Part shown: positions 1 through 64,000 of the stretch, in pieces
How positions within the stretch are numbered: the stretch's first letter is position 1
Layout of the letters: each line of letters begins with the position of its first letter
Origin: Bacteriovoracia bacterium
GTDB taxonomy: Bacteria > Bdellovibrionota > UBA1018 > JBFWNL01
DNA: 64,000 bases
Direction of reading: 5' to 3'
Assembly (NCBI GenBank): GCA_050251055.1
Contig: JBFWNL010000003.1
Coordinates: 32,001 to 96,000 of the forward strand
The notes under the pieces: generated by a model
What the model saw: only the letters and a program-made list of their open reading frames with translations
What the model was told of the DNA's origin: nothing
Databases searched by the model: none
Made by a program: the position numbers and the translations under genes

Positions 1-2
1 CC

Positions 3-644
3 GTCGGCGTGGGCTTCATGCACCGACCTTACGAGCCGGCTACGCCACTGGGAACTTCCGCGGGCATCGACTTCAGCATCGAAACCACGATGGCGAAGAT
101 CCCTCAGGATTTCAAGGACGCCCTAGCCACGCTCGGCAACGGGGACGCCGACGGATTGCCTGTGCTCCCCGTGCCGAAGCTTCACTTTCACAAGGGATTC
201 GGCCGTACCGATGTCGGTGTCTCGGCCATCGGCTACCAGGGATACCTCGCTTACGGCGCCGACGTGAAGGTCGTGATTTACAACCCCGAGGAGGGACTGA
301 CGTGGGCGCTACGGCTTTCCTACAGCTATACGAAGCTGGGGATCGTAACGGCGAAGACCTGGGAACCCGCTATCCTCATCTCCCGTGGTTTCAGTTTCGC
401 CAACACCTACGCGGGCCTGGGCGTCCAGCTCGTCTCCGGCTCGTTACATGTCGAGCACGAATTCGATACCCCGTTTGGCCCACAGACTTACGCGCAAGAC
501 TTCACCGCTACCGCGCGTGCCGTTTCCCTTTTCATGGGCGTCGGCTTCTGGATCGGCCCTACCGGTCTGAAACTTACGCTCGAAGGCTCCTTCAGCAGCG
601 CCCAGGCCCATACCATGGGCATGAAGTTCGGCTTTAATTTCTAG
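3..644 (+). CDS. Outer-membrane beta-barrel-like protein, 5' truncated by the window edge
   Basis: Frame is open from the window start; alternating amphipathic strands; C-terminal aromatic ending (MKFGFNF) typical of OMPs. Confidence 0.6.
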   Translation, partial: VGVGFMHRPYEPATPLGTSAGIDFSIETTMAKIPQDFKDALATLGNGDADGLPVLPVPKLHFHKGFGRTDVGVSAIGYQGYLAYGADVKVVIYNPEEGLTWALRLSYSYTKLGIVTAKTWEPAILISRGFSFANTYAGLGVQLVSGSLHVEHEFDTPFGPQTYAQDFTATARAVSLFMGVGFWIGPTGLKLTLEGSFSSAQAHTMGMKFGFNF

Positions 645-746
645 ACCGTGTCTTCAGTGAGACGGCCAGCCAACGCCAGTGCACAGAATCCTATCCCTAT
701 TCGCATATCGCGGGCAGATGTCCCCCACGCCCGTTAAGCTAGAAGC

Positions 747-1151
747 ATGTCGCAAATAAATTCGCCGTTGTCCCAATCGCTTCTAACCTGGATGGCTTGC
801 ACCTTGGTGCTAACCGCATCCGCATGCATGTATTCCCCCGGAGAACGGGAAGCTTACTTCGACGCGCGTCGACGCTGTGTACAAGCCAATCCGCCGCCGG
901 AAGGCAAGGCCGCCTGCCTGAGCAATCTGGAAGAACAGAAACGAAAACGCGATGAAGAACTCCAGATTAATCCGCTTCCCCGAAATGCCATCGTCGAAAA
1001 TCTCGACGAGATCGAGTCGGAGCTAGGCAAAATTCTCCCGTCCGACGAGCTCCAGGACTTCCTGGGATTGCCCAAAGAGGAAAAAATTACCCTGTTGATC
1101 TATGCATTGGCGGATCTCGCGCCGAAAACCGAAGAAAACAGCGGAAAATAG
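747..1151 (+). CDS. Hypothetical protein, possible lipoprotein
   Basis: 134-aa ORF with hydrophobic N-terminus and lipobox-like TASAC. Confidence 0.55.
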   Translation: MSQINSPLSQSLLTWMACTLVLTASACMYSPGEREAYFDARRRCVQANPPPEGKAACLSNLEEQKRKRDEELQINPLPRNAIVENLDEIESELGKILPSDELQDFLGLPKEEKITLLIYALADLAPKTEENSGK

Positions 1152-1189
1152 CGCGATTTTTTTGGAGCCCTGCCTTAAAATCTAAGGAA

Positions 1190-2197
1190 ATGGCTCTAAG
1201 ATCGCTCAAGATCGTCGTGCTGTTTGATTTCGCCGCGGCTCCGCCGGCGGATCACGATTATTCCACCTACTGGCAAGATCCGGAATGGCGCACCGAGCGC
1301 AACGTCGTCCAGACCCTACGCGCGCTGGGTCACCAGATTCATCTTTTTGGCATTCACGATACGGTCGATCCGCTGCTGGAGTTCCTGCGAGCGGAGCGGC
1401 CCGACCTCGTCTTCAATCTCTGCGAAGCGTTCGCCGGCGACCGGGAGCACGAAGCCAAGCTCGTGGCCATGCTAGAGCTATTGGGCATTCCGATCACGGG
1501 CAGCTCCTCTGTCGCCCTATCGCTCTGCAAAGACAAGGCGCTTACCAAAAAAATCATCGCTCACCACGATGTGTGCGTTCCACGCTTCGCCGTATCTAGC
1601 CCAGAGCGACCGCTGCGCAAGCTCCCCGACTTGAACACCCTGACATTCCCCGTACTAGTGAAACCGCTGGGTCTGGAAGCTTCCGAAGGCATCGCCCAAG
1701 GCTCCCTGGCGCAGTCCGCCGCCGCCGCCTTGGCGCGCGCGCGGCATCTGCACCGCAAGTATGGCGTGGACGTGATCGTGGAAGAGTACATCGTCGGGCG
1801 CGAGATCTATGTCTCCGTGATCGGCGACCAAGTTCTCCCGCCGCGCGAGCTGGTATTTTCGAAAATGCCCTCCGACCGCCCCCGTTTCGCCACCTATCAT
1901 GCCAAGTGGGACGAAGCCTACCGCCGACGCTGGGGCATCCAAACCCGTCCCCTCCGAGGGGTGGATAAGGAAGTCCTGGACCGGATCTTCGACGTGGCCA
2001 CGGAGGCCTACCGCGCCCTGGGGATTACCGGCTACGCCCGCATGGACTTTCGGTTAAACGATTCCGGTGAGCTTTACTTCATCGAAGCCAACCCAAACCC
2101 TTCTATCGCCCGCGAAGACGACTTTGCCCGCTCGGCGGCGGCGGGGGGGCTTGACTATCCCGCGCTTTTGGGAAAAATCATCGAACTAGCCCTATGA
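1190..2197 (+). CDS. D-alanine--D-alanine ligase family ATP-grasp protein
   Basis: PDLVFNLCE, DKALTK, VLVKP..EASEGI, VEEYIVGRE, GYARMDFR, YFIEANPNP motifs. Confidence 0.85.
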   Translation: MALRSLKIVVLFDFAAAPPADHDYSTYWQDPEWRTERNVVQTLRALGHQIHLFGIHDTVDPLLEFLRAERPDLVFNLCEAFAGDREHEAKLVAMLELLGIPITGSSSVALSLCKDKALTKKIIAHHDVCVPRFAVSSPERPLRKLPDLNTLTFPVLVKPLGLEASEGIAQGSLAQSAAAALARARHLHRKYGVDVIVEEYIVGREIYVSVIGDQVLPPRELVFSKMPSDRPRFATYHAKWDEAYRRRWGIQTRPLRGVDKEVLDRIFDVATEAYRALGITGYARMDFRLNDSGELYFIEANPNPSIAREDDFARSAAAGGLDYPALLGKIIELAL

Positions 2198-2958
2198 AAC
2201 TGATTTCTTGGAATGTGAATGGGATTCGGGCCGCGACCCGCGGCGGCTTTTTGAAGTGGCTCGAGCAGGAAGACGCCGACGTCGTGTGCTTGCAGGAGAC
2301 CAAGGCTACCGCCGCGCAACTCGAGCCCGCGGTACGCAGCCCGCTGAAGTACCGAACCGTGTGGCACTCCGCCCAGAAGGCCGGTTACAGTGGCGTCGCG
2401 ATCCTCAGCAAGCACGACCCGCTCGAAATCCGCGAAGGCATGGGCGTCGAGGACATCGACGCCGAGGGCCGGGTGCTGATTTTCGAATACCCGAACTTCG
2501 TCCTCATCAACGCGTATTTTCCCAACAGCCAGCGCGAACACGCGCGGCTTCCCTATAAGCTCGCCTTCTGCAAGGAGATGCTTAAGCTCTGCAACAAATA
2601 CAAAGCCAAGGGCAAGAACATCGTCCTTTGCGGCGATTACAACATCGCCCACCGCGAAATCGATCTCAAGAACCCGAAATCCAACACGAAGAACGCGGGT
2701 TTTCTACCGGAAGAGCGCGCGTGGATGGATCAGTTCCTGAAGGCGGGATACAGTGACGTATTCCGCGATCAACATCCCGAGCCCGGTCATTACACCTGGT
2801 GGAGCTATCGCCCCGGCGTGCGCGAGAAAAACATCGGTTGGCGTATCGACTACCACTGCGTGAACTCAGAGTTCGCCGACCGCGTGAAACGCACGGAGAT
2901 TCATCCGCACGTCATGGGCTCGGACCATTGCCCGATTCTTTTGGAAGTAAAGAAATGA
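2194..2958 (+). CDS. xth: Exodeoxyribonuclease III (AP endonuclease)
   Basis: SWNVNGIRA, LQETK, GYSGVA, GDYNIAH, YTWWSYR, GWRIDY, SDHCP motifs; ATGA overlap with the upstream gene. Confidence 0.95.
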   Translation: MKLISWNVNGIRAATRGGFLKWLEQEDADVVCLQETKATAAQLEPAVRSPLKYRTVWHSAQKAGYSGVAILSKHDPLEIREGMGVEDIDAEGRVLIFEYPNFVLINAYFPNSQREHARLPYKLAFCKEMLKLCNKYKAKGKNIVLCGDYNIAHREIDLKNPKSNTKNAGFLPEERAWMDQFLKAGYSDVFRDQHPEPGHYTWWSYRPGVREKNIGWRIDYHCVNSEFADRVKRTEIHPHVMGSDHCPILLEVKK

Positions 2959-4097
2959 CGCCGCTGCACGGTGCTCTGATCCGTGCTTCTCGTCAATTCG
3001 CTACGCTCGGCGCCTTGGCCGCGGTCACGAGCTGTACTGCGTCCTTTCAAAACGCGGTGGATGCCCAATACTACCTCTTCGTTTCCGCCAACGGGACCAG
3101 TCCCTATTCCATCAACGCGTTTTCTCTGGATGCCGTATCGCGCCTCACGGAGGGCACCCAGAACTCGGTCGATAACTCCTCGCCCCTCGTAGTCTCTCAT
3201 CCCAGCCGGCCTTGGATCGCAACGTCGACCTATGCGGGAAGCCCGCGACTGGTGACCACTTATTCCGTAAATGCGGCCGACGGCGCCCTCACGCAAATGT
3301 CACAGCTAACGATCGGAAATCAATCCCTGCGGGCATTGGCGCTGGACCCCATCGGTGAGTTTATCGTGGTGGGCATGGACACCTACCTACATCTGGTGCG
3401 GTGGGACGCCCGAACGGGCGCCGTCACTTCCCTCCCGGGCTATGACTATGTCACCCTCGATATCCAGGTCCCGGCGATGGCTTTTCATCCGAATGGAATC
3501 TGGCTTTATGTCATTCGACAAAGCACGATTTCGGTTTCCTACCTCGATGTATTCAGTATCGCCCGTGAGGCCGGAACTCTGACCCTGATGCAATCATTAG
3601 CGCTCGGGGCCAACCAAGACTACCGACGTTTAGTCATGCATCCAGATGGGCACACGCTGATTGGTTCGGAAGTCGTAAGCGGCGGCTCGGGGGTCGTTTC
3701 TTTCTCCATCGACCCGAGCACCGGCCTCGCCACATATGTAACTAAAAATCTCGGTATCATCGGCGGCCAGGGTGGATTCAAGTTCACCTCCGACGGTCGC
3801 TATCTCGTCAATTGGGCTTCGGCCGGTAGCCTGCAGCTCTATCGTTTGGATTCCGAAACTCACCTATTGAGTCTCTATTTCACGCAAAGTACGAACGTGG
3901 GATCGAACACCAATATCTTCGACCTAGCGATCAGCCCGGACGGTACGAAGATATATGGAGCCGAATATGGCGCGGGCAAACTCTACGAGCTTGGGCTAGA
4001 CGAAGCGTCCGGATACGTAACGTTACTTCAGACTTTCACTACTCCGCTGCAACCCCAGCGCATCGCGATTGTTCGTACCCTTAAACCTGCACCCTAG
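2955..4097 (+). CDS. Lactonase-like beta-propeller protein, probably exported/lipoprotein
   Basis: Repeated blades (HPNGIWLYV, HPDGHTLI, TSDGRYLV, SPDGTKIY). Start re-assigned to ATG 2955, coupled to the xth stop. Confidence 0.7.
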   Translation: MTPLHGALIRASRQFATLGALAAVTSCTASFQNAVDAQYYLFVSANGTSPYSINAFSLDAVSRLTEGTQNSVDNSSPLVVSHPSRPWIATSTYAGSPRLVTTYSVNAADGALTQMSQLTIGNQSLRALALDPIGEFIVVGMDTYLHLVRWDARTGAVTSLPGYDYVTLDIQVPAMAFHPNGIWLYVIRQSTISVSYLDVFSIAREAGTLTLMQSLALGANQDYRRLVMHPDGHTLIGSEVVSGGSGVVSFSIDPSTGLATYVTKNLGIIGGQGGFKFTSDGRYLVNWASAGSLQLYRLDSETHLLSLYFTQSTNVGSNTNIFDLAISPDGTKIYGAEYGAGKLYELGLDEASGYVTLLQTFTTPLQPQRIAIVRTLKPAP

Positions 4098-4522
4098 TCC
4101 AGCTTCTCGACTGCGATGCCAACGGATTTCAGCAGCTCGAGCGAGTCGCGCACGCGATAGTCCTCGCCGTAAAAGACTTTCTTCACGTTACCGAGGTTGA
4201 TGAGACGCTTGGCGCAGGCCACGCAAGGCAAGTGGGTGACAAACACAAACTTCTCGACGCTACGGGGAGAGTCGCAGTTAATGACCGCGTTTTCCTCGGA
4301 GTGCAGACAGCCGCAGTTCCCTGGCTCCTCACGGTCACAGCCGTTGCGCAAACCCGTGGCGTTACCGTTGTAACCGACGGCGAGGACCTTGCGAAAATCA
4401 GTGCTGGTAATGACGGTACCAACGTTCAACCGTCGGCAGGTGGAGCGCGCGGCCAAAGTTTGCGCGAGCTTCAGGTAGATGCTTTCGAAACTCGGCCGAG
4501 GCGGAACCTTATCCAAGCTCAC
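4094..4522 (-). CDS. dCMP deaminase / ComEB family zinc-dependent deaminase
   Basis: RSTCRRLNVG, GYNG, HSEENA, PCVACAK zinc-binding motifs. Confidence 0.9.
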   Translation of the reverse strand: MSLDKVPPRPSFESIYLKLAQTLAARSTCRRLNVGTVITSTDFRKVLAVGYNGNATGLRNGCDREEPGNCGCLHSEENAVINCDSPRSVEKFVFVTHLPCVACAKRLINLGNVKKVFYGEDYRVRDSLELLKSVGIAVEKLD

Positions 4523-5082
4523 TTGCCGGATCCTTCGCCTTCCGTGCGCAACGCGGGCTTCACGGGAATGTTGATGTAGCCTAAATAAGTTTGTAGCTCG
4601 CGGATCGACTCGTGAATGTCACCCACCGCGCGATGGGCGTTCTGCTTGGCGAAGTTCACGCCGTAACGCTCGCGGAAGACCTCTTTCCAAGACGTCACAT
4701 CCACCATCCGGTAGTGCAGACGCTGGGTGAACTCTTTCAAGTAACGATCGATGAAACGCCGGTCGTTGCCGATGGAGTTCCCGACAATCACCACCCGATC
4801 CGTCTTCGCGTAATGGCGGTCAAGCAACGCAATCATCTCTTTTTCTACTTCCGCAATGGGGGTGCCGGTAGGAATGGCCTTCGTCAGGCCGCTCTCGCCG
4901 TGGGTCTTCTGGCACCAGTCGTCCATCAGGGCAAGGATCTCGGGGGGCTGGAACACCACGCGGTGGTACTCCTCGAGCGGTTTGAAATTCCAGTCGGTCA
5001 CCACGGCCGCCACTTCAATGATGTGGTGGACATTTTCGTCGAGGCCGGTCATTTCGAGGTCGATCCAAAGCAGAGGTTTCAT
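4519..5082 (-). CDS. orn: Oligoribonuclease
   Basis: LLWIDLEMTGLD, HGESGL, GNSIGNDRRF, HYRMVDV, HRAVGDIHESIREL (DEDDh). Confidence 0.93.
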   Translation of the reverse strand: MKPLLWIDLEMTGLDENVHHIIEVAAVVTDWNFKPLEEYHRVVFQPPEILALMDDWCQKTHGESGLTKAIPTGTPIAEVEKEMIALLDRHYAKTDRVVIVGNSIGNDRRFIDRYLKEFTQRLHYRMVDVTSWKEVFRERYGVNFAKQNAHRAVGDIHESIRELQTYLGYINIPVKPALRTEGEGSGK

Positions 5083-5175
5083 ATCGCGTAGGAACGATTT
5101 AATCGGAAAAGCAGTTGTTTTTCAATCCAATTGCCGACAAACTTTGGAATTCAAACCACTCAGGAGGAGAAACTT

Positions 5176-5697
5176 ATGAAGAAACATATTTTCGCGATTG
5201 GGCTTTGCGCCATTTCCGCCACCGCATTCGCCGGAAAGGACCATCATGCGCCGGCCCCGATGCCCAAGGAGTTCGATAGCCTGAAGGCCCTGGTCGGGAC
5301 CTGGGAAGGCACGACGATGATGGAAGGCAAGGAAATGAAGGCCACGACGACGTACGAGCTCACCTCCGGTGGCACCGCCATCGTGGAGAAGCTCGGCCCC
5401 GGAACCCCGCACGAAATGGTTTCGATCTATCACAAATCCGGCAAGAGCCTGGCCATGACCCACTATTGCGCGATTGGCAACCAGCCGTTCATGAAGCTCA
5501 AGAAACACGACGGCAAGACCATGGCCTTCGAGATGGACATGAAGAAGCCCGTTGGCGTGGACTCCCACAAGGAAATGCACATGCATGCGGTTTCGTTCGA
5601 GTTCACCGATGCCGATCACTTCAAGCAAAACTGGACGAACATGGTGGATGGCAAGGTGGCCGACACCGCCGTCTTCACGATGACCCGCAAGAAGTAA
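5176..5697 (+). CDS. Secreted beta-barrel (lipocalin-like) hypothetical protein
   Basis: AGGAGG RBS before ATG 5176; signal peptide ending AFA; LVGTWEG and MTHYCAIGNQP conserved-looking motifs. Confidence 0.75.
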   Translation: MKKHIFAIGLCAISATAFAGKDHHAPAPMPKEFDSLKALVGTWEGTTMMEGKEMKATTTYELTSGGTAIVEKLGPGTPHEMVSIYHKSGKSLAMTHYCAIGNQPFMKLKKHDGKTMAFEMDMKKPVGVDSHKEMHMHAVSFEFTDADHFKQNWTNMVDGKVADTAVFTMTRKK

Positions 5698-5728
5698 GCG
5701 GCGTCGGTTTGCGGCTTTTTCAAAACGG

Positions 5729-5761
5729 AAAGGCGCCTTCGGAAACGAGGGCGCCTTTTTT
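5729..5761 (+). terminator. Intrinsic terminator, possibly bidirectional
   Basis: AAAGGCGCCTTCG-GAAA-CGAGGGCGCCTTTTTT between convergent genes. Confidence 0.85.
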
Positions 5762-6389
5762 ATTTGGGCGACTCAGGGGAAGGCGACGCATCTTCGCCAA
5801 AGCTCCAGCGCAGGCGAATGCCGACATCAAAGACACAAACCGAAGAAATCGCGTACTCACCGCTTCCGACTCCCGAATAGCTGACCGTCTTGCCGGGCAG
5901 CCAATACACCGTCAGGGCCGGACCATAGGAAAATGTCGGCCCAGATCGAAAAAGGTAACTCAGCGAAGGACCGATCGCCCAATTGTCATAAGCCCCGATC
6001 CCAATCGGAAGGACGAACCACTGGGAGGTGAAGCCGGTCGCCTTTCCCAGTTTCAGCCCGAGCCACAGCGCGCTCGACTCGGAACGGCTAGCCGCGTAGA
6101 ACGCCTCCACCCCGTAGAAGTTCAGAAAAGACAGCGTAAAAAAACTAGCGCCGAAGGTCGCCTTGAAATCGTAAAAGCCACCGACCGTCCAATCCTGGCC
6201 TAGACCCGCTTGAAGCTCAAGGCCGGTCGTCGCGCCAAAGCTCGAAGCCACTTCCGAGTTAGAGAAGGTCTTCGTAAAGCCTAAGCCCGTCTCGACGTGA
6301 ACAGGCAAAGCGTGCGCAGCGGCCGGGCCGCCGACGCCGACCACGAATCCCGCGATCACGAACTCTACGGCCAATAAGCTCGGTTTCAT
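5760..6389 (-). CDS. Hypothetical outer-membrane beta-barrel protein
   Basis: Signal peptide ending AHA; amphipathic strands; VGIRLRWSF near the C-terminus. Confidence 0.6.
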   Translation of the reverse strand: MKPSLLAVEFVIAGFVVGVGGPAAAHALPVHVETGLGFTKTFSNSEVASSFGATTGLELQAGLGQDWTVGGFYDFKATFGASFFTLSFLNFYGVEAFYAASRSESSALWLGLKLGKATGFTSQWFVLPIGIGAYDNWAIGPSLSYLFRSGPTFSYGPALTVYWLPGKTVSYSGVGSGEYAISSVCVFDVGIRLRWSFGEDASPSPESPK

Positions 6390-6556
6390 GTAAACACTTT
6401 ATATTACTTGTATTTTTCGATCAACATTACAAATAGGGCTCTATATTATTGAAACAGAGGCGGCGCGCCAGAAGCACTGCCTCAAAGCGCCCTTGATTTA
6501 CCTTCCCGAGGTAGGTAAGAACGTTAAATTCCAACTTCTTAGGAGACTAACCAGCC

Positions 6557-8668
<2,112 letters not shown>

Positions 8669-8688
8669 CCTTCATCTCGCGAATCTTC

Positions 8689-8723
8689 AAAAGGCCGGTT
8701 CCTTCACGGGACCGGCCTTTTTT
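8689..8723 (+). terminator. fusA intrinsic terminator
   Basis: AAAAGGCCGGTTCC-TTCAC-GGGACCGGCCTTTTTT. Confidence 0.9.
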
Positions 8724-8825
8724 GTTTCTGGCGGCGGGGGGCTACCCAGCTGGAATTCAAGCGGCCCCAACCGTCAATTTACACCACGCGCCTATCTCTC
8801 GCGCGCGGGATCCCCTACACTGAAA

Positions 8826-9005
8826 GTCCGCTCTATACGGGCGGCGAAAGGGGGTGGTGCCATGATGATTACATCGAGTAGCCAACCCATGGCGAACGGG
8901 GTGATGGCGCTCTAAACGAGCGACATCGCGAATCGTAGTTTCCCGTTCGCCATTGGGAAGCTTTTGCGGGGAGGCGTTCATTTCGATGGGCGCTTCCCCG
9001 TTTTT
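8826..9005 (+). ncRNA. Candidate structured small RNA (may encode a 17-aa peptide, 8862-8915)
   Basis: Three hairpins; G-U pairs in the first and last favour the + strand; ends in a 15-bp UUCG-capped stem plus U-tract; no family recognised. Confidence 0.5.
8967..9005 (+). terminator. Intrinsic terminator of the candidate sRNA
   Basis: CGGGGAGGCGTTCAT-TTCG-ATGGGCGCTTCCCCG-TTTTT, 15 pairs including 3 G-U. Confidence 0.8.
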
Positions 9006-9109
9006 ACTTGAGCCCTGCGTCTACGAAGACACAGGATCGCGGCTTAGAAGGCTGTCGATTTCCTAAACGGATCTTTCGTCGCCCCTCCTGAATTCATTGG
9101 GATTTTATT

Positions 9110-9125
9110 TGGTCCCGGTCTTGCT
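9110..9125 (+). promoter_or_regulatory. Putative sigma54 (-24/-12) promoter
   Basis: TGGTCCCGGTCTTGCT with exact GG-N10-GC spacing, ~70 bp upstream of ATG 9193. Confidence 0.55.
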
Positions 9126-9192
9126 CTTACCTATCCATAAGTTCAACAAATTCCGAAGAGTAAGTGACCGCTCAACCGATTATGGGCAAGGT

Positions 9193-11499
9193 ATGAAACG
9201 GGATCTGGTTACCGCATCTTTGATTTTCTTTTTCGGCGCCATGCTCGCGTCCATGCCGAGCTTCGCCGAAGACCCCGAGGTTGCATCGGCGATTGATCAA
9301 AGCATCAACCGCGTCGCCACGCCGGGACTCTACTTCCAGATCGGTACCCTCCAAGAAGCCCAGCTCGGCGACGTGCTCGGCGCCCACCTGCAGAACAACC
9401 CGCAATTCCTGCAAAAAGCGCTCGAAAAAGTCGAGGGCGCGCTGACCGGCTACACCGCGGTCCTGGGCCCGTTCGATGACGCCACGACATCCGGCGAGAA
9501 CGCGGATGCGATGAGCCTGCTCAATCACTTCTCCACGTTGACCCCCGTGGATGCTAACGGAAAGCCGATCCCGATCGTGCCGATGAAGCTTCGTAACGAC
9601 AGCGGCGTGGAGCGCGACGCAAAGTCGTGGTTCGCCGTCCACGTTCCGAAGCCGGTCGAGGGCCAACCCCCGCCCGTTCAGTTTGAAAGCGAGCTCGAAG
9701 CCAATCCCATCGAGTATGTCCCCTTGGACGATCAAGGCACGGTTCGCGTGACTTTCCGTATGCGTCGACTTTCCGCTCGCGTACGCGGCGCCCGCTTCGG
9801 ATACGCGTATCAAACTCCGGAAACCGTGGATAAGGTCGACGTCCTGGGTCGCCCGGTCTACGACTCCACGGGGCGCCCCGAACAAGTCCTCGTGCCCCCG
9901 ACCTTCCAAGATTTGCCGCTCGGCGAAGATGGCCAACCCCTGGATCCGATCGACGCTAGCGTCGATTTCCAGCAGCCCACGGTCACTTTCGTAGTGAAGA
10001 TGCCCGCGCGCGGAAGCTTGAAAGTGGAAGTACTAGACCTGCAGGTGAACCCGGGCCAGCCGGGCACCGTGAAAGCAAACATCGACTTCCGCCAACGCAC
10101 GATCCGCATCCCGGAGGTACCGGGACCACGTCAACCGGACGAGAGTTCAGTCGAAATCACGCTCGGGGAAAAAAGCGCGACCCAGATCCAGGATCTCGCG
10201 ACGACGAACATGGTGGCGTATCTCACCCGCCTCCCCACGTCACCCACTTTTCAGGAAAAAATGGTGGACCAAGCCAAGGTAGATCTCTCCACCGCCATTC
10301 AAGCCGCGATCCAAACCGAGCGCGTGCCAGTGTCCACGACGATCCCGATCAACTTCGTACGCATCCTGGCCAACCTCAAGGCCCAGATCGGCGACGGCTT
10401 GAGCCTGCGCCAGAACCCGATGCAATCAGCCCGCGAAGCTCCGAGCGAGCGAGAAGCCCGGCGATCGGCGGTGGATTTCCAACTGCTAGAAATCGGTAAC
10501 TCCGTGAGCGCGCTCCAGGCCGTGACCGACCCCGGTGCGCTGGAAAAGCTAATTCTGGGATTGGATGCGGTCGATTTGCTTTGGATTTCCAGCCTCGCTT
10601 CCCGGCCCAACGCCGCCGAAACGGCCAAGGCGCGGGCAGAGGCCAGACGGAAGCTTCTCAAACTTTTGGACAAAAAACCTTCCGAAATCACGGCCAAAGA
10701 CTTTAACTCCGTACGCGACGAAATCACGAGACTCCTTCTCTTGACCCGGGGGCAGGCAAGTTTGGACGGCGTTTTCATCTCCGCTGAGGAAGCAAGCTAC
10801 CTACGGCGCTACCGGAATATTCTCGACGGCATCGGAAAATCCCGTTCGATCGTCTTCAGGGCCTCGGAGGTGGGCACCGACCTTGAGCACGGGGTTTTCG
10901 CCATGGAAGCGTACGTACAGGGCGCCCGCCAAGTCTTGTACCCACTATCCGAATGTGACTGGCGCCCCGAGTTTCGGCGTGCCCGCGAGTCGCGCCTGAG
11001 TATCAGCCTGGAAATCATCAATAACCTCTTGGAGTTTTTCACCGACGCCGGAGAACTCGATCCCTTCCTCAAGGAAAGCGGCCTAAAGCTCCGAGCTCCG
11101 CCAAAGCTGGTGGCGATTCCGGGCACCAACCAGTTCGAGTTCCGCATCAAGGGCGACAAAGGTGGAACCCAGATCGATCTCATGGCCAAGCTTCGCATCG
11201 GGCCTTCGGCCGACGGCCGCGGCCTCCGCATCTATGACCTGCAAGCCAGCCGGACCGACGTCGTCGTGAACTACCCTTGGGATATTCTGGTGTCGGCACT
11301 CGATAGCTTGTTCGGAATTTCCGGCGGACGCTTCAAGGACGCCGTTAACGGCATGAAAACCAAGGTTGGGGAACCCATCGACATCCCGGCGCTCGATCAG
11401 CTGAAGCTGCGGGTAACCGACGTGAGCAACGACACCGCGGGCGTCACGAGCTTCTATTTCGTACCGACCAGCGCCGCAAATACGGAGGGCGCCCGATGA
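9193..11499 (+). CDS. Large secreted hypothetical protein, possible BPI/LBP (TULIP) fold
   Basis: Signal peptide ending SFA; PGLYFQIG and LSISLEIINNLL..GEL segments resemble BPI N- and C-domain starts. Start re-assigned to ATG 9193. Confidence 0.65.
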   Translation: MKRDLVTASLIFFFGAMLASMPSFAEDPEVASAIDQSINRVATPGLYFQIGTLQEAQLGDVLGAHLQNNPQFLQKALEKVEGALTGYTAVLGPFDDATTSGENADAMSLLNHFSTLTPVDANGKPIPIVPMKLRNDSGVERDAKSWFAVHVPKPVEGQPPPVQFESELEANPIEYVPLDDQGTVRVTFRMRRLSARVRGARFGYAYQTPETVDKVDVLGRPVYDSTGRPEQVLVPPTFQDLPLGEDGQPLDPIDASVDFQQPTVTFVVKMPARGSLKVEVLDLQVNPGQPGTVKANIDFRQRTIRIPEVPGPRQPDESSVEITLGEKSATQIQDLATTNMVAYLTRLPTSPTFQEKMVDQAKVDLSTAIQAAIQTERVPVSTTIPINFVRILANLKAQIGDGLSLRQNPMQSAREAPSEREARRSAVDFQLLEIGNSVSALQAVTDPGALEKLILGLDAVDLLWISSLASRPNAAETAKARAEARRKLLKLLDKKPSEITAKDFNSVRDEITRLLLLTRGQASLDGVFISAEEASYLRRYRNILDGIGKSRSIVFRASEVGTDLEHGVFAMEAYVQGARQVLYPLSECDWRPEFRRARESRLSISLEIINNLLEFFTDAGELDPFLKESGLKLRAPPKLVAIPGTNQFEFRIKGDKGGTQIDLMAKLRIGPSADGRGLRIYDLQASRTDVVVNYPWDILVSALDSLFGISGGRFKDAVNGMKTKVGEPIDIPALDQLKLRVTDVSNDTAGVTSFYFVPTSAANTEGAR

Positions 11500-14042
11500 A
11501 AAAACTACCGAACTTCGATTGTTTTTCGTGGCGCTTGCTCGCGCTCGCCTTGGCGTTAGGCCAACCCGGAACCGCTGCCCACGCCGACGTATATTTCCGC
11601 ATCGGTCAATCCGGGCTGCAAAAAGTGCTGGAAGAGGAATTCGCGGCCCGAATCAACGGCTCGATTCCGCCCGAGTTATCGTGGCTCCATGTCGAGAAGC
11701 AGAATCATGACTTCCTTGTTTGCGGAAACGCGAATCGACTAGATGTCACGGTGCCAAAGTCTACGCCTACCGCCGGTCCGGTCACCTCCGCTTCGACGCC
11801 GGGAGCCGCCGCGTCCGTCCAGGCCGTTCGACTCCCACAACCTGCCGGCACGAGCCTCAGCTACGAAACCACCGAAAAAGGCATCCGTTTACGCTTCGTG
11901 CCGAGCGAAGTCGATCTAAACATCCACGAGCTCAACGCCAAGATCGAGAAAATGACCGTTCAGCAGGGGGACAACACGATCACGCTGAACAACAAAACCG
12001 CCCGCGTACGCGACCTGCGTATCCACGGCAACGACCCCGCCCATCCGCCGGTGGAGATTTCCTTCGAACTCGTGAAGGGCGCCGACGGCCTCTTCACGCT
12101 CGCGAGCTCCGACGTGAAGGTAAACCCCGCGTCCCTTACCTTAGAGAAAGGCGCGCTAGAAGTGAATGGCCGGCTGCCGGGGCTTTCTGGCGCCGAATGG
12201 GATACGGCGGTCGCTGACTTGGCTTGGCGGCAGGTCCTGGCGAACCGGGAAATGATCGCCCGGCGTTACGTCGAGGAAAAGAAAGCAGAACTCCAAAGCC
12301 AGGTACAGGCACTCGTGACGGAAAAACTGAATCCTCCTCTCCTGCAAGCGTATAACCAGTCGGTTTCCGAAGAAATCCAGCTAATGCTGCGGCAAATCGA
12401 ATTCGTGCAAAACGGCGTCAACGGCGCGCTTTACTCGCCGGAGAACTGTTTCGCGCTTTATCCAGGACCTTCGAGCGTAGAAGAAGTCACCACGGCGCGG
12501 GATCTGGCGCTCTTGCTTCCCCCGGACGAGCTCAATCACCGAATCCGCGAGCAGCTCCAAAAAGGCACGTCGTTCGAGCTCAAGCGTGGGCGCTTCCAAC
12601 TGGAAGACCTGAGCTACGTCTTCCCCAAGGACGGAAGGTACTATCTAGACGTCAAGGGCACGTATGAAACAGATGAGATCCAGGCACGCACGGGCGTGCG
12701 GGTGACCTCGGCCCAAACTACCGCCCACCTCGAAGTAGTGCCGAAGATCGAAAATGGCCAGATTAAGCTCTATCTTTATGAAGCGCCCGGCGCCGAGTTT
12801 GCGGCGCAGGTGCCCCTAAACGGACGTCCGAGCGAAGGCATCGGCGCGCGCTACCAGGTGACGGGCCGCACTCCCGACGGCCGGAGTACCGGGCGCGTTA
12901 CTTTAGACGACGGAACGGAATGGGTCATCGGCCGTGCTTTCTTTGAAACCGGCTTCGTCAAACTCGACCGCCCGGATGGCACCGAAGAAACCCTCACCGG
13001 CCAGCAGTACTTGGAGCGTAAAATCGGCAGTAAAATGAACAAGCAGGTATACGTGGTACGACCGCCTTCCATGCGCGCGCGCGCGGATGGGACTTTCGCC
13101 GTGAGCCTCGAGCTGGAATTGCAAGTGAAGGACTTCAAAGATGCCGAGATGATCGGAAAAAGCTTCGAGGTTTGGCAGCCGACCGATCTGGACCAGGTGG
13201 AGCGCGATAACGCGCGTTCGCGACTGCAATCCCTCTACATGCAGCGCGCCTTGGACGAGTCCGGCTATGACCCGGACAGCCGTTCGCGATCCGGGCTCAG
13301 TAAATACTACCAGAAAATAAAAGACATCCCCGCCGCGGGCCCGGTTACCGATGAGGAAAAACGATTGCATGCGATCGCCACGCGGGCACCGAATCCACGC
13401 CTCTCAAACAAACCGGGCGAGGGACGCTGGGTGCCGAAAACCACCTTTAATGTACAGATGGATCTACGAATGCAGCCCGTGTGGCGGAACGGGCGCTGGG
13501 AATTCGTCTACCAGAAAGTAGCGTCTGCGACTCTCACCGGCCTAGGGGAAAACACCAAACAGCGACGGACTCCCGGCTTTAAGACTTCGCTCGATCGTAA
13601 TCATGCCTGGCTCACGGACGGCATATTGGGCAAGGGACTGAACAGCACCCTTTTGGCCGAGAACGCCAAGATCGCCGGCACGATCGATCAAGAAATCCGT
13701 GGCACGACCAAAGGCGCGATTGTGCTTTTTGATGTTGACCCGAACGATCCGCCGATCCGCAAGACCATCCTGGAAGGCCAAGAGCTGGTACGCGAGTATA
13801 TGGGACGCGACTCCGATATCTCCCGCATGGGCATCGACGGAAACGGGCAGATTTACGTGGATCTCGCGATGACGGCGGCCCCCCCGGGCACCCAAACTCC
13901 GGCGATTCCGCCCATCGACATCCAGGGCAAATTTAACGACGCGATCCGCTCGCGCCTGCCGAGCGGCCTGCAATGGCACCCCGATACCTTGGGTATCGAC
14001 GCGGACGGATCACTCCGCGTGGAAGGTGATTTTTCCAAATAG
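11496..14042 (+). CDS. Large secreted hypothetical protein, possible BPI/LBP (TULIP) fold
   Basis: Signal peptide ending AHA; DVYFRIGQSGLQKVL and DLALLLPPDELNHRI; ATGA-coupled to the upstream gene. Confidence 0.65.
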   Translation: MKKLPNFDCFSWRLLALALALGQPGTAAHADVYFRIGQSGLQKVLEEEFAARINGSIPPELSWLHVEKQNHDFLVCGNANRLDVTVPKSTPTAGPVTSASTPGAAASVQAVRLPQPAGTSLSYETTEKGIRLRFVPSEVDLNIHELNAKIEKMTVQQGDNTITLNNKTARVRDLRIHGNDPAHPPVEISFELVKGADGLFTLASSDVKVNPASLTLEKGALEVNGRLPGLSGAEWDTAVADLAWRQVLANREMIARRYVEEKKAELQSQVQALVTEKLNPPLLQAYNQSVSEEIQLMLRQIEFVQNGVNGALYSPENCFALYPGPSSVEEVTTARDLALLLPPDELNHRIREQLQKGTSFELKRGRFQLEDLSYVFPKDGRYYLDVKGTYETDEIQARTGVRVTSAQTTAHLEVVPKIENGQIKLYLYEAPGAEFAAQVPLNGRPSEGIGARYQVTGRTPDGRSTGRVTLDDGTEWVIGRAFFETGFVKLDRPDGTEETLTGQQYLERKIGSKMNKQVYVVRPPSMRARADGTFAVSLELELQVKDFKDAEMIGKSFEVWQPTDLDQVERDNARSRLQSLYMQRALDESGYDPDSRSRSGLSKYYQKIKDIPAAGPVTDEEKRLHAIATRAPNPRLSNKPGEGRWVPKTTFNVQMDLRMQPVWRNGRWEFVYQKVASATLTGLGENTKQRRTPGFKTSLDRNHAWLTDGILGKGLNSTLLAENAKIAGTIDQEIRGTTKGAIVLFDVDPNDPPIRKTILEGQELVREYMGRDSDISRMGIDGNGQIYVDLAMTAAPPGTQTPAIPPIDIQGKFNDAIRSRLPSGLQWHPDTLGIDADGSLRVEGDFSK

Positions 14043-14077
14043 TCCGCCGCGCGCATCGAGCCCCTCTGAGCTTACGC

Positions 14078-14902
14078 TCAATTTTCTGAGGAAGTGCGTT
14101 CCACCTCGGCCAAAGGCGCCGGGGCCGGCGAAGTCGGCGCGTTTTCCCACGGGGATAGCTTCAATGGGTAAATGAGCTTAATTCCCCGCTTCGTCTCCAA
14201 ATCTAGTTCGTCCGACCACATTCCTTTTTTGTAATTCGTATCGATCACCAGCGCATTGAAATCCGCGCCATCCCGGCTTAACTCATAATGTCCTAGCGAT
14301 CCGCCGTTTGGCTCGGAAGGGTGAAACGCCAGATCAAACGCCCACCGCTCCCAGTTCAACGCGTAATACCGGTACTCAAGTCGGAGGGACTGTTTCTCCA
14401 TGCCGGGAAAAAACTGTAACTCCTTGGCCGGGCGGCCGGCCGGTTGGATGAAAATCACGTGGTATCCGCCCGTTTCGTAGATACAGGCTCCATCACCGTG
14501 CGCTAAACTCGCCACCGGCCAATGGTCACCCGACGCAGGCTCGATCTCCGGTGCCGGCGGCGCTCCCTCCCCTTTCACCGGCGCTCGGAAAGTTTTCTTG
14601 CGGATTCCGATCATCCGGCCCTCGGCGTCAACCACGCCCACGATCTGCATGAAAAGATCGTCCGCGTAAAAATATTCGTAACGAGTGGGCTTCTCGGTCC
14701 CCGGCAACGCACGCAAGTTGCGCACGAAGGTATAGGTGAGATGCACTTCATCCGCGCCCAACGGCTTTAGCCAGGATCGGTAAAGCGCGAGCTGGCTTTC
14801 GCCGGGAGCAGTCGGCGGCGCGTCCGCCAACTCCGCGCCCGAAGCACTTCCCAGACACAAAAAGACCGCAAGCCAAAGAAAACGACAAATCCCCAAAAAC
14901 AC
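14078..14902 (-). CDS. Secreted hypothetical protein
   Basis: 274-aa ORF with signal-peptide-like N-terminus; no family recognised. Confidence 0.6.
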   Translation of the reverse strand: MFLGICRFLWLAVFLCLGSASGAELADAPPTAPGESQLALYRSWLKPLGADEVHLTYTFVRNLRALPGTEKPTRYEYFYADDLFMQIVGVVDAEGRMIGIRKKTFRAPVKGEGAPPAPEIEPASGDHWPVASLAHGDGACIYETGGYHVIFIQPAGRPAKELQFFPGMEKQSLRLEYRYYALNWERWAFDLAFHPSEPNGGSLGHYELSRDGADFNALVIDTNYKKGMWSDELDLETKRGIKLIYPLKLSPWENAPTSPAPAPLAEVERTSSEN

Positions 14903-15021
14903 CGATGCGCCCTCAAATTCTAACCCGAAGCAAACTCTCGCCGCTTAATTAGTGCAGCGCATCAGCAATAGCAATGAGGGGGAATTATTTTTTTAAATAA
15001 TTGAAATTATTAAACTTTAAA

Positions 15022-15771
15022 TCAAGAACACAGTTGGGTTAGCACTCCCTGATCCTTCAAGGAAAGCCCGACGAAACGAACGGCGAACCCACCTGGGTAC
15101 TTTCCATTCGGCTCCGCCTTGCGCACCACTTCGGCCGCGCACTGAATCGTGCGCAGCTGATCGAGCGCTAATCTGACCGAGCACCGTGAACCCACCTGGA
15201 TTTGGCCCAACGAAACCTGCCGGCGATTCTCGTCGACACCTTCCTCGAACGCGAAGAATGCTCCGCTCTTGGAGACGTCGTACGTGCGGGTGTTGATGCT
15301 GGGACCGGTGACTTGCCGGACATGCGCGGCCACCGCTAGCAGCTTACGCGGCGAAATCCGCCACCAGCGAAGCGTCGGTTCGAGTAACGCCAGCCCCGCG
15401 TCCCGCAAAAAGAGCGCGCACACCGAGAGCGCGGCGAGCAGCGTCGAGATAAACGCCCATAGCCAGCGGGGATCCTCGGCGGGATCGGAAGTGAGCGCGA
15501 AGTACTCGCTCACCAGCCAATTGTTCCACCCCACGACGAACACGAAAAGCGGGCCGGCGTACTTCAAAGCCGGCGACGCGTGATAAGCGAGCAAAGCATT
15601 TGCGAACGAAACACTCATCACGATCCAATTCATGGGCGTCAGCTTGGCGAGGATCTCAGTGAGCTCAGTGGGTGGGTGCCCGAAGGCGAGCATCACCTGC
15701 AATGGCAGGCTCAGCCCCACGGCCGCGAACACGGCCGACATGAACAAGAATATTTTAGGCTTCCGTTTCAT
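15022..15771 (-). CDS. Membrane protein with C-terminal PilZ domain
   Basis: About four TM helices, then RWWRISPR (RxxxR) and DVSKSG (DxSxxG) c-di-GMP-binding motifs. Confidence 0.85.
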   Translation of the reverse strand: MKRKPKIFLFMSAVFAAVGLSLPLQVMLAFGHPPTELTEILAKLTPMNWIVMSVSFANALLAYHASPALKYAGPLFVFVVGWNNWLVSEYFALTSDPAEDPRWLWAFISTLLAALSVCALFLRDAGLALLEPTLRWWRISPRKLLAVAAHVRQVTGPSINTRTYDVSKSGAFFAFEEGVDENRRQVSLGQIQVGSRCSVRLALDQLRTIQCAAEVVRKAEPNGKYPGGFAVRFVGLSLKDQGVLTQLCS

Positions 15772-15818
15772 AAATTTCTCGCTCGAGTTTCAGGTTTGAA
15801 AACCGGCTCGCCGCCGGA

Positions 15819-16955
15819 TTAGACTTTGGAGAAGTGGTAGCAGTAACTGACGGTCCGGTTGACGTAGCCGCGAATGCCGCGCATTTCCTGGGTCTTGAGC
15901 CAGCCGCGACCGTGTTTCTTCAGCGAAGCGTACACGCGCGAATAGCCCGCGTTGTAGCTCGCCAGCATGAGCTGCGTGTGCGCCATCTCGGGATCCGGGA
16001 ACGTCTTGCGGATGTAGTCGAGATTTTCCGGCGTAGACCAACGGTCCGCCAGGTAGTGCGCATAAGCGAGCCCGCCTCGCACCGACTTTCGGGTATCCAG
16101 ACGCCACTCGTTCTCGGGGTTCATCTTCTTGAGCATCACGAGCGCCCGCAACCAAGGTACCGGCATCTCGTGGGCCTGCGGGTAGCGTGGAAAGTCCGGG
16201 AACTGGTGGATGACTTCCTGTTCGGCGAGCGTGGTCATCTGCGTGAGGCCAATCGCCTTCGCCCAGCTGATCACCCGCGGATCAAATCCCGACTCTTGAG
16301 CGACGAGCCCCGCCGTGAAAGCGGGGCTGAATCCTTCCTTAACCGACTCTTCCTCAATCATTTTCAAAACGCGTTCACTGGGGGAAAAGTCCGCCGTATT
16401 GGAAACACTATGAAGCCGGAACGCCATGCACTCGGGCTCCTCGAAGCGTGCGTACCCATAGGCGCCGGACTGCCCCTGATAAGTGACTTCAATCAAATTA
16501 TCTTCAGCCGCGGGCAAGCGCACCACCGGCACCGTGAGCAAGATCTTCCGCTCCTCGCCCCGGACCGAGGAAGATGCCTGACGCATCAAGGTTTCGGTCA
16601 CGTCGATTCCGTTATGGAAGATTTTCACGGCGGACACATCGAGATCCCCTCGAGGATCGACAACCTCCAGCTCCATTGGGGAAGGTCCGTGCCACACCTG
16701 CCGCCCGGGCTTTCCAAAGTAGATCTTAGCCTGACTTGCCGGACCGTCTCCCATCGCTACCGTACGGGAACCTCCCACGCCGGCACGCCGATGAATCTGC
16801 TCACGAATATCCTCATTGACCCGGGCCGGAAAAAAGCTCCAAACCGCGCCCAAAGGGGTGCTTGGGCCCGCACACCCGGTGGTCCATCCCACGAATATCA
16901 CGGGAAAAGACGTTAGAAATGATAATTTTTTAATATTATTAATTATCATTAACAA
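15819..16955 (-). CDS. Lytic transglycosylase (SLT domain) protein, probable lipoprotein
   Basis: VAQESGFDP, AIGLTQM, LASYNAG, YVNR motifs; N-terminal TTGC. Confidence 0.85.
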   Translation of the reverse strand: MLMIINNIKKLSFLTSFPVIFVGWTTGCAGPSTPLGAVWSFFPARVNEDIREQIHRRAGVGGSRTVAMGDGPASQAKIYFGKPGRQVWHGPSPMELEVVDPRGDLDVSAVKIFHNGIDVTETLMRQASSSVRGEERKILLTVPVVRLPAAEDNLIEVTYQGQSGAYGYARFEEPECMAFRLHSVSNTADFSPSERVLKMIEEESVKEGFSPAFTAGLVAQESGFDPRVISWAKAIGLTQMTTLAEQEVIHQFPDFPRYPQAHEMPVPWLRALVMLKKMNPENEWRLDTRKSVRGGLAYAHYLADRWSTPENLDYIRKTFPDPEMAHTQLMLASYNAGYSRVYASLKKHGRGWLKTQEMRGIRGYVNRTVSYCYHFSKV

Positions 16956-17011
16956 ACAAGCTTAGAGGGTAGCGACTTCTTTGTCAAGAAGGCCAAAAGC
17001 GGGCCATGGGG

Positions 17012-18211
17012 TCAGACTCGACGCAGCCGCGCCGAAAGATGCAAAAACGCCAGTGCCAACGTCAGGGCGGCCGAAAGCCACATGCCTGATTGATACGTCA
17101 GCCAGTGATTCAGAAGGGCCGCCGCCGCCAAGGTGCCCACGCCCCAGTCAAAAAACTTCCCCACCAAAAGCTCCAACCCCACCACTTCGGGAAACTGCTC
17201 CGGCGTGGCAAGCTTACGCCGCAGGCTCTGGGTGGTCACCGCGTTCACGCCGTTACACAGGCCAGAAATAAACAACACCAACAAGGCCCAGGCGAAGTGC
17301 GGAAGCTCGATCAAGAGAAAGCGCGTCACCGCCAAAACCGCCAAGGCCAGAAACGCGAGCTTCGCGTCGCTCAGGGTGGCGGCCCACCGAGCGGCACGAC
17401 TACGGCCCGCGCGCAGATTCACCGCCGCCACGAGCGAACCCAGACCCGTGAGCGCATAGATGATGGCCGAGTGCTCAACTGGCAAGCCGTAATGGTCGGT
17501 GACCACGGAAAAAAGCAGATAGTTAAAGAGCGAGATCGGAATCCAATAGCCCATCGAACGGATGAGGAAGATCTGCAGCAAGCCCGGATAGCGTCGCAGA
17601 TATCCCAGCGGACGCAAGGAGGACGCACGGACCGTCTCCGCCCGACGATCTCCCCGTAAGCTGGCGCAAAGCGAAGCCGATATCAAAAACGAAGTGCCGT
17701 CCAAAACAAAGATCCATCCCATCGGCACGATCTGCAAGAATCCCAACGCGAAGAGCGGGCCCAAGAACTGCGCACTGTAAAGCCCCTGCAGGATTTCCGC
17801 CTGAAGCGATCGTTGATGCCCGACTTCTCCCAACCCTTGCGAATACGTTTCGCGCGCCATCTCGAAGTACTGCTTCATCGCCGTCGAGAAAAAAACTAAG
17901 CCTAACGCCACCGCCGGAGAAACCGCGTGCCCCATTCCCATGGCGATCGCGAAGAAAAACAGGATGGCAGCCGAAACCAGCTGAGTTCCCACCAAAATCT
18001 GCCGCAGCGAAAGAAAGCGCATCAGATAAGGACCGGTCCAGCCGCCCACGCCGACCGCTAAACTCCGCAACGGCACGCTGTAGGCCGCGATCGCGACGCT
18101 ACCGGATTGCTTATACAGGAACACCACCCACGCGAAGTACGACAGCCAATCCCCGAAGGAGGTGATAAAAGTCGTGAACGAAAGAACTCGATTTTCCTTT
18201 TGCATCGTCAT
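17012..18211 (-). CDS. MFS transporter
   Basis: About 12 hydrophobic segments; FITSFGDWL start typical of H+ antiporter-like MFS exporters. Confidence 0.8.
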   Translation of the reverse strand: MTMQKENRVLSFTTFITSFGDWLSYFAWVVFLYKQSGSVAIAAYSVPLRSLAVGVGGWTGPYLMRFLSLRQILVGTQLVSAAILFFFAIAMGMGHAVSPAVALGLVFFSTAMKQYFEMARETYSQGLGEVGHQRSLQAEILQGLYSAQFLGPLFALGFLQIVPMGWIFVLDGTSFLISASLCASLRGDRRAETVRASSLRPLGYLRRYPGLLQIFLIRSMGYWIPISLFNYLLFSVVTDHYGLPVEHSAIIYALTGLGSLVAAVNLRAGRSRAARWAATLSDAKLAFLALAVLAVTRFLLIELPHFAWALLVLFISGLCNGVNAVTTQSLRRKLATPEQFPEVVGLELLVGKFFDWGVGTLAAAALLNHWLTYQSGMWLSAALTLALAFLHLSARLRRV

Positions 18212-18215
18212 CTCC

Positions 18216-19049
18216 TCATGAACCTTCGTTCAGAATTTCGTGTGATTCGAGCTCCTTGCAAACTCCCACGAACAGCAACGGCACTAGGCGTGGATCCTGG
18301 GACGGGGTCTTCAGCACGACGTGCGACTGCACCCACTGCTTAAGCAGGCGCAGCTGTTCGCGCGCGGCACGGGCGATCTCCGGCTGCACGAGCTGAAAGG
18401 CGTAGGAAATCTCCTGTCGCTCGCTCCCCTCCTTGGACATATAGAGGGTCACCTGATTCAAGATGAACTCGTGAGCCTTGGAAACGATTCGCGGATTCGA
18501 GGAGCCGAACTTTGGCAGCCGGTAGAGCACGCTGCTCGGCCGGATATACTTATCGTCGACCTCGATCAGCTCCAAATCAGCCATCTGGGCGAGCAGTTTC
18601 CTGGAAAGCTTGATTTCCTGCTTCGGCACCCGCTCCACCAGGATCAAACGGCGATAGAATCGCATCGCGTCCGGCGTCTGCGTGAGAAAGTCCAGCTGCG
18701 CTTCACTATAAGAGCGGTGATCACGGGCATCCCATTCGAAACGCCCCTCCTCCAGCGACTGCGTGAGGTTTTTGGCCAGGTACTTCTGCAGCGGCGCCGA
18801 CGAAGCATCGTCCGCCAAATGAGAACTAAAATAAGCCTGAATGAGGACGTGGCGCGAGGCCGCGGGCTCGTGATTGAAGATCGCCGACAGCAATTTCGGC
18901 GTAGGGGCCTGCTTGCCGCTTTCGACATTTTGAAACTGACGGAAGGAAATCCCGAGTTTCTTCTCGCCGCCGTACCACTGGTACAGCTCGCTCACCGATT
19001 GGAAGTTTTGTTTCCCGCGCCTTTCCCGTAAAAATTCAGAGAAATTCAT
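18216..19049 (-). CDS. XRE/Cro-type HTH transcriptional regulator (TIGR02147/DUF4423-like architecture)
   Basis: N-terminal FSEFLRERR...LGISFRQFQNVESGKQAP HTH; ~280-aa size; divergent from the secreted operon. Confidence 0.7.
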   Translation of the reverse strand: MNFSEFLRERRGKQNFQSVSELYQWYGGEKKLGISFRQFQNVESGKQAPTPKLLSAIFNHEPAASRHVLIQAYFSSHLADDASSAPLQKYLAKNLTQSLEEGRFEWDARDHRSYSEAQLDFLTQTPDAMRFYRRLILVERVPKQEIKLSRKLLAQMADLELIEVDDKYIRPSSVLYRLPKFGSSNPRIVSKAHEFILNQVTLYMSKEGSERQEISYAFQLVQPEIARAAREQLRLLKQWVQSHVVLKTPSQDPRLVPLLFVGVCKELESHEILNEGS

Positions 19050-19062
19050 GGCCTACTCCTAC

Positions 19063-19101
19063 TTGGAAATAAAATTTCCAACAAGGAAAATTTATTTCAA
19101 A
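19063..19101. promoter_or_regulatory. Putative operator of the divergent HTH regulator
   Basis: Perfect TTGGAAAT-AAA-ATTTCCAA overlapping a 17-bp inverted repeat (15/17) with 5-bp spacer. Confidence 0.55.
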
Positions 19102-19162
19102 AGGGGGATTGACGAGCGGCTTTTGACTATGGCATCCCCTCTGGCGTGGGGAGATGGAATCA

Positions 19163-19384
19163 ATGAAAAACAAATACGTGTTGGTAGTGGTGCTGCTCGC
19201 ATCGGGATCAGCTTGGGCGAACGGCGGGGATGGAAACCGCGGTAACCCCCGGGACGGCAATCCGGATCGCGCGCGCGCCACGTTCGATGTCTCGAAAGAG
19301 AAAGCCTCGGCCAAGGACTTCGGTCTGATCAAAAACCCGATTTCGGGTAAGTCAGATCGCCGTCTCGGCGCCGAAGGCAACTAA
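19163..19384 (+). CDS. Small secreted peptide
   Basis: MKNKYVLVVVLLASGSAWA signal peptide followed by a 54-aa polar mature part (GDGNRGNPRDGNP); GGAG upstream. Confidence 0.65.
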   Translation: MKNKYVLVVVLLASGSAWANGGDGNRGNPRDGNPDRARATFDVSKEKASAKDFGLIKNPISGKSDRRLGAEGN

Positions 19385-19394
19385 GCAAAAAACC

Positions 19395-19600
19395 GAGGGG
19401 AAACCCTCAAAAATAAAAAGGCCCATGCTCGAAGAACTCTAGGCTGTAACCTAGAGAAAGCACAGGCCGGTATTGCTACCAAGTTCCGTATACCGGATCC
19501 ATCGCACTTCTTCAAGCACTCGAAACGGGAAGACGATTTACCTGCCACATCGGTGGTTTGCGCCTTCGTGTTTCCGGGCCTTCAACTGAAGGAGGAAGAG
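19395..19600 (+). promoter_or_regulatory. Structured intergenic leader with RBS-occluding hairpin
   Basis: Several hairpins (GAGGG-GAAA-CCCTC, CTCTAGG/CCTAGAG, CCGGTAT/ATACCGG) and CCTTC/GAAGG overlapping the AAGGAGGA RBS. Confidence 0.45.
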
Positions 19601-19603
19601 CAG

Positions 19604-21286
19604 ATGAAGTCCGTAATCAATAAAACCCTAGGAAAGACCGTGTCGGGCCTGGTGTCCGTCAGCGTCGCCCTGAGCGCGGCGGCGCCGGCGTGGGCCGTGC
19701 CCACGGCATACCCGCGCCACGCGATCCCGACCGATTTAGTGAATCTCACTAGCTCATCGGCGCTCGCCGATAGCGAGCTGACCAAGCAGTACTACGTCAT
19801 GCCGCCGATGAGCGGCGTGGCTAAGCTGGCAGATCCGAAGGTTCATAGCGCGAATCTAGGATTTTGCGATGAGATGGTGGATCTCCAAGGCATGACCCGC
19901 GAGCTAGCGAAGCGAGTCGGCGAGCTGTCCCTCAAGATGACGGAACAGGGCGAAGAGATCATTAAGCTTAAGGTAAAGGCAGACGCCGCCGAGGCCAAAG
20001 CCGCGCAAAAAGCCGCCGAGAGCGAAGACCTACAGAAGGTGCAGGAACTCGCGAACCGCGTCGACGACATCGAAGACCGACTGACGAAGCTCTACGAAAT
20101 GCAACAAGGCGGATGCGAAGGCGAAGCCTGCGAAAACATCTCGAAGGAAATCGCCGATCTCCAGGCCGAGAAGCGAAACCTGGTGAAAGAGCTCGACGGG
20201 ATCCGGGATGTCATTCGTTCCGATTACAAAGCCTACATGCGGCTGCGAGCCCAGGCGACGGTAGCCCGCAAGGCGGTCAATAACGCCAAGGATACCTACC
20301 TGCAGCTCTCGATCCAGGCCGCCGAAAGCCGCCGGACGATCTTCGATATGTATTCAGATTTCGCCAAGCTGGAAGGGGGCTACGCGAACATCAATTATGA
20401 CTCCGGATTCGAGGAAAACATCGTCGAGCTGCGAAAAATGAACCCCCAGTACCAGTTCACGGCCATCCCGACGGCGGACGCGCGCATCAATGCCGCGCTC
20501 ATCGCGGGCGGCGGCGCCAAGGACTCGTATCTCGCCAGCCTACCGGCGGTCCTCGATTACACGATCGACGGCGTGGCGTACTTGCCCTGGGGCGCGAAGG
20601 AAGACGTTTCGCTTCCCGCGTATCCCAGCAAGGTAACGGCGGGCTTGCGCTTGAGCCTCGTGGGCGCGTGCCCCATCCACAAGCCGAAACTCTTCAAAGT
20701 GGATCGCGACGCGACCGGACTTCCGCTCTTCAGCATCGCCACCACCTACGAGTATCCGGCGGCGTTCCGGCAGCGCGTTTCGTTCAAATACAATCTGTAC
20801 AAGTTCTACAGCATCTTGCACGAGCAAGGTTCGAAGGGGGGATTCTTCTCTTCTTCGAGCTGGAACCGCACGACCGAGAACAACATCGTGCGCGACGGCT
20901 TTGAGATGGATTGGAAGAACGAAGACGGCACCGACACCTTGAAGCTCGAACAAAAACGCGAAATCGAGGCGATCGTGAAAGCCGAACTGCTGGAGCGCGC
21001 GCTCAAGGCATTGGCTTCACCCACCTTCGACACGCCGACCAAGCCCGGTGAGGCGCCGCCGGTTCCGGCGAACGGGGCAATGGTGCTGGCGAAGGGACTG
21101 CAGAAAACCTGCGGTTTCTTCAGCTTCTACTGCGTGGGCGGCTCGTGGCTGCTCAAGGGGCTAAGCGCGATCTTTGGCAGCTCGCGCAGCTCGGCGGAGT
21201 TCAAGCGGACCAACGACATCGTGATTTCCGAAACCTGGAAGTTCGATGAAGTGCACATGAAACCCGGCGTAACCGCCTATCGCTAA
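19604..21286 (+). CDS. Secreted protein with long coiled-coil insert, unknown function
   Basis: AAGGAGGA RBS; signal peptide ending AWA; ~160-aa heptad-rich segment with a central CEGEAC turn; Cys-containing beta-rich C-terminus. Confidence 0.8.
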   Translation: MKSVINKTLGKTVSGLVSVSVALSAAAPAWAVPTAYPRHAIPTDLVNLTSSSALADSELTKQYYVMPPMSGVAKLADPKVHSANLGFCDEMVDLQGMTRELAKRVGELSLKMTEQGEEIIKLKVKADAAEAKAAQKAAESEDLQKVQELANRVDDIEDRLTKLYEMQQGGCEGEACENISKEIADLQAEKRNLVKELDGIRDVIRSDYKAYMRLRAQATVARKAVNNAKDTYLQLSIQAAESRRTIFDMYSDFAKLEGGYANINYDSGFEENIVELRKMNPQYQFTAIPTADARINAALIAGGGAKDSYLASLPAVLDYTIDGVAYLPWGAKEDVSLPAYPSKVTAGLRLSLVGACPIHKPKLFKVDRDATGLPLFSIATTYEYPAAFRQRVSFKYNLYKFYSILHEQGSKGGFFSSSSWNRTTENNIVRDGFEMDWKNEDGTDTLKLEQKREIEAIVKAELLERALKALASPTFDTPTKPGEAPPVPANGAMVLAKGLQKTCGFFSFYCVGGSWLLKGLSAIFGSSRSSAEFKRTNDIVISETWKFDEVHMKPGVTAYR

Positions 21287-21303
21287 TCGGAAGGAGCCTA
21301 ACC

Positions 21304-22350
21304 ATGAAATCCAAAACGCAGATGATCGTGGCGGCTCTGATCGCAGTCATGGGAGTGGGGCTTGCCCCCACTCCCGGGCTCGAGCAGAGCGTTGCTCAGG
21401 CCGATGAAGCCGCGCAGGAAATCGTGACTTCGTCCGGAGGGATTTATGCCTACGCCCGCGTTGGGAAAAAGGTGGTCGTCGTACCGTCGGCAAACTCCGC
21501 TCGGCTTCGATTGGAAAATCCTTCGTCGCGGCCGGTATGCGCGGACTTCGAGACCGAGATGAACCTGCGCCTGCAGTACGTCCGCTCGGTGTGCGGGGCC
21601 ATCGGGGGACGGCCCCCGCGCGGCTCGGAGGGCGCCTGCCGACAGGCAAAGGCCGATCTCGACCGCTCCCGTTACGCGCCGGTTTTCGGGTCCTCCGCCG
21701 TTTACACGTTGGCCGTGGACGGCCAGCGCCCCGTCAGCCCGGAGGATGCGCGTGAGCTCGAAACCCAGCTCTCCTCGCGCCTGCGGGTGTTGCCGAACCA
21801 GGTTCTGGTGTTTCCGGTCACGGCAAACTTCGGTCCCTGGCAAGGAGCCGAACTAAAAGTCAGTGAAGACGCCTGGTCCAGAAAGTTCGAGGCATGGGGC
21901 TTGGCCAGCCGTCCTTTGCGGGTGAGCGGCCTTGAAATCACGGTCGAAGGCGCGGAAGTGATCTGTGACTTGCGTGCGGGCCGGGCAAACCTGGAGACCC
22001 AGGCGCCCGTGGAGATGAATCTCAATTCGGACTATCTCTTTGAAGTCGACTTGGCCTGGAACATCCGCGAAAGCCTACGGGCCATGACCGAGGGAAGCGA
22101 TTGGAGCCCGCTCGAGAAAGCGGCCGGGCTTGGAATCGATATCTCCTACCTGCTCAAACAGTCGGGTCGGGGCAAGGACTTGGCGGAGTTAAAGTCCCTC
22201 ACGCTAGACCTCGTTCGCATCCTCTATGATGGCGAGCTCCGGATGCGGCCGTTCGCCGATCGGACACAGATGGAGCTGGCGTACTTCAACCGAACCGCCC
22301 GTGTCGTCACCCGGTACATAGGCCGCCACGACGAAGGAGACCCAGAATGA
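21304..22350 (+). CDS. Secreted hypothetical protein
   Basis: AAGGAG RBS; signal peptide; four Cys. Confidence 0.7.
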   Translation: MKSKTQMIVAALIAVMGVGLAPTPGLEQSVAQADEAAQEIVTSSGGIYAYARVGKKVVVVPSANSARLRLENPSSRPVCADFETEMNLRLQYVRSVCGAIGGRPPRGSEGACRQAKADLDRSRYAPVFGSSAVYTLAVDGQRPVSPEDARELETQLSSRLRVLPNQVLVFPVTANFGPWQGAELKVSEDAWSRKFEAWGLASRPLRVSGLEITVEGAEVICDLRAGRANLETQAPVEMNLNSDYLFEVDLAWNIRESLRAMTEGSDWSPLEKAAGLGIDISYLLKQSGRGKDLAELKSLTLDLVRILYDGELRMRPFADRTQMELAYFNRTARVVTRYIGRHDEGDPE

Positions 22351-22637
22351 ACCGAGACTGGCTAGTGATCGCCGCGGGTGGACTCGCCTGGGCGCTCGTT
22401 GGATGCGGGAAGACGCCGGGGAATCCCTCCCCCGGCGGATTTCCCGCACCCGGGGCGCCCGCCCTTCGGCAGTGCGTGGCGCAAGCCCCTGTCCTGCCCT
22501 GCGGGGAAAGCCTGGAGAATGCGGTGTTGTATTTCGTGGAACTGCGAGAGCGATGCGCGGATGGAACTGACGAAGCTGACCGCCAGCTTCTGCGGCTGGC
22601 AAAGGAAATGGAAACTGACTGCGAGAGGAAAAGATGA
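22347..22637 (+). CDS. Small Cys-rich lipoprotein
   Basis: LVGC lipobox; four further Cys; ATGA-coupled on both sides. Confidence 0.65.
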   Translation: MNRDWLVIAAGGLAWALVGCGKTPGNPSPGGFPAPGAPALRQCVAQAPVLPCGESLENAVLYFVELRERCADGTDEADRQLLRLAKEMETDCERKR

Positions 22638-23032
22638 AAACGAAATTTAGCATAATCGTGCTTTTAGCGGCGGCCCTGGCTGCCACGTTCGTGAGTGCCG
22701 GCCGCTCCACGAAGGAAAACGGTGTCCTAGACCACGCCCCCCGGAATGCGGAAACACCCCAAACGCCTTCCGGGGGCGTTACCACCGTGCCCGCGGCGAC
22801 CCCGAGGGCTGCGCCGCCGTCGCGCGGTAGCCTGGGGGAAACCCTCGTGGCGTTGCGAGAAAAAAGCCCGGCCGAGCTCCATAGCCTGCTGGCGGAATCC
22901 GAAGAAGCCCTGGATCGCGGTGACTACTTCAACCGGGCCAATCGCGACGAACTGGACGCCGAGGAGCGAGCGACGCTCACGGCTTGGGTCCGCACGCGGG
23001 CGATGATCCGCTACCTGCTGGCGACCCGTTAA
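22634..23032 (+). CDS. Secreted or membrane-anchored hypothetical protein
   Basis: Hydrophobic N-terminus, Pro/Thr linker, small helical C-terminal domain. Confidence 0.65.
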   Translation: MKTKFSIIVLLAAALAATFVSAGRSTKENGVLDHAPRNAETPQTPSGGVTTVPAATPRAAPPSRGSLGETLVALREKSPAELHSLLAESEEALDRGDYFNRANRDELDAEERATLTAWVRTRAMIRYLLATR

Positions 23033-23528
23033 GCCACTGCAGGATCGCGACATCGAGCTGGCGGTTGAATTTCAGGCCGACTTCACGCAAGGTTCCGACG
23101 TGAAAGAAACCTGCCTCCTGGTGCAACCGCACGCTGTGATCGTTGCCCTCGGTGATTCGAGCCAAAATCGCGTGGATGCCGACGCGCTTGGCTTCGGTTA
23201 AAAGTCGCGCGAGCAATGCCCGCCCGATCCCGCGCCGCTGGAAGTCCGGGTGTACGTAAACGGAGTTTTCCGCGGTGGCGGAATACGCGCAGCGGTCCGA
23301 GTACGAGTTCAAGGAGGCCCAACCGCTGATTTTAGCGGCGGAGCCGGATGCGCCCGGGTGGGTTGAAACGAAGATCGGGTGCCGGGGGCCATGCCCTTCG
23401 AACCAGGCACGCTGCTGCTCCACCGTCTTCACTTCGGTATCGAAAGTCGCCGTCGTGTGCTGGATCGCGTGATTGTAAATTTCCGTAATCGCGGGTACGT
23501 CGGCTCCCGTGGCCAACCGAATTTCCAC
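22977..23528 (-). CDS. GNAT N-acetyltransferase (YncA/Pat, phosphinothricin acetyltransferase family)
   Basis: IYNHAI..TTATFD, AENSVYVHPDFQRRGIG, GLKFNRQLDV. Confidence 0.88.
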   Translation of the reverse strand: MEIRLATGADVPAITEIYNHAIQHTTATFDTEVKTVEQQRAWFEGHGPRHPIFVSTHPGASGSAAKISGWASLNSYSDRCAYSATAENSVYVHPDFQRRGIGRALLARLLTEAKRVGIHAILARITEGNDHSVRLHQEAGFFHVGTLREVGLKFNRQLDVAILQWLNGSPAGSGSSPACGPKP

Positions 23529-23545
23529 TTTTTAGGGGTCCTGAT

Positions 23546-23911
23546 TTATTTCAAAATGCTAACGACCGTCGCGGTCGTACGATCCGTGAGCTTCGCGGTC
23601 TTGTCCCAGGCTTCGGCCTGGACTTCACCGTAGAAAGTCACGACGACGGCGCAATAACGGCCCTCTTTGTCCACGACCGTGGCGTAGTGGCCCGCGTTCT
23701 TGCTGCGATAGTCAGGGGAAATTTCAACGTGCATGTTCTTCAATTGATCGGCCGTGGCGCCGGTGACCTTGCCACAAACTTCAGCCATGCGACCACCGCG
23801 AATGACTTCATAAAACGAAGTGATCTCGACTTTGACCTCTGCCTGCGCGATGGCCGACGAAAATCCCGCCCAAATCAATAGTCCGAAAGTGATCTTGGAA
23901 ATCTTCTTCAT
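23546..23911 (-). CDS. Small secreted hypothetical protein
   Basis: GAGG RBS; signal peptide ending AQA; two Cys (AEVCGKV, GRYCAVV). Confidence 0.7.
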   Translation of the reverse strand: MKKISKITFGLLIWAGFSSAIAQAEVKVEITSFYEVIRGGRMAEVCGKVTGATADQLKNMHVEISPDYRSKNAGHYATVVDKEGRYCAVVVTFYGEVQAEAWDKTAKLTDRTTATVVSILK

Positions 23912-24011
23912 AGCGCCCTCCGTGGGTTGATGCTCCTTAGGGTACCCTAGAATTCCCGAACGGGTGACGGAAAAAACGGGTGAGGCAACGGCACCACCCC
24001 GCGTTACGAGG

Positions 24012-24842
24012 CTACATCGTGGCGGATTTTTCCTCGATCTGCACGGCCCGGTTCATCACCTTATAAGCCAGCCACAGCGCAAAGTAGCGGGGGACCAGGC
24101 GCGGGAAGAAACACGCCAACTTATTCAGTAGCCCGGGAATGACAATCGCCTTGCGCGAGAACATCCCGTTCAGGGCGATCCGTACCACCTCGGAAGCGAG
24201 CATCATCGTCGACTGGCCCGACTCGGTGATTTTCTGGCCGGACTGCTGGAAGAATTCGGTCGTCGTGCCGCCCGGGCAGAGGCAGGTGATATGCACGTTC
24301 GTACCCTGCAGCTCCCAATTCAAGGTTTCCGAAAACTGACGCACAAAGCCCTTGGCGCCCGAGTATGTCACGAAGTTCGCCACGCCTTGGAAAGCCGCGA
24401 TGGAGGCGACGTTCGTGATGAAACTCGGCTTACGATGCGTGAGCATGTGCTGAATAAAGCGATACGTCAGCTCCATCAAAGCGGTGCAATCTACCTGGAT
24501 GGTATCGAGGTGGCGCTGCAGCGGGCGCTGCATAAACGGCCCGTAGCTGCCGATACCCGCGTTGTTGATCAGGACATTCACGAACTTTCCGCCCTCGGTG
24601 ACGGCATTGAAAAGCTTCTCGCCCGCGTCGCTTTGACAAAGATCGACGGACACGACCTGAACCTCGACGGAGCACTTCTCACGGAGGTCCTTGGCGAGGG
24701 CTTCCAACCGATCCGTTCGGCGAGCCGTGATGACCAGGTCGGCGCCTCGCTCCGCGAGCTGACGGGCGAACTCTTCACCGATACCACTGGAAGCTCCGGT
24801 GACGAGGGCGCGATAACCTTTCAGATCTTTTCGGTCAAACAT
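24012..24842 (-). CDS. Short-chain dehydrogenase/reductase (DltE-like)
   Basis: TGASSGIG, NNAG, YSGAK, LCPGGTTTEF. Confidence 0.9.
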   Translation of the reverse strand: MFDRKDLKGYRALVTGASSGIGEEFARQLAERGADLVITARRTDRLEALAKDLREKCSVEVQVVSVDLCQSDAGEKLFNAVTEGGKFVNVLINNAGIGSYGPFMQRPLQRHLDTIQVDCTALMELTYRFIQHMLTHRKPSFITNVASIAAFQGVANFVTYSGAKGFVRQFSETLNWELQGTNVHITCLCPGGTTTEFFQQSGQKITESGQSTMMLASEVVRIALNGMFSRKAIVIPGLLNKLACFFPRLVPRYFALWLAYKVMNRAVQIEEKSATM

Positions 24843-24846
24843 TAGC

Positions 24847-25584
24847 TTACCTACCTTGGGGGCCGATCCTACTCCAAAGTAAAGCCCGGGTCAAAATCAC
24901 GTGCCCGGCCAGGGCCCCGCCTACGCAGACGGGGGCAATCCAAACGTACGGCAAGTGAAAAGCTAGCTGCAGTGGGGGGTCCACCGGCCAAGCAAAAGGC
25001 AGCGGCGAAGAAAAGACCACGACCCGCAGGACGTTCATCAGGAGCCCAAAACCCACAAGATTCGCGACCCATGCCACCGCCTTGGATCGGCTCGCGAACG
25101 GAACCGCGGCCAGGGCAACGATCCCGCTAATAATATCGAAATTCGCGCCCATCGCTCCCGACCAGGTCATCGATTCGGGAATCGTTCCGCTCCCCACCCA
25201 GGCGTGCAGCACGAGCTCCAGCGGCAGGCGAAATGCCTGGAACCCGACGAGCGCCGCGATCGGAAGCCCCCGTGCGATCATCCCCCCGACGGGCGAGAGA
25301 CCAAAACCCACGGAAAGGATCGTCAGCACGGCAAACATCATCGGCAAGCGGGGCATGGGGGAGGCCTCGGCGAACCCGCTCGCGGCCGCCAGCGAAACGA
25401 CGCCCACCCAAAGGGCGAGGCCCGTGGCAACCCTTCCCGTAATACGCCCGGCGGGGCGACCCGTACGACGAGCCGCCCAGTGCGTGCCCGAAAGCACCGC
25501 GACGACCACGGCGGCTACGATCACTAGAAATGAAATGACGGAAAGCGGGGTCGCGGGCGTGAACACCATCGCCGCGGAACTCAA
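24847..25584 (-). CDS. Integral membrane hypothetical protein
   Basis: Multiple TM helices; QAFRLPLE and NFDIISG conserved-looking motifs. Confidence 0.7.
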
Positions 25585-26555
25585 CCCTTACCCCGAGTCT
25601 TCGTGAGACCCGGCTTGGCGTGCTTTTCGATGAACTCGATGACTTTGGCGGCGACGTCGACGCCCGAAGCACCCTCGATGCCTTCAAGACCGGGTGAAGA
25701 ATTCACCTCCATAATGAGCGGACCGTGGTTCGATCGCAGCATGTCCACGCCAGCCACGTTCAAGCCCATGACCTTCGCCGCGCGGATCGCGGTGGAGCGC
25801 TCTTCCGGCGTGATTTGCACTTTCGACGCCGACCCGCCGCGATGCAAGTTGGAGCGGAACTCCCCCTGCTTCCCTTTACGCATCATCGTCGCGACTACTT
25901 TGCCACCGACCACGAAGCAGCGGATGTCAGCGCCGCCGGCCTCCTTCACGAATTCCTGCACCAGAAAGTGCGCGTCCAGGCCGCGGAACGCGTCGATCAC
26001 GCTTTCGGCCGCCTGGCGGGTTTCGGTGAGCACCACGCCCACCCCGTGCGTGCCCTCGAGCAGCTTGATGATCAGCGGGGTTCCCCCGATCAAGTTCATC
26101 ATGTCCTGGGTGTCGTCGGGAGAGTGACCGAACGCGGTGATCGGTAGACCGATCCCCTTTCGCGAAAGTAGCTGCAAGGAGCGCAACTTGTCGCGCGCGC
26201 GCGTGATTCCTTGCGATTCATTCACGCAGTAGACGTTCATCATTTCGAACTGGCGCACGACCGCGGTGCCGTAGAACGTGATCGAGGCGCCGATGCGCGG
26301 AATGATCGCATCGAAGCCCTCGAGCATCTTTCCTTTATAGTGAATGGCCGGCTTGTGGGCGACGATCTTCATGTAACAGCGAAGGGGATCGATGATCTGG
26401 ACGATGTGCCCGCGCTTTTCGGCGGCTTCGACCAGCCGCCGCGTCGAGTAAAGACTCGACTTGCGGGAAAGGATGCCGATCTTCATTTGCTTCGGGTGCC
26501 TGGGGTGTCTCGAGGGCTTGGCGTTCCGCTTCGGGCCAGTTTTCTTGGTGGTCAT
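25581..26555 (-). CDS. rimK: Ribosomal protein S6--L-glutamate ligase
   Basis: [49 protein letters not shown]. Confidence 0.95.
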
Positions 26556-27064
26556 TTGTGCACGGAGCTCCCTGAGGTTCGGCGCTTACGCGACTTTTCG
26601 CCGGAAAATTTACGGGGCGGTTTGCCCAGCAGGTATGAAGACGCGGGACTAATGAGGCAGCGCTGGCTCAGCGCCGTGCGGCCCAAGAGCAATCGGAAAT
26701 TCATGGTGGAGCGATTCGTGAGCGTGAGCTCGATCGGCCAGTCGCGCGCGCCCATATGGAGCCGCGTGCGGATCACGACCCGCTCTTCGCGTTGCCCGCC
26801 CGAGTTGGCGACCACGCGGTGTTCAATGACCTTCGCCACGCAGGCCACCTCGCGCGTGGTCTTACGCTGCAGGGCATAGACCTGGAAACGCACCTTCAAT
26901 ACGCCCTTTTGGGTGAAGAGCTCAATGCCATGGGCGTGCAGCGCCGACGTGCGGGCGCCAGTGTCGACTTTTGCCTTGATGCAAGGGATGCCGAGGTCGG
27001 GAAAGCCCACCCACTCGCGCCATCCGATCTTCATCTTCAGTGGTCTTTTAGCCGTCTCGGTCAT
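26552..27064 (-). CDS. RimK-associated retropepsin-like protease (ATP-dependent zinc protease family)
   Basis: [28 protein letters not shown]; adjacent to rimK as is usual. Confidence 0.88.
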
Positions 27065-27228
27065 ACGGGTACGTGCTTCTTGGATCCAGCCCCTTGGTTC
27101 GGCAGTTTTTCGCAGTTTCCCAAGCTTAACGCAACGCTTATATCGTGTTTTTTCTACATTTTTTCATTCTTTTCCTGGGGCGACCACTGCAAAATGGCGC
27201 CAAGATACCGAAAAGCTCTGGGTACCCT

Positions 27229-29622
27229 GTGACGTTCGAAACTTGGCTTAAAGACCGAAATCCTGAAATTCCCGGCGCGGGCGCCGCCGCCGTGTTGAAA
27301 CTCGCCGCCGAGGGCGGCACCGTGCCGTTCATCGCCCGCTACCGTAAGGAGCAAACGGGCAACCTCGACGAAGTCGCCATCCGCGCCGTAATCGAAGGCC
27401 GTGAAGAGTGGGATGAACTCGTCAAGCGCCAAGAATTTATCGTTTCCGAGATCGAGAAGCAGGGCAAGCTCACCCCCGAGCTCAGGGCCCGGGTGCTGGA
27501 GACTTTCCACCGCGACACGCTGGAAGACATCTACCTTCCCTATAAAGTGAAACGAAAGACCAAGGCGACGCTCGCGCGCGAGGCCGGACTCGAACCTTTG
27601 GCGGATTGGATCTGGAACTGCGGTCACGGCACCGAAACCCCGCAACCTGGCCAAACCCTACAGCTTTGGGCCTTCACGTTCCGCAACGAGGCCGCCGGAT
27701 TCAAAGAAGTAGAGCAGGTCATCGAAGGGGCGCAGAGCATCGTGATCGAGCGCCTGTCCGAGAATTTGGAGCTGCGCCAGTTCGTGCGCGACGAAGCCAA
27801 TGCCAAGGGCTTCTTCGTTAGCACCAAGGGTGACAAGGCGAAACCCAACAGCAAGTTCGAAAACTATTTCAACTTCCGCGAACCGGTGAAGTCGCTCATC
27901 CAACCCCAGAACTCCCATCGCTACCTTGCCATGCGCCGAGGCCAAGAAGAGGGCGAGCTTTCCTACACGTTAGGTGGCGGAGCGGACGACGCGGAATTCG
28001 AAAATCGGCTGCTCACGCGCTTTCGCCAAGAAGCAATTGGCCAGCCCGATTCACCGGGACACGAAGTGCTGGAGCGTGCGGCGACGCTCGCGCTGAAGGC
28101 CTACGTTTTCCCGAGCATCGAAACCGAGATCAACAAAGCCGTGAAGAAAGTGGCCGACGAAACCGCGATCACCGTCTTCGCCGAAAACGTCCGTAAGCTA
28201 CTACTCGCCTCTCCCCTGGGCCCCAAGGCCGTATTGGGCGTGGATCCGGGGCTGCGCACCGGCTGCAAGCTCGCCGTGGTGGATCAGACCGGTAAGTATC
28301 TTACCAGTACGGTGATTTATCTGCAGTCCGACGACGCGAAGGCGAATGCGGCAAAGTTATTGGTGGAAGCCGTGAAGAACGCCGGCATCGAGGCGATTGC
28401 CGTCGGGAACGGCACCGCCGGGCGCGAAACCGAACTTTTCGTGCGCAAGACGCTCAAGGAAGCCGGGCACGAAGTACCCGTCATCATGGTCAGCGAGGCG
28501 GGGGCGAGCGTTTATAGCGCGAGCGACACCGCCCGCGAAGAATTCCCCGAGTTGGACGTCACCGTCCGCGGCGCGATCTCCATTGCCCGGCGCCTGCAAG
28601 ACCCGCTGGCCGAGCTCGTGAAGATCGACCCCAAGAGTATCGGCGTGGGCCAGTACCAGCACGACGTATCCCAACCGGCGCTGGCACGTTCGCTCGAGGG
28701 CGTGGTGGATTCCTGCGTGAACGGCGTCGGGGTGAATCTCAACACCGCGTCTTACCACTTGCTTGCCCACGTGTCGGGCATCGGGCCGGGCCTTGCGAAA
28801 TCGATCGTGGAATTTCGTGGAAAAAAAGGCCTCTTCCAGTCCCGCCAGCAACTACTGGAAGTTCCCCGTTTCAGCGATAAAGCGTTTGAGCAGGCAGCGG
28901 GCTTCCTGCGCATTCCCGACGCCGATAACCCGCTCGACAACACGGGCGTGCACCCGGAGCGCTACGGCATCCTGGAGAACTTCGCCAAGAAAACCAGCCG
29001 CACGCTAGGCGATCTCTTGGGCGCGGGTGTGCAAGCCCTGCGGGGAGCCGACGAGCTTCGCCAAGAAATCGGATCGTTCACCTTTCTCGACATGATCCGC
29101 GAGCTCGAGAAGCCAGGGCGCGACCCCCGCGAGGAGTTCACCGTTTTTCAGTTCCGCGACGACATCCATCAGCTCTCCGACTTGAAGCCCGGCTTAAGCT
29201 GCCCGGGGATCGTGACCAACGTCACGAACTTCGGGGCGTTCGTCGATATCGGCGTTCATCAAGACGGGCTCGTGCATCTCTCCCAGCTGAGCAATAAATT
29301 CATCAAGGATCCGCGCGAGGTAGTGAGCCCCGGCGATCGCGTGCAGGTGAAGGTGCTCGAAGTGAACCTGGAAAAGAAACAGATCTCGCTCACGATGAAG
29401 GGTGCGGAGCCCGCGGCGGCTAGGCCGGTCCGACGCGAACGGGCCCCCCGCGCCCCAAAACCCCGCGATTCGCGCGATTCCCGGGGTCCGCGTGGGCCCC
29501 TGCCTAAAGCCAGCGCGCCCCGGCCGAACCCCAATGCCAAAACGATCAAGCCCAAGGAAGCGTTCAATAACCCTTTTGCCGCGCTCGCGGGCCTCAAAGG
29601 CGGACTGAAGTCCAATAAGTAA
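27229..29622 (+). CDS. tex: Tex-family RNA-binding transcriptional accessory protein
   Basis: TVPFIARYRKEQTG, DPGLRTGCK, SEAGASVYSAS, IGVGQYQHD, C-terminal S1 domain. GTG start inferred. Confidence 0.93.
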   Translation: MTFETWLKDRNPEIPGAGAAAVLKLAAEGGTVPFIARYRKEQTGNLDEVAIRAVIEGREEWDELVKRQEFIVSEIEKQGKLTPELRARVLETFHRDTLEDIYLPYKVKRKTKATLAREAGLEPLADWIWNCGHGTETPQPGQTLQLWAFTFRNEAAGFKEVEQVIEGAQSIVIERLSENLELRQFVRDEANAKGFFVSTKGDKAKPNSKFENYFNFREPVKSLIQPQNSHRYLAMRRGQEEGELSYTLGGGADDAEFENRLLTRFRQEAIGQPDSPGHEVLERAATLALKAYVFPSIETEINKAVKKVADETAITVFAENVRKLLLASPLGPKAVLGVDPGLRTGCKLAVVDQTGKYLTSTVIYLQSDDAKANAAKLLVEAVKNAGIEAIAVGNGTAGRETELFVRKTLKEAGHEVPVIMVSEAGASVYSASDTAREEFPELDVTVRGAISIARRLQDPLAELVKIDPKSIGVGQYQHDVSQPALARSLEGVVDSCVNGVGVNLNTASYHLLAHVSGIGPGLAKSIVEFRGKKGLFQSRQQLLEVPRFSDKAFEQAAGFLRIPDADNPLDNTGVHPERYGILENFAKKTSRTLGDLLGAGVQALRGADELRQEIGSFTFLDMIRELEKPGRDPREEFTVFQFRDDIHQLSDLKPGLSCPGIVTNVTNFGAFVDIGVHQDGLVHLSQLSNKFIKDPREVVSPGDRVQVKVLEVNLEKKQISLTMKGAEPAAARPVRRERAPRAPKPRDSRDSRGPRGPLPKASAPRPNPNAKTIKPKEAFNNPFAALAGLKGGLKSNK

Positions 29623-29783
29623 TCGCCAACGTCCCGGACTGTTAAGAAAACGGGAAAATCTCCGCCCCTTTTTTGAACCCCCAAGTCGCTGGGAAAACCA
29701 CGGGTTGCCTCGACACACCCTCCCCCTCGCTCTTTGACCTAAACCCAGAAAAACGCTAAAATAATAGGGAAGTCACAAAACCG

Positions 29784-31784
29784 TTGAACGTTGGAGAAAC
29801 TGTGAACTTTACGTGGAGAACCATCTGCGCCGTGCTCGCCGGGGCTTTGCCCTGGGGGTGCTCGTCCAGCTTGGACTTTTCCCTCAACGGCGGCGACTCG
29901 GCGCTGGAAATCGCCCAGAACGAAAGCGCCTCCGGCGGCGGAGCATCGAGTGGTCTACCGTCGTTGCAGCTCACCCTAAGTTCCGAACATCCACTCTGGG
30001 CCAGCGTCTCCATGGACGAAAGTCTACTAACGATGGACCGCACGGTCTATTCGACATCTACAGAATATTCCATTCACGCAAACTCTACGCCGACCACCCC
30101 CTCGAACATATTCGTCGACGGCGGGGCTTCCAGCGGTAGCGGTACGATCCCTCTTTCCAACCCAGGCAGCCCGATGAGCACCCGCAATGTTTCCAGCAGC
30201 TATTCCGTTTTAGCCACCCTGACCACCGTCGGCACCACCGCGGGCTACCACTGCACCTTCTGGGGCCTAGCTTGGGGCGGCCAATTCTGTACTTTTAACA
30301 CCTCGATTTCGATCGATCCCTTCGATCAATCCATGGACCCGTACTTTACGGCAGCGTCCAACTCAGGCCAAGGCCCCACTTTCACGAGTAACTCCCTGTC
30401 CATTCTGAAATTCAAATATCAGAAACGCGCATCATTCACCGGGACCGGCAGCGAAGCCCCGCAGGATGCCCGGCGCTTTGGCAACCAACTCGTCTTTTCC
30501 GCGGAGCTCAGTAGCGGGGTACGTAAACTCCACACCATTTCCCAGGTCGAACGCTTTCAGCGTATGCTAACCGCGAACAGCGACAGCGTTACGGACAATC
30601 CGAAGTACTTCCACGAATACCGGGGGAATTTGTACTACACGCTCTTGAACGGCCCCTATCGGGAAATTTATCGGCTAGACAGCGCGGGAAATGCCAGCAA
30701 AGTATTTTCCGACCGTGCCGGCGATACCGGCGAAGTCCTGACCAATCAAGTGGTCGTGGGCACCTCCGATAACAAACTCATCTTCGGCGCACTCACCGAC
30801 TCTTTGCCGAACTCGTCTAAATTTTACGCTTATGAAGAAGGGGCAGGCGCGGGCGCGCAGTTCTTCGAAATCAACGCCAGTAACCAGAACGACCTAGCTG
30901 ATCACGTCGGGGTCACCCTCGACGGGTACTTTTACTTTTATGCGTTCCATCCACAGGGCGGGGCCAAGCTCATGCGGCGAACCCCATTGGGAGCTTTAGA
31001 AGTAGTCTCCGACACTCGAAGCGACCTCACGGCCCACGACGTCATCCGGGAAATCACCGTGCACAACGGCAAGGTCTTCTTCACCGCCAAAAGCCCGAAC
31101 GGCTATCGGAAGCTATACACATACGATCCTTCGGCGAGCAAGGTATACCAGGTCAGTAACACCGCCGGTGCCGGTTCGGATTTTCTCACGCCGAACGGGA
31201 ATTCCCCCACCTTTCTCCACAAGTTCGGTGACGCGCTATTCGTAACCGCCGCCTCTACGAACGAAAGCTGTTTCCACCTCTATAAAGTCGTGAACAACTC
31301 GCTGGACCGCCTGCCCCCGACCAACAATGGCGGCTGCGACGATCCGGGTTTCGATCCCCGCTTGGATACCCAGGACTCGAAAAACTGGAATGTGTTTCTG
31401 TCGTCCACGGTCGATAGCCGGCTTTACTTCGCCGCCCGCAATCATCTGGGCAAATTCAAGCTTCATTCGTACGATGGAACGTCGGTAAGAGTCGTGTCGA
31501 ACACCGCGCGCGACACGAATTTGCCCGACGCGCCTCGATCGCTGGTGGATTATGGTGGCGCGGTCTACTTCGGATCCTATGACGCGACCGGGGCCGAGAA
31601 GGCTCATCGCCTCTATGAAGGGGAGATTCAACAAATGACGGATCTCCAAGGGAACAGCCATGACGGCTTTCGAATGCCGGTGGTGGTCGGAGATTTCCTT
31701 TACTTCTTCGGATACACCGACACTTCCAGCACCACCGAGTCGCTTTATCAGTTCTGTGATCTTAGCGTGGGATGCGACCTCTAG
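29784..31784 (+). CDS. Lipoprotein with ELWxxDGT-like beta-propeller repeats
   Basis: LPWGC lipobox-like; repeats such as GKVFFTA..GYRKLYTYD and RLYFAA..GKFKLHSYDGT. Start uncertain. Confidence 0.65.
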   Translation: MNVGETVNFTWRTICAVLAGALPWGCSSSLDFSLNGGDSALEIAQNESASGGGASSGLPSLQLTLSSEHPLWASVSMDESLLTMDRTVYSTSTEYSIHANSTPTTPSNIFVDGGASSGSGTIPLSNPGSPMSTRNVSSSYSVLATLTTVGTTAGYHCTFWGLAWGGQFCTFNTSISIDPFDQSMDPYFTAASNSGQGPTFTSNSLSILKFKYQKRASFTGTGSEAPQDARRFGNQLVFSAELSSGVRKLHTISQVERFQRMLTANSDSVTDNPKYFHEYRGNLYYTLLNGPYREIYRLDSAGNASKVFSDRAGDTGEVLTNQVVVGTSDNKLIFGALTDSLPNSSKFYAYEEGAGAGAQFFEINASNQNDLADHVGVTLDGYFYFYAFHPQGGAKLMRRTPLGALEVVSDTRSDLTAHDVIREITVHNGKVFFTAKSPNGYRKLYTYDPSASKVYQVSNTAGAGSDFLTPNGNSPTFLHKFGDALFVTAASTNESCFHLYKVVNNSLDRLPPTNNGGCDDPGFDPRLDTQDSKNWNVFLSSTVDSRLYFAARNHLGKFKLHSYDGTSVRVVSNTARDTNLPDAPRSLVDYGGAVYFGSYDATGAEKAHRLYEGEIQQMTDLQGNSHDGFRMPVVVGDFLYFFGYTDTSSTTESLYQFCDLSVGCDL

Positions 31785-31803
31785 GCGCGGCAGTTAACGC
31801 GCG

Positions 31804-33018
31804 CTAATCTACGTAGTCGAGCTCTTTTCCGTACGTTTCATCCAGCCCCCGCAGGCCCAGGAAAGCCGCGGCGAGCGCGACGATACCCACGATCAATGCG
31901 CTTTGCAGCAAGGGTTGGGATTGACGCAAAGATTGAAACGCCAAAGTGAGCACGACGACGGATCCACGCACGAAATTGGGCGTGCTGGTGGTAACGGTCG
32001 AACGCAGATTCGTACCGAAGTGCTCCGCGGCGACGGTGACGAATACCGCCCAGTACCCCACCGCGAAACCCAAAGCCGCGCAAAGGCCGTAAAACTCAAA
32101 AGGCGTCCAACCCTTCACGTAGACGTAAACGCACGTTAAAACCGCGGTCAAAGAGAGAAAGCCTAAAACGACACGTTTGCGGGTACGCAGCCACTGGCTC
32201 AAAAATCCGCTCGCGACGTCACCGGCCGCGAGCCCGATGTAAGACCACATCACGGCTAAACTCGCCTGAATCGGACCGGTGACGCCCATCTCGGTGGAAA
32301 GCTCCGGCGAAAAGGTGATCAGAATGCCGATCACGTACCAGACGGGGACGCCGATCAGGATGCACGAGGCGTAACGCTTGAAGTGCCGGAGGGAGCGGAA
32401 GAGCACCGTGAAGTCCCCGCGGCGGACGCCGGCCTGCTTGCAGCCTTCGAACATACCGGACTCGAACATCGACACTCGCATCACGAGCAGCGCCAGGCCC
32501 ATCGCGCCGCCGACAAAGTAAGCCACGCGCCAATCGAAGTAATCGCCCACCCACGCGGCCGCGACCGCGCCGAGGATGCCCACGGAGGCGACGATGGTCG
32601 TGCCGTAACCGCGCTTCTCCTTGGATAGAGTTTCACTGACGAGCGTGATCGCCGCCCCGAGCTCGCCGGCCAGCCCGATGCCCGCCAGCAGCCGTAGCGC
32701 ACCGTACATCGGGACCGATTGCACGAAGCCGTTGGCGATATTCGCCGCCGAATACAGGAAGATCGACCCGAAAAGCACGGACACCCTTCCACGTTTATCG
32801 CCGAAAACTCCCCAGAGAATGCCGCCCAGGAGCATCCCGAACATCTGCATATTCAGGAGAAAAACGCCGGTCCCGAGCAGCTCCTCGGAAGGCACCCCGA
32901 TTGCCTTCAGGCTCGGAATGCGGACGATGGAGAAGAGGATTAGGTCATAAATATCCACGAAATACCCCAGGGCGGAAACCACGACCGTCGTGCTCAGGAT
33001 TTTGTTTGAATTCGTCAT
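31804..33018 (-). CDS. MFS transporter (sugar/aromatic acid type)
   Basis: ALGYFVDIYDL, GDKRGR motif A, GLAGELG, AEHFGTNLR. Confidence 0.9.
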   Translation of the reverse strand: MTNSNKILSTTVVVSALGYFVDIYDLILFSIVRIPSLKAIGVPSEELLGTGVFLLNMQMFGMLLGGILWGVFGDKRGRVSVLFGSIFLYSAANIANGFVQSVPMYGALRLLAGIGLAGELGAAITLVSETLSKEKRGYGTTIVASVGILGAVAAAWVGDYFDWRVAYFVGGAMGLALLVMRVSMFESGMFEGCKQAGVRRGDFTVLFRSLRHFKRYASCILIGVPVWYVIGILITFSPELSTEMGVTGPIQASLAVMWSYIGLAAGDVASGFLSQWLRTRKRVVLGFLSLTAVLTCVYVYVKGWTPFEFYGLCAALGFAVGYWAVFVTVAAEHFGTNLRSTVTTSTPNFVRGSVVVLTLAFQSLRQSQPLLQSALIVGIVALAAAFLGLRGLDETYGKELDYVD

Positions 33019-33044
33019 TTTTTCGTTCTACACGGATTTCCTTC

Positions 33045-34274
33045 GTGGAAACAACGCTTACTTCAGACCGCCGAGGCCCCGAAACGAGCCGTCCCCGCGC
33101 CGGCGTGGTCCCCTTCCGGGCTCCGGGGATCGCCCCGCCACTGCTCATTCAACAGATCCAGTCGACGGCCCCTTTCGTCCTGACCTGGCCGATGGGGCCG
33201 GCTCGCCAGGTCGGCCCGCTCGACAAAGATTCGCGCGGCGCCCTGGAGTACGTGGAAATCATTCAAAGGACCGCGCAAAGAACCGCGGCCAGCGCCGCCC
33301 CCGAAGCGCCTGTTTTTCCGGACAATCCGGCTGACTACTTTGCCCTTTGCGTGGCGGCCCACTGGGCGACCGTGGGTTCGTTCGTGCCTACGGACGTCGA
33401 CAACGCCATTCGCTTCAAGCTTTGGGATCCCGCCCTGCCCGTTGCCACGCTCAACCAGATGGCCGAAACGGTCCTTCGCGCGCGCACGTGGGATGAGCGG
33501 CCCTTCACGCGCCGCTGGGTGCCCGTCGATTCGACCGAACGCTTAAGCGGACACCACGGCGAGTGGTTCAGTGTCGCGGCCGGCGCTTACGGCGCGCTCC
33601 GGCGTAAGGACCCGGAACACGCCCAGACCGTGGCCGACGCGATCATCGAAGAGGTGAACCGGCACGCTCGCGTGACGGAAAAGGTTTTCGCCGAGCGCGA
33701 CGGCAAACGCGCGCTGTTGGCATCGGTTCTCGTCGCCCACAACCTGGGCGACCTGGATCGCGTGATCGAGATGTGGAATCTCCCGGAAGGCGATCCCCTA
33801 CGCACGGCCGTGCATAAGGCGGGTCACGAGGCCAAACCAGGCCTGGAAATCCTGGAGCGCGCCGGAGCGCTCAACAAGAAAACCATGGCGGTGGAAAATC
33901 ACCGTCACTTCGCCCTTCGGCATCCGCGCTTTCTACGCGCGCAGCCGGAGTTCCTGCTCGACCTCTGTCCCTTTCTGGACGACTGGGGCACCCGGCTGGT
34001 GAAACACCCCGGCGTGACGCCCGAACAGATCGCCGAGCTCGTGGGCGCGCTCATCGACGGCTGGAAGAAACTCCACGGGACGGTGGCCTATGCCCGCGCG
34101 CTCGCCGGAATCACCCAAGCCTTTCCGGGCGGGATGTCAAATCTCGAACGCTACCTTCCCTCGCGGGTAGCCAAAGAGCTGAAATCCGGGTCCCTGCGAG
34201 TGCTCATCGACGTTCCCCGCGCCCGTTTCGAAGAACAATGGGCCGATAAAGCGGGCCTGCCAAAAAACCGATAA
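33045..34274 (+). CDS. Hypothetical alpha-helical protein
   Basis: Long ORF with conserved-looking SGHHGEW, AHNLGDLDR and ENHRH motifs. Start uncertain (GTG 33045 or ATG 33192). Confidence 0.7.
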   Translation: METTLTSDRRGPETSRPRAGVVPFRAPGIAPPLLIQQIQSTAPFVLTWPMGPARQVGPLDKDSRGALEYVEIIQRTAQRTAASAAPEAPVFPDNPADYFALCVAAHWATVGSFVPTDVDNAIRFKLWDPALPVATLNQMAETVLRARTWDERPFTRRWVPVDSTERLSGHHGEWFSVAAGAYGALRRKDPEHAQTVADAIIEEVNRHARVTEKVFAERDGKRALLASVLVAHNLGDLDRVIEMWNLPEGDPLRTAVHKAGHEAKPGLEILERAGALNKKTMAVENHRHFALRHPRFLRAQPEFLLDLCPFLDDWGTRLVKHPGVTPEQIAELVGALIDGWKKLHGTVAYARALAGITQAFPGGMSNLERYLPSRVAKELKSGSLRVLIDVPRARFEEQWADKAGLPKNR

Positions 34275-34279
34275 GCCAA

Positions 34280-35806
34280 TTGGTGAAGTCCAAGAGATTC
34301 CAATACCTAATCGTCGGGGCGCTAACCGCGTTCACGCTCGTCCGCGCCGACGATGGCTCGGAAAAAGCCGCAAGCCTTGCCCTCTCCTCCATGCGGCCGA
34401 CCCGACTGGAAGTTCGTCTCGACGAAGTGGCCAAGCTCGAGACGGAGCTTCGCGAAATGGACGAAGCGGCGTTAGCTAAGTACTTTGAAAAAAATCCGCT
34501 CCGTGGCATCCGCATGCCCGACGGCGTTTACTACGTGACGGACGGTCACCGGTTGGCCGTCGCCCTATCCCGCTTGGGCAAACGCAACGCCCTGATGATC
34601 GTGGACGAAGACTATTCCGAACTGGGACAGGCCAAAGCGTACGAGCGGTTAGAGGCGCGGCATCTTCAACTCAAGGACAGCCACGGCCATCAGTATGCAT
34701 TCGATGACCTGCCTAAGACCTTTAAGGAGATGCGCGGAGTAGGCGAGCCCGTGCAACTCGGGCGCGCGCTGAACGCGCTAAAACCCAGCCAGTTTGAGGT
34801 GGACACCGCGGAAGTGGCACGTCTCCAAAAGACATTGGAGAAACTAGACGAGGAAAAATTAGCGGAATACCTCAAACAAAACCCCATCCCGGTGGTTTGG
34901 GGACCTGGCGACGCGATGTATGTCCAGGACAAACACGAACTCGCTTACGCGTTGATGAAATCGGGCAAGCGCAAAGCACGGGTTATCGTCCAGGACGATT
35001 GGTCTGGCTTAAAGGAAAACGAGTTCTACGAGCGCCTAACGGAAAAGGTTCTGAAGCTCAAGGATAGTCACGGGTACGAGTTCTCAAGGCTTTCGTTGCC
35101 GGACACCCTTAAGGAAATGCGGCCTAAGGGCGAAATCATCACGATGAAGTTCAAGGACCTGCGTCCCACGCAGTTCAAGGTCGGCCTGCTGGAAATCGAC
35201 GCCCGCAAGGGCCGCATCGCGGCGCTGTCGGAAGCCGATCGAAGAAAATACCTGGCCGAGCATCCGGTACAGGTCATCATTGGCCCCGGCGGGGAAAAGT
35301 ACCTCGTGGACGGCCATCACCTCAGCCGCGCGCTCGTGGATCTCGGGGAAACCGAAGTCCAGGTGACGGTACTGGCGGACTGGTCAGAAATGGCGGAAAC
35401 CGACTTTTGGGAAAAAATGCAGCGGAAAAACTACGTCCTCCTGCGGGACAGCGACGGCAAGCTGCATACTTATCAAGAACTCAGCCAGCTCACGCTCAAA
35501 GACCTAAAGGATGACCCCTATCGCTCGCTCGCTTGGCTCGTGAGGAAATCGGGCGGCTATGATTCGGTCGACGACATCGCTTTTCAGGAGTTCCGATGGG
35601 CGGAGTTTCTACGCGAACACGTGGACGTGGAAAAACTCGTGCGCGAGCACGGCCCCGAGCAAGGCTGGCTCATGGCTACCCAACAGGGCCTTTCCGCCGC
35701 CACGAGCGACCACGCGAGGAAACTGCCCGGCTACCGAAAGGAAGCGAAAGGCCTGGCTTGCAAGCTGGAAGTCTTGTTCCGCGAAACCCTGAAAGTGCGC
35801 TTCTAG
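34280..35806 (+). CDS. ParB-like nuclease domain protein (ParBc_2 type), three tandem domains, signal peptide
   Basis: LRPTQ, IGPGG..YLVDGHH, DDPYRSLAW, FQEFRWA motifs; internal triplication. Confidence 0.8.
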   Translation: MVKSKRFQYLIVGALTAFTLVRADDGSEKAASLALSSMRPTRLEVRLDEVAKLETELREMDEAALAKYFEKNPLRGIRMPDGVYYVTDGHRLAVALSRLGKRNALMIVDEDYSELGQAKAYERLEARHLQLKDSHGHQYAFDDLPKTFKEMRGVGEPVQLGRALNALKPSQFEVDTAEVARLQKTLEKLDEEKLAEYLKQNPIPVVWGPGDAMYVQDKHELAYALMKSGKRKARVIVQDDWSGLKENEFYERLTEKVLKLKDSHGYEFSRLSLPDTLKEMRPKGEIITMKFKDLRPTQFKVGLLEIDARKGRIAALSEADRRKYLAEHPVQVIIGPGGEKYLVDGHHLSRALVDLGETEVQVTVLADWSEMAETDFWEKMQRKNYVLLRDSDGKLHTYQELSQLTLKDLKDDPYRSLAWLVRKSGGYDSVDDIAFQEFRWAEFLREHVDVEKLVREHGPEQGWLMATQQGLSAATSDHARKLPGYRKEAKGLACKLEVLFRETLKVRF

Positions 35807-35856
35807 GGCATCGGGCGCCAATTGATTTACCCTACGCCTTCCGGTAATCTCAACCA

Positions 35857-36609
35857 ATCGATACCACAGTTATTTTTCTCTTAGGCGCCGTTGCGGGTTT
35901 GATCGATTCGATGGCCGGAGGCGGAGGCTTGATTACGCTCCCGACGCTCGCGATCGCCCTGGGGCCGGGAGCGCTTGCCATCGGCACGAATAAAATTCCC
36001 GGGACCGTGGGCGCCCTCACCGCGCTGTGGGTGTACGCCCGACGTAAACACCTTTCCTGGAGGATCGGAATCCTTTTCGCCGGCTGCGTGGGCGCCGCCT
36101 CGTTCTTCGGGAGCCTCGTTACGCCGCATTTGCCACCTCGGTTTTTTCATTGGTTCCTCGCCGCGAGCTGCCCGTTGATTCTGTGGATCGTCTTTTCGCG
36201 CGACGTGTGGATCCGGTCGGACCTGGCGCACGCGCCAAAGACGGACGTTTCCCGCCGCGCGGTCGCGATCGCGGGCCTGGCCTGCGGTTTTTATGACGGG
36301 GCCTGGGGGCCGGGCGGAGGAACCTTCATGCTGCTCTCGCTCATCCTGTGGGCGAAACTTCCGCTCCTTCCCGCATTGGCCGCCTCCAAACTCGCGAACT
36401 CCGCTTCGGCCGCGACCTCGTTAGCCGGCTACAGCTGGAGCGAAAACGTGGCGTGGCGGGAGGGATTGGTCATTGCCGCGGGCGTGGCTACGGGAGCATA
36501 CGTAGGGGCTAACTACGCCAGCGAGAAGGCCGCGCGCGTGGTACGCCCGACCCTCGCGGTCCTAGCCGTGCTGCTCTTAATCCGTGTTTTAATGGATTCC
36601 GCCCGCTAA
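35857..36609 (+). CDS. TauE/SafE (TSUP) family sulfite exporter
   Basis: AGLIDSMAGGGGLI, AIGTNK, GFYDGAWGPGGGTF. First canonical start is TTG 35899, but the family-like sequence extends upstream. Confidence 0.85.
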   Translation: MDTTVIFLLGAVAGLIDSMAGGGGLITLPTLAIALGPGALAIGTNKIPGTVGALTALWVYARRKHLSWRIGILFAGCVGAASFFGSLVTPHLPPRFFHWFLAASCPLILWIVFSRDVWIRSDLAHAPKTDVSRRAVAIAGLACGFYDGAWGPGGGTFMLLSLILWAKLPLLPALAASKLANSASAATSLAGYSWSENVAWREGLVIAAGVATGAYVGANYASEKAARVVRPTLAVLAVLLLIRVLMDSAR

Positions 36610-37209
36610 CTGGTACTCGATGGGAAGCATGAGCTTCCAATGCTCAATACCCAGCTCCTTGGGAATGGGTCGGAAACGCCGGGCATCACGCACGAGTGCT
36701 AACGCCGCGCGGTTGAGGGCGGCGTGCGCGCTCAAGGTCAGGATCTTCACGCCCGAGATCGTGCCGTCGCGTCCGAGCACGAACCCCACTTCGACCCGGC
36801 CGTTCTGCTTCGCCGCGCGTGCCGACTCGGGATAAACTTTGCGGCTCTCGAAAAACTCCACCAATCGCTGCAAATAGCGCTCGCGCACAGTATCGTTTCC
36901 TTCTTCGAACCCATAATCTTCCGTATCGAACTCGGCGAACGCGTTTCGGCTCGGTGCCGCCGTACGGGTCGTGAGGCGATCCCGGCCGTGACCGGAAAAT
37001 CGACGTTTCGTTCGCGAGGATTCGGACTTCGGCGAAATCGCCCCCCCTACGGCGGTAATCCACAGCGACCCGCTCTCGAGAGCGCTGGAGGGGCGAGGGT
37101 TTCCCTTTAGCCGCGTGAAGTCCTCCAGACCGGGGCGCCATCCCAGGCCGGCGATTATGCAAAAGTGGAGAGATAGGCTCAAAATCAGGCCTAATTGCAC
37201 GCGCTTCAC
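36589..37209 (-). CDS. TonB family energy transducer
   Basis: SLSLHFCI TM anchor (SxxxH); YPESARAAKQNGRVEVGF..DG C-terminal domain. Confidence 0.82.
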   Translation of the reverse strand: MKRVQLGLILSLSLHFCIIAGLGWRPGLEDFTRLKGNPRPSSALESGSLWITAVGGAISPKSESSRTKRRFSGHGRDRLTTRTAAPSRNAFAEFDTEDYGFEEGNDTVRERYLQRLVEFFESRKVYPESARAAKQNGRVEVGFVLGRDGTISGVKILTLSAHAALNRAALALVRDARRFRPIPKELGIEHWKLMLPIEYQLAGGIH

Positions 37210-37246
37210 CTAGCCTTCTTATCATATTTCGAGGTATAGGACGAAT

Positions 37247-37753
37247 ATGGGTAAAATCCCCTTTGAATTCGTGCTCGAAGCGCTGGAACGGATTTCCCCC
37301 CGCACCAATCCGATGTTTGGCTGTACGGCAGTTTATCATGGGGAGAAGATCGTGCTCATCCTGCGGGAGAAAGAAGACGGCACCGAGGACAACGGGGTCT
37401 GGCTGGCCACCACGGGCGAACATCACGCCAGCCTCCAAAAAGACTTCCCCTCGATGCGCTCGATCGCCTTGTTCGGGCCGGGCCCCACCGGTTGGCAGGT
37501 ACTGCCAACGGACGCGCCGGACTTCGAGGAAGCGGCCCTGCGGGCGTGCCGCTTGGTAATGCAAAACGACCCGCGTATCGGAAAAATCCCCAAGCGCCGG
37601 AAGCTGGCGAAGGCGACTCAAGCCAAGAAAGGAGCCCCGAAGAATGTGCGCGCAATACGAAGTAAAGGGCGACCTGATCGAGCTGCTGCTGCGGCTAAAC
37701 GAAAGCCTGCCACTCCATCCCGCCGACCTAAAAAACGTAAGGCAAAAAAGTAG
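37247..37753 (+). CDS. TfoX-N-like hypothetical protein with basic tail
   Basis: PMFGCTAVY..KI motif; GAGG RBS; Lys/Arg-rich C-terminus. Confidence 0.65.
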   Translation: MGKIPFEFVLEALERISPRTNPMFGCTAVYHGEKIVLILREKEDGTEDNGVWLATTGEHHASLQKDFPSMRSIALFGPGPTGWQVLPTDAPDFEEAALRACRLVMQNDPRIGKIPKRRKLAKATQAKKGAPKNVRAIRSKGRPDRAAAAAKRKPATPSRRPKKRKAKK

Positions 37754-38375
37754 TCCGTCCGCGATTCGCGTCGCCCCCGGCACGCTTGCCCCAGTAATCG
37801 CCGGCTACGTGGGGAAGCCCGGTCCCGCGCGCGTGGGTGAGCTACGATTTTCGCTCGTGCCGGCCTGGTCGCTCACCGAAACCTCCGCCAAGGCTGGCGC
37901 CTCCCGGCCAAAATTCGCCACTTACAACGCACGCCTCGAAGGCATTTCCACTAAACCTACCTGGCGCGAGCCCTTCGCGCGCAGACATTGTCTGGTGCCG
38001 ATGAGCGGCTTCATCGAGCCGATCTACGCATCTCCTGCTTTTCCAGGGCTCGAAAACTCCATGGTAAGCTTCCGAAGCCCCGACTTCGTGATGGCAGCCG
38101 GCATCTGGGAAGAGGCCACCAGGTCGTTCGCGATCATTACCGACTCGCCGATCCCGTTCGTAGAAAAAGTCGGCCACGATCGCTCTCCTCTTTTTCTGAG
38201 GCCGTCGGCCTGGGCGGAGTGGCTCTTCGGCCCACCTACCCCAGAGGCGGCGACGGCGTTCTTGCGGGCAAATCGCGAAGATCCCAGCCTAGCGCCGATA
38301 GTGGACCGGCCACTTAAATCCCGCGGCGGGGCCGAAAACCTCGAACCGGAGTTCGACTTTTTACCCCGCGGCTGA
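37644..38375 (+). CDS. SOS response-associated peptidase (SRAP/YedK/HMCES)
   Basis: N-terminal MC, YNARLE, RHCLVPMSGFIE, AAGIWE, HDRSP. Confidence 0.85.
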   Translation: MCAQYEVKGDLIELLLRLNESLPLHPADLKNVRQKSSPSAIRVAPGTLAPVIAGYVGKPGPARVGELRFSLVPAWSLTETSAKAGASRPKFATYNARLEGISTKPTWREPFARRHCLVPMSGFIEPIYASPAFPGLENSMVSFRSPDFVMAAGIWEEATRSFAIITDSPIPFVEKVGHDRSPLFLRPSAWAEWLFGPPTPEAATAFLRANREDPSLAPIVDRPLKSRGGAENLEPEFDFLPRG

Positions 38376-38527
38376 CGGTGCCGCGGCTCATCTCGAGCGA
38401 AATTTTCTTGGCGGAGCTTTATCAAGCATTCTTGACAATCCTCTCCGAGAGCGAATTTCCAGCACCAAAAATAATTAACCGTTCTTTTTTCGGAGACTTT
38501 TTCGCGCGTGCGCCCAAAAATGAGGAC

Positions 38528-38911
38528 ATGAGTTCGAAATCCTGCATCTTGATTGTGGAAGACGAAAAAGAACTCGTCGACTCGTTGAACCAATGCCTCA
38601 CCGAAGAAGGTTATATGACCCAATCGTGCGGGAGCATCACGGACGCCGTGCACCGGGCCGCGAACCAGAAGTATGACTGCATCCTGCTCGACATGAAGCT
38701 CTCCAGGGGCACGGGCGAGCAGCTGATCAACGTGATCCGGGACAATAAGAGCCACTTCAACTTCAGGACTCCGATCGTGGTAACGAGCGGGCACCTCGAT
38801 CCCGAGCTGGTGAAACGGCTCAGTCAGCGCATTAACGGGATCCTGGTAAAACCCTACCGCGTGGATGCGCTTCTGGAAAAAGTGCGCTCCATCGCGCCCG
38901 CAAAAAAATAG
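38528..38911 (+). CDS. Single-domain response regulator
   Basis: ILIVEDE, ILLDMKL, IVVTSG, LVKP; GAGG RBS before ATG 38528. Confidence 0.88.
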   Translation: MSSKSCILIVEDEKELVDSLNQCLTEEGYMTQSCGSITDAVHRAANQKYDCILLDMKLSRGTGEQLINVIRDNKSHFNFRTPIVVTSGHLDPELVKRLSQRINGILVKPYRVDALLEKVRSIAPAKK

Positions 38912-38938
38912 TCACCCATCGATTTGGAAGCGAAACCA

Positions 38939-39307
38939 CTATTGGTCGTTACTGGGGCCACTGCCGGGCCGGCGTAGAATCGTGCGCGGTGGTCCGGACG
39001 GCGCGGTCTTTGGGGCATTCGCCGCCTCGATTTCGGCGGCCGTACGCCGGGGGGCCCGGGGCTTGGCGTTCTCGCCGGAAAGCTCGCGTTTCCACTCCTC
39101 GATCGTCGGCGCCTGAAGCTCGACCGCCCACGATTCACGATGATTCATCATCGGAACGTGCGCATCCCAGCAAGCCACCGTACAGAAACTCAGGCCAGTA
39201 CGTTTGCGGTTACAGGTGGAAACGTTGCAGACCCAATACGTCGCGCGATAGCCGATGGGATTCTTGCAAGAATTACATTTTTTCCAATATTCCGGATGGG
39301 CTTCCAT
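38939..39307 (-). CDS. Cys-rich hypothetical protein, putative zinc-binding
   Basis: CNSCK, CNVSTC, FCTVACWDAH. Confidence 0.7.
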   Translation of the reverse strand: MEAHPEYWKKCNSCKNPIGYRATYWVCNVSTCNRKRTGLSFCTVACWDAHVPMMNHRESWAVELQAPTIEEWKRELSGENAKPRAPRRTAAEIEAANAPKTAPSGPPRTILRRPGSGPSNDQ

Positions 39308-39320
39308 ATTGTTTTCGATT

Positions 39321-39836
39321 CTAGCGAAGACGTCGGTTTTTCAAAACGGTTTTCCGCATTTTCCCTTTGTACTTCAAAACCCGATCCAAAACCTTCTCGA
39401 ACGCCTGGCCTTTCCCGCCTTCACCGGCCCCCAGCATCTGCGCCGCCAAAACTCCCGCGTTCCAAGCATTACCGATGGCAACGGTGGCGACGGGGATCCC
39501 CTTGGGCATCTGCACGATCGAAAGCAGCGCGTCCTGACCTTTGAGATTACCGATCGGCACCGGCACCCCAATCACGGGCAACTCAGTGTAAGCGGCGACC
39601 ATACCAGGAAGATGCGCGGCCCCGCCGGCGCCGGCGATGATGACCTTCACGCCAAGGCGGCGCGCGGACTCCGCGAAACTCGCCACCTGGTGCGGCGTGC
39701 GGTGCGCGGAGAGAATCGCCATGCTGCTGGCGATGCCGAACTCCTTCAGCGCTTGCTCCGCTTCCCGCATCACCGGGAGATCGCTTTTGCTTCCCATCAC
39801 GATGGCAACCGGCTTCACTTGAGTCTTCTTCATCAC
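39321..39836 (-). CDS. purE: N5-carboxyaminoimidazole ribonucleotide mutase
   Basis: [34 protein letters not shown]. Confidence 0.96.
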
Positions 39837-39865
39837 ATTACTCCCTTACTTTGGTCCTACTCTAG

Positions 39866-41032
39866 CTAGTGGCTGATCACCCGGGCGGCCCACTGACGAT
39901 CCCAAGCCTCGAACTCGCGGCGTAAGCCTTCGCCTTCGACGGCTTGGCTTAAATCCAGATGGATATGTCCCATCTTCCGCCCGCCGCGAAGCGCTTCCTT
40001 ATCATACCAATGCAGCTTGGCCTCGGCACGAGGTAACGGCGGTAGATCAGAGGACGCAGCCGCGCCCGCCGATCCAATCGGTCCGAGCAAATTCCACATG
40101 AAAAATGCGCTCGTGGGCTCAGTTTCGCCCAACGGCTCTCCTAGCGCCCCTAAAAGGTGGTTTTCAAATTGACCCGCGGGACAGACGTCCATCGTATAAT
40201 GTCCGGAGTTGTGCACGCGCGGCGCGATCTCGTTCACCAGGAGCCGGCCCGGGGACCAGAAGAACTCAATCGCAAAACAACCCCGAAGGTCGAGCGCGTC
40301 GCCCAGCGCGCGCGCCTGCTCTTTTGCTTGCACTTCAATCGCGGCGGGCACTTCCAAATCTCGCGCCGGGCCGACCACGTACTGGCAGATCCCGTTTGCT
40401 TGCCCGCTCACCACGAGCGGATATGCCTTGAACTCCCGGGGGGTTCGGCACGCCACGAGCGCGAGTTCGCGCTGAAACTCCACGCACTCCTCCGCGAAGA
40501 CGATCCCGCCCCGGGACTGACCTTCACGGATGAAGTCAGCCAGCCGTTGGGAGTCACGGGGGCGGATCAGCACGCCCTTCCCGTCGTACCCCTGGCGGCT
40601 CCACTTGAAAACCCGATCGAGCGAACCCGGCGAAGCGCCGAGTTCACGCACTTCGAAAGCCCGCGCCGAGGGGATTCCCAGCTGGTTGAGAATTTGCTTT
40701 TGCTTCCATTTGTCTTGCAGAGTTCGGATGGCGTCGAGGCCCGGCGCGAAGCGCACGGAGAGGCCTTGGGCGGTGGCGGCGAGCGCATCGCAGTCGACGA
40801 ACTCATTTTCGAAAACGACGGTTTCAGTTTGACCGAGAAAGTCCCGCAATGCCGCGGCGTCCGAGAGCTTACCCCGAAAGTGTTGTGCTCCGGTTCGAGC
40901 CGCCACCGCAGGAGATTGCAGGGCCTCATCGAAAAAAGCGGCGCGTAAAGATCGCTTGGCGGCGGCCTCTAAGAGCATGCGGGAGAGCTGGCCGGCACCC
41001 AAAACGCCGATGGTGAAGTTTTTTGGCGGCAC
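39866..41032 (-). CDS. purK: N5-carboxyaminoimidazole ribonucleotide synthase
   Basis: GVLGAGQLSRM, FENE, GYDGKG, NEIAPRVHNSGH, RKMGH; adjacent to purE. Confidence 0.92.
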   Translation of the reverse strand: MPPKNFTIGVLGAGQLSRMLLEAAAKRSLRAAFFDEALQSPAVAARTGAQHFRGKLSDAAALRDFLGQTETVVFENEFVDCDALAATAQGLSVRFAPGLDAIRTLQDKWKQKQILNQLGIPSARAFEVRELGASPGSLDRVFKWSRQGYDGKGVLIRPRDSQRLADFIREGQSRGGIVFAEECVEFQRELALVACRTPREFKAYPLVVSGQANGICQYVVGPARDLEVPAAIEVQAKEQARALGDALDLRGCFAIEFFWSPGRLLVNEIAPRVHNSGHYTMDVCPAGQFENHLLGALGEPLGETEPTSAFFMWNLLGPIGSAGAAASSDLPPLPRAEAKLHWYDKEALRGGRKMGHIHLDLSQAVEGEGLRREFEAWDRQWAARVISH

Positions 41033-41084
41033 GAGCCATTCTATATCAATTGACGCCGTTTGGAACTGCCATTAGCGTCGCCCT

Positions 41085-43154
41085 ATGAAAAAATTCCCGA
41101 CTTTCAAGGCGTTCCTCTGCTCATCCCTCACGGCCATCGCTGGGCTAGCGCTTAGCCACGCGGCACGGGCCACGATCAATCCGATCTCCGATGCGGAAGA
41201 CAAGCGGGACCCCAAGGCCGGGGCGCTGATTCACGCGGTGAGTTCGACGTCCGCGACGGAACGAGCCCGGGCCGCGCTGGCCCTGGGTCGCATTCTAAAA
41301 CCCGAAGGCATCGACCCGCTCTTCACGTTGCTTTCGGATAAGCGATCGGACGTACACGTCGGCGCGATTTTCTCGTTGGGACAGTTGGGTTGGCAGCCTG
41401 AATTCAATGCCGGCCGCGACGGAGAAATACTCGAAAGGCTCAAGCCCAGCCTCCGTGACCCGGCCGCCACGATCCGGGCCGCGGCGACCGAAGCCGTGGG
41501 CAAGCTGGCCTTGGAGCGGACTCCGGAAATCGTAACTCCGCTCTTGGGAGACCGATCGCCCGAGGTCCGCGCCGAAGCCGTGATGGCCCTCATGCGCGCA
41601 CGCCTCATCGCCAAGCTCCGTGCCCTGCCTCCACCCGCCGACCTTCCGGAGTCCGTGATTACCCACCTCGGTCAGATGGCTAGCGATCCCGATGCGCGCG
41701 TACGGCGAAACGTGGCCTATTTCTTCGCCCGCTTCAAGGATCTGCGCGGCGAACCCCTGCTGCTGAAGCTAGCAAAGACGGTCGGAAAACCAGGGGCTGA
41801 AAGCAGGGACGACGAGGCGCTGCGGATGTTTATTGCCCAGGCCTTAGGCAAGTCGGGCCGGGCGGAAAACGCAGCGACGCGGGAGGCCCTAGAAAAACTC
41901 GCGCGCGATGCCCGTTATCCGGTTCGCCTGGCCGCCGTGGGCGCCCTCACTACCTTGCACGCCAAAGCGGCCTGGCCCAAGGGATTGGTAATCCGTCTCG
42001 TCCACGACTCATCCAAGCACGTGCGCGCCGCCACGGCCGCCTATTTAGGCGAAAGCCCGCATGCGGAAGCCGAGGCTTGGTTAGCCGAACTCCGGACGGA
42101 TACCTCTATTCAAGTGCAGGCCGCCGCCATGAAGGCGCTCGCCCTTCGCAAGCGCGAACAAGCCCTCGAAATCATCCAGGCCGCCGCCCGCAGTCCGCAC
42201 TGGCCGGTCCGCATCGCCGCGCTCGAGGCCAGCGACGGGATGAAGGGCCAGGAAACCTTTGCTCTAAGCTTGCGCAAGGACGCCGACGTCAGGGTCCGTG
42301 CGCAGGCGCTCGGCACGCTCGCCAAGCTCGAAACCGAAACCGCCTACGATGCGATCGTGGCGGCGCTCGGATCGACCGAGCTCGCCGAGCGCGGTTCGGC
42401 GGTCGATGCGTTGGCCGAACGCAAGGAAAGCGACGTCGCGGAGAATGCCTGGAAATGCTACCAGGCGTGTTTGCAAGACCAGGCGCTCGCGGCTACGCCG
42501 ACGAAGTGGAACGAAGTAAAAGAAAATCTCACGGATCTCATCGCCAAAACGCCGGGCGATACCACGACGGGCTATCTGAAGAAAATCGCGCAAGACCCGC
42601 ACGCCATGGCCGCGATCAAAGCCCTGCGTGCGCTCAAGGAACGCGGCGTAAACGACTTACCGGAACCGCCAACGCCCCAGCTAACCTATAGCCCCTATCG
42701 GGACCTCGTCTTCAAACGAAATCCCATCGTACGCATGAAGACGACCCGTGGCTTGATTCGGATGGAAGTATTCGCGAGCCAAGATGGCCAAGGGGCGCCG
42801 ATACACGCGGCGAACTTCATCGGACAAGTGAAGGCGAAGCTCTATGACGGCTTGGCTTGGCACCGGGTCGTGCCGAATTTCGTGATTCAGGGCGGCGACC
42901 CTGACGGTACCGGCTGGGGCGACGCGGGGTATTCCGTGCGCGCCGAGATCAATCATCGGCGTTTTCGGCGCGGCACGCTCGCCATGCCTCGCTCGGCGGG
43001 TTTCGACACGGGAGGCGTACAGATTTTCATTGATCACGTACCCACCCCGCACCTCGATGGGCAGTATACTGTCTTCGGACAAGTGATCGACGGCGCGGCG
43101 GTGATCGACGAGATCGAGATGGGCGACCGGATCCTCCAGGCGACGGTGGAATAA
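41085..43154 (+). CDS. HEAT-repeat protein with C-terminal cyclophilin-type peptidyl-prolyl isomerase
   Basis: Signal peptide; many VRxxAxxAL repeats; HRVVPNFVIQGGDP and PHLDGQYTVFGQV. Confidence 0.9.
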   Translation: MKKFPTFKAFLCSSLTAIAGLALSHAARATINPISDAEDKRDPKAGALIHAVSSTSATERARAALALGRILKPEGIDPLFTLLSDKRSDVHVGAIFSLGQLGWQPEFNAGRDGEILERLKPSLRDPAATIRAAATEAVGKLALERTPEIVTPLLGDRSPEVRAEAVMALMRARLIAKLRALPPPADLPESVITHLGQMASDPDARVRRNVAYFFARFKDLRGEPLLLKLAKTVGKPGAESRDDEALRMFIAQALGKSGRAENAATREALEKLARDARYPVRLAAVGALTTLHAKAAWPKGLVIRLVHDSSKHVRAATAAYLGESPHAEAEAWLAELRTDTSIQVQAAAMKALALRKREQALEIIQAAARSPHWPVRIAALEASDGMKGQETFALSLRKDADVRVRAQALGTLAKLETETAYDAIVAALGSTELAERGSAVDALAERKESDVAENAWKCYQACLQDQALAATPTKWNEVKENLTDLIAKTPGDTTTGYLKKIAQDPHAMAAIKALRALKERGVNDLPEPPTPQLTYSPYRDLVFKRNPIVRMKTTRGLIRMEVFASQDGQGAPIHAANFIGQVKAKLYDGLAWHRVVPNFVIQGGDPDGTGWGDAGYSVRAEINHRRFRRGTLAMPRSAGFDTGGVQIFIDHVPTPHLDGQYTVFGQVIDGAAVIDEIEMGDRILQATVE

Positions 43155-43161
43155 CCAAGCC

Positions 43162-44076
43162 TTACTTCGCGGTCGGAGGCGGAGAGAACCCGAACACTTT
43201 GGCGGCGTTGTCGTGGAAGACCGCCTGCCAGTGCTCCTTCGGAATCGCGCGCTTGAACGCCTCGATATACGAGCCCATGTCGGTGAGCGCCCAGTCCGTG
43301 CCGTACATGAGCTTCGAAGGATTCTCCAGATAACCAAACACCCAGGCGAGCGGCTGCACGACGTAGGCGTCGACCTTGTCTTTGGGGGATTTGGACAAAT
43401 CCCCGATGAGCAGGGCCGAGCCATCCAGGTACACGTTGGGGTTCTTGTACGCGACTTCCGCGGCGGACTGGATCCACGGATTTCCGCAATGGGCGATCAC
43501 GAAGTTCACATCCGGAAAATCCACGGCGACTTCGTCCACGGTCAGCGGATCTGCGTACTTGAGCTTGCCTTTCACGCTATAGGTGTCACCGGTGTGGAAA
43601 ACTACCGGCACTTTATACTTCCGCGCCAACCGATAGAGCGGCCGGTAAGCCGCATCGTAGGCATACCGATAGACGTACCCGAGATAAATTTTAATGCAGG
43701 AGTAATCGCCCGCTTTCAACCCGCGCTCGATGCCGGCGACGTCCACCTTCATGGCCACGCCCGCGCAGAACTTCACCTGCTTGCGCTTCAAGGAAGCGTC
43801 GAAACCGCGCCGATGATCCTGGCCGGTCATGGAAACCGCGCCCACCACGCCGTGTTTGTCCATCTCTTTGAACAGCTGTTCGGCAGAATTCACGATGCCG
43901 CTGGCGGCATCGGGCTTACCGTCGAAATCGGTGTGAATATGGGCGTCGATAATGCCCGGGGAAATACCCGAAGCGCCCTCCGCGCCGACCACGGGTCGGC
44001 TGAAAAATGAATATGCACCCAAAACGGTGGCTCCGATCGCAAGCCCCGTCATCCACCAACGCCTTGATTGATTCAT
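43162..44076 (-). CDS. Amidohydrolase_2 family metal-dependent hydrolase, possibly Tat-exported
   Basis: IIDAHIH, VVFHTG, VIAHCGNP, MYGTDW; N-terminal SRRWW. Confidence 0.85.
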   Translation of the reverse strand: MNQSRRWWMTGLAIGATVLGAYSFFSRPVVGAEGASGISPGIIDAHIHTDFDGKPDAASGIVNSAEQLFKEMDKHGVVGAVSMTGQDHRRGFDASLKRKQVKFCAGVAMKVDVAGIERGLKAGDYSCIKIYLGYVYRYAYDAAYRPLYRLARKYKVPVVFHTGDTYSVKGKLKYADPLTVDEVAVDFPDVNFVIAHCGNPWIQSAAEVAYKNPNVYLDGSALLIGDLSKSPKDKVDAYVVQPLAWVFGYLENPSKLMYGTDWALTDMGSYIEAFKRAIPKEHWQAVFHDNAAKVFGFSPPPTAK

Positions 44077-44132
44077 GGGCTGGTCATCGCACGGGCTACG
44101 GACCCACGCAACCCTCTCGGGCGTATCGCTCG

Positions 44133-44921
44133 CTAAGTAGTTTTGGTTTCTTGATACTTTCTCACGGCCTCGGTCGTGAGTCGGCGCGGCATAAACCGTA
44201 CAGCAAACTGAATGAACTTATTGGGCGCCCCGTGAATAGCCACCCCTTGGCCGCGCATCATCGCGGCGTAACCATACTTCGCTACGTCCGCCGAACTCGG
44301 CAGACGTCGCCCTTTGACGAGCTTGGATTGAGTGAGATTGGCCGCGGCTTGAAAACCCGAGATCGTGGGCCCCGGGCAAAGGGTGGTGACCGTCACGCCG
44401 GTCCCCTTGAGCTCGTTGGCGATGGCCTCGGAAAAATGCAGCACATAAGCTTTGGTCGCGTAGTATACCGACATCAAGGGTCCTGGCTGAAATGCCGCCG
44501 TGGATGCCACGTTCATGATCCGACCCTGTTTGCGCTTCAACATGCCGGGCAGGCAGAGCTTGGTGAGCTGGGTCAGTGCCGTGATGTTGAGCTGAATCAT
44601 CTCCGCCTCCCGCTCCCAAGGCGTGTCTTTAAACTCCCCGAACTCGCCGAAACCCGCGTTGTTCACCAGGATATCCAAGGCGATCCCCTTCTGGTCGAGA
44701 TCGGCCATCACCTGGGCCGCCATGTCGGGCTTGGCCAAATCGCGCGCCAGGACATCGACCCCCACCCCGTACCGAGCCGCGAGGTCACCAGCCAACTCCT
44801 TCAACTTTCCTTCGCTACGGGCGACCAGTACCAGCGAATGGCCATCTTTCGCCAGGATCCCCGCCAGTTCCCAGCCGATTCCGCTTGAAGCGCCCGTGAT
44901 CAATGCCCAGCTTTTTTTCAT
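44133..44921 (-). CDS. Short-chain dehydrogenase/reductase (DltE-like)
   Basis: TGASSGIG, NNAGFG, YYATK, LCPGPT. Confidence 0.92.
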   Translation of the reverse strand: MKKSWALITGASSGIGWELAGILAKDGHSLVLVARSEGKLKELAGDLAARYGVGVDVLARDLAKPDMAAQVMADLDQKGIALDILVNNAGFGEFGEFKDTPWEREAEMIQLNITALTQLTKLCLPGMLKRKQGRIMNVASTAAFQPGPLMSVYYATKAYVLHFSEAIANELKGTGVTVTTLCPGPTISGFQAAANLTQSKLVKGRRLPSSADVAKYGYAAMMRGQGVAIHGAPNKFIQFAVRFMPRRLTTEAVRKYQETKTT

Positions 44922-44968
44922 ATTTTCCTCGTTTACGCGGCTTTACCACGAAGCTACTCTGGCGCGAG

Positions 44969-45466
44969 ATGAAAATACGTCGCGCCACCCCCGAAGACGA
45001 TATCCGCATCGGCGATTTGCTCGTAGAATCCTTCCTTTACACGTACGGCCGCAAAATGCCCGAAGTCGTGGTGACGGAATCCCGCAAAAGTGACTTGCGC
45101 GCCGTGGCGGCCAAGCGGGAAACGGCCGGGGTCTTAGTGGCCGAACGCGATGGCGAGCTCATCGGGACGGTGAGCATCTTCCGGCCCGGGGATGCGACTT
45201 CGCGAGCCTGGACCCCGAACACCGTGGACCTGCGCTACATGGCGGTCGCCCCCCGCCACCAAGGCCAAGGCGTTTCGCGCGCTCTGCTGGACGCCGCCGT
45301 GGCGCTCGCGCGCGAATGGCAAGGTTCCTACATCTGCTTGCATGTGCGCCGGGGCGCGACCGGAGTCGCGCGGACTTACACGAGCTACGGATTTGGTCGC
45401 CAGCCCGAAGGAGACGCGGATCTCTTGCCCGAAATTTTTCTCGAGGCATATCTGCTGAAGCTATAA
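44969..45466 (+). CDS. GNAT N-acetyltransferase
   Basis: IRRATPED; MAVAPRHQGQGVSRALL motif A. Confidence 0.85.
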   Translation: MKIRRATPEDDIRIGDLLVESFLYTYGRKMPEVVVTESRKSDLRAVAAKRETAGVLVAERDGELIGTVSIFRPGDATSRAWTPNTVDLRYMAVAPRHQGQGVSRALLDAAVALAREWQGSYICLHVRRGATGVARTYTSYGFGRQPEGDADLLPEIFLEAYLLKL

Positions 45467-45469
45467 TCG

Positions 45470-46651
45470 ATGAACGCACCCTCGATCTTCCGTCGTAGCC
45501 TTCCCGTCACGGTCACCTCGTTCATCAACCGCACCGGCAGCATCGGCCTCAGCATCATTCCCGTGATTCTGGTCGAGCGGCAGTTCTCCAGCCACGACTC
45601 GGCCTGGATCATGGGCTTCGTGAAAGCAGGCGGACTATTGGGTATCTGGCTGGGAGGTTGGTGCTGCGATCGGCTGGGCTTGCGACGAACCCTATTGCTA
45701 TCATTCGCGCTTTCGGCCGTCGGCCTGGCACCCATTCCCTTCGCGGTGTCCGCGGGCGCGCTCGCAGGCTTCGCGTTCATCGCACAGCTGGGCAACGCGT
45801 TCTATCCCACCTCGGCGCGACTGCTCATCACCCAGCTCGTGGAACCGGGTGAACGGCGCGAGGCCATCGGCTGGCAGCGCACGGCGAACAACTCCGCCCA
45901 GATCGTGGCCTACTCCCTCGGTGCGTTCCTGGGAAAATTTGGAAGCGCGGTCTTAATCTGGTTTGATGCGCTCACGGCGCTCGCCGCAAGCATCGTCGGC
46001 ACGAAATTATTGCCCCAAGTTTCGACCGCTCAACGTCCCACGACCGAAGGCGGGCGACCGGGTACTTACGGACGCTTCCTGGTTTGCACGGCGATCACCG
46101 CGGTTTTCATTTTCCTATACGAGCTCTACATGACGGCCGCCGCCGCCCAGTGCCGTATCTTGTTTGGGGCGGAAGGACTTTCCGTCTTTTCCCAGATGAT
46201 GGTCATTAATACTATTTTCTGCGCAAGCCTCTCGCTTTTCGCCGCTCGACACCTCACCAATCCCGCCCGCGCCCTACCCGTGGGCATGCTGCTCACCGGG
46301 CTTGGGCTCATCGCCACCTTTGGCGTGTCGGAACCCTCGCGATTCACTTTCTACCTGGGTAACTTTTTACTGACGATTGGCGAAATCGTGTTCAACGCTT
46401 TGGCGGGCCTAGTGCTGATTCAGCTCACCCCCCCTGGCAAGAAACAGGGGCAAAACTACGGGTTTGCGATGCTCATCAACTACATTGCTCGGGTGGCTGG
46501 CGCGGCGGCCGCGTTTCCGTGGGTGGTAAACGCCTCTCATCCCCTGATTACCGTGACCATCGGTACGGCTCTGGGAGTTGCGCTTTGCCTTTTGGCGCGT
46601 CGGATTTTGGCGGAAACCCAGGATTTAAAGACGGCGCCCGCGTCTCCCTAA
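45470..46651 (+). CDS. MFS transporter
   Basis: FINRTG, GGWCCDRLGLR motif A, about 12 TM segments. Confidence 0.85.
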   Translation: MNAPSIFRRSLPVTVTSFINRTGSIGLSIIPVILVERQFSSHDSAWIMGFVKAGGLLGIWLGGWCCDRLGLRRTLLLSFALSAVGLAPIPFAVSAGALAGFAFIAQLGNAFYPTSARLLITQLVEPGERREAIGWQRTANNSAQIVAYSLGAFLGKFGSAVLIWFDALTALAASIVGTKLLPQVSTAQRPTTEGGRPGTYGRFLVCTAITAVFIFLYELYMTAAAAQCRILFGAEGLSVFSQMMVINTIFCASLSLFAARHLTNPARALPVGMLLTGLGLIATFGVSEPSRFTFYLGNFLLTIGEIVFNALAGLVLIQLTPPGKKQGQNYGFAMLINYIARVAGAAAAFPWVVNASHPLITVTIGTALGVALCLLARRILAETQDLKTAPASP

Positions 46652-46701
46652 CCCATTCCTTATTTGACGGGCTTTTTCGGCAGATAGTAGGAATAGGGTA
46701 T

Positions 46702-48243
46702 ATGAAAAAAACCCACTTTTTCGCGTTTACGTTTGCTGGGCTGCTCATCTCCACCGCGCTCGGTCTCAGCTGCGCGACCACCCCCAAATCCAACCCTTCG
46801 AACGGCCGCCCCGATCATCTGGTCTTTCTGGTTTTCGATGCCATGCGCCCGGACTACATCGATCGCTTCGAAATGAAGAACTTTCAGAAACTCCGCGCGC
46901 AGTCCCGCGCCTACACCCAGGCGCGCCTAGGCTACCTGGGCGCGGAAACCGTCGTCACCCACTCGGTGCTGGGAACGGGACTGCCACCACGCGACCTTCC
47001 TTGGCAGGACAACGACTACTTTGACCGCGATGGCAAGTTAGGCGTGCCCGGAAAGTTTTACTCTCTGACCGATGTGGGCCTGCCGGAATTCACCCGCCTG
47101 CAGTCGGAAATTCCACGTGAACGATTCCTCGTCCATGCGCTAAAGGAAAAGTTCGATCGGAAAGTCTTTTCCGCAGGCTCCAAAGGATATGCCGCGATGA
47201 TTTTCGGAACGCCCCACGCCGACGCTATCGTCACGATGAAAAAAGTGGGCGAGCGCTGCGTGCCGGCTGGGCGCAATGTCCCTTCGTATATTTCGCAAGC
47301 CCCCCGTTTCGAGGTCGACTGTAGCCAGGCCTATGGCACCGAAAGCACCTACTACCCGATCGACGGCGCCCATTACGTTCCGGGCGCCGACGCCCAGCAT
47401 GCCGGCGGCGACGTCTGGACCGCCGACGTGGCCGAGCAGATCATCCGCCGGGAAGAATGGTCGGGCCTCTTTCTCACCTTTGGCGGCATCGACAAGGTTG
47501 CCCATATGCTGGGCGAGCAGGACGGAAAACGTCCCGAACCCGCATTGGCGGTTGAAACCGAGTATGATCTACGCAAAGTCTGCGAGATCGCCGACGCCCA
47601 GCTCGGGCGCGTGCTCGCGACCATTGAGGATGCGGGCCTGAAAGATCGCACGCTCGTCGTCGTGACCGCCGACCACGGCGGTCAATCGAACTACCACTAC
47701 CTGGGCGTCGGGCGCAGCGCGAAGGTGGGTCGCGCCGAATCGGCCGCGTCGTCCAAGTGGGTGCAGTCGTACGCGAAACTTCCCGAGGTCCAGTATACTT
47801 TTCAAGACTCCGCCGTGCGCTTGTGGCTAAAAGAACCGAAGGCCACCGAAGAATACAAAAGCGTAGTCACGGCCATGAGCAAAGTCCCCGGCATGGTGGA
47901 GGTTTACCGAAAGCACCGGGGCGATCCCGGCGAAGGCGGTGGGTGGACTTACCGGAAGGTTTTCTCGCGCTTGCGCACCCAGCCCAAAAAGTTCCGACGC
48001 TGGGCGGAGTCGAATTACTCCGACATGCTTCATCAGTATGCCAGCGAGAACGGCCCGGATCTCGTGGGCCTTACCGCCGATAACACTGGCTTTGATTTAT
48101 TGGGAGACCACGGGGGTTTGCAGGAAAACGTGCAGCGCGTGCCTCTTTTTATTCGCGTACCGGGGGAAGCGCCCAGCTCGCCATCCACACCGATTCGTTC
48201 GTTCGAGATCAAGGCGCAGATCGTGGAGGCGATGGGGTTTTAG
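46702..48243 (+). CDS. Alkaline phosphatase superfamily (nucleotide pyrophosphatase/phosphodiesterase) lipoprotein
   Basis: LSC lipobox; FDAMRPDY, ETVVTH, DKVAH, VTADHG, GDHGG. Confidence 0.85.
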   Translation: MKKTHFFAFTFAGLLISTALGLSCATTPKSNPSNGRPDHLVFLVFDAMRPDYIDRFEMKNFQKLRAQSRAYTQARLGYLGAETVVTHSVLGTGLPPRDLPWQDNDYFDRDGKLGVPGKFYSLTDVGLPEFTRLQSEIPRERFLVHALKEKFDRKVFSAGSKGYAAMIFGTPHADAIVTMKKVGERCVPAGRNVPSYISQAPRFEVDCSQAYGTESTYYPIDGAHYVPGADAQHAGGDVWTADVAEQIIRREEWSGLFLTFGGIDKVAHMLGEQDGKRPEPALAVETEYDLRKVCEIADAQLGRVLATIEDAGLKDRTLVVVTADHGGQSNYHYLGVGRSAKVGRAESAASSKWVQSYAKLPEVQYTFQDSAVRLWLKEPKATEEYKSVVTAMSKVPGMVEVYRKHRGDPGEGGGWTYRKVFSRLRTQPKKFRRWAESNYSDMLHQYASENGPDLVGLTADNTGFDLLGDHGGLQENVQRVPLFIRVPGEAPSSPSTPIRSFEIKAQIVEAMGF

Positions 48244-48770
48244 AGAGTTTTCACGAACACGATATCCACCCGGTCCTTTGTCGTGATCCGAAACGGCGAA
48301 TAACCCACGCGCGCGTAGCCCAGCTTCTCGTAAAACCGGATGGCGGCAACATTCGTTTCCAAACAACAAAGCCAGATTCGTGCTAAACCCTGCGCGCGCG
48401 CGTCCATCTCCGCTTGCCGCATCAGCTGGCGGCCCGCACCGCATCCCTGCGCGTCGGCATCGACGTAAATACGAAAGAGATGCAAAGCGGGATCCACCCC
48501 CGCCACCGGGGCCAGGTAACCCTGGCGTAAATAGAGATACGCGATCAATCGCTCGCCTTGCCACGCACCGTAAAAGCGGTGACGGGAGTCCTCAATCTCG
48601 GCCGCGAACTGCGCGGGTTGATAAGCGGAGCGAATACGGGTTTCGATCTCATCCGGATCCAGCAGTCCATGGTAGGCCGTGGCAAAACAACGCGCGGCGA
48701 GCTCGGAAACCGCGATCGCATCGTCTGCGCGTAGGGGACGGATTTGCAACGGGGGCCTCGACATGTTCAA
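48240..48770 (-). CDS. GNAT N-acetyltransferase (PaiA-like)
   Basis: RIYVDADAQGCGAG, NVAAIRFYEKLGY. Confidence 0.85.
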   Translation of the reverse strand: MNMSRPPLQIRPLRADDAIAVSELAARCFATAYHGLLDPDEIETRIRSAYQPAQFAAEIEDSRHRFYGAWQGERLIAYLYLRQGYLAPVAGVDPALHLFRIYVDADAQGCGAGRQLMRQAEMDARAQGLARIWLCCLETNVAAIRFYEKLGYARVGYSPFRITTKDRVDIVFVKTL

Positions 48771-48776
48771 AGCACT

Positions 48777-50642
48777 CTATCTCAGGATCGGGGGAACCGG
48801 AACGCCCAGGACCAGGCTCGCGCCACGAAAAACCTCGGCTTCGCCCTCCAGCACCTGACGGTCGAAAATCACGCACTCCACCGCCCCGGCGAGCACTCTC
48901 TCCTTCCAAGCGGGGGGCAGTTGCTTGAGGTGGACCAGGTGACGCTCCAGCGATTCAAACGTGAGCGCTTCCTTACCCGCCGTACCCGTATACTTCTGAG
49001 TGCTCACTTTAGCGTATGCGCGCTGGAAGGCCTCGTTTCGGTCGGATGGGGACATCTGGCTTTGGCCCAGTAACCAGCGATAAAGAATCACGACGCTATC
49101 GACCCGGGATGCGATCGTGATCTCGCTCCGCCGCCCGGGGTTCAGGCCTCGCCCCGGAAACAAACTGTGCTTCAGCACCAGGAGCAAAACGGCCTCGAAA
49201 TGCGTCGCGCGCTGATCCCGACGAATCGCCGCCTCGATCTCCCGGACGATGGCTTCTTTCCGCGGGGTTGCCGCCACTTGCTTGAGCGTCCGTAGCGCCA
49301 AGCTCAAGAGCTCGATGCGGCCCCCATGCTCGGCGGTGAATTGGGAGATCGCGCCACTAAGATGCGAATACTTGGCCTCCAGCGATTCTCCCACGAGCGC
49401 GCGTAAGACGGCGTGGCTGCCGTCGACGGTCTCCATCGCCTTGCGCAATCCATAGGGTATGGCGGCGGCGAATGCATGCCCATAATGATGCTGGGTTGGG
49501 CTGATCTCGCCAATCGATTTCATGACCCGCACCGCGAAGGAGGCGCCCTCGGTCGGCGGCTCCTGCGCTTCGAGCATCGACAACGTGGGATGGCTGGCTT
49601 CTAACTGCTGGTTCCAGCGGGCTTTTGCGGAGTTTTCGTCAAGATAGCGAGGATCGAGCACGCGAATTCGCGATTCAAAGGACGGATGGGAGGAAAACAG
49701 TCCCGAAAACCAGCTCGATACGGCTTCCGCGAAAAAGAAGTGACTCGTCGTCATCGCATAAGGCGCGGAAACCGCCGATCCCGGTCCGTACAAGACTTTA
49801 CTCAACGCCGAAGCCAGCGCCCCAGGGTTGCGCGTGAACTGAGCACCGGACGCATCGGCCAAACGCTCGCGCGTGCGTGAAACCGCGGCTTGCAGCACCC
49901 GCGCGAAAAGCACGCCCAACCAACCCAAAACCAAAAGCACAAGTCCGATCGCGACCACGCCGCCGTGTCCACCCCGCCCCCTTCTCCGACGCCCGGAGGA
50001 GCCTCCACGCAGCAGAAAGCGCCCGGCTTCCGCCAGGAATAGGAAGCCGGAAACGGCTCCCGTTAAACGCAGGTTCAGGCGCATGTCTCCATTGAGGATG
50101 TGACTGAACTCGTGGGCAATGACGGCTTGTAGTTCATCGCGACTCCAGTACTGCACGGCACCGGCCGTCACTCCGATCGCGGCGCGCTCGAGATCAAAAC
50201 CGGCGGCGAAAGCGTTCAGCCCGGCTTCGGAGGGTAACAGGAAGATGGCCGGCATCGGCACGCCCGAGGCAATCGACATCTCTTCGACTACGTTCAGAAG
50301 CTTTCGCTCATTTGGATCTTGGGTATCCGGCGCTACCCGTATCCCGCCAAGCTTTTCGGCTATTCCCTCGCCGCTTTTGCCCATCATCCAAATACGGACG
50401 AGCGTAACCCCGCCGATGATCGCGGCCACCAGGGCCGAGAGCTGGAGAAACCATACCCTACCACCCGAAGAAAGCGCGTAACCCTCCGACGTACCCACCA
50501 CGAAATTCACGCCTTGCATCCCCAACGCCGCCAGCATCCCCAGCGCGACGATGGCGCTAAAGGCGGCGGTAAAGAGCAGGAAGAGGCCCACGAGGATAAC
50601 GGAGCTTCGCCGGGCGGCGCGCTGGTGCTCGAAGAATTGCAT
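48777..50642 (-). CDS. M48 family (HtpX-like) membrane zinc metallopeptidase
   Basis: NVVEEMSIASG, NAFAAG, AHEFSH, SRTRERLAD, SHP; downstream of lemA. Confidence 0.9.
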   Translation of the reverse strand: MQFFEHQRAARRSSVILVGLFLLFTAAFSAIVALGMLAALGMQGVNFVVGTSEGYALSSGGRVWFLQLSALVAAIIGGVTLVRIWMMGKSGEGIAEKLGGIRVAPDTQDPNERKLLNVVEEMSIASGVPMPAIFLLPSEAGLNAFAAGFDLERAAIGVTAGAVQYWSRDELQAVIAHEFSHILNGDMRLNLRLTGAVSGFLFLAEAGRFLLRGGSSGRRRRGRGGHGGVVAIGLVLLVLGWLGVLFARVLQAAVSRTRERLADASGAQFTRNPGALASALSKVLYGPGSAVSAPYAMTTSHFFFAEAVSSWFSGLFSSHPSFESRIRVLDPRYLDENSAKARWNQQLEASHPTLSMLEAQEPPTEGASFAVRVMKSIGEISPTQHHYGHAFAAAIPYGLRKAMETVDGSHAVLRALVGESLEAKYSHLSGAISQFTAEHGGRIELLSLALRTLKQVAATPRKEAIVREIEAAIRRDQRATHFEAVLLLVLKHSLFPGRGLNPGRRSEITIASRVDSVVILYRWLLGQSQMSPSDRNEAFQRAYAKVSTQKYTGTAGKEALTFESLERHLVHLKQLPPAWKERVLAGAVECVIFDRQVLEGEAEVFRGASLVLGVPVPPILR

Positions 50643-50647
50643 GGCGC

Positions 50648-51235
50648 TTACGCGCTAAAGCTCACACGGACCGGCTCTTTTTCGGCCGGATTGGCGATTT
50701 CATAAGAGGTCGCCGGCTGAAACCCTAGGCCTGCGGCAAAGAGATTGATGGGAAAACCTTCGCGCGCATTATTGTAATGCATGACCGCGTCGTTGTAGGC
50801 TTGCCGCGCGAACGAAACCCGATTCTCGGTGCTCGCGAGCTCCTCCATCAACTGACCCATATTTTGGTTCGCCTTCAAATCGGGATAGGCTTCCGCCAAA
50901 GCCACGAGCCGACCGAGCGACTGGCCCAGCGCGCTTTCCGCGCCGATCAACTCCTGCATGGCGCGCGCATCCGCCGGGTTCGCCGCCGCCCGTCCGGCGG
51001 CACTCGCCGCGGAGTTGCGCGCGCGGATCACGGCCTCGAGCGCCTCCCGTTCGTGCTTCATATAGGCTTTGACCGTCTCTACCAGGTTTGGAATCAGATC
51101 ATAGCGGCGCTTGAGCTGGACATCGATCTGGGAGAACGCGTTTTTAAACTGGTTTCGCAGCCGGATCAGTTGGTTGTAGGAAACAATCCCAAACACTACC
51201 GCGAGACCTATAATCGCCAAAATAATGACGGACAT
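50648..51235 (-). CDS. lemA: LemA family protein
   Basis: IDVQLKRRYDLIPNLV, EAYPDLKANQN, ARQAYNDAV; GGAGG RBS. Confidence 0.93.
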   Translation of the reverse strand: MSVIILAIIGLAVVFGIVSYNQLIRLRNQFKNAFSQIDVQLKRRYDLIPNLVETVKAYMKHEREALEAVIRARNSAASAAGRAAANPADARAMQELIGAESALGQSLGRLVALAEAYPDLKANQNMGQLMEELASTENRVSFARQAYNDAVMHYNNAREGFPINLFAAGLGFQPATSYEIANPAEKEPVRVSFSA

Positions 51236-51325
51236 GTGCACGCCTCCTCCGAATCTGATTCGATTCCACGATTCTAGCCTGGGCGAAGGGCGCGAACAAG
51301 CCCCGCGACGACCCCGCTTTGGCAA

Positions 51326-52129
51326 TTGACCGGCGAAACCACGGCAAGGTTAAATAGGCGCATGATCCTCATCACGGGAGCCAGCAGTGGGATCGGCGAA
51401 GCGTGCGCCCGCGCGTTCGCCGCGGACAAACGCAGCCTCCTCCTAGTCGCCCGACGAAAAGAGCGGCTCGACCGCCTGGGGGATGAGCTTCGCCAGCAAC
51501 ACGGTATCGAATGCGCGTCGTTTGGGCTCGACGTAAGAGACCGACCGGCCCTAGAGGCCTGGGCGAAGACCAACGCCTCGCTGCTCTCCCGGGTCACCGT
51601 CCTCATTAACAGCGCGGGACTCGCGCGCGGCCGCGAGGCCATTCAGGACGGCAAGCTCGAGGACTGGGACGAGATGATCGACACGAACGTGAAGGCCCTG
51701 CTGCATATGACGAAGCTCGTGCTCCCTTTTCTACTCGCGCGCCAAGATGGGAAGGGCACCCCGATCGGACACATCATTAACCTGGGTTCGGTAGCCGGCC
51801 GCTGGGCCTACCCCGCCGGTAACGTCTACGCCGCTAGCAAGTTTGCGATCAACGGCCTCTCCCAAGGGATGCGGCTGGATTTGCTCGGCACCGGCGTCAA
51901 GGTGACGGAAATCCTTCCCGGCATGGTCGAAACGGAATTCTCCAACGTGCGGTTTCGTGACGATCGCAAAGCCAAGGCCGCTTACGCCGGCATGACTCCA
52001 TTGACGGGCGCGGACGTGGCGGAAGCGATTCGCTGGGCGGTAAACCTGCCGGCGCATGTGCAGATCCACGAGATCGTGCTCACCTCGTCGGACCAGGCCA
52101 GCGCGGCCAACGTTTTTCGTCGCACTTAA
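51326..52129 (+). CDS. NADP-dependent 3-hydroxy acid dehydrogenase (YdfG-like SDR)
   Basis: TGASSGIG, AGLARG, WDEMIDTNVK, YAASK, PGMVETEFSNVRF. Confidence 0.88.
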   Translation: MTGETTARLNRRMILITGASSGIGEACARAFAADKRSLLLVARRKERLDRLGDELRQQHGIECASFGLDVRDRPALEAWAKTNASLLSRVTVLINSAGLARGREAIQDGKLEDWDEMIDTNVKALLHMTKLVLPFLLARQDGKGTPIGHIINLGSVAGRWAYPAGNVYAASKFAINGLSQGMRLDLLGTGVKVTEILPGMVETEFSNVRFRDDRKAKAAYAGMTPLTGADVAEAIRWAVNLPAHVQIHEIVLTSSDQASAANVFRRT

Positions 52130-53046
52130 CGATTTCCAGCGGCCATCGATGGCCGTGGCGCATTGGCGATCGCCGTGCCCAGAGACGCGAGCATGACGAA
52201 ACCGATGGCCGTCCATTGGCGGACGCTCAGCTGTTCGCCTAAAAGCGCGAGCCCCGCCATCCCGGCCACCGCCGGTTCCAAGCTCATCAAAATCCCGAAG
52301 GTGTGCGCGGGCAAACGTTTGAGCGCGACCATCTCCAGCGAATAGGGGATCGCCCCGGTCATCATCGCCACTAAAAAGGCGAGCGGCAAAACCGAAAAAT
52401 TTAGCAAAGCCCCACCGGCGTGCGCGATTCCGAAAGGCGCCGCCACCCCCGCCGCGATCACCATGCCCAATGTCGTAGCGATCCCAGCCGGCAATACCGC
52501 CGAGGTACGCTTGCCAAACCAGATGTACAGACCCCAACAAACGCCCGCTATCAGCGCGAACGCCACGCCTACCGGATCCAGCGAGTCGAGCGAACCCGAC
52601 GCAGACGTTCCCGGAAAAACCAGCCAAATCCCAGCGGCGGCGAGCAAGGCCCACACGAAATCCAGCGCCCGGCGGGAGGACAGAAATGCTACCGTGAGCG
52701 GGCCCACAAACTCGAGCGCCACCGCGATGCCGAGCGGAATCCGCGCAAGCGCCAGATAGAAGGTCAGATTCATCACGCCCAATGCCGCCCCGTACGCGAG
52801 CAAGGGCTTTAGCTGGGCCGAACTGAGGGGATAGCGCCAAGGACGCCAGAGCCCCAGTAGTACCAAGGCCGAAAAACCTTGGCGCAATAGCGTGGTTCCC
52901 GGTGGCCCCAAAACCGGAAAGAGCCCCTTCGCCAAAGAAGCCCCGGCCTGGATGGACACCATCCCGATCAAGATTACGAAAACCGCGCCCAAATACTGGA
53001 GATTCACCTTTTCCACGGTAACACATCCCCAGAATACGGCCAGCAT
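52126..53046 (-). CDS. EamA/DMT transporter, RhtA-like threonine/homoserine exporter
   Basis: SIQAGASLAKGLF, RIPLGIAVALEFVGPL, IPYSLEM, FGILMSLEPA. Start uncertain. Confidence 0.88.
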   Translation of the reverse strand: MLAVFWGCVTVEKVNLQYLGAVFVILIGMVSIQAGASLAKGLFPVLGPPGTTLLRQGFSALVLLGLWRPWRYPLSSAQLKPLLAYGAALGVMNLTFYLALARIPLGIAVALEFVGPLTVAFLSSRRALDFVWALLAAAGIWLVFPGTSASGSLDSLDPVGVAFALIAGVCWGLYIWFGKRTSAVLPAGIATTLGMVIAAGVAAPFGIAHAGGALLNFSVLPLAFLVAMMTGAIPYSLEMVALKRLPAHTFGILMSLEPAVAGMAGLALLGEQLSVRQWTAIGFVMLASLGTAIANAPRPSMAAGNR

Positions 53047-53111
53047 ACGGAAGCACCTCCCCCGCTCGCCTTGTCCTCGTCGCTCAGCCCCCCACCCGGT
53101 ACCATGGATTT

Positions 53112-54245
53112 ATGGGAAACAAGGGTCAGGCGGGTTTTACGCTTCTCGAAGTACTTTTGGGCACCGTGCTCGTAGCCTTGGTATCGCTCGGAATGGCCGA
53201 TGTACTGGGTTACGCCAACCGCGCCACGCAGGCCGTGCGGGGTTCGGTGGATATGAGTACGCTGGCGGGCCAAGTCGGCTCGCTCCTCCTCAATCCCCAG
53301 CGCTGCGCCAACTCGTTGCGAAGCCTCGATCCCGCCTCGGAAGGCGGCGGCCCGCCCGTCTATCGGCCAGCCTCCATTCAGATCGGCAACGAATACATCG
53401 GAGTCCCGCAATCAGGCCCATCCGTCCTAGCGCTGGTGCAGGCCTCCCCCCAGCTTCCGCTCGCGGGCCTGGGGCAAAATTTGGGCAGCCTAGCCACAGA
53501 AGACCTCCAGCTGATCGTGCGGGGAGCGCCCGTGCCGGCGCCCGGCAATCAGTTCCAGGTTCCGTTAGAACTCGTGCTCAAGACACGACCCACCGGTCGC
53601 GCCAGCGGGGTTTCAGAACTCAGACGTTCGTTCCTATTCACGGCAACCACGCCGGGAGGTAGCGGATCCCAGCTCATCACGCAATGCTCGGCGGGAAGCT
53701 CCGACGGGGGAGGTACGGGCAGCCAGAACCTCCGCATCACGAGTCGTCAGCTGATCAACGGGCAAATCGTCAACCTCTGCATGTGCCGCTGGGAGGTGAC
53801 TTTCCCCCAAGCCTATCCCGTGCCACCTGCGGTGATTACCGCCGCCAGCGGCGTGAACTCCGGCGTTTACCACGTCAGGGACGTGAATGGCGTGCTGGCG
53901 CCGCAGCCGTGGACGGCATCGCAAAGTTACGTTTCGCAGATCACGACGACGGGCTTCACCGCTTACGCCAAAGTTCCCGAAGCCTACCCAGGGGGATGCG
54001 TATTCATTAGCGGTGCCAGCCTGGATCCCGGGCGCGGAGACGTCTGCCCGACTTTAGGTTACACGGCCTTTGGTAACGAGTTTCCGACGAACCACGGGCC
54101 AATCCCGAGCGTGGTGGACGTGCTAAATACTCCGCCCACCAACGTAGCCGGCGGAGCCCCGTTCACTCCTCCGGATTTGCCCGTGCCAGCGGCTCTCGCG
54201 CCCTTGGCAGCCACGGTGCCGAATCCGGCGCTCGCGAATCCGTAA
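53112..54245 (+). CDS. Prepilin-type N-terminal cleavage/methylation domain protein
   Basis: G|FTLLEVL class III signal followed by a hydrophobic helix. Confidence 0.8.
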   Translation: MGNKGQAGFTLLEVLLGTVLVALVSLGMADVLGYANRATQAVRGSVDMSTLAGQVGSLLLNPQRCANSLRSLDPASEGGGPPVYRPASIQIGNEYIGVPQSGPSVLALVQASPQLPLAGLGQNLGSLATEDLQLIVRGAPVPAPGNQFQVPLELVLKTRPTGRASGVSELRRSFLFTATTPGGSGSQLITQCSAGSSDGGGTGSQNLRITSRQLINGQIVNLCMCRWEVTFPQAYPVPPAVITAASGVNSGVYHVRDVNGVLAPQPWTASQSYVSQITTTGFTAYAKVPEAYPGGCVFISGASLDPGRGDVCPTLGYTAFGNEFPTNHGPIPSVVDVLNTPPTNVAGGAPFTPPDLPVPAALAPLAATVPNPALANP

Positions 54246-54248
54246 AAG

Positions 54249-54548
54249 TTAGAGTTTACAATGTACAACGGGGCCTTCGCTCTCTTCCGACGCCGGAACC
54301 CGCAACGTTCGGCTAAACTGAGAAAGACCCCCATGGTACTCCCAGTAAATAATGCGATCATGGGAATAACTCATGCGGATATACTTTTCCGTCACGGATT
54401 GAATCCGCGAAACGGCGATGAGCTTGGGCATCCACTCCGCGCCGGGATTCACCTCTTCGATCTCGCGATTTCCCGAATCGAAGCCATGGATGATTTTATA
54501 GCCTCGGCACTGGATCAGAATAAACTGGGGACTATTCGTAGCTTGCAT
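54249..54548 (-). CDS. Hypothetical protein
   Basis: 99-aa ORF directly downstream of the SDR, with GAGG RBS. Confidence 0.55.
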   Translation of the reverse strand: MQATNSPQFILIQCRGYKIIHGFDSGNREIEEVNPGAEWMPKLIAVSRIQSVTEKYIRMSYSHDRIIYWEYHGGLSQFSRTLRVPASEESEGPVVHCKL

Positions 54549-54555
54549 CTGCGCC

Positions 54556-55164
54556 TCAGTAAGCCTTGAAAACTCGGCCGGTCTGGATACCCAGCACGGA
54601 TTTCCGATATTCTTCGCCTACCCGGCGACTGGAGACCGGCACGATCCCCGGAAAGGCACGCCCCAGCTTCGGCGCCGACGTCTCCAATAAACCCGGACTA
54701 ACGGCGTTGATGCGAATACCCCGAGGCAACTCCAAAGCGGAAGTAAACACGAAACCTTCCAAGGCCCGATTAATTGTCGTTTTCACGATTCCGCCTCGAA
54801 CGGGTTCCTCACTCGTAATTCCCGTGGTGAGCGTGACGGAGCCGCCGTCGCTCAGGTAAGGAATCGCCCGCTGGGTGAGGCGAATCTGCCCCAAGAGCTT
54901 GGCGTCAAAACTCGTCTGCCAATCTGTACGACCGAGTTCCCGAAGTGATCCAGCAGCTACTTCGCCCGCAGTACTCACCACCGCGTCGACCCGTCCATGA
55001 CGACGCAAAACTTCGCCGAAAAACGCTTCGAGGCTCGCTTCGTCCGCGAGGTCCACCCGCAAGTCCCCTGAGTTCCGGCCGGCGGAAATCACTACTTCAC
55101 CGGCAAATGCCTCTACCACCGCCCGCCCTACCGCGCCCGCCGCGCCGATCACCAGGATCTTCAT
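54556..55164 (-). CDS. Short-chain dehydrogenase (short type)
   Basis: MKILVIGAAGAVG, KLLGQI, GGSVTLTTG, RINAVSPG. Confidence 0.88.
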   Translation of the reverse strand: MKILVIGAAGAVGRAVVEAFAGEVVISAGRNSGDLRVDLADEASLEAFFGEVLRRHGRVDAVVSTAGEVAAGSLRELGRTDWQTSFDAKLLGQIRLTQRAIPYLSDGGSVTLTTGITSEEPVRGGIVKTTINRALEGFVFTSALELPRGIRINAVSPGLLETSAPKLGRAFPGIVPVSSRRVGEEYRKSVLGIQTGRVFKAY

Positions 55165-55267
55165 TTACTACCTCTTTCCATTATTGCTGTTTTACTGTTT
55201 CCTATAAATAGACAATACTAGGTATTTTCATAGATTAAACCGCAAATTAGGAACACATTGTCTACAT

Positions 55268-56185
55268 ATGGAAACAATTAGCCGCAACCTCGATGAACTA
55301 CTCGCCTTTCACACCGTAGCTTCCCACGGCAGCTTCACCCAGGCCGCCGACGCACTTGGCACCTCGAAAGCGATGCTCAGCAAGAAAGTAAGGCGCCTAG
55401 AGACTCATCTGCGTGCGCAGCTTTTCCACCGCACCACCCGATCGCTCGCGTTAACCCAACCCGGCCAAGCCCTACTGAACTACAGCCGCAAAATCATGGA
55501 GCTGTCGATCGAAGCCTCGAAACAACTGAACGCCATGAACCAAGGCGACGCCGGCATCCTACGGCTTACGGCTCCCGCCCTCTTCGGACAATACGTCTTC
55601 GACTCACTGTTGCCCGCGCTAGGACAAAAGCTCCCCCGTGTGAAGTTCGAACTCGACCTTTCGAACGAGGAGCGAAATCTCTATGCGGACGATATCGACT
55701 TCGCGATCCGCTTGTCCGATCTCATCCACCCCGAGCTTATTGCGGCGAAGCAGGGGCGGATGCGGGACGCGGTCTGCGCGACTCCGAAGTTCCTGCGGAA
55801 TACAAAACTCGGTGCGGACCCGGAGACTTTATCCAAGCAGGAATGCATCCTCAGTTCGCACCGGGAAACCTGGAACGAATGGCGGTTTCGCACCCCGACT
55901 GGAGTGGAGCGAAGCGTGATCGCCAAAGGCCGCTACGCCACCAACTCCTACGCCTCTATGCGCGCGCTTGCTTTGGCGCACCTCGGGATCTTGCGTATTC
56001 CTTATTACCTAGTGGCACGGGATATCGCTGAAGGAAATCTCGTGGAGCTTTTCCGGGAACACACGATCAGCACTCACGCGGTATACCTGGTGTATCGACA
56101 GACCCAATACCCGTCGAAAAAGCACCAAATCGCGCGCGATGCCCTCAACGAATGGTTCCGGGAACACGACGAGATTTTCGTTTAA
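55268..56185 (+). CDS. LysR family transcriptional regulator
   Basis: GSFTQAADAL..SKKVRRLE..LFHRTTRSL HTH; divergent from the SDR. Confidence 0.93.
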   Translation: METISRNLDELLAFHTVASHGSFTQAADALGTSKAMLSKKVRRLETHLRAQLFHRTTRSLALTQPGQALLNYSRKIMELSIEASKQLNAMNQGDAGILRLTAPALFGQYVFDSLLPALGQKLPRVKFELDLSNEERNLYADDIDFAIRLSDLIHPELIAAKQGRMRDAVCATPKFLRNTKLGADPETLSKQECILSSHRETWNEWRFRTPTGVERSVIAKGRYATNSYASMRALALAHLGILRIPYYLVARDIAEGNLVELFREHTISTHAVYLVYRQTQYPSKKHQIARDALNEWFREHDEIFV

Positions 56186-57234
56186 TCGCGCCCGCCGGCC
56201 GGCTTGAACCGGGAGCCTAAGCTTAAAATGCGGCGGATCGCCCCGTCATCATCCTCGTCGTAAACGTCCCCGATGACCTCTTCCAATATGTCTTCGATGG
56301 TCACGATCCCCATACGCTGGGTTTGCGAGTAAACGATGCTCAGATGGCTGCGCTTCTGCTGCATTTGCCGAAGCGCGCTGATGAGCGAGGCGCTTTTTTG
56401 CACCTTCACGGCGGGTCGAATGATCAAACGCCAATCCGCCTGCCCCGCCCGCCGCAGGGCCATGAACTCCTTCGTGTTAATGATGCCGATTACCTCGTTC
56501 GCCTCCAGCACGGGCAGGCGGGTATGCCCGGAGGACACGACGACAGCCTCTACCTCGGCCAGGTCCTGATCCGTGCGCACGGTAACGACGCTTTCCCACG
56601 AAAGGTACACGTCTTTCACCCGGCGCTTTTCTAAATTCACGAGATTCAGCACGTACTCTTTCGCCGGCTCCGAGAGATCGGCGACCTCGATCGGCTCCGG
56701 TTCGGCGGGCCGGGCCGCGGAGACGCTCTTACGGAAAAAAATCTGAAGAGTCTTTTTGGTCGACCATTCCAAGATGCTTACGACGGATGAAAAAAACCGA
56801 TCCAGGAATGCCAGGTAGGGCGCCGCCTTCAGGGCGATTCCCACGGGGTTACGCAACGCCAACGCCTTCGGTACGAGCTCTCCCATGACAACACTGAAAA
56901 AAGTGAGCGGCACCACTACGACGGCGACGGACAGAAACTCAGCGACGTTCCGACTCACGCCCAGCCTGGATTGAAAGATGGGGCTGATGAACTCCCCCGC
57001 GCCCGCCCCGCCGGTCGCCGCCGCGACCGCCCCGACGAGGGTGATGCCAATTTGAATGACGGAAAGCGTGCGTTCGGGTTTCTCCCGCAGACGCAAAAGC
57101 TGGGTCGCCTTGGGATTGCCCGCCTTCTCGAGTCCGCGCAGGCGCGCTTTCCGCGCCGTGACGAATGCCATTTCAGCCGCGGCTAAAAGCGCGTTCAGCG
57201 CTAAGCAGCCGGAAATCAGCAGGATCTCTTCCAT
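56182..57234 (-). CDS. Hemolysin family CNNM/CBS domain protein
   Basis: AAAEMAFV, IQIGIT, GELVPK, HTRLPV, VTIEDILEEVIG. Confidence 0.9.
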   Translation of the reverse strand: MEEILLISGCLALNALLAAAEMAFVTARKARLRGLEKAGNPKATQLLRLREKPERTLSVIQIGITLVGAVAAATGGAGAGEFISPIFQSRLGVSRNVAEFLSVAVVVVPLTFFSVVMGELVPKALALRNPVGIALKAAPYLAFLDRFFSSVVSILEWSTKKTLQIFFRKSVSAARPAEPEPIEVADLSEPAKEYVLNLVNLEKRRVKDVYLSWESVVTVRTDQDLAEVEAVVVSSGHTRLPVLEANEVIGIINTKEFMALRRAGQADWRLIIRPAVKVQKSASLISALRQMQQKRSHLSIVYSQTQRMGIVTIEDILEEVIGDVYDEDDDGAIRRILSLGSRFKPAGGRD

Positions 57235-57473
57235 TTTGTCCGGGTTGTACCTGGTTTGGCCGCCAAAATAAATGAGTTGCGAATGTAGCGCGACCACTTC
57301 CCCAGATTCACTTTGATGATTACTTAATTTAATATATTTAGATTTTAATATTTTTAAATATATGTTTTTATTGTGTTATTTATAAAATAAAATACATATA
57401 AATTAAAATTAATTTATTTAATTTGACACTAAGAGTCAATTATAGGAAAATCTTCGGTATGGAAGGGGAAATT

Positions 57474-57773
57474 ATGAAAAAAGTAATCTTCAATTTAATC
57501 GTCCTGATCAGTCTGGTTTCGAATTCGCTTGGCGTCGCGGAGTCACTCGCAACAGAAGAACCTACCGGCCTCTATTGTTGCACTTGCCTACTTCTCCAAG
57601 ACCATCCTCGCAAGGAGCCCATTTATTCGAACAACGTGATCGAAGTCGATCCCGGAGAAGACCCTGGAGCCGTGTGCAGTTCGCCACGGCCAGGATTTCT
57701 AAAGTGCTATCTTAGACCGAACCAATTTTGCGCGCCCCAGTTTGAACAGTGGTTTGGTAGCGTCCTGGATTAA
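57474..57773 (+). CDS. Small secreted Cys-rich protein
   Basis: GAAGGGG RBS; signal peptide; six Cys (CCTC..C..C..C); preceded by a very AT-rich tract. Confidence 0.65.
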   Translation: MKKVIFNLIVLISLVSNSLGVAESLATEEPTGLYCCTCLLLQDHPRKEPIYSNNVIEVDPGEDPGAVCSSPRPGFLKCYLRPNQFCAPQFEQWFGSVLD

Positions 57774-57781
57774 GACTCTAC

Positions 57782-57831
57782 CTCTCTCGAAAAGAGCGAT
57801 TTTTTTTGAGGAACCGCTCTTTTCGAGAGAG
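57782..57831. terminator. Long inverted repeat, probable terminator
   Basis: CTCTCTCGAAAAGAGCG / CGCTCTTTTCGAGAGAG, perfect 17-bp stem just after the stop codon. Confidence 0.6.
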
Positions 57832-57900
57832 AAATCAGATCCGAATTAATCACGAAAGATAACACGAGCCAAGCCATCGAATTCATTTTATACTTCGCTC

Positions 57901-58680
57901 ATGGCAAGACTTCCACGCATCGTCCTGGCAATTCTGGTCATTCCTTTTGGCGCCCCCACCGCCGCGCGAGCCGATCAAAACAGCGACTTACGAACCGCGA
58001 CGATCGAAAGCGTCGCCCGCAACCGCAAGGAGTGGGGCGTGGATCTGGAAGTCGGCACAAGCCTTCAACGCGGCAACGTCGACAAAAGCCTGGGCAAATT
58101 CACCACGTCGCTCTTCAAGGCCAACGACCCCTATTCGGTTTATCTCGATGGCGTCTACGCATTCGGAGCCGTGGGCGTCAAACGCTTCGAGAACCGCGCC
58201 ACGGGGACCTTGAGACTCGACTACCGCATGAGCCCCTTCTGGAAAATTTTCGTTTTCACGACGCATGGATTTAACGAATTCCAAAAGCTCGCCTACCGTG
58301 GCTCGATGGGAGCCGGGCCCTGGGTGGATTTCGAAGTGGGCGGCACGAAGCACGGCGTGAGCGCCGCCGTAAGCCACGAGTTCGAGCAGTTTTACGGTTT
58401 CGCCGCGGAAAGAACCGCTCGCGGTTCGCTCCGCTATCTCTTCTTCGTGCCGATCTCCGAAAACGCGGGGGCCGGCTTCGACTTCTTTTACTGTCCCAGC
58501 TTGGGCGACTTCGCTGACCACCACCTCTACTGGGCGCCTTTTTTGGAAGCGAAGGTGATCGATCAGTGGATGACGATGAAGCTTTCGGTATCCATCGAGC
58601 GAGATTCGCGACCCAAACCCGGCGTCTTCGCGAACGACACCCAGACGATGGTGTCGATTGGATTTCATGGCGGAAAGTAA
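57901..58680 (+). CDS. DUF481-like outer-membrane beta-barrel protein
   Basis: Signal peptide; QRGNVD, beta strands, DSRPKPGV..DT C-terminal pattern. Confidence 0.75.
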   Translation: MARLPRIVLAILVIPFGAPTAARADQNSDLRTATIESVARNRKEWGVDLEVGTSLQRGNVDKSLGKFTTSLFKANDPYSVYLDGVYAFGAVGVKRFENRATGTLRLDYRMSPFWKIFVFTTHGFNEFQKLAYRGSMGAGPWVDFEVGGTKHGVSAAVSHEFEQFYGFAAERTARGSLRYLFFVPISENAGAGFDFFYCPSLGDFADHHLYWAPFLEAKVIDQWMTMKLSVSIERDSRPKPGVFANDTQTMVSIGFHGGK

Positions 58681-58698
58681 CTCAGGCTGACGCTCAAA

Positions 58699-59100
58699 AT
58701 GACCAACGACACGCACAGCAAAACGATTGGCTACCTGGTTTGGATCTTCGGGTTTTTCGGCGCCCATCGGTTTTACTACGGCAAGCAAATCACGGGCGCG
58801 ATTTGGTTTTTCACGTTAGGCTTGCTGGGCATTGGCTGGCTCGTCGACTTATTTTTAATCCCGGGCATGGATCGCGAAGCGGACTTCAAGTATCGAGCCG
58901 GTCCCTTGAACTATTCGGTGGCTTGGCTGCTTTTAGTCTATCTGGGCGTCTTCGGCTTCCACCGCTTCTACCTGGGCAAGTGGATGACCGGCCTGCTTTA
59001 TCTGGTGACCCTCGGTTTCTTTGGAATCGGCGTGCTTTTCGATTATTGCACGCTTAACGGCCAGGTGGATGAAATCAACACGTTGAGCGGGGCGAACTGA
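58699..59100 (+). CDS. TM2 (NINE) domain protein, two domains
   Basis: GAHRFYYGK and GFHRFYLGK repeats. Confidence 0.9.
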   Translation: MTNDTHSKTIGYLVWIFGFFGAHRFYYGKQITGAIWFFTLGLLGIGWLVDLFLIPGMDREADFKYRAGPLNYSVAWLLLVYLGVFGFHRFYLGKWMTGLLYLVTLGFFGIGVLFDYCTLNGQVDEINTLSGAN

Positions 59101-59216
59101 AATTCATAAACGAATGCTCTAAATTCGTAGGTAGCTAACGGTTCCTAATTTCTACTGAAACGGTGGGCGCACTCATCCACCAACTATATCCAAAAAAAAC
59201 TGCAGCAACTACACCT

Positions 59217-59562
59217 GGACTCGGCTTCCGCTCTCAGCGCTACTCGCGCTTCGGCTGCAGCTCGGGCTCTTTCGCGGCCCGCAAGCGGGCGCCCCGCTCA
59301 GTCCGCCGTTCGAGTCCCGTCTTAAAGTACGAAACGCCACGCGTTTCACTAATTATAAACCCGCCACTTTTTCAAATCAGCCCGAGAGCTTCCGGGCATC
59401 GTTTCCCTCTCTCGAAATATTTTCCTGAGGGGGATACCACGCGTCAGGATGACGCGCGCGCAGCGGCGTGACAGGGCAGGAGCCCGACCCCCTCAGGAAA
59501 ATATTTCGAGAGAGGGAAACGGTGCAGGGAATATTTTAGTGCTGATTTGAAAAAGTGGCGGG
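59217..59562. repeat. Structured element copy 1 (~346 bp)
   Basis: Direct repeat of 60196-60543; perfect 22-bp (59360-59381/59541-59562) and 34-bp (59400-59433/59488-59521) stems. Confidence 0.92.
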
Positions 59563-59643
59563 CCAAATGGGACGAGTATCGAACTTGGTACTGGTCGCAA
59601 GCTGCCTAGTTTGTGGCCAACAGTTGACCGCAAAACGAGGGGT

Positions 59644-59940
59644 TCACTTAGCAGTATCAATAATGCAAAGTCCGGTAGCAATAGCGACTTTGATTCTTAC
59701 GTTCGGAATATTACGTTCTTCTATCGAAAGCTCAGGTGCAAAGTGGGATGCAAGTTTCCCATTTTTTTCACGGCATTTGTCTTCAAGTTTTCCCTTAACT
59801 GCCACATCCATTGATTCAGGTCTAGGTGCCGACCCAACAGATAGCCAATGAGCAGAAATAGGCTCCAGAAGCTCTTCAGCGTGTAAAACTTTTGCTTGTA
59901 GAGTCATGAACAAAACTATCGCGAATGTAGCTAATTTCAT
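59644..59940 (-). CDS. Small secreted hypothetical protein (cassette cargo)
   Basis: GAGG RBS; MKLATFAIVLFMTLQAKVLHA signal peptide; two Cys; AT-rich codons. Confidence 0.65.
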   Translation of the reverse strand: MKLATFAIVLFMTLQAKVLHAEELLEPISAHWLSVGSAPRPESMDVAVKGKLEDKCREKNGKLASHFAPELSIEERNIPNVRIKVAIATGLCIIDTAK

Positions 59941-60062
59941 TTTTTCCTCGCATGCAAATCCATTTAACACCGTGCGTCAAAAAAGTAAATATCTTTTATA
60001 TGCTATGGGCTAGTTCTCTATTTTTGGGCCGTAAGAGCCAAAACGATTGATTATCCGAACGG

Positions 60063-60088
60063 GTGTCTAACGTCAGGGGCGCAGTCTA
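60063..60088. mobile_element. Solo IS3-family-like terminal inverted repeat remnant
   Basis: Minus strand reads TAGACTGCGCCCCTGACGTTAGACAC, resembling IS2/IS150-type ends; no transposase nearby. Confidence 0.4.
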
Positions 60089-60195
60089 ATCCCAATGCAT
60101 TCCGGTTAGAGCTTGGACACAATCAGCCAAGTTACTAGAGTTTTTCTGGATTCGCTTACCACGAACAGAACAAAACTCCACTTTTACCCAAACTA

Positions 60196-60543
60196 GGACT
60201 CGCCTTCCGCTCTCGGCGCTACCCGCGCCTCGGCTGCAGGCCGGGCTCAGGGCCCACCCGCAAGCGGGTACCCGGGCCCTTCCGCCTTTCTTGTCCCGTC
60301 TTCAGGTACGAAACGCTAGCGCGTTTCATTCATTATAAACCCGCCACTTTTTAATAACCGCTCGAGTAATTTCGGACCCAGTTTAACTTTCAGGAAAATA
60401 TATCCCCGAGGGGGATAACACGCGTCAGGAAGACGCGCGCGCAGCGGCGTGAAAGGGCAGGAGCCCGACCCCCTCGGGGATATATTTTCCTGAAAGTTAA
60501 ACTGGGTTGGGAAAACTTGGTGCGGTTATTAAAAAGTGGCGGG
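60196..60543. repeat. Structured element copy 2 (~348 bp), overlapping the tRNA 3' end
   Basis: Perfect 22-bp (60340-60361/60522-60543) and 39-bp (60376-60414/60469-60507) stems; central 54 nt differ from copy 1 at 3 positions. Confidence 0.92.
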
Positions 60544-60613
60544 AGAGACGGGACTCGAACCCGCGACCTTCGCCGTGACAGGGCGACGTTGTAACCAACT
60601 CAACTACTCCCCC
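60537..60613 (-). tRNA. tRNA-Asp (GUC)
   Basis: GGGGGAGTAGTTGAGTTGGTTACAACGTCGCCCTGTCACGGCGAAGGTCGCGGGTTCGAGTCCCGTCTCTCCCGCCA; 77 nt, cloverleaf, encoded CCA. Confidence 0.97.
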
Positions 60614-60875
60614 GGTAAAATGAAGTAGAATTCTCTGTGGTTAGATCCCTATGGCTATTCTCGTTGCTCCGCAAAGTCAACCGGCCAGTGAGCCCGCGCC
60701 TCACAAATCCAGCGCCGCTTCGGGAAATCCCTCTCCTTCCACCCTGCCTAGGCACACCGGTAACATTTTGATATCACTCTATTTTTTCGGCTCTACCCGT
60801 CCCAAAGACTTTGACAGGCGAAACCTTTTCTGAGAATGGATCGCCACCGTTTCATTTTCCAGAGGGGGAAAATTT

Positions 60876-62237
60876 ATGCGCGCTTGGCGAATTCTCGCGG
60901 CGACTTTTTGCACGCTCACGATCCATCTGTCCGCTTACCCGGCCTACGGGAACCCACCCATCGACTTTTCGAATCGAGCCGCGGTGGCGCAATGGCTGGA
61001 CCTGGGTATCGAACAAGGACAGTATCGCGGCGTCGGCTCCACGCTTGAGAATTCAGTCGCGATCGCGGTCCACCAAAAAATCCTATCCGGAGAATCGCCT
61101 TGGAAAGTGGAGGCCGTCGTGAACTACCATCCCATCACGGGCGAAGCCTGGCCGGTGACGGTAAAGGACGTACAAATCTCCCAGTCGCCAGAAACGTTCC
61201 AGAAGGTGGCGGTCAGCGCGACGCTTTTCCTGAGCAAAAAAAGTGACCCCAAAGCACGCCTGGTCGCCGGCGTGAGCGCCGAACGATTTAGCGTCCAGTA
61301 CAATAGCGGCATCGAGGGGCGCAAGGCCGACGCGATCGAGCTCGAAAAATACGTACAGGAAGAAATCACCACGCGATCTCTCTACCGCCGCCGCGCGGTC
61401 GAAATGAAGGAAACCGGCACCATCGGCTTCGTGCCCGGGATCCGCAGTTACAACTACAATTGGGATTCCATTATTCTAGAAAGTGGGCTGAAGCAAAAGC
61501 TCCGCTCCACCGTGGAAGATTTCATTAACCATTACGACTACGCCCGCTGGAAGGAACTGGGCCTGCCCATGAACCGAGGCATCCTGCTCGACGGCCCGCC
61601 CGGCACGGGCAAGAGCATGGTCGCGAAAGTCATCCTCTCGAACGTCGTACAGAAGGTGTACAAAAAGGAAGTCACCTATATTTACGTGGTCGCCCGGCAC
61701 ATCATCAATAAGGAAGCCGTGAAGAACATCTTCGCGGCGGCCCGCCTGCTGAATCCAGCCGTAGTTTTTATCGAGGACATCGACCTCATCGCCGGCACCG
61801 ACCGCAAGGACCGCATGGACGTAAAGAACGAGCTCATGCAGCAGTTAAGCGGCATCCAGGAACTCAACGGCGTGCTCACGATCGGCACCACCAACGTCGG
61901 CGCGCGCATCGACGACGCGCTTAAGCGGTCGAAACGCCTAGGTTTTCAATTCACGATCGGCGCGCCCGCCATGGCCGAGCGCGTGGCCTTGTTCACGGTA
62001 TTCACGAACAAGCTCGCGCACGAAGACTTGGATTTCCGGGCCTACGGCGATCAAAGCGAAGGCATGACCGGGGCGGACATCCAGGAGCTGATCGACGTAG
62101 CCACCGAACGGGCCATGCGTCAGGGATCTTTTAAGGATCCCGGCCAAGGAGATGGCAAGCGTCGCGTATTACTGAAGGACGAGCACCTGCGGTACGCATT
62201 CGCGCTCCGTAAAACCACGCGCATTCCTGGAAAGTAA
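60876..62237 (+). CDS. AAA+ ATPase (classic clade) with signal-peptide-like N-terminus
   Basis: GPPGTGKS Walker A, VVFIEDID Walker B, TTN..IDDALKRSKRL second region of homology. Confidence 0.88.
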   Translation: MRAWRILAATFCTLTIHLSAYPAYGNPPIDFSNRAAVAQWLDLGIEQGQYRGVGSTLENSVAIAVHQKILSGESPWKVEAVVNYHPITGEAWPVTVKDVQISQSPETFQKVAVSATLFLSKKSDPKARLVAGVSAERFSVQYNSGIEGRKADAIELEKYVQEEITTRSLYRRRAVEMKETGTIGFVPGIRSYNYNWDSIILESGLKQKLRSTVEDFINHYDYARWKELGLPMNRGILLDGPPGTGKSMVAKVILSNVVQKVYKKEVTYIYVVARHIINKEAVKNIFAAARLLNPAVVFIEDIDLIAGTDRKDRMDVKNELMQQLSGIQELNGVLTIGTTNVGARIDDALKRSKRLGFQFTIGAPAMAERVALFTVFTNKLAHEDLDFRAYGDQSEGMTGADIQELIDVATERAMRQGSFKDPGQGDGKRRVLLKDEHLRYAFALRKTTRIPGK

Positions 62238-62249
62238 GGGGCAAAGCAT

Positions 62250-63731
62250 ATGAAAAAGTATTTGATGACCATCCTACTCACGTGCCTAGCCGTCACCTTC
62301 ACCTCCACGGCCACCGAAGATGACCCACTCTTCCGCCAGCTTTCGCCGGCGCTGAAGTATTGGCTCCAGGAAAACCCGCTCATCCCCACCGAGATGACGC
62401 TGGATATGTCCTTCCAAAACTATAAGCAGCTGCATGCCTTCGCGCTCGACCGCATCCTCAGCCGCGACGGTTCCGATTGGAAGATCTACAAGGTGAAAAA
62501 CTACGATTCCATGGGGAACGAGTCCCCCGTGGGTTACGCCGAGCTGCCCGTGAATTCCAAAGGCGAAAACCGCGAGATCCTAACGGACGGCTACTACTTC
62601 GCCTATAAGGGCGATCCGAAGACCGGCCCCCGGATCGTGGTGCAACCCACGCAGCGTTACGAATACTACGTTTCGGACCAATACTTCATGATGAAGGACG
62701 CGGTCGAGATTTACTATGCCAAGCGATGGGAAACCGAGGCCCGCGAGTTCAAGGCGCTCCTGGCCCGCGAGCTGAACGAGCGCAATCTCTTCCGCAATTC
62801 CGTGCTGGAGTTCACCACGAGCGACGCCAGCCCGAACTTCAAATCGTTCGCGCTCACTTTCATGGATCACGTGGAGGACATGAAGATCGATTGGAAAGAC
62901 CTCATACTGCCCAAAGACTTCCACCAGATGCTGTACGAGAACACCGAGGGTTTTCTTCAGCTCAACGCTCAATACCGGGAGCACGGCCTGAAGCAGAAAA
63001 AAGGCCTGCTGCTGTACGGTCCTCCGGGCAACGGCAAGAGCCTGGTCGCGCAGACGCTGATCTCGTCGATGTACCAAGGCAAGCTCAAGGACCAAGTAAC
63101 GATGATCGTGGTCACCGCGCGGCATCTTTCGTTCCGCCACGCCGTCAAGGCGCTCTTTGAAGAAGCCGCTCGCCTAGCTCCTTGCGTGATCTTCATGGAG
63201 GACATCGATCTATTGGGTATCAAATCGCGGGATGGCCAGGCAGATAACTCCGCCAAGCAAGCCGAAGTGCTCAACGAGTTCTTGAACGCGATGGATGGCG
63301 TGGTCGACACGAGTGGCCTGCTCATGATCGGCACTACCAACAAAGTCGACGCCATGGATAGCGCGTTGACCCGTTCGGCCCGCTTGGGCATGCACCTCTA
63401 CTTCGAAAACCCCCGCTACCCGGAGCGCAAGGAGTTTTTCCTACGCCTGGGCACGAAGAAAGCCGTGTGGGCGGAGGATGTGACCGCCGAATGGCTGGCG
63501 GGTGAAACCGAAAACCTCGGCGGCGCCGATATCGTGGAGATTATCTCCATCGCCAAGCAAAACGCGTTGCTTGCGGGCTCCTACGCGGGCGAGAAGCTCC
63601 TGCTCACGAAGGCGTTCTTCGCCGATGCGATCGCGCAGATTCGCCGGGATCACGGCCGCCGGGACGATGACCGCGAAGATCTGCTTCCCGAAGCGCTCCG
63701 CAACCTCCACACCCTGGAGGCGACCTTCTAA
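62250..63731 (+). CDS. AAA+ ATPase (classic clade) with signal-peptide-like N-terminus
   Basis: GPPGNGKS, VIFMEDID, TTN..MDSALTRSARL. Confidence 0.88.
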   Translation: MKKYLMTILLTCLAVTFTSTATEDDPLFRQLSPALKYWLQENPLIPTEMTLDMSFQNYKQLHAFALDRILSRDGSDWKIYKVKNYDSMGNESPVGYAELPVNSKGENREILTDGYYFAYKGDPKTGPRIVVQPTQRYEYYVSDQYFMMKDAVEIYYAKRWETEAREFKALLARELNERNLFRNSVLEFTTSDASPNFKSFALTFMDHVEDMKIDWKDLILPKDFHQMLYENTEGFLQLNAQYREHGLKQKKGLLLYGPPGNGKSLVAQTLISSMYQGKLKDQVTMIVVTARHLSFRHAVKALFEEAARLAPCVIFMEDIDLLGIKSRDGQADNSAKQAEVLNEFLNAMDGVVDTSGLLMIGTTNKVDAMDSALTRSARLGMHLYFENPRYPERKEFFLRLGTKKAVWAEDVTAEWLAGETENLGGADIVEIISIAKQNALLAGSYAGEKLLLTKAFFADAIAQIRRDHGRRDDDREDLLPEALRNLHTLEATF

Positions 63732-64000
63732 GTGTCTTCCGGCACCGAATCCTCCCGCAAATCCTGGCAGATGTGGCTCCCCTCCACGGTCGATTGGAGC
63801 CGCGGAGCCTTTTTTAGCTGGGCGCGCACGGGCTGGCAGTATCGGCGAAGAATCCTGCTCTACACCGCGGTCAACGTGCTCCTTACCGTCGGCAACGAGG
63901 CGATTTCACGCACGATCGCCGTGAGCCTCTGGCACGAACCCGAAAGCTACGGATTCTGGATCCCGCGTGTAGACGGCGGGCACTCGCTGAACCGGCAGTC
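63732..64000 (+). CDS. Hypothetical protein, 3' truncated by the window edge
   Basis: GTG immediately after the AAA stop; frame open to the window end (MSSGTESSRKSWQMWLP...RRRILLYTAVNVLLTVG...). Confidence 0.5.
   Translation, partial: MSSGTESSRKSWQMWLPSTVDWSRGAFFSWARTGWQYRRRILLYTAVNVLLTVGNEAISRTIAVSLWHEPESYGFWIPRVDGGHSLNRQ

What the first reader, a model, noticed from the sequence alone, without database searches (positions are those of the whole stretch)
59217..60613. tRNA-Asp-anchored, integrase-less cassette system built from large folded repeat elements
Seen: the order on + is [element 1]-AAAAAGTGGCGGG-[degenerate tRNA-end sequence, one AT-rich gene, element 2]-AAAAAGTGGCGGG-[rest of tRNA-Asp]. 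TGGCGGG is the complement of the tRNA's last 7 nt. Removing 59563-60543 would leave element 1 joined to an intact tRNA exactly as element 2 is now. Established: tRNA 3' ends are common integration sites, and integron attC and CTXphi attP recombine as folded ssDNA. Inference: each unit (cargo gene plus ~347-bp folded element) is a ~1-kb mobile cassette added at the tRNA-proximal end by a recombinase acting in trans, giving an integron-like array that uses a tRNA as the insertion site.
Basis: partly seen in the sequence, partly recalled or inferred. Interest (0 to 1): 0.9.

Follow-up and report, generated by a model that had tools for sequence, protein, structure and literature searches.

The report
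Structured mobile elements tailing tRNA genes
The two repeats beside tRNA-Asp belong to an apparently undescribed family of small folded DNA elements that sit just after tRNA genes in predatory-type bacteria (Bdellovibrionota), each copy carrying forward and reversed copies of the end of its own tRNA.

Summary
Two copies of a ~345-nt element lie 980 nt apart. One abuts tRNA-Asp and the other abuts a decayed tRNA-Asp 3' fragment.

The integron-like reading is only partly right. The element belongs to a family that sits directly downstream of tRNA or tmRNA genes, in the same sense:
- 54 of 73 distinct copies do so, at 27 tRNA anticodon classes plus tmRNA.
- It occurs in 23 of 116 genomes of the order and 23 of 151 sampled from the phylum.

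Read in the tRNA sense, each unit has this order:
- a hairpin;
- the complement of the tRNA's last ~7 nt;
- a small hairpin;
- the complement of the T-loop and T-stem;
- a conserved three-way junction (96.6% of cells paired, 36 of 39 pairs covarying);
- a direct repeat of the tRNA from C56 to its end.

These segments match the local tRNA. Most units carry no cargo. The AT-rich "cargo" here is a separate low-GC insert in a repeated tRNA end.

The best reading is a non-autonomous, tRNA-end-specific mobile element whose enzyme acts in trans and is not identified. How the copies come to match each tRNA is unexplained. I found no match in Rfam and no description in the papers searched.

The parts
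60537..60613 (-). tRNA-Asp(GTC) with encoded CCA. Its last ~21 nt (C56 to A76) are the sequence that the elements copy.
   Evidence: ARAGORN; Rfam tRNA, 69 bits.
60347..60536 (-). Proximal unit, long hairpin H. It starts right after CCA. Arms are 60347-60414 and 60469-60536; the tip is 60415-60468.
   Evidence: Inverted repeat I1, 75 nt, 88%; fold at -188.2 kcal/mol, z -11.1.
60340..60346 (-). Proximal unit, a': the complement of the tRNA's last 7 nt. It reads TGGCGGG in the tRNA sense.
60301..60339 (-). Proximal unit, linker, small hairpin (60310-60327) and linker. The first linker holds a TATAAT-like box.
   Evidence: Alignment A1 and its consensus fold.
60288..60300 (-). Proximal unit, t': the complement of the tRNA T-loop and T-stem 3' strand, with 2 mismatches.
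   Evidence: (I10).
60202..60287 (-). Proximal unit, conserved three-way-junction domain.
   Evidence: Model R1 hit G000:C3:92180-92349, 160.8 bits; covariation.
60196..60201 (-). Proximal unit, the retained start of the direct repeat of the tRNA end (GAGTCC). It pairs with t'; the rest of the repeat is lost.
   Evidence: 7-nt repeat for L001/Asp.
59599..60195 (.). Low-GC insert between the two units. It holds an orphan ORF at 59644-59970 on the minus strand (98 aa from the ATG at 59940, with a signal-peptide-like start).
   Evidence: GC 0.40-0.455; no Pfam family; only itself found among 5.8 billion proteins.
59556..59598 (-). Decayed tRNA-Asp 3' half ending in CCCGCCA. It is the displaced end or att remnant in front of the distal unit.
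   Evidence: Read; D6.
59367..59555 (-). Distal unit, long hairpin H.
   Evidence: Inverted repeats I2, I3.
59360..59366 (-). Distal unit, a' (TGGCGGG in the tRNA sense).
   Evidence: I3.
59322..59359 (-). Distal unit, linker, small hairpin (59331-59347) and linker.
59308..59321 (-). Distal unit, t': an exact complement of the tRNA-Asp T-loop and T-stem 3' strand.
   Evidence: I5, 15 nt, 100%.
59223..59307 (-). Distal unit, three-way-junction domain.
   Evidence: R1 hit G000:C3:91201-91369, 162.3 bits.
59217..59222 (-). Distal unit, retained start of the direct repeat (GAGTCC).

Best explanation
The two 'large folded repeats' are two copies of a family of small (about 170-350 nt) non-coding elements specific to the 3' ends of tRNA and tmRNA genes in Bdellovibrionota.

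Each unit follows the tRNA in the same sense. It is built as: hairpin H; a', the complement of the last ~7 nt of the local tRNA; a linker, small hairpin and linker of 34-49 nt; t', the complement of the local T-loop and T-stem 3' strand; a conserved three-way junction; and a direct repeat of the local tRNA gene from C56 to its end.

I read the units as non-autonomous mobile (integrative) elements. They enter at the tRNA end, duplicate it, and pile up in tandem. This is the signature of site-specific integration at the T-loop and of accretion. The enzyme would be supplied in trans.

The repeated tRNA ends then serve as landing sites for ordinary islands. In the window, two units flank a decayed ~0.6-kb low-GC island fragment that entered a repeated tRNA end.

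Shown:
- the link to tRNA ends;
- the repeats and their match to the local tRNA;
- the fold and its covariation;
- the arrays;
- the patchy spread.

Inferred:
- mobility by recombination in trans;
- that the active form is a folded single strand on the tRNA-sense strand, whose 5' and 3' ends meet on an internal splint;
- that the inverted copies are kept matched to the tRNA by templated correction of imperfect palindromes plus selection on the tRNA.
For: Location:
- In G000 the module is found only beside tRNA genes (7 of 7 loci; 10 hits).
- Across all loci, 54 of 73 distinct copies have a same-sense tRNA or tmRNA ending less than 400 nt upstream. They cover 27 anticodon classes plus tmRNA. 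Five of the other 19 are too near a locus start to tell.

Direct repeat:
- It is exact over 17 nt or more in 34 of 54 copies. It starts at C56 in 27 of those 34 and ends within 3 nt of the gene's end in 23 of 34.
- In L054 the tRNA gene has no CCA and neither has the repeat, so the copy was made from DNA.

Match to the local tRNA:
- t': 8.28 of 9 against 5.90 for other tRNAs.
- a': 6.09 of 7 against 4.66.
- Repeat: 15.9 of 19 against 10.3.
- The geometry is fixed.

Fold:
- 96.6% of cells are paired and 36 of 39 pairs show changes on both sides. Slid controls pair 39-44%.
- G-U outnumbers A-C by 42 to 19 on the tRNA-sense strand.
- The minimal unit folds with its two ends abutting.

Mobility:
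- The family is patchy: 23 of 116 and 23 of 151 genomes.
- One unit sits inside the Thr-Tyr-Gly-Thr tRNA cluster in G025 but not in G000.
- Tandem and partial units occur.
- Copies cluster by genome, not by tRNA type (0.76 against 0.64).

Islands at the repeats: L063 and L064, the latter with an integrase remnant. Integrase genes lie just upstream of 4 distal units.

Against: - No recombinase is tied to the elements. The integrase family found next to distal units is in 9 of 23 genomes with the element and in 46 of 93 without it (my comparison of the lists).
- G000 has 10 copies and is 93.5% complete. Yet it shows no RVT_1, IS110, Y1_Tnp, TnpB or RtcB match.
- No circle junction or empty site was seen, but that call laid contigs only.
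- Ordinary integration does not explain the inverted copies, or how one family comes to match 27 different tRNA classes.
- When the repeat decays, the 6-10 nt that pair with t' persist (18 of 54). That points to selection on the fold itself and fits a host RNA equally well.
- All copies come from metagenome-assembled genomes. Nothing has been tested at the bench.
Confidence: 0.45

Rival explanations
1. Host RNA gene family. The unit is a structured RNA made by read-through from the tRNA promoter, a functional tRNA trailer. Its closing helix is built from a copy of the tRNA end. It spreads by local duplication and gene conversion rather than transposition. Its role would be in tRNA processing or regulation, or as a small RNA.
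For: - It is always in the tRNA sense and directly downstream.
- It sits between co-oriented tRNA genes in likely operons: Tyr-unit-Gly in L012 and Arg-unit-His in L054.
- Covariation is strong, and G-U outnumbers A-C on that strand.
- The stem loops read CUUG and, in some copies, GAAA in the tRNA sense (by eye).
- The pairing part of the repeat is kept after the rest decays.
- The family is conserved across the phylum, including 7 of 9 and 3 of 3 genomes in two families of small genomes.
- Similarity within a genome fits gene conversion.
Against: - Exact 17-21-nt repeats include 1-3 nt that pair with nothing. That is not expected from selection on an RNA helix alone.
- Tandem and truncated units occur.
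- Presence is patchy across genomes and across tRNAs.
- Distal units cut off from the tRNA by 3-kb islands are as intact as proximal ones, 145 against 157 bits and 102 against 105 bits.
Confidence: 0.25
2. A single-strand replicon or retro-type element. The unit is the integrated form of a tiny rod or dumbbell single strand (RNA or DNA) copied by rolling-circle or rolling-hairpin synthesis. The inverted copy of the tRNA end acts like a primer-binding site. The nicked tRNA gene end primes the copying, which would rewrite the matching segments at each insertion.
For: - The array reads as alternating inverted copies of one arm (the tRNA end plus the first half of H), joined by two different turn-around structures, the H tip and the three-way junction.
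- The monomer folds with its ends abutting on a splint.
- Arrays end in partial units.
- The segments match each tRNA.
- From memory: the primer-binding sites of retroviruses are re-copied from the primer tRNA.
Against: - G000 has no reverse transcriptase, Y1 HUH enzyme or RtcB match.
- The pattern found nothing in viral contigs (0 stretches) and no small circular contig among the 24 metagenome stretches.
- The repeat lacks CCA where the gene lacks it, so mature tRNA is not the source.
- The inverted copy is always split by a 34-49-nt insert, which simple copy-back would not give.
Confidence: 0.1
3. One reading: an integron-like cassette array. Each cassette is a cargo gene plus a folded attC-like element, added at the tRNA-proximal end by an integrase acting in trans.
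For: - Arrays lie at the tRNA end.
- The elements have a conserved structure and variable sequence.
- The hairpin formed by the tRNA end, H and a' is a palindrome of variable length with conserved CCA/TGG bases at its foot.
- Cargo lies between units in the window and in L063 and L064.
Against: - Most units carry no cargo.
- Cargo is bounded by its own pair of tRNA-end repeats and in L064 has its own integrase remnant.
- G000 has no integron integrase.
- The window's cargo ORF is an orphan.
Confidence: 0.08
4. Passive scars. The units are decayed attL/attR remnants of ordinary islands, or palindromes made by template switching at tRNA terminators, with no function of their own.
For: - Several unrelated short elements are also bracketed by tRNA-end repeats in G000: at Cys, at Pro-ggg, and one between an integrase gene and a tRNA-Met end copy.
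- Decayed units are common.
Against: - An ~85-nt three-way junction is conserved across the phylum, with 36 of 39 covarying pairs. That shows selection on the fold.
- The geometry of a' and t' is fixed.
Confidence: 0.07

Closest known systems
tRNA/tmRNA-targeted genomic islands, cis-mobilizable elements (CIMEs) and tandem accretion. Sources: Islander, PMC4383910 (abstract); IME review, PMC5704250 (passage); Dehalococcoides ssrA islands, PMC3146451 (passages).
   Same: The target is the 3' part of a tRNA or tmRNA gene. A direct repeat of about 20 nt runs from the T-loop to the gene's end. The elements form tandem arrays. Some lack any integrase yet keep both repeat ends. A conserved motif lies just upstream of the repeat.
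   Different: The units are only 170-350 nt and carry no genes. They hold a conserved, covarying three-way junction. They also hold a split inverted copy of the attachment sequence. One family serves 27 tRNA classes plus tmRNA, each copy matched to its own tRNA. No linked integrase was found.
Integron attC sites and cassettes (features recalled from memory).
   Same: The structure is conserved while the sequence varies. It folds as a single strand. Arrays grow at one anchored site.
   Different: There is no integron integrase. I saw no GTTRRRY core at the junctions. Most units lack cargo. The anchor is a tRNA gene end, and the arms copy that end.
CTX phage-type integration of folded single-stranded DNA at dif, i.e. 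IMEX elements (recalled from memory).
   Same: Two inverted copies of the target site, about 100 nt apart, could fold into a duplex that mimics the chromosomal target. Tandem arrays form at the target.
   Different: The target is any of many tRNA ends rather than one dif site. There are no phage genes. A role for Xer was not tested.
IS200/IS605 elements and their gene-less derivatives (PATEs, REPs), whose DNA guide sequences beside hairpins pick the cleavage sites (recalled from memory).
   Same: A small hairpin is flanked by sequences complementary to the target and to the element's own end. Insertion is directly 3' of the target sequence. The logic is single-stranded.
   Different: G000 has no Y1 transposase or TnpB. 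The repeat is about 21 nt, whereas those elements make none. The guide-like segments differ from copy to copy.
Primer-binding sites of LTR retroelements (recalled from memory).
   Same: A sequence is complementary to the 3' end of a tRNA, including CCA.
   Different: It is split by a 34-49-nt insert. It matches whichever tRNA gene lies next to it. G000 has no reverse transcriptase. The copy follows the gene, not the mature tRNA.

Membership tests
Integron (cassette array with attC sites) | Integron integrase gene (IntI) in the genome or locus | tested here: not met
   TIGR02249 in G000: best 77.4 bits against a cut-off of 265. No integrase lies within 57500-62500.
Integron (cassette array with attC sites) | Each cassette is one promoterless gene plus one attC | tested here: not met
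   Most units have no gene between them and the tRNA or the next unit.
Integron (cassette array with attC sites) | Folded imperfect palindrome with conserved structure and variable sequence | tested here: met
   Hairpin H and the covarying junction.
tRNA-targeted integrative element / CIME | Direct repeat of the tRNA 3' part at both ends, with the tRNA gene kept whole | tested here: met
   Exact repeat of 17 nt or more in 34 of 54, starting at C56 in 27 of 34.
tRNA-targeted integrative element / CIME | Integrase in the element (autonomous form), or a cognate integrase elsewhere that acts on its ends (CIME) | tested here: inconclusive
   No integrase lies in the units. G000 has 8 tyrosine and 2 serine recombinases. 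The one integrase family tested does not co-occur with the units.
tRNA-targeted integrative element / CIME | Excision to a circle and reintegration | not testable with these tools
   Only assembled contigs of DNA runs could be laid, and they showed no alternative joints.
IS200/IS605 derivatives (PATE/REP) | Y1 HUH transposase (TnpA or RAYT) in the genome | tested here: not met
   PF01797 gives 0 matches in G000 but is present in 79 of 116 genomes of the order. TnpB gives 0.
MITE (DDE-type) | Conserved terminal inverted repeats and a short fixed target duplication at dispersed sites | tested here: not met
   The ends are copies of the local tRNA, the repeat is about 21 nt, and sites are restricted to tRNA/tmRNA ends.
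Retroelement | Reverse transcriptase available | tested here: not met
   PF00078 gives 0 matches in G000, which is 93.5% complete.
IS110-type element with bridge RNA | DEDD transposase | tested here: not met
   PF01548 gives 0 matches in G000.
Any Rfam 15 RNA family | Match at or above the gathering score | tested here: not met
   Only tRNA passes in 58500-61200. The other matches score 10.6-30.5 bits against cut-offs of 48-80.

The most novel reading that the evidence does not exclude
The units are a new class of enzyme-less mobile element that retargets itself. Its active form would be a folded single strand, a dumbbell or rod whose stem is a copy of the end of whichever tRNA gene it lies beside. 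Its direct and inverted tRNA-end segments would be re-templated from the target at or after each insertion. One element family could then colonise any tRNA or tmRNA gene without harming it. The three-way junction would be the part recognised by a host or helper enzyme, or it might be catalytic itself.
Probability: 0.2. Interest if true: 0.9.

Novelty: new variant of a known kind. Interest (0 to 1): 0.8.

Why it matters
tRNA gene ends are the classic landing sites for islands and prophages. The usual picture is that each element carries one fixed copy of one tRNA end.

Here a single small family sits behind at least 27 tRNA classes plus tmRNA. Each copy holds forward and reversed copies of its own tRNA's end, arranged around a conserved covarying fold.

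If the segments are re-templated from the target, this would be a new way for mobile DNA to choose and change its target. If the fold is an RNA, it is a new phylum-wide RNA class made from tRNA transcripts.

In either case the units multiply the attachment sites at tRNA genes, and so shape where islands accumulate in these genomes.

The covariance model and the fixed geometry make the question directly testable. Transcript mapping, junction PCR and recombination assays would each decide between the readings.

Tried and rejected
Expression. The look-up of sequencing runs listed no RNA holder. It listed three DNA runs from one study.

Excision. Read laying on those runs, which are kept as contigs only, showed no joints, no empty site and no circle junction. 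The contigs simply break at the repeats. This says nothing either way.

Other collections. The 24-base pattern found 0 stretches in viral contigs. It found 24 stretches in metagenome contigs, all on contigs of 1 kb or more.

Enzymes looked for in G000, none found: RVT_1, IS110 DEDD, Y1_Tnp, TnpB and RtcB, and an integron integrase.

Integrase association. The integrase family next to four distal units is in 55 of 116 genomes of the order. By my comparison of the lists, that is 9 of 23 genomes with the element and 46 of 93 without. This shows no association.

Ideas considered and dropped:
- tmRNA or permuted tmRNA. ARAGORN finds the genome's tmRNA elsewhere.
- An intrinsic terminator. No consistent U-run follows the hairpin (by eye).
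- A promoter. A TATAAT-like box follows a' in some copies, but I saw no consistent -35 (by eye).
- tRNA-type-specific ancient lineages. Copies cluster by genome instead.

Cargo ORF. It has no Pfam family and no relatives.

Papers. Four searches found no description of such an element. Passages read in 10.64898/2026.10.21.760802 and PMC5217627 were not relevant. Supplementary files were not consulted. The cluster tables of the first paper could hold this family.

Full report
**Observation.** The window holds one tRNA gene, tRNA-Asp(GTC), at 60537-60613 on the minus strand. Two copies of a ~345-nt element lie at 59217-59562 and 60196-60543. The GC-rich part is 79% identical, the hairpin tip 90% and the outer arm 74%. 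Both copies end on the plus strand with AAAAAGTGGCGGG, and TGGCGGG is the complement of the tRNA's last 7 nt. Behind the first copy lie a decayed tRNA-Asp 3' half (59556-59598) and a low-GC stretch, GC 0.40-0.455 against 0.52-0.63 around it. That stretch holds one ORF with no Pfam family and no relative among 5.8 billion proteins.

**Anatomy.** The elements make sense when read on the minus strand, in the sense of the tRNA. The order after the tRNA's CCA is as follows:
- a long hairpin H;
- a', the complement of the last 7 nt of the tRNA;
- a linker with a TATAAT-like box;
- a small hairpin;
- a linker reading GTACCTTAC or similar;
- t', the complement of the tRNA's T-loop and T-stem 3' strand (exact over 15 nt in the distal copy, I5);
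- a GC-rich domain of about 85 nt;
- the start of a direct repeat of the tRNA end (GAGTCC).

**A family tied to tRNA ends.** In the window's genome (G000: 21 contigs, 93.5% complete, 45 tRNA genes and one tmRNA gene) the GC-rich module recurs next to tRNA genes. All 7 further loci examined held a tRNA. A covariance model finds 10 copies. They lie behind Asp (two copies), His, Arg-ACG (one full and one partial copy), Gln-TTG, Leu-CAG, Val-TAC, Ala-CGC and Leu-TAG. I pooled loci from related genomes, a pattern scan of 185,579 species genomes and a metagenome scan. This gave 89 matches, of which 73 are distinct. Of those 73, 54 have a tRNA or tmRNA gene in the same sense ending less than 400 nt upstream, at -6 to 205 nt from the start of the model. 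They cover 27 anticodon classes plus tmRNA. Five of the other 19 lie too near the start of their locus to tell, and the rest are distal units of arrays.

**Distribution.** The model hits 23 of 116 genomes of the order. It hits 6 of the 11 other families there, and none of 19 genomes in the family coded f11. It also hits 23 of 151 genomes sampled across the phylum. That sample includes two families of 1.2-2.0-Mb genomes, with hits in 7 of 9 and 3 of 3. The strict pattern gave 29 stretches. All are in records titled as Oligoflexia, Bdellovibrionales, Bdellovibrionia, Bacteriovoracaceae, 'Deltaproteobacteria' or unnamed bacterium MAGs, except one labelled WWE3. Viral contigs gave none.

**Fold.** An alignment of 27 copies gives a consensus of a small hairpin plus a three-way junction closed by a helix between t' and the start of the direct repeat. 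It has 39 pairs, 31 with compensatory changes. On 75 distinct rows, 96.6% of cells form standard pairs and 36 of 39 pairs show changes on both sides. With the partner slid by 1-3 columns only 39-44% pair. That alignment was fitted to the model, which favours it somewhat. Outside the closing helix, G-U pairs outnumber A-C by 42 to 19, so the folded strand is the tRNA-sense strand. A minimal unit (L016) folds as a 5' hairpin followed by a long closing helix. Its last base abuts its first base on an internal splint (-87.2 kcal/mol, z -3.8). Nothing in Rfam 15 matches.

**Segments copied from the local tRNA.** Across the 54 units with a tRNA, the scores against the unit's own tRNA and against tRNAs of other anticodons are:
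- t': 8.28 of 9 against 5.90;
- a': 6.09 of 7 against 4.66;
- direct repeat: 15.9 of 19 against 10.3, and perfect in 25 of 54.

The geometry is fixed. Among the 39 of 54 units with clean matches:
- a' starts at the tRNA's last base in 33;
- t' starts 9-11 nt from the tRNA's end in 33;
- 1-3 nt of the tRNA are skipped in 29;
- the insert between a' and t' is 34-49 nt in 38.

The direct repeat falls into two classes. It is exact over 17 nt or more in 34 of 54 units. Of those 34, it starts at C56 of the T-loop in 27. It ends within 3 nt of the gene's end in 23 and runs on into a second copy of H in 11. In 18 of 54 units it is 10 nt or less, and what remains is the part that pairs with t'. In L054 the tRNA gene has no encoded CCA and the repeat has none either. 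The copy was therefore made from the gene, not from mature tRNA.

**Arrays, islands and the window's 'cassette'.** Units occur in tandem, with the last one often partial: Arg-ACG in G000, and L016, L017, L024 and L081. In L063 and L064 about 3 kb of ordinary genes lies between two units. These genes include a LysR regulator, DUF3892, DUF6973 and a 179-aa C-terminal tyrosine-integrase fragment. The block is bounded by a full repeat of the tRNA end on one side and a short one on the other. Integrase genes of one family lie just upstream of four distal units. The simplest reading of the window is therefore two units in tandem at tRNA-Asp, with a decayed low-GC island fragment inserted into the repeated tRNA end between them. 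The 43-nt decayed tRNA half reaches beyond the unit's own repeat, as an island-borne att arm would. The order of the three events cannot be resolved.

**Is it mobile, and by what?** Several lines point to mobility:
- Presence is patchy across genomes and tRNAs.
- A unit plus a 109-aa ORF sits between tRNA-Tyr and tRNA-Gly in G025, where G000 has a 63-nt spacer.
- tRNA-Asp is identical in G002, G014, G015 and G005, but none of them carries this unit there. G005 has a different element with an unbroken 22-nt inverted copy of the tRNA end.
- The repeats are exact and the units form tandem arrays.
- Copies are more alike within a genome at different tRNAs (junction domain 0.76, n=38) than at the same tRNA in different genomes (0.64, n=20; background 0.66, n=683). 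This means spread within a genome, or gene conversion.

No enzyme was identified. G000 lacks matches to RVT_1, IS110, Y1_Tnp, TnpB, RtcB and the integron integrase. It has 8 tyrosine and 2 serine recombinases. The integrase family seen beside units shows no association with them: it is in 9 of 23 genomes with the element and 46 of 93 without. Contigs of the DNA runs holding the window show no alternative joints.

**Mechanism.** A repeat from the T-loop to the gene's end, tandem arrays and integrase-less members are the known marks of site-specific integration at tRNA/tmRNA genes and of accretion. The sources are PMC4383910 (abstract), PMC5704250 (passage) and PMC3146451 (passages describing a 20-bp repeat, insertion in the T-loop and a conserved motif upstream of the repeat). 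I therefore favour, at 0.45, a non-autonomous integrative element moved in trans.

That model does not explain two things: the split inverted copy, and how one family matches 27 tRNA classes. The array can be read as alternating inverted copies of one arm, joined by two turn-around structures. The monomer's ends also meet on a splint. Both features suggest a folded single-strand intermediate. A possible route to the matching, recalled from the literature on quasi-palindromes and not tested here, is templated correction of imperfect palindromes, with the tRNA arm held fixed by selection.

The main rival, at 0.25, is a host RNA made by read-through from the tRNA. It fits the strand bias, the operon contexts and the survival of the pairing part of the repeat. 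The two readings are not exclusive.

**Novelty and limits.** I found no match in Rfam and no description in four literature searches. Supplementary files were not seen. All copies come from metagenome-assembled genomes. Their recurrence in many independent assemblies argues against an assembly artefact. No expression data exist for this organism in the runs offered (see Tried and rejected).

Noticed in passing
G000 genome-wide (e.g. C1:126442, C4:53133, C8:63752); not in the window's two units: The motif GGGACGC[CG]CATCCA[TC]G[GC]GC occurs 13 times in the genome. All 13 are 33-68 nt downstream of a tRNA gene, in the tRNA sense, at the tip of a long hairpin. The hairpin's arms differ from locus to locus and reach into the tRNA's last bases. 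A similar tip is seen in L081.
   Followed up: partly
G000 C13:64260-64277 (behind tRNA-Lys-TTT) and L108 (G005, behind tRNA-Asp): A second element type has an unbroken 18-22-nt inverted copy of the local tRNA end, followed by a different GC-rich domain holding a GGACATGCC...GGCATGTCC hairpin.
   Followed up: partly
G000 C6:135588-135859 (behind tRNA-Pro-GGG), C2 behind tRNA-Pro-TGG, and C7:201575-201990: A third element type ends in CAGGATGG..TGAGTGA and is followed by an exact copy of a tRNA end (20 of 20 at Pro-GGG). The same element lies between a 428-aa tyrosine integrase gene and an 18-nt copy of a tRNA-Met end on C7.
   Followed up: partly
G000 C2:198330-198700: An orphan exact 21-nt tRNA-Ser 3' end has no tRNA gene in front of it. 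A tip-bearing hairpin follows, then two copies of another repeated motif (GACTTCCTTAGAGATGT...AAATCGAAC) that is also seen behind tRNA-Ser and tRNA-Val genes.
   Followed up: no
G000 C1:239284-239302 (behind tRNA-Cys): An exact 19-nt repeat of the tRNA-Cys end lies 135 nt downstream. Before it come a partial inverted copy of the T-loop region and a 57-nt GC-rich domain unrelated to the main family.
   Followed up: no
L054:2715-2820: Three tandem ~33-nt repeats (TTGTCATCCTGAGGGCGAAGCCCGAAGGATCTG) lie between a unit and the next tRNA gene, tRNA-His.
   Followed up: no
window 60876-62237 and 62250-63731 (+): Two adjacent paralogous AAA-ATPase genes (453 and 493 aa) have hydrophobic N-termini and lie just upstream of tRNA-Asp on the other strand.
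   Followed up: no
all units, small hairpin (window 59331-59347 and 60310-60327): The commonest core of the small hairpin is GCGAAGC or GCGGAGC. From memory, d(GCGAAGC) is an unusually stable DNA mini-hairpin. If so, this would hint at a single-stranded DNA form.
   Followed up: no
G000 C4:249855-250313: A large serine recombinase gene (open frame of 621 aa) lies close to the 3' side of tRNA-Ser-GCT at C4:251491-251581.
   Followed up: no

Follow-up and report, generated by a model that had tools for sequence, protein, structure and literature searches.

Why should a sequence standing behind a tRNA-Asp gene carry an inverted copy of that gene's own 3' end, and why should the copy be interrupted at one particular point? 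The locus lies in a 64,000-nucleotide stretch of DNA (the window; positions 32,001 to 96,000 of contig JBFWNL010000003.1, assembly GCA_050251055.1) from a member of the Bacteriovoracia, which are predatory bacteria. tRNA genes are classic landing sites of islands and prophages, and the att sites involved are usually viewed as double-stranded blocks read by an integrase. A sequence-only reading of the window had proposed something different, namely, that a single strand folds across the junction with the tRNA gene and so rebuilds a double-stranded att-like site. The features needed to follow the argument are these, in window coordinates:

59217-59223, plus strand: arm a of copy 1 (GGACTCG), the complement of T-loop/T-stem positions of the tRNA; pairs with arm b and closes stem-loop 1
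59224-59307, plus strand: core of copy 1, a conserved structured domain between direct CTTCCGC motifs
59308-59322, plus strand: arm b of copy 1, GTTCGAGTCCCGTCT; tRNA-sense T-loop, 3' strand of the T-stem, and first 2 acceptor nucleotides
59323-59359, plus strand: stem-loop 2 and A/T-rich spacer of copy 1 (the 37-nt insert), kept across the family and standing in place of acceptor nucleotides 3-4
59360-59366, plus strand: arm c of copy 1 (CCCGCCA), tRNA-sense last acceptor nucleotides, discriminator, and CCA; base of the long hairpin
59360-59562, no strand assigned: long hairpin 3 of copy 1, with a 54-nt tip, ending in TGGCGGG (59556-59562)
59563-59584, minus strand: degenerate tRNA-Asp-like 3' segment, CCAAATGGGACGAGTATCGAAC, compared by eye with 60544-60562
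59644-59970, minus strand: 108-amino-acid open frame within a 981-bp unit, a possible cargo gene matching no Pfam family
60196-60202, plus strand: arm a of copy 2 (GGACTCG)
60203-60289, plus strand: core of copy 2
60290-60301, plus strand: arm b of copy 2, CTTGTCCCGTCT; identity with the tRNA over 9 nt, T-loop positions 57-58 being changed
60302-60339, plus strand: stem-loop 2 and spacer of copy 2
60340-60543, no strand assigned: arm c (60340-60346) and long hairpin 3 of copy 2, whose 75-nt arms (60340-60414 and 60469-60543) are 88% complementary
60537-60613, minus strand: tRNA-Asp(GTC), 69 bits

The primary observation held when checked on the sequence: the 15 nt of arm b in copy 1 are the exact reverse complement of tRNA-Asp positions 60546-60560. 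The 37-nt insert that follows holds a hairpin (GAAACG..CGTTTC), and the CCCGCCA beyond it is the complement of the last 7 nt of the gene (60537-60543). Copy 2 likewise carries its arm b in the same register, followed by a similar 37-nt insert and by CCCGCCA, as had been read. The exact 15-mer of copy 1 occurs twice in the window, in arm b of copy 1 and in tRNA-Asp, and allowing up to 2 mismatches gives 4 matches against 0.23 expected from 100 shuffles; the extra near-matches, at 27581 and 32453, lie inside coding sequence and look like chance. The two element copies (59217-59562 and 60196-60543) are piecewise 74 to 90% alike and stand about 980 nt apart, with copy 2 abutting tRNA-Asp and copy 1 behind copy 2. 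In copy 1, the outer arms of the long hairpin (59360-59381 and 59541-59562) are 100% complementary and the inner ones (59390-59433 and 59488-59531) 93%; in copy 2, the right arm continues into the last 7 nt of tRNA-Asp. Arm a measures 7 nt in both window copies, which have no full direct repeat of the tRNA end. The sequence of the locus suggests that the arms copy a target, or att block, made up of the last ∼21 nt of tRNA-Asp.

Copy 1 does not face the tRNA gene directly. Its right neighbor, 59563-59584, is tRNA-like with a 5-nt insertion and two transitions, and we take it as the left end of an inserted unit: judged from its layout, the stretch 59563-60543, comprising the 108-amino-acid frame and copy 2, looks like a unit of about 981 bp placed at TGGCGGG between copy 1 and the tRNA. 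The same order (distal remnant, cargo, module, tRNA) is seen again in another genus, at the tRNA-Gln(ctg) locus of genome G031. It had been proposed that the arms of each copy match that copy's original neighbor, and copy 1 supports this. Arm b of copy 1 matches tRNA-Asp at 15 of 15 positions and its present neighbor only across the 5-nt insertion. Arm b of copy 2, counted on the sequence, forms 9 Watson-Crick pairs, 2 G-T pairs, and 1 mismatch with 59565-59576 and 10 Watson-Crick pairs out of 12 with the real tRNA-Asp; it pairs about equally with both, and the neighbor that it would have in an excised circle is therefore not singled out.

How far does this arrangement extend beyond one locus? 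A profile built from seven copies and run with nhmmer against the genome that contains the window (cut-off, E of 6e-6 or better) returned 11 matches, with the left 160 nt of the element recurring. Ten of them are placed tail-to-tail with one of nine different tRNA genes and no more than 400 nt from its 3' end (His, Asp, Arg-acg [twice], Gln-ttg, Val-tac, Leu-cag, Ala-cgc, Leu-tag, and Lys-ctt), and the eleventh is copy 1 of the window, behind copy 2; 9 of the genome's 45 tRNA genes thus carry the module. Every copy in this genome follows one plan when read on the strand antisense to the tRNA. Arm a comes first, then a core of roughly 85 nt between direct CTTCCGC motifs; arm b, stem-loop 2, and arm c follow, and the plan closes with a hairpin that extends through its far arm into the real tRNA end. 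Arm a is the complement of the T-loop and T-stem of the tRNA and often of its entire last 21 nt, while arm b corresponds to the tRNA-sense T-loop, T-stem 3' strand, and two acceptor nucleotides and arm c to the last acceptor nucleotides, discriminator, and CCA. The interruption of the inverted copy falls at the same tRNA position in all copies, where it replaces acceptor nucleotides 3-4. The module measures about 140 nt, the inverted copy of the tRNA end being one of its arms, and the elements measure about 160 to 350 bp, or more when they bear cargo; to our knowledge, there is no smaller kind of tRNA-integrated element. The sequence-only reading had also suggested that the arms could compete with folding of the pre-tRNA; in many copies, a hairpin resembling a terminator, with A- and T-runs, separates the arms from the tRNA. 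Long hairpins with a related conserved tip also follow tRNAs that have no module, the tip motif having 28 matches in this genome, about 17 of them behind tRNAs.

In a covariance-model search, 21 genomes carried the module, out of 116 in the order and 127 in the class, with none in the class's other families, the host's own family being represented by this genome alone; carriers include one Bacteriovoracaceae and one Bdellovibrionales assembly. Among 77 copies, 52 (27 of 40 in one set and 25 of 37 in another) converge with a tRNA or tmRNA gene within 600 nt, and the rest run into a contig end, have degenerated, or lead into a fragment of tRNA end and then foreign DNA. Twenty-six kinds of tRNA/tmRNA gene, tmRNA among them, stand beside the module. 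A long-pattern search of metagenome contigs gave eight further cases, seven with a convergent tRNA, which add Glu, Leu-gag, and Asn. Five pattern matches in viral contigs all failed the covariance model, and a phage collection yielded no match to the module. We set aside two 27-nt matches in a plasmid collection, which fall in a flagellar gene and are due to chance, and the output of a loose pattern scan of a genome collection, where 2 of 119 stretches passed the module HMM and the remainder were chance matches in G+C-rich genomes.

The wide range of host genes allowed us to ask whether the arms change with the tRNA, as the sequence-only reading had predicted for homologs at other tRNA genes. 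They do: arm b matches its own tRNA exactly over at least 7 nt at 45 of 52 loci, compared to 5.1% of noncognate pairs, and the contrary outcome named in advance, one arm sequence kept regardless of tRNA identity or an arm missing from the homologs, was not what we found. For arm a, the same threshold is reached at 43 of 52 loci (13.6% of noncognate pairs), with at least 19 nt at 26 of them, and for arm c at 26 of 52 (7.7% noncognate), arm c often having one mismatch to its own tRNA. All of the metagenome contigs also carry the arms of their own tRNA. These cognate matches show that the arms follow tRNA identity. The cores behave differently: in 13 of 35 cases the most similar core came from the same genome, and in none of the 35 did it stand behind the same tRNA of a different genome. 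Cores that are alike by genome and arms that are alike by tRNA need either movement with replacement of the arms or gene conversion limited to the core. We also considered that the arms might be templated from the local flank at insertion and dropped the idea as unnecessary; the stems of the long hairpins are the element's own, and tandem copies explain the long repeats.

Several features of these loci suggest integration. A direct repeat of the tRNA end, 19 to 21 nt long and extending from T-loop to CCA, flanks half of the copies (26 of 52), among them copies at Arg-acg and Gln-ttg; the repeat starts at the same T-loop position in different tRNAs, and some repeats run beyond the CCA into gene-flanking DNA. 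Williams reportedly defined a T-loop class of integration sites in 2002. Across copies, the flanking repeat ranges from 7 to >50 nt, being 7 to 11 nt in the window copies and several others. Tandem arrays of the form Z-core-Z occur at Arg-acg, Gln-ttg, and the loci L151 and L158, and copies without a tRNA consist of the hairpin and 7 to 22 nt of tRNA end followed by foreign DNA. In genome G023, a 13.2-kb island lies between the module and tRNA-Pro(tgg), the gene whose end the module arms copy. A search of the window's genome for distal att repeats found a sole case, a decayed tRNA-His end that is separated from tRNA-His by 5.2 kb containing an AAA_15 ATPase gene and the module, and no distal repeat within 25 kb for Asp, Val, Leu, or Ala.

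Congeners differ in which tRNAs are occupied. At tRNA-Gln(ctg) in genus g14, G032 has a full module and G033 none, and in G031 an orthologous copy whose core has decayed is accompanied by a distal remnant and toxin-antitoxin-like cargo. In genus g48, the module at Gly(ccc) is present in G088 and absent from G089, and the one at Arg(tct) is present in G089 and absent from G088; G088 also has a displaced copy of the tRNA end, followed by what appears to be the native terminator. At all three genes, the comparison yielded no clean empty site, as the flanks are not alignable. Contigs from three DNA runs break at the repeats, and they contain no excised circle, empty site, or alternative joint at the contig level.

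Our preferred explanation, to which we give about even chances, is that the module belongs to a miniature, integrase-less element integrated at tRNA genes, whose att block is presented as a fold-back duplex in the manner of an integron attC site or a CTX-phage attP. Such an element would enter by site-specific recombination at the T-loop/3'-end block through a tyrosine integrase supplied in trans, as for the cis-mobilizable remnants of tRNA islands, and its own copy of the last ∼21 nt would now complete the tRNA gene. The inverted copy (arms b and c) would let one DNA strand fold back on itself, placing the att block in a duplex from which stem-loop 2 bulges out and whose apex is the core or the long hairpin. 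The result would be a recombination site built from a single strand, as in attC and the CTX attP; the role of the fold, the enzyme, and the strand that folds we infer.

Single-strand folding is compatible with this picture. Folds of each window copy have z scores of −12 to −17 relative to shuffled sequences, and the DNA fold of copy 2 reaches −130.6 and −130.2 kcal/mol on its two strands (z of about −17). The proposed fold across the junction into the tRNA gene proved to be the predicted minimum-energy structure of copy 2 on both strands, in which arms b and c have the tRNA end as their pairing partner, stem-loop 2 is bulged, and the long hairpin is apical. In the fold of copy 1, 59308-59322 is unpaired with the present right neighbor.

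A simpler view would be that the modules are inert scars of decayed tRNA islands, with an inverted copy that arose by accident (an old inversion or template switch) and was inherited by all. Decay certainly occurs, with the core lost at Leu(tag), decayed in G031, and distal copies truncated, and cis-mobilizable remnants and accretion at tRNA genes are well known (PMC5704250). The helices of the module are nevertheless maintained. Over 40 aligned copies, 92.8% of cells are in standard pairs, compared to 72.1% after shuffling and 36 to 47% with slid partners, changes on both sides occur in 39 of 43 pairs, and the covariation score is 0.486 versus 0.150, values that lean toward the structure since the alignment used for counting was itself fitted to the structure of the model; RNAalifold, run independently on nine copies, found compensation in 20 of 43 pairs. 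Helix 1, formed by arms a and b, covaries across copies with 6 of 7 pairs changed on both sides, and helix 8, the stem of stem-loop 2, is 99% paired with 5 of 5 pairs changed on both sides. Compensatory changes that keep 39 of 43 pairs, arms rematched to at least 26 tRNA/tmRNA genes, and an interruption at the identical tRNA position in all copies are not expected of scars, and we regard this view as very improbable.

The maintained structure could instead serve the host, as a bidirectional terminator, insulator, or 3'-processing signal of tRNA genes that spreads by gene conversion and whose arms extend the terminator stem. The tRNA-adjacent hairpin does resemble a bidirectional intrinsic terminator in many copies, the neighbors are housekeeping genes, and the conserved-tip long hairpins behind tRNAs without a module point the same way. 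An accessory of this kind is harder to reconcile with its presence at only 9 of 45 tRNA genes here and in 21 of 127 genomes, with congeners that differ at the same tRNA, and with the tRNA-end direct repeats and displaced native terminators that flank the module. Moreover, if the arms were transcribed, their pairing with the acceptor and T stems would be detrimental to the folding of the pre-tRNA. A host function seems distinctly improbable to us, more so than the RNA role discussed next.

An RNA role is the main rival to an integrated element. The module might be the gene of a structured small RNA or the 5' leader of cargo genes, its location reflecting function and not integration, with arms that pair with the tRNA 3' end, its 5' half, or the pre-tRNA trailer or that form a mimic of the tRNA end. 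Strong covariation of the helices and conservation of the loop sequences are what such an RNA would display, although the strongly conserved core loops would equally suit a protein-binding site. Many copies have a hairpin with A- and T-runs after the module, resembling a small RNA terminator, and in three cargo-bearing cases (59644-59970, the His island, and the toxin-antitoxin pair of g14) the cargo genes lie downstream of the module in tRNA sense.

The base pairs themselves allow this possibility to be examined. Among 1,605 cells there are 78 G-U and 20 A-C combinations, and two conserved positions at helix ends account for 50 of the G-U cells; outside these two pairs, 28 G-U/U-G cells stand against 19 A-C/C-A cells, and the helices are almost purely Watson-Crick. 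The absence of asymmetry between G-U and A-C differs from typical RNAs, and a constraint at the DNA level fits it better. The two conserved G-U pairs favor the strand antisense to the tRNA, while the loops of GNRA/GNRNA type favor the tRNA-sense strand: the helix-4 loop is G...A in 31 of 38 copies, and that of stem-loop 2 is C(GNA)G or C(GNNA)G in 23 of 39, GCGAAGC occurring eight times. GCGAAGC is an unusually stable DNA mini-hairpin. The two strand indicators, each of which would speak for an RNA taken singly, contradict each other, and a call for the module-sense strand made from the G-U pairs is weakened, as it rests on two helix-end pairs and the loops point the opposite way.

A promoter/terminator scan did not exceed chance, with 1 promoter-like site in the window region against 1.1 expected; there is no conserved promoter, and the sequence upstream of the module varies between copies. 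In an Rfam search of the window region and five other loci, only tRNAs passed the gathering threshold, and microRNA-like matches below it were discarded as merely long hairpins. The tip of the long hairpin has a loop, AUGGAU/AUGGAA, similar to that of the TwoAYGGAY RNA motif (RF01731), where one tip scored 28.5 bits compared to a gathering score of 43 (E = 0.69), a likeness of the tip only and not membership. An RNA would also leave the 19- to 21-nt direct repeats, the tandem arrays, and the gain and loss among congeners unexplained. We consider an RNA role unlikely, if still to be taken seriously, next to the fold-back element.

Which enzyme might move such an element? No copy holds an integrase, and the elements are therefore nonautonomous at best. 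Pfam searches of 76 flanking open frames identified phage-type tyrosine integrases only at the tRNA-less loci L147, L160, and L168, the same integrase C terminus being recognizable by eye at L211 and L218; other tRNA-less loci have Fic genes and, at one, a reverse transcriptase. Within these 76 frames, no integrase is consistently linked to the module, and the tRNA-adjacent copies neighbor housekeeping genes, which again argues that the elements are nonautonomous. The genome that holds the window, which is 93.5% complete, encodes eight tyrosine recombinases, of which non-Xer candidates lie at C5:251331-252470, C7:201941-202909, C9:32643-33422, and C7:18331-19080; no IS110 DEDD transposase (PF01548), Y1 (HUH) transposase (PF01797), or reverse transcriptase (PF00078) was matched in it.

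The last of these searches bears on the possibility of a tRNA-primed retroelement, in which, on the tRNA-sense strand, arms c and b would be a split primer-binding site complementary to the last 21 nt of the primer tRNA, re-templated in each cycle. The complement of the tRNA end extends no further than the T-loop, and its first letters, TGG, are those of a primer-binding site; re-templating would explain why the arms follow the tRNA while the cores are alike by genome. Yet a genome with 10 to 11 copies has no reverse transcriptase, the enzyme stands beside only 1 of 35 loci scanned (there inside an island), and some direct repeats continue past the CCA into DNA flanking the gene, for which a mature tRNA offers no template; we find this origin extremely unlikely. 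A MITE derived from a DDE transposon was likewise rejected, as the ends lack conserved inverted repeats, each locus has its own arms, and the flanking repeat varies from 7 to >50 nt.

Among known systems, cis-mobilizable elements (CIMEs), whose definition and tandem accretion at tRNA genes are given in PMC5704250, and tRNA islands share with the present elements the tRNA/tmRNA 3' end, direct repeats starting in the T-loop (here in half of the copies), an element-supplied new tRNA end, and tandem arrays with older copies outward, later islands entering the same tRNA. CIMEs, however, are random decay products, whereas here a covarying module of about 140 nt and an inverted att copy are kept at 26 or more targets in elements that start at about 160 bp. 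What differs from known integrase-less remnants and accretion is the retention of a folded module together with a mirror copy of the att block.

Two precedents exist for a recombination site made from one strand. In integrons, a tyrosine recombinase joins a folded single strand to a double-stranded site (PMC4792948). An attC site is specified by the folding of a single strand, in which two paired boxes flank an unpaired center and the apex is variable, as predicted for the module here; where attC has R and L boxes, the arms of the module copy a tRNA end, and its apex holds a conserved structured core. In the CTX phage, two inverted copies of the host target in attP fold from single-stranded DNA into a hairpin that mimics the target, and a single strand exchange is completed by replication (PMC3442271, PMC3089051). 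The target there is dif and the enzyme XerCD, in contrast to the tRNA gene end of the present elements, which are far smaller and have no filamentous-phage genes.

Guided transposition offers another comparison. The bridge RNA of IS110 and the guides of IS200/IS605 also have short target-complementary segments in a structured end, split by a stem. Unlike these, the arms here are target copies of 7 to 21 nt in both orientations, and a direct repeat of the tRNA end is left; neither the DEDD transposase of IS110 nor the Y1 transposase of IS200/IS605 or REP/RAYT was matched in the window's genome. One could nonetheless imagine that the split, tRNA-matched arms b and c of the folded strand, or of a transcript, present the tRNA gene end or base-pair with it, such that rewriting about 21 nt retargets one core to more than 25 genes, an attC- or guide-like programmable integration by a tyrosine recombinase or another enzyme. 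We put this forward as speculation that is quite unlikely to be right, somewhat less so than the host-accessory view.

A full-text literature search returned no description of tRNA-att hairpins or of this module, and the portion of the Bacteriovorax marinus genome paper that we consulted makes no mention of one. The module suggests that tiny mobile elements have a means, not described before, of presenting or recognizing their landing site. If the fold is the active form, recombination sites built from a single strand would extend beyond integrons and Xer-exploiting phages to tRNA genes, and the module would offer a compact, retargetable site for testing how a recombinase reads structure versus sequence. 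Even on the ordinary reading, a new structured nucleic acid motif is defined in the Bacteriovoracia. The module explains the fragments of tRNA ends and the long palindromes found behind tRNA genes in these genomes, and it can now be flagged as a source of assembly breaks at those positions.

Arm b of the module, the inverted copy of the tRNA T-loop and T-stem 3' strand, is altered at T-loop nucleotides 57 and 58 in about one-third of the module copies, GA being changed to TC, TT, or GC while the T-stem portion is still exact. The change leaves a 2-nt bubble in the helix of arms a and b, near the core end, in the following copies:

Window 60290-60301: arm b with altered nucleotides 57-58
Module loci L137, L149, L151, L155, L156, L153, and L154: the same

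The core itself is absent from one copy in the same genome as the window:

Contig C8, 42465-42560: core-less module copy behind tRNA-Leu-tag

Here a single CCTTCCGCC links arms a and b, as if the core had been lost from, or had yet to insert into, the position between two direct CTTCCGC motifs.

Some modules that lack a tRNA are adjoined by one family of tyrosine integrases (∼384 amino acids, C-terminus WKxLKTMQxYxRLAG), whose genes lie ∼100 nt from a TGGYGGA|TTCG-type junction and are oriented toward it:

Module loci L147, L211, and L218, and also L168 and L160: ∼384-aa tyrosine integrase

The window's own genome encodes three to four homologues with 23 to 38% identity, two of which adjoin tRNA-Ser(cga) and tRNA-Glu.

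A possible cargo gene and a cargo gene pair were found, and a further gene pair neighbors the window's tRNA-Asp:

59644-59970, minus strand: putative 108-aa open frame within the 981-bp unit, between the two Asp copies of the module
L176 (genome G031), ∼0.2 to 1.0 kb left of the module: small RelE/HigB-like and HTH antitoxin-like gene pair, translation read by eye
60876-62237 and 62250-63731: neighboring genes for paralogous AAA+ ATPases of 453 and 493 aa, immediately upstream of tRNA-Asp

The 108-aa frame has a hydrophobic N-terminus and matched no Pfam family. The toxin-antitoxin-like pair, also present in the congeneric genome G032, is the cargo of the tRNA-Gln(ctg) locus, flanked on one side by the module and on the other by a distal remnant of an element. 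The AAA+ ATPases, with N-termini resembling signal peptides, are unrelated to the mini elements.

A second repeat family in the window's genome consists of near-perfect long hairpins, each locus with its own unique stems:

C1:359187, C2:198395, C2:173654, C7:136538, and C13:21116: example long-hairpin sites

Their conserved tip of ∼60 nt (28 matches at ≤3 mismatches) carries one of two sequences, GCCCATGGATGGGC and GCGCATGGAAGCGC, that show a compensated pair, and an A-run/T-run lies ∼16 bp away; one tip gave a weak, below-threshold match to TwoAYGGAY. The family also occurs behind ∼17 tRNA genes, where the tip is antisense to the tRNA in every case and the last tRNA nucleotides form part of the stem base. 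The window's Asp copies have a different tip, GGGCAGGAGCCCG, in common with L147.

Follow-up and report, generated by a model that had tools for sequence, protein, structure and literature searches.

The window, i.e., the whole stretch of 64,000 nucleotides that was analysed, contains an intact tRNA-Asp(GTC) gene on the minus strand (60537..60613). Two large repeats are both anchored on the 3′ end of this tRNA, a feature absent from an earlier note on this DNA. Here, tRNA positions are counted backward from the CCA end, taken as position 76, and C56 is assigned from the T-loop motif. Read on the tRNA strand, the proximal repeat (copy 2) starts within the gene (60613-60537): the last 7 nt of the tRNA supply the seven outermost pairs of an outer stem, and the CCA end is thus paired with the far end of a giant hairpin (60340..60543). 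This hairpin consists of an outer stem of 22 bp (60340-60361/60522-60543), internal loops, an inner stem of 39 bp (60376-60414/60469-60507) and a tip (60415..60468, plus strand) with two AGGA-loop hairpins and a GCA-loop hairpin. The tip is TwoAYGGAY-like, and its GGA loops lie on the strand antisense to the tRNA. Four further parts follow on the minus strand: a branch hairpin, H1, with GTAC (60306..60327), which is located opposite tRNA positions 68-69 in the predicted fold; an antisense copy of the T-arm/acceptor strand of tRNA-Asp (60287..60301), perfect over 9 nt and mismatched in the T-loop part; a conserved, GC-rich Y-shaped module (60202..60286) composed of two hairpins with tandem G-A pairs, which folds on the tRNA strand; and a truncated sense repeat of the tRNA 3′ end (60196..60202), 7 nt long and beginning at C56.

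Between the two repeats lies a cargo segment (59585..60195) of low GC content (43% over 59575-60195, compared to 58% over 60876-63700). It contains one ORF on the minus strand (59644..59970), which codes for 108 aa from GTG or 97 aa from ATG. This ORF had no Pfam match, and no homologue except itself was found among proteins of 53-170 aa. Judged by eye, its N-terminus resembles a signal peptide. The cargo is followed by a decayed copy of the tRNA-Asp 3′ end (59556..59584, minus strand; 18 of 24 nt, with a 5-nt insertion and the last 7 nt intact), which serves as the anchor of copy 1 and is similar to the short attR that local island integrases leave behind. Downstream of this fragment and the 0.6-kb cargo, copy 1 has the same order of parts: a giant hairpin (59360..59562) with an outer stem of 22 bp (59360-59381/59541-59562) and an inner stem of 34 bp (59400-59433/59488-59521), a tip (59434..59487, plus strand), and, on the minus strand, H1 with GTAC (59327..59347), an antisense copy of tRNA-Asp positions 53-67 that is perfect at 15 of 15 positions (59308..59322), a Y-shaped module (59223..59307) and a sense repeat truncated to 7 nt from C56 (59217..59223). 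The general order of the unit is therefore the tRNA end, a hairpin pairing with positions ~70-76, H1 with GTAC, an antisense copy of positions 54-67, the Y module and a sense repeat from C56.

The two repeats are a real, non-chance feature. When folded as DNA, copy 1 had a z-score of -15.6, and the tRNA together with copy 2 folded as RNA had a z-score of -12.7; none of 100 shuffles reached the native value in either case. Positions 59271-60498 were reproduced by overlapping contigs of run X1, which may be the source sample, with zero differing letters. No joints were found at the tRNA-Asp or tRNA-Gln locus in contigs of three DNA runs, although contigs lose rare variants. The geometry given in the earlier note holds: both outer stems are exactly 22 bp and perfect, the inner stems of 34 and 39 bp are perfect as well, the tips are 54 nt long with 51 identical positions and two AGGA-loop hairpins (to which we add the third, GCA-loop hairpin), and the paired changes in the small hairpins are found as described when both copies are aligned. 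Sequence divergence of the stems had been overstated. In the outer stem, most of the inner 9 bp were said to differ, but only 4 of 9 do, and the inner arms, described as largely different, align at 25 of 34 positions. All 117 stem pairs in the two copies are Watson-Crick; the reported lack of G-T pairs is correct inside the stems, but on the plus strand both inner stems extend outward with a G-T pair. A match to an already described Rfam family had been named as a possible refutation; only tRNA exceeded the gathering score in the window, and only tRNAs exceeded the cut-off in 20 further loci.

Similar structures are common in this genome. Of 46 tRNA/tmRNA genes, 18 had a perfect stem >=17 bp long somewhere between the start of the gene and 330 nt past its end, compared to 2 of 300 random windows. 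A profile of the tip detected 25 genome sites at E <=0.001; 16 of them were at tRNAs and had the same orientation throughout, and the other 9 were away from annotated tRNAs. Both Asp tips were missed by this profile and represent a divergent form, whose AGGA hairpin recurs in tips of two other genomes (G013 and G082). The distance from CCA to tip was 65-70 nt in all seven long tRNA-anchored hairpins. The arms themselves were unrelated between loci (z <=2.7 in 35 of 36 pairs), and the two Asp copies had a z-score of 4.0.

Exact-pattern scans, which provide lower bounds, yielded 0 and 6 loci in genome contigs, 0 in viral contigs and 4 in metagenomes; the 6 loci belonged to Oligoflexia and Bdellovibrionia genomes, and this distribution is suggestive of the host phylum. 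We then built a model from 28 modules, which matched 23 of the order's 116 genomes and 21 of a phylum-wide sample of 141, with this genome counted in both. A search of 96 loci, a subset of all matches, gave 101 module matches, 99 of them distinct. The set of occupied tRNAs was patchy and changing, and tandem units occurred both with and without cargo. The unit is ~180-380 bp long and contains no gene.

The module shows strong covariation. Changes on both sides were observed for 35 of 43 pairs among the collected homologues, and 90.8% of cells were paired, above all 500 shuffles and all slid controls; these values are inflated by relatedness and by an author-chosen structure, and the alignment was built from homology matches. 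Folded as RNA, 27 of 28 modules preferred the tRNA strand, and folded as DNA, all 28 did. Tandem G-A pairs were present in all 28 modules, a CTTG loop in 19, and terminal G...A loops in 27, only 6 of which were GNRA. Loops of the G...A type are especially stable in DNA. Thus, a DNA substrate, as advocated in the earlier note, is plausible on account of the G(N)nA loops and invariant G-A pairs of the module, but not on account of the absence of G-T pairs.

The tips favoured the opposite strand, in 19 of 21 cases as RNA and 20 of 21 as DNA, and for the two Asp tips the RNA energies of the two strands were nearly equal. Among 18 hairpins, 24 GGA-loop hairpins were antisense and none sense. The tRNA-proximal loop kept GGA in 19 of 19 aligned canonical tips, and the second loop lacked it in 7 of these 19. 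Some tips were found without modules and some modules without tips, and modules in relatives were often preceded by short terminator-like hairpins with no tip. Because each occurs without the other, tip and module look like two parts. The GGA-loop tip seems to be related to TwoAYGGAY and to ride along as a second passenger that is in part independent. Neither promoters nor terminators were in excess over shuffles inside the unit. A flip-flop of the tip, as in rolling-hairpin replication, was rejected given the single orientation of the 16 tRNA-linked tips.

The antisense arm downstream of H1, hereafter the guide, tracks its host tRNA. We assessed 64 of the 99 modules, i.e., those that had a usable guide and lay no more than 260 nt downstream of a tRNA or tmRNA; among the other 35 are distal copies, matches at contig ends and some weak matches. 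The best 13-mer match averaged 11.6 of 13 to the own tRNA and 8.6 to other isotypes, and the own tRNA exceeded every other isotype in 46 of 64 loci. Registers were fixed as well. The guide most often paired up to tRNA position 67 (25 of 50 loci), and the anti-acceptor arm began at positions 69-71 in 28 of 36 loci; together they leave positions ~68-69 open, opposite H1. The sense repeat, starting at C56 or position 57, reached the tRNA 3′ end (21 nt in full) in 27 of 64 loci and was incomplete in 37, including both window copies, with a scoring that undercounts repeats with an early mismatch. Where the sense repeat was truncated, the guide was still complementary to the tRNA (e.g., 14 of 14 positions for tRNA-His).

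The constant module follows the genome rather than the tRNA. Across 58 modules, identity was 74% within one genome at different tRNAs (68 pairs). Modules of different genomes that share an anticodon were 63% identical (46 pairs), which is the background value (63%, 1392 pairs). The nearest neighbour of a module was in the same genome in 15 of 40 cases and at the same tRNA in 1 of 40. Such clustering could come from gene conversion without new insertion. The Asp copies are not simply a diverged pair, because the copy 1 module is closest to the tRNA-His module on contig C1 (95% identical, versus 77% to copy 2). Since this His-like module is combined with an Asp-specific guide and with a tip that is common only with copy 2, the units are mosaics.

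How the long stems stay perfect was addressed by comparing the two copies. Their inner arms differ by 9 substitutions and 1 indel, each mirrored on both arms. Over the whole stems, 13 mirrored substitutions (10 transversions and 3 transitions) and the one indel were observed, with no unmirrored change; the count rests on these 13 changes in one alignment. Stepwise compensation via G-U intermediates is expected to favour transitions. The paired arms diverge by ~26%, and the adjacent module by 23%. Two long hairpins away from tRNAs (loci L190 and L194) mirror, as judged by eye, the stop-codon region of the upstream protein gene. Because the mirrored changes are transversion-rich and free of intermediates, and because arms mirror tRNA or gene ends, these data suggest that the long stems are kept perfect by arm-to-arm copying, not by compensatory selection. 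The earlier proposal of selection on a fold is thus borne out in part: fold and geometry are kept while the stem sequence is not, and the module covaries, but stepwise compensatory selection on the long stems is unsupported. Since the arms are probably kept by copying, the absence of G-T pairs, which had been taken to favour ssDNA or a cruciform over an RNA, is uninformative as to DNA or RNA. In 27 hairpins of the genome, isolated mismatches read on the tRNA strand were A-C in 9 cases, G-T in 2 and others in 5; on the opposite strand, G-T was read 9 times. More generally, mirrored changes in long perfect palindromes need a transition/transversion or copying test before compensatory selection is called. 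Capture of the arms as spacers was rejected, as no source was found in the genome (best E 0.057, 18 arms), and phages and plasmids provided only short pieces covering <=13% of the unit.

The observed part order, host-tRNA tracking, register, covariation and mosaicism lead us to an explanation to which we assign a probability of roughly 0.4: the units would be non-autonomous, gene-less, retargetable elements of tRNA ends, with a folded single strand serving as recombination site. The tRNA strand of the unit would fold into a double-stranded mimic of a tRNA-end attachment site, with the Y module and the hairpin as caps at its two sides and positions 68-69 left open at the branch point. A hypothetical tyrosine recombinase acting in trans could exchange one strand, and replication would resolve the product. 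Strand exchange and replication may give rise to tandem units and trap cargo such as the 0.6-kb low-GC piece, and fold-back copying would keep the long stems perfect and rewrite the antisense arms to match the current tRNA. Near-identical modules at different tRNAs of one genome agree with this explanation. Several observations argue against it: the enzyme candidates were not found in the genome, the recurring integrase clade rarely adjoins the module, the module folds on the transcribed strand and is equally compatible with RNA, the preference of the tip for the other strand is not explained by a single folded strand, and 37 of 64 sense repeats, those of the window among them, are incomplete. 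In a more ambitious form, which we regard as doubtful, the element would retarget itself: fold-back copying would mirror any tRNA or gene end, and the folded strand would borrow tRNA-targeting integrases, resulting in cassette arrays.

No enzyme could be linked to the unit. In this genome (93.5% complete), no Y1 transposase, reverse transcriptase, IS110 or protelomerase was detected, and no integron integrase exceeded the cut-off (best TIGR02249 score 77 bits versus 265). Presence of a Y1 transposase did not track the module (18 of 23 module-positive and 61 of 93 other genomes have one). Eight Phage_integrase matches were found in the genome, none of them on this contig; the tyrosine recombinase genes of the genome include C5:251328-252482 and C7:201944-203086. 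At 4 loci, a tyrosine integrase gene ends 59-313 nt upstream of the unit, but of 30 loci of the one integrase clade that recurs, the module adjoined only 2, neither of them new, and it adjoined 0 of 5 further integrase loci of this genome. For this reason, the module as attP of integrase islands was rejected, and the unit at those integrase loci is the displaced host trailer. No confirmed relative of the recurring integrase was found in viral contigs, and other proteins recurring near modules were only generic or syntenic neighbours.

The strongest rival is a role at the RNA level, which we consider unlikely. The unit would be a pre-tRNA trailer whose antisense arms sequester the 3′ strand of the tRNA until a protein or nuclease bound to the Y module releases or degrades it, and copies would be homogenised by gene conversion. 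The preference of the module for the transcribed strand in 27 of 28 copies folded as RNA fits this idea, and so does the guide complementarity kept beside truncated sense repeats, as in the tRNA-His case. Predicted pairing of the acceptor stem dropped from 0.90 to 0.01 in the presence of the own unit (60 loci); in 30 of the 60 loci, a non-cognate unit gave 0.66 and a shuffled one 0.48, although equilibrium folding disregards co-transcriptional folding of the tRNA. E. coli tRNA-linked repeats (TLRs), as far as they are described, are transcribed trailers (PMC8144298). However, an RNA role alone leaves unexplained the sense repeat from C56, tandem arrays with cargo, patchy and changing tRNA occupancy and perfect arms of 32-53 bp, and most terminal loops are not GNRA.

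Also unlikely, and next in rank, is the coincidence of two unrelated selfish palindromic repeats at transcript ends, with no dedicated recombination site. Template switching during replication would have lengthened terminator hairpins, whose tips came from a TwoAYGGAY-like miniature element; the module would have spread separately, by homologous recombination between tRNA-end repeats. The occurrence of tips without modules, the 9 tip sites away from annotated tRNAs, the short tipless terminator-like hairpins that often precede the modules of relatives, and the opposite strand preferences of tip and module are consistent with this scenario, and the copy-number variation described for TwoAYGGAY points to an expansion similar to that of mobile elements (10.64898/2026.09.22.753630). 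Nevertheless, the fixed register of both antisense arms around positions 68-69, the fixed CCA-to-tip spacing of 65-70 nt, the single orientation of 16 of 16 tips and the tRNA-specific guides are hard to reconcile with it in the absence of a site-specific process.

We find it improbable that the tip is primarily a CsrA-binding RNA, carried by an antisense or read-through transcript, held on the long stem and selected at the RNA level. GGA in hairpin loops is the form described for CsrA targets (PMC8144298, in the portion consulted), csrA is present in the genome, upstream genes at the locus run on the GGA strand, GGA is invariant in the tRNA-proximal loop of the 19 aligned canonical tips, and isolated mismatches favour G-T on the GGA strand (9 versus 2). 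On the other hand, 7 of 19 tips have no GGA in the second loop, the GGA loops correspond to UCC in the tRNA transcript, promoter-like sites did not exceed chance (1 found, 1.2 expected), and the module and the tRNA-specific guide are left out of account. Least probable of all is the model of the earlier note, a cruciform DNA site with a sequence-specific apical binding domain and stems kept by selected compensatory substitution: wholly Watson-Crick stems (117 of 117 pairs) and conserved geometry and tip agree with it, but the mirrored changes are transversion-rich and lack intermediates, the divergence of paired arms (~26%) is similar to that of the adjacent module (23%), the arms are templated on tRNA and gene ends, and tip and module are strand-asymmetric.

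Comparison with known systems could help place the tRNA-end unit. TwoAYGGAY (RF01731) is the known system closest to the tip: as described (PMC2864571; 10.64898/2026.09.22.753630), it has GGA-loop hairpins on a common elongated basal stem and many copies per genome, and, as for the present tip, both CsrA binding and mobility have been proposed. Two sequential hairpins on a common basal stem (34 and 39 bp) are also found here, together with a third small hairpin. In contrast, the window loops are AGGA(T/A) and AGGA, lacking a pyrimidine before GGA, and in most canonical tips of the genome, just one of the hairpins has an AYGGA loop. The RF01731 model was not matched in the window, and its best match in the genome (contig C14) scored 28.5 bits against a cut-off of 43. 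Moreover, the stem is built here on a tRNA end with an antisense T-arm and module, and no tRNA link is mentioned in the available descriptions of TwoAYGGAY. With regard to CsrA/RsmA-sequestering RNAs, the tip has the predicted hallmarks, i.e., GGA in hairpin loops, on the antisense strand only, in a genome that contains csrA. The TLRs of E. coli are likewise non-coding units behind tRNA genes, sometimes in tandem, and end in a repeat of the 3′ end of the upstream gene, 18-19 bp there and 21 nt here; this repeat is cut to 7 nt in both window copies and has full reach in 27 of 64 members. By their description (PMC8144298), which covers part of what is known of them, TLRs have no antisense tRNA copy, long perfect hairpin or module common to tRNAs.

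Integron attC sites, as partly reviewed (PMC8946536), also conserve structure over sequence, favour one strand and flank cargo; for attC and the folded single-stranded attP of CTXphi (PMC3442271), exchange of a single strand followed by replicative resolution is the analogy that we propose. The differences are that the paired arms here are copied from the target tRNA and vary along with it, that the best integron integrase score stays at 77 bits against 265 (TIGR02249), and that cassettes are not co-oriented (the first downstream ORF was on the tRNA strand in 51 and on the opposite strand in 41 of the 92 ORF-bearing among 99 rows); the strand-asymmetric fold of the module is a computed one. 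In the accessible accounts of tRNA-targeting islands (PMC4383910; 10.1101/2020.11.02.365908), we found a regenerated tRNA and displaced 3′ fragment, tandems, low-GC cargo, and subsites in the T-loop and at the T/acceptor junction, all similar to the present locus. Indeed, a displaced 3′ fragment of the same orientation is present at 59556-59584, decayed with its last 7 nt intact. Unlike islands, the element contains no integrase gene, its cargo is one orphan ORF, the unit of ~180-380 bp is gene-less and has inverted copies of its target, and local island integrases mostly occur without it (2 of 30 with the unit). REPINs and their RAYT transposases (PMC3116915) provide a further parallel as non-autonomous, hairpin-forming miniature DNA; according to the part of that work available, the arms of REPINs consist of conserved REP sequences and are found throughout extragenic space, whereas the present arms are locus-specific, located at tRNA ends and unrelated between loci (z <=2.7, 35 of 36 pairs), in a genome with no Y1 (RAYT) transposase. 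As far as these systems are described, none of those compared combines target-tracking antisense arms with a common module.

If the whole unit is what we propose, it would be new in kind, whereas the tip, taken by itself, would count as a variant form of a motif already described. No description of the whole architecture was found in the openly accessible literature that was searched; two Geobacter genome papers, in the portions consulted, contained no match to the unit (PMC2996986, PMC2700814). In its self-retargeting form, such a unit would offer programmable site-specific integration in which the DNA substrate, rather than an RNA or protein, is reprogrammed. The unit would also open two so far unexplained repeat classes, TwoAYGGAY and tRNA-linked repeats, to experimental tests. 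tRNA 3′ ends are the main landing sites of horizontally acquired DNA, and the choice of site is attributed to the integrase. A gene-less unit with target-matched antisense arms, common to several tRNAs and with its perfect arms maintained by copying, would add a new layer at tRNA ends, be it a parasite, a decoy or a cassette system.

Several details of the integrase loci concern the register of the arms. Most genes of the recurring integrase clade are followed by a short CCA-ending tRNA fragment (by eye), similar to the 7 nt before copy 1, and local island integrases leave a tRNA-end attR of 7-12 nt where the cognate end is comparable (by eye). The anti-acceptor arm covers the segment that matches this short attR. 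Tyrosine recombinases usually have a 7-bp overlap, and the segment covered by the anti-acceptor arm has the length of this usual overlap. In Islander, as described in part (PMC4383910), some displaced fragments were noted to have a small deletion, located 3 bp upstream of the discriminator; this deletion site lies near the H1 branch point, which may be a coincidence.

A 12-nt identical run was found between the inner arm of copy 2 (60380-60414) and the opposite arm of copy 1 (59488-59507) of the two tRNA-Asp-anchored repeats, hinting at inversion or nested fold-back as the arms evolved. In addition, the tRNA-linked tips (GGA-loop apical domains on long stems) of the source genome, G000, fell into two groups by CCA-to-tip distance, measured to the profile start (about 33-49 and 60-66 nt), as if arms had grown stepwise by approximately 33 nt per step. 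A separate intergenic inverted repeat (57782-57831; 20 bp, 95%), located between two genes, also has 12 nt in common with the inner arm of copy 1, possibly by chance.

One tyrosine-integrase clade was present in 65 of the 116 genomes of the order, and in its loci (L209-L238) a very short CCA-ending tRNA fragment usually occurred approximately 20-130 nt past the integrase stop. Island finders that require longer repeats would miss such fragments.

Integron cassette ends carry a GTTRRRY motif, and the flanks of the cargo ORF between the two copies recall such ends: on the minus strand they hold short words similar to GTTRRRY, with one in inverse form (59963-59969, 60067-60073 and about 60110-60120). 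Inspection by eye revealed no convincing inner attC repeats. Related proteins recurred as module-adjacent cargo in two unrelated records (L116:5866-6525, DUF6973, and L188:1848-2498); further cargo included ParE-HTH and DUF3892/DUF4431 pairs. Upstream of tRNA-Asp, two AAA ATPase genes lie side by side (60876-63731), and the N-terminal region of each is long and carries no annotation.

Modules of other types were observed at L046 (G000 contig C7, near 202000), L027 (tRNA-Pro ggg) and L035 (tRNA-Lys ttt). They have antisense arms, tRNA 3′ repeats or both, and all are missed by R1, the model used for finding modules. GGA-loop hairpins were present on the tRNA strand in some modules of these types. 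Elsewhere in G000, where a low-GC stretch begins or ends, there is a tRNA-Ser 3′ half without a gene call (L153:2298-2506; contig C2, 198340-198506), bearing a perfect stem of 53 bp with a canonical tip. Finally, a nested palindrome containing an assembly gap (L197; contig C1, 75772-75893) is followed by an ORF that may resemble four-helix-bundle (23S rRNA intervening sequence) proteins.
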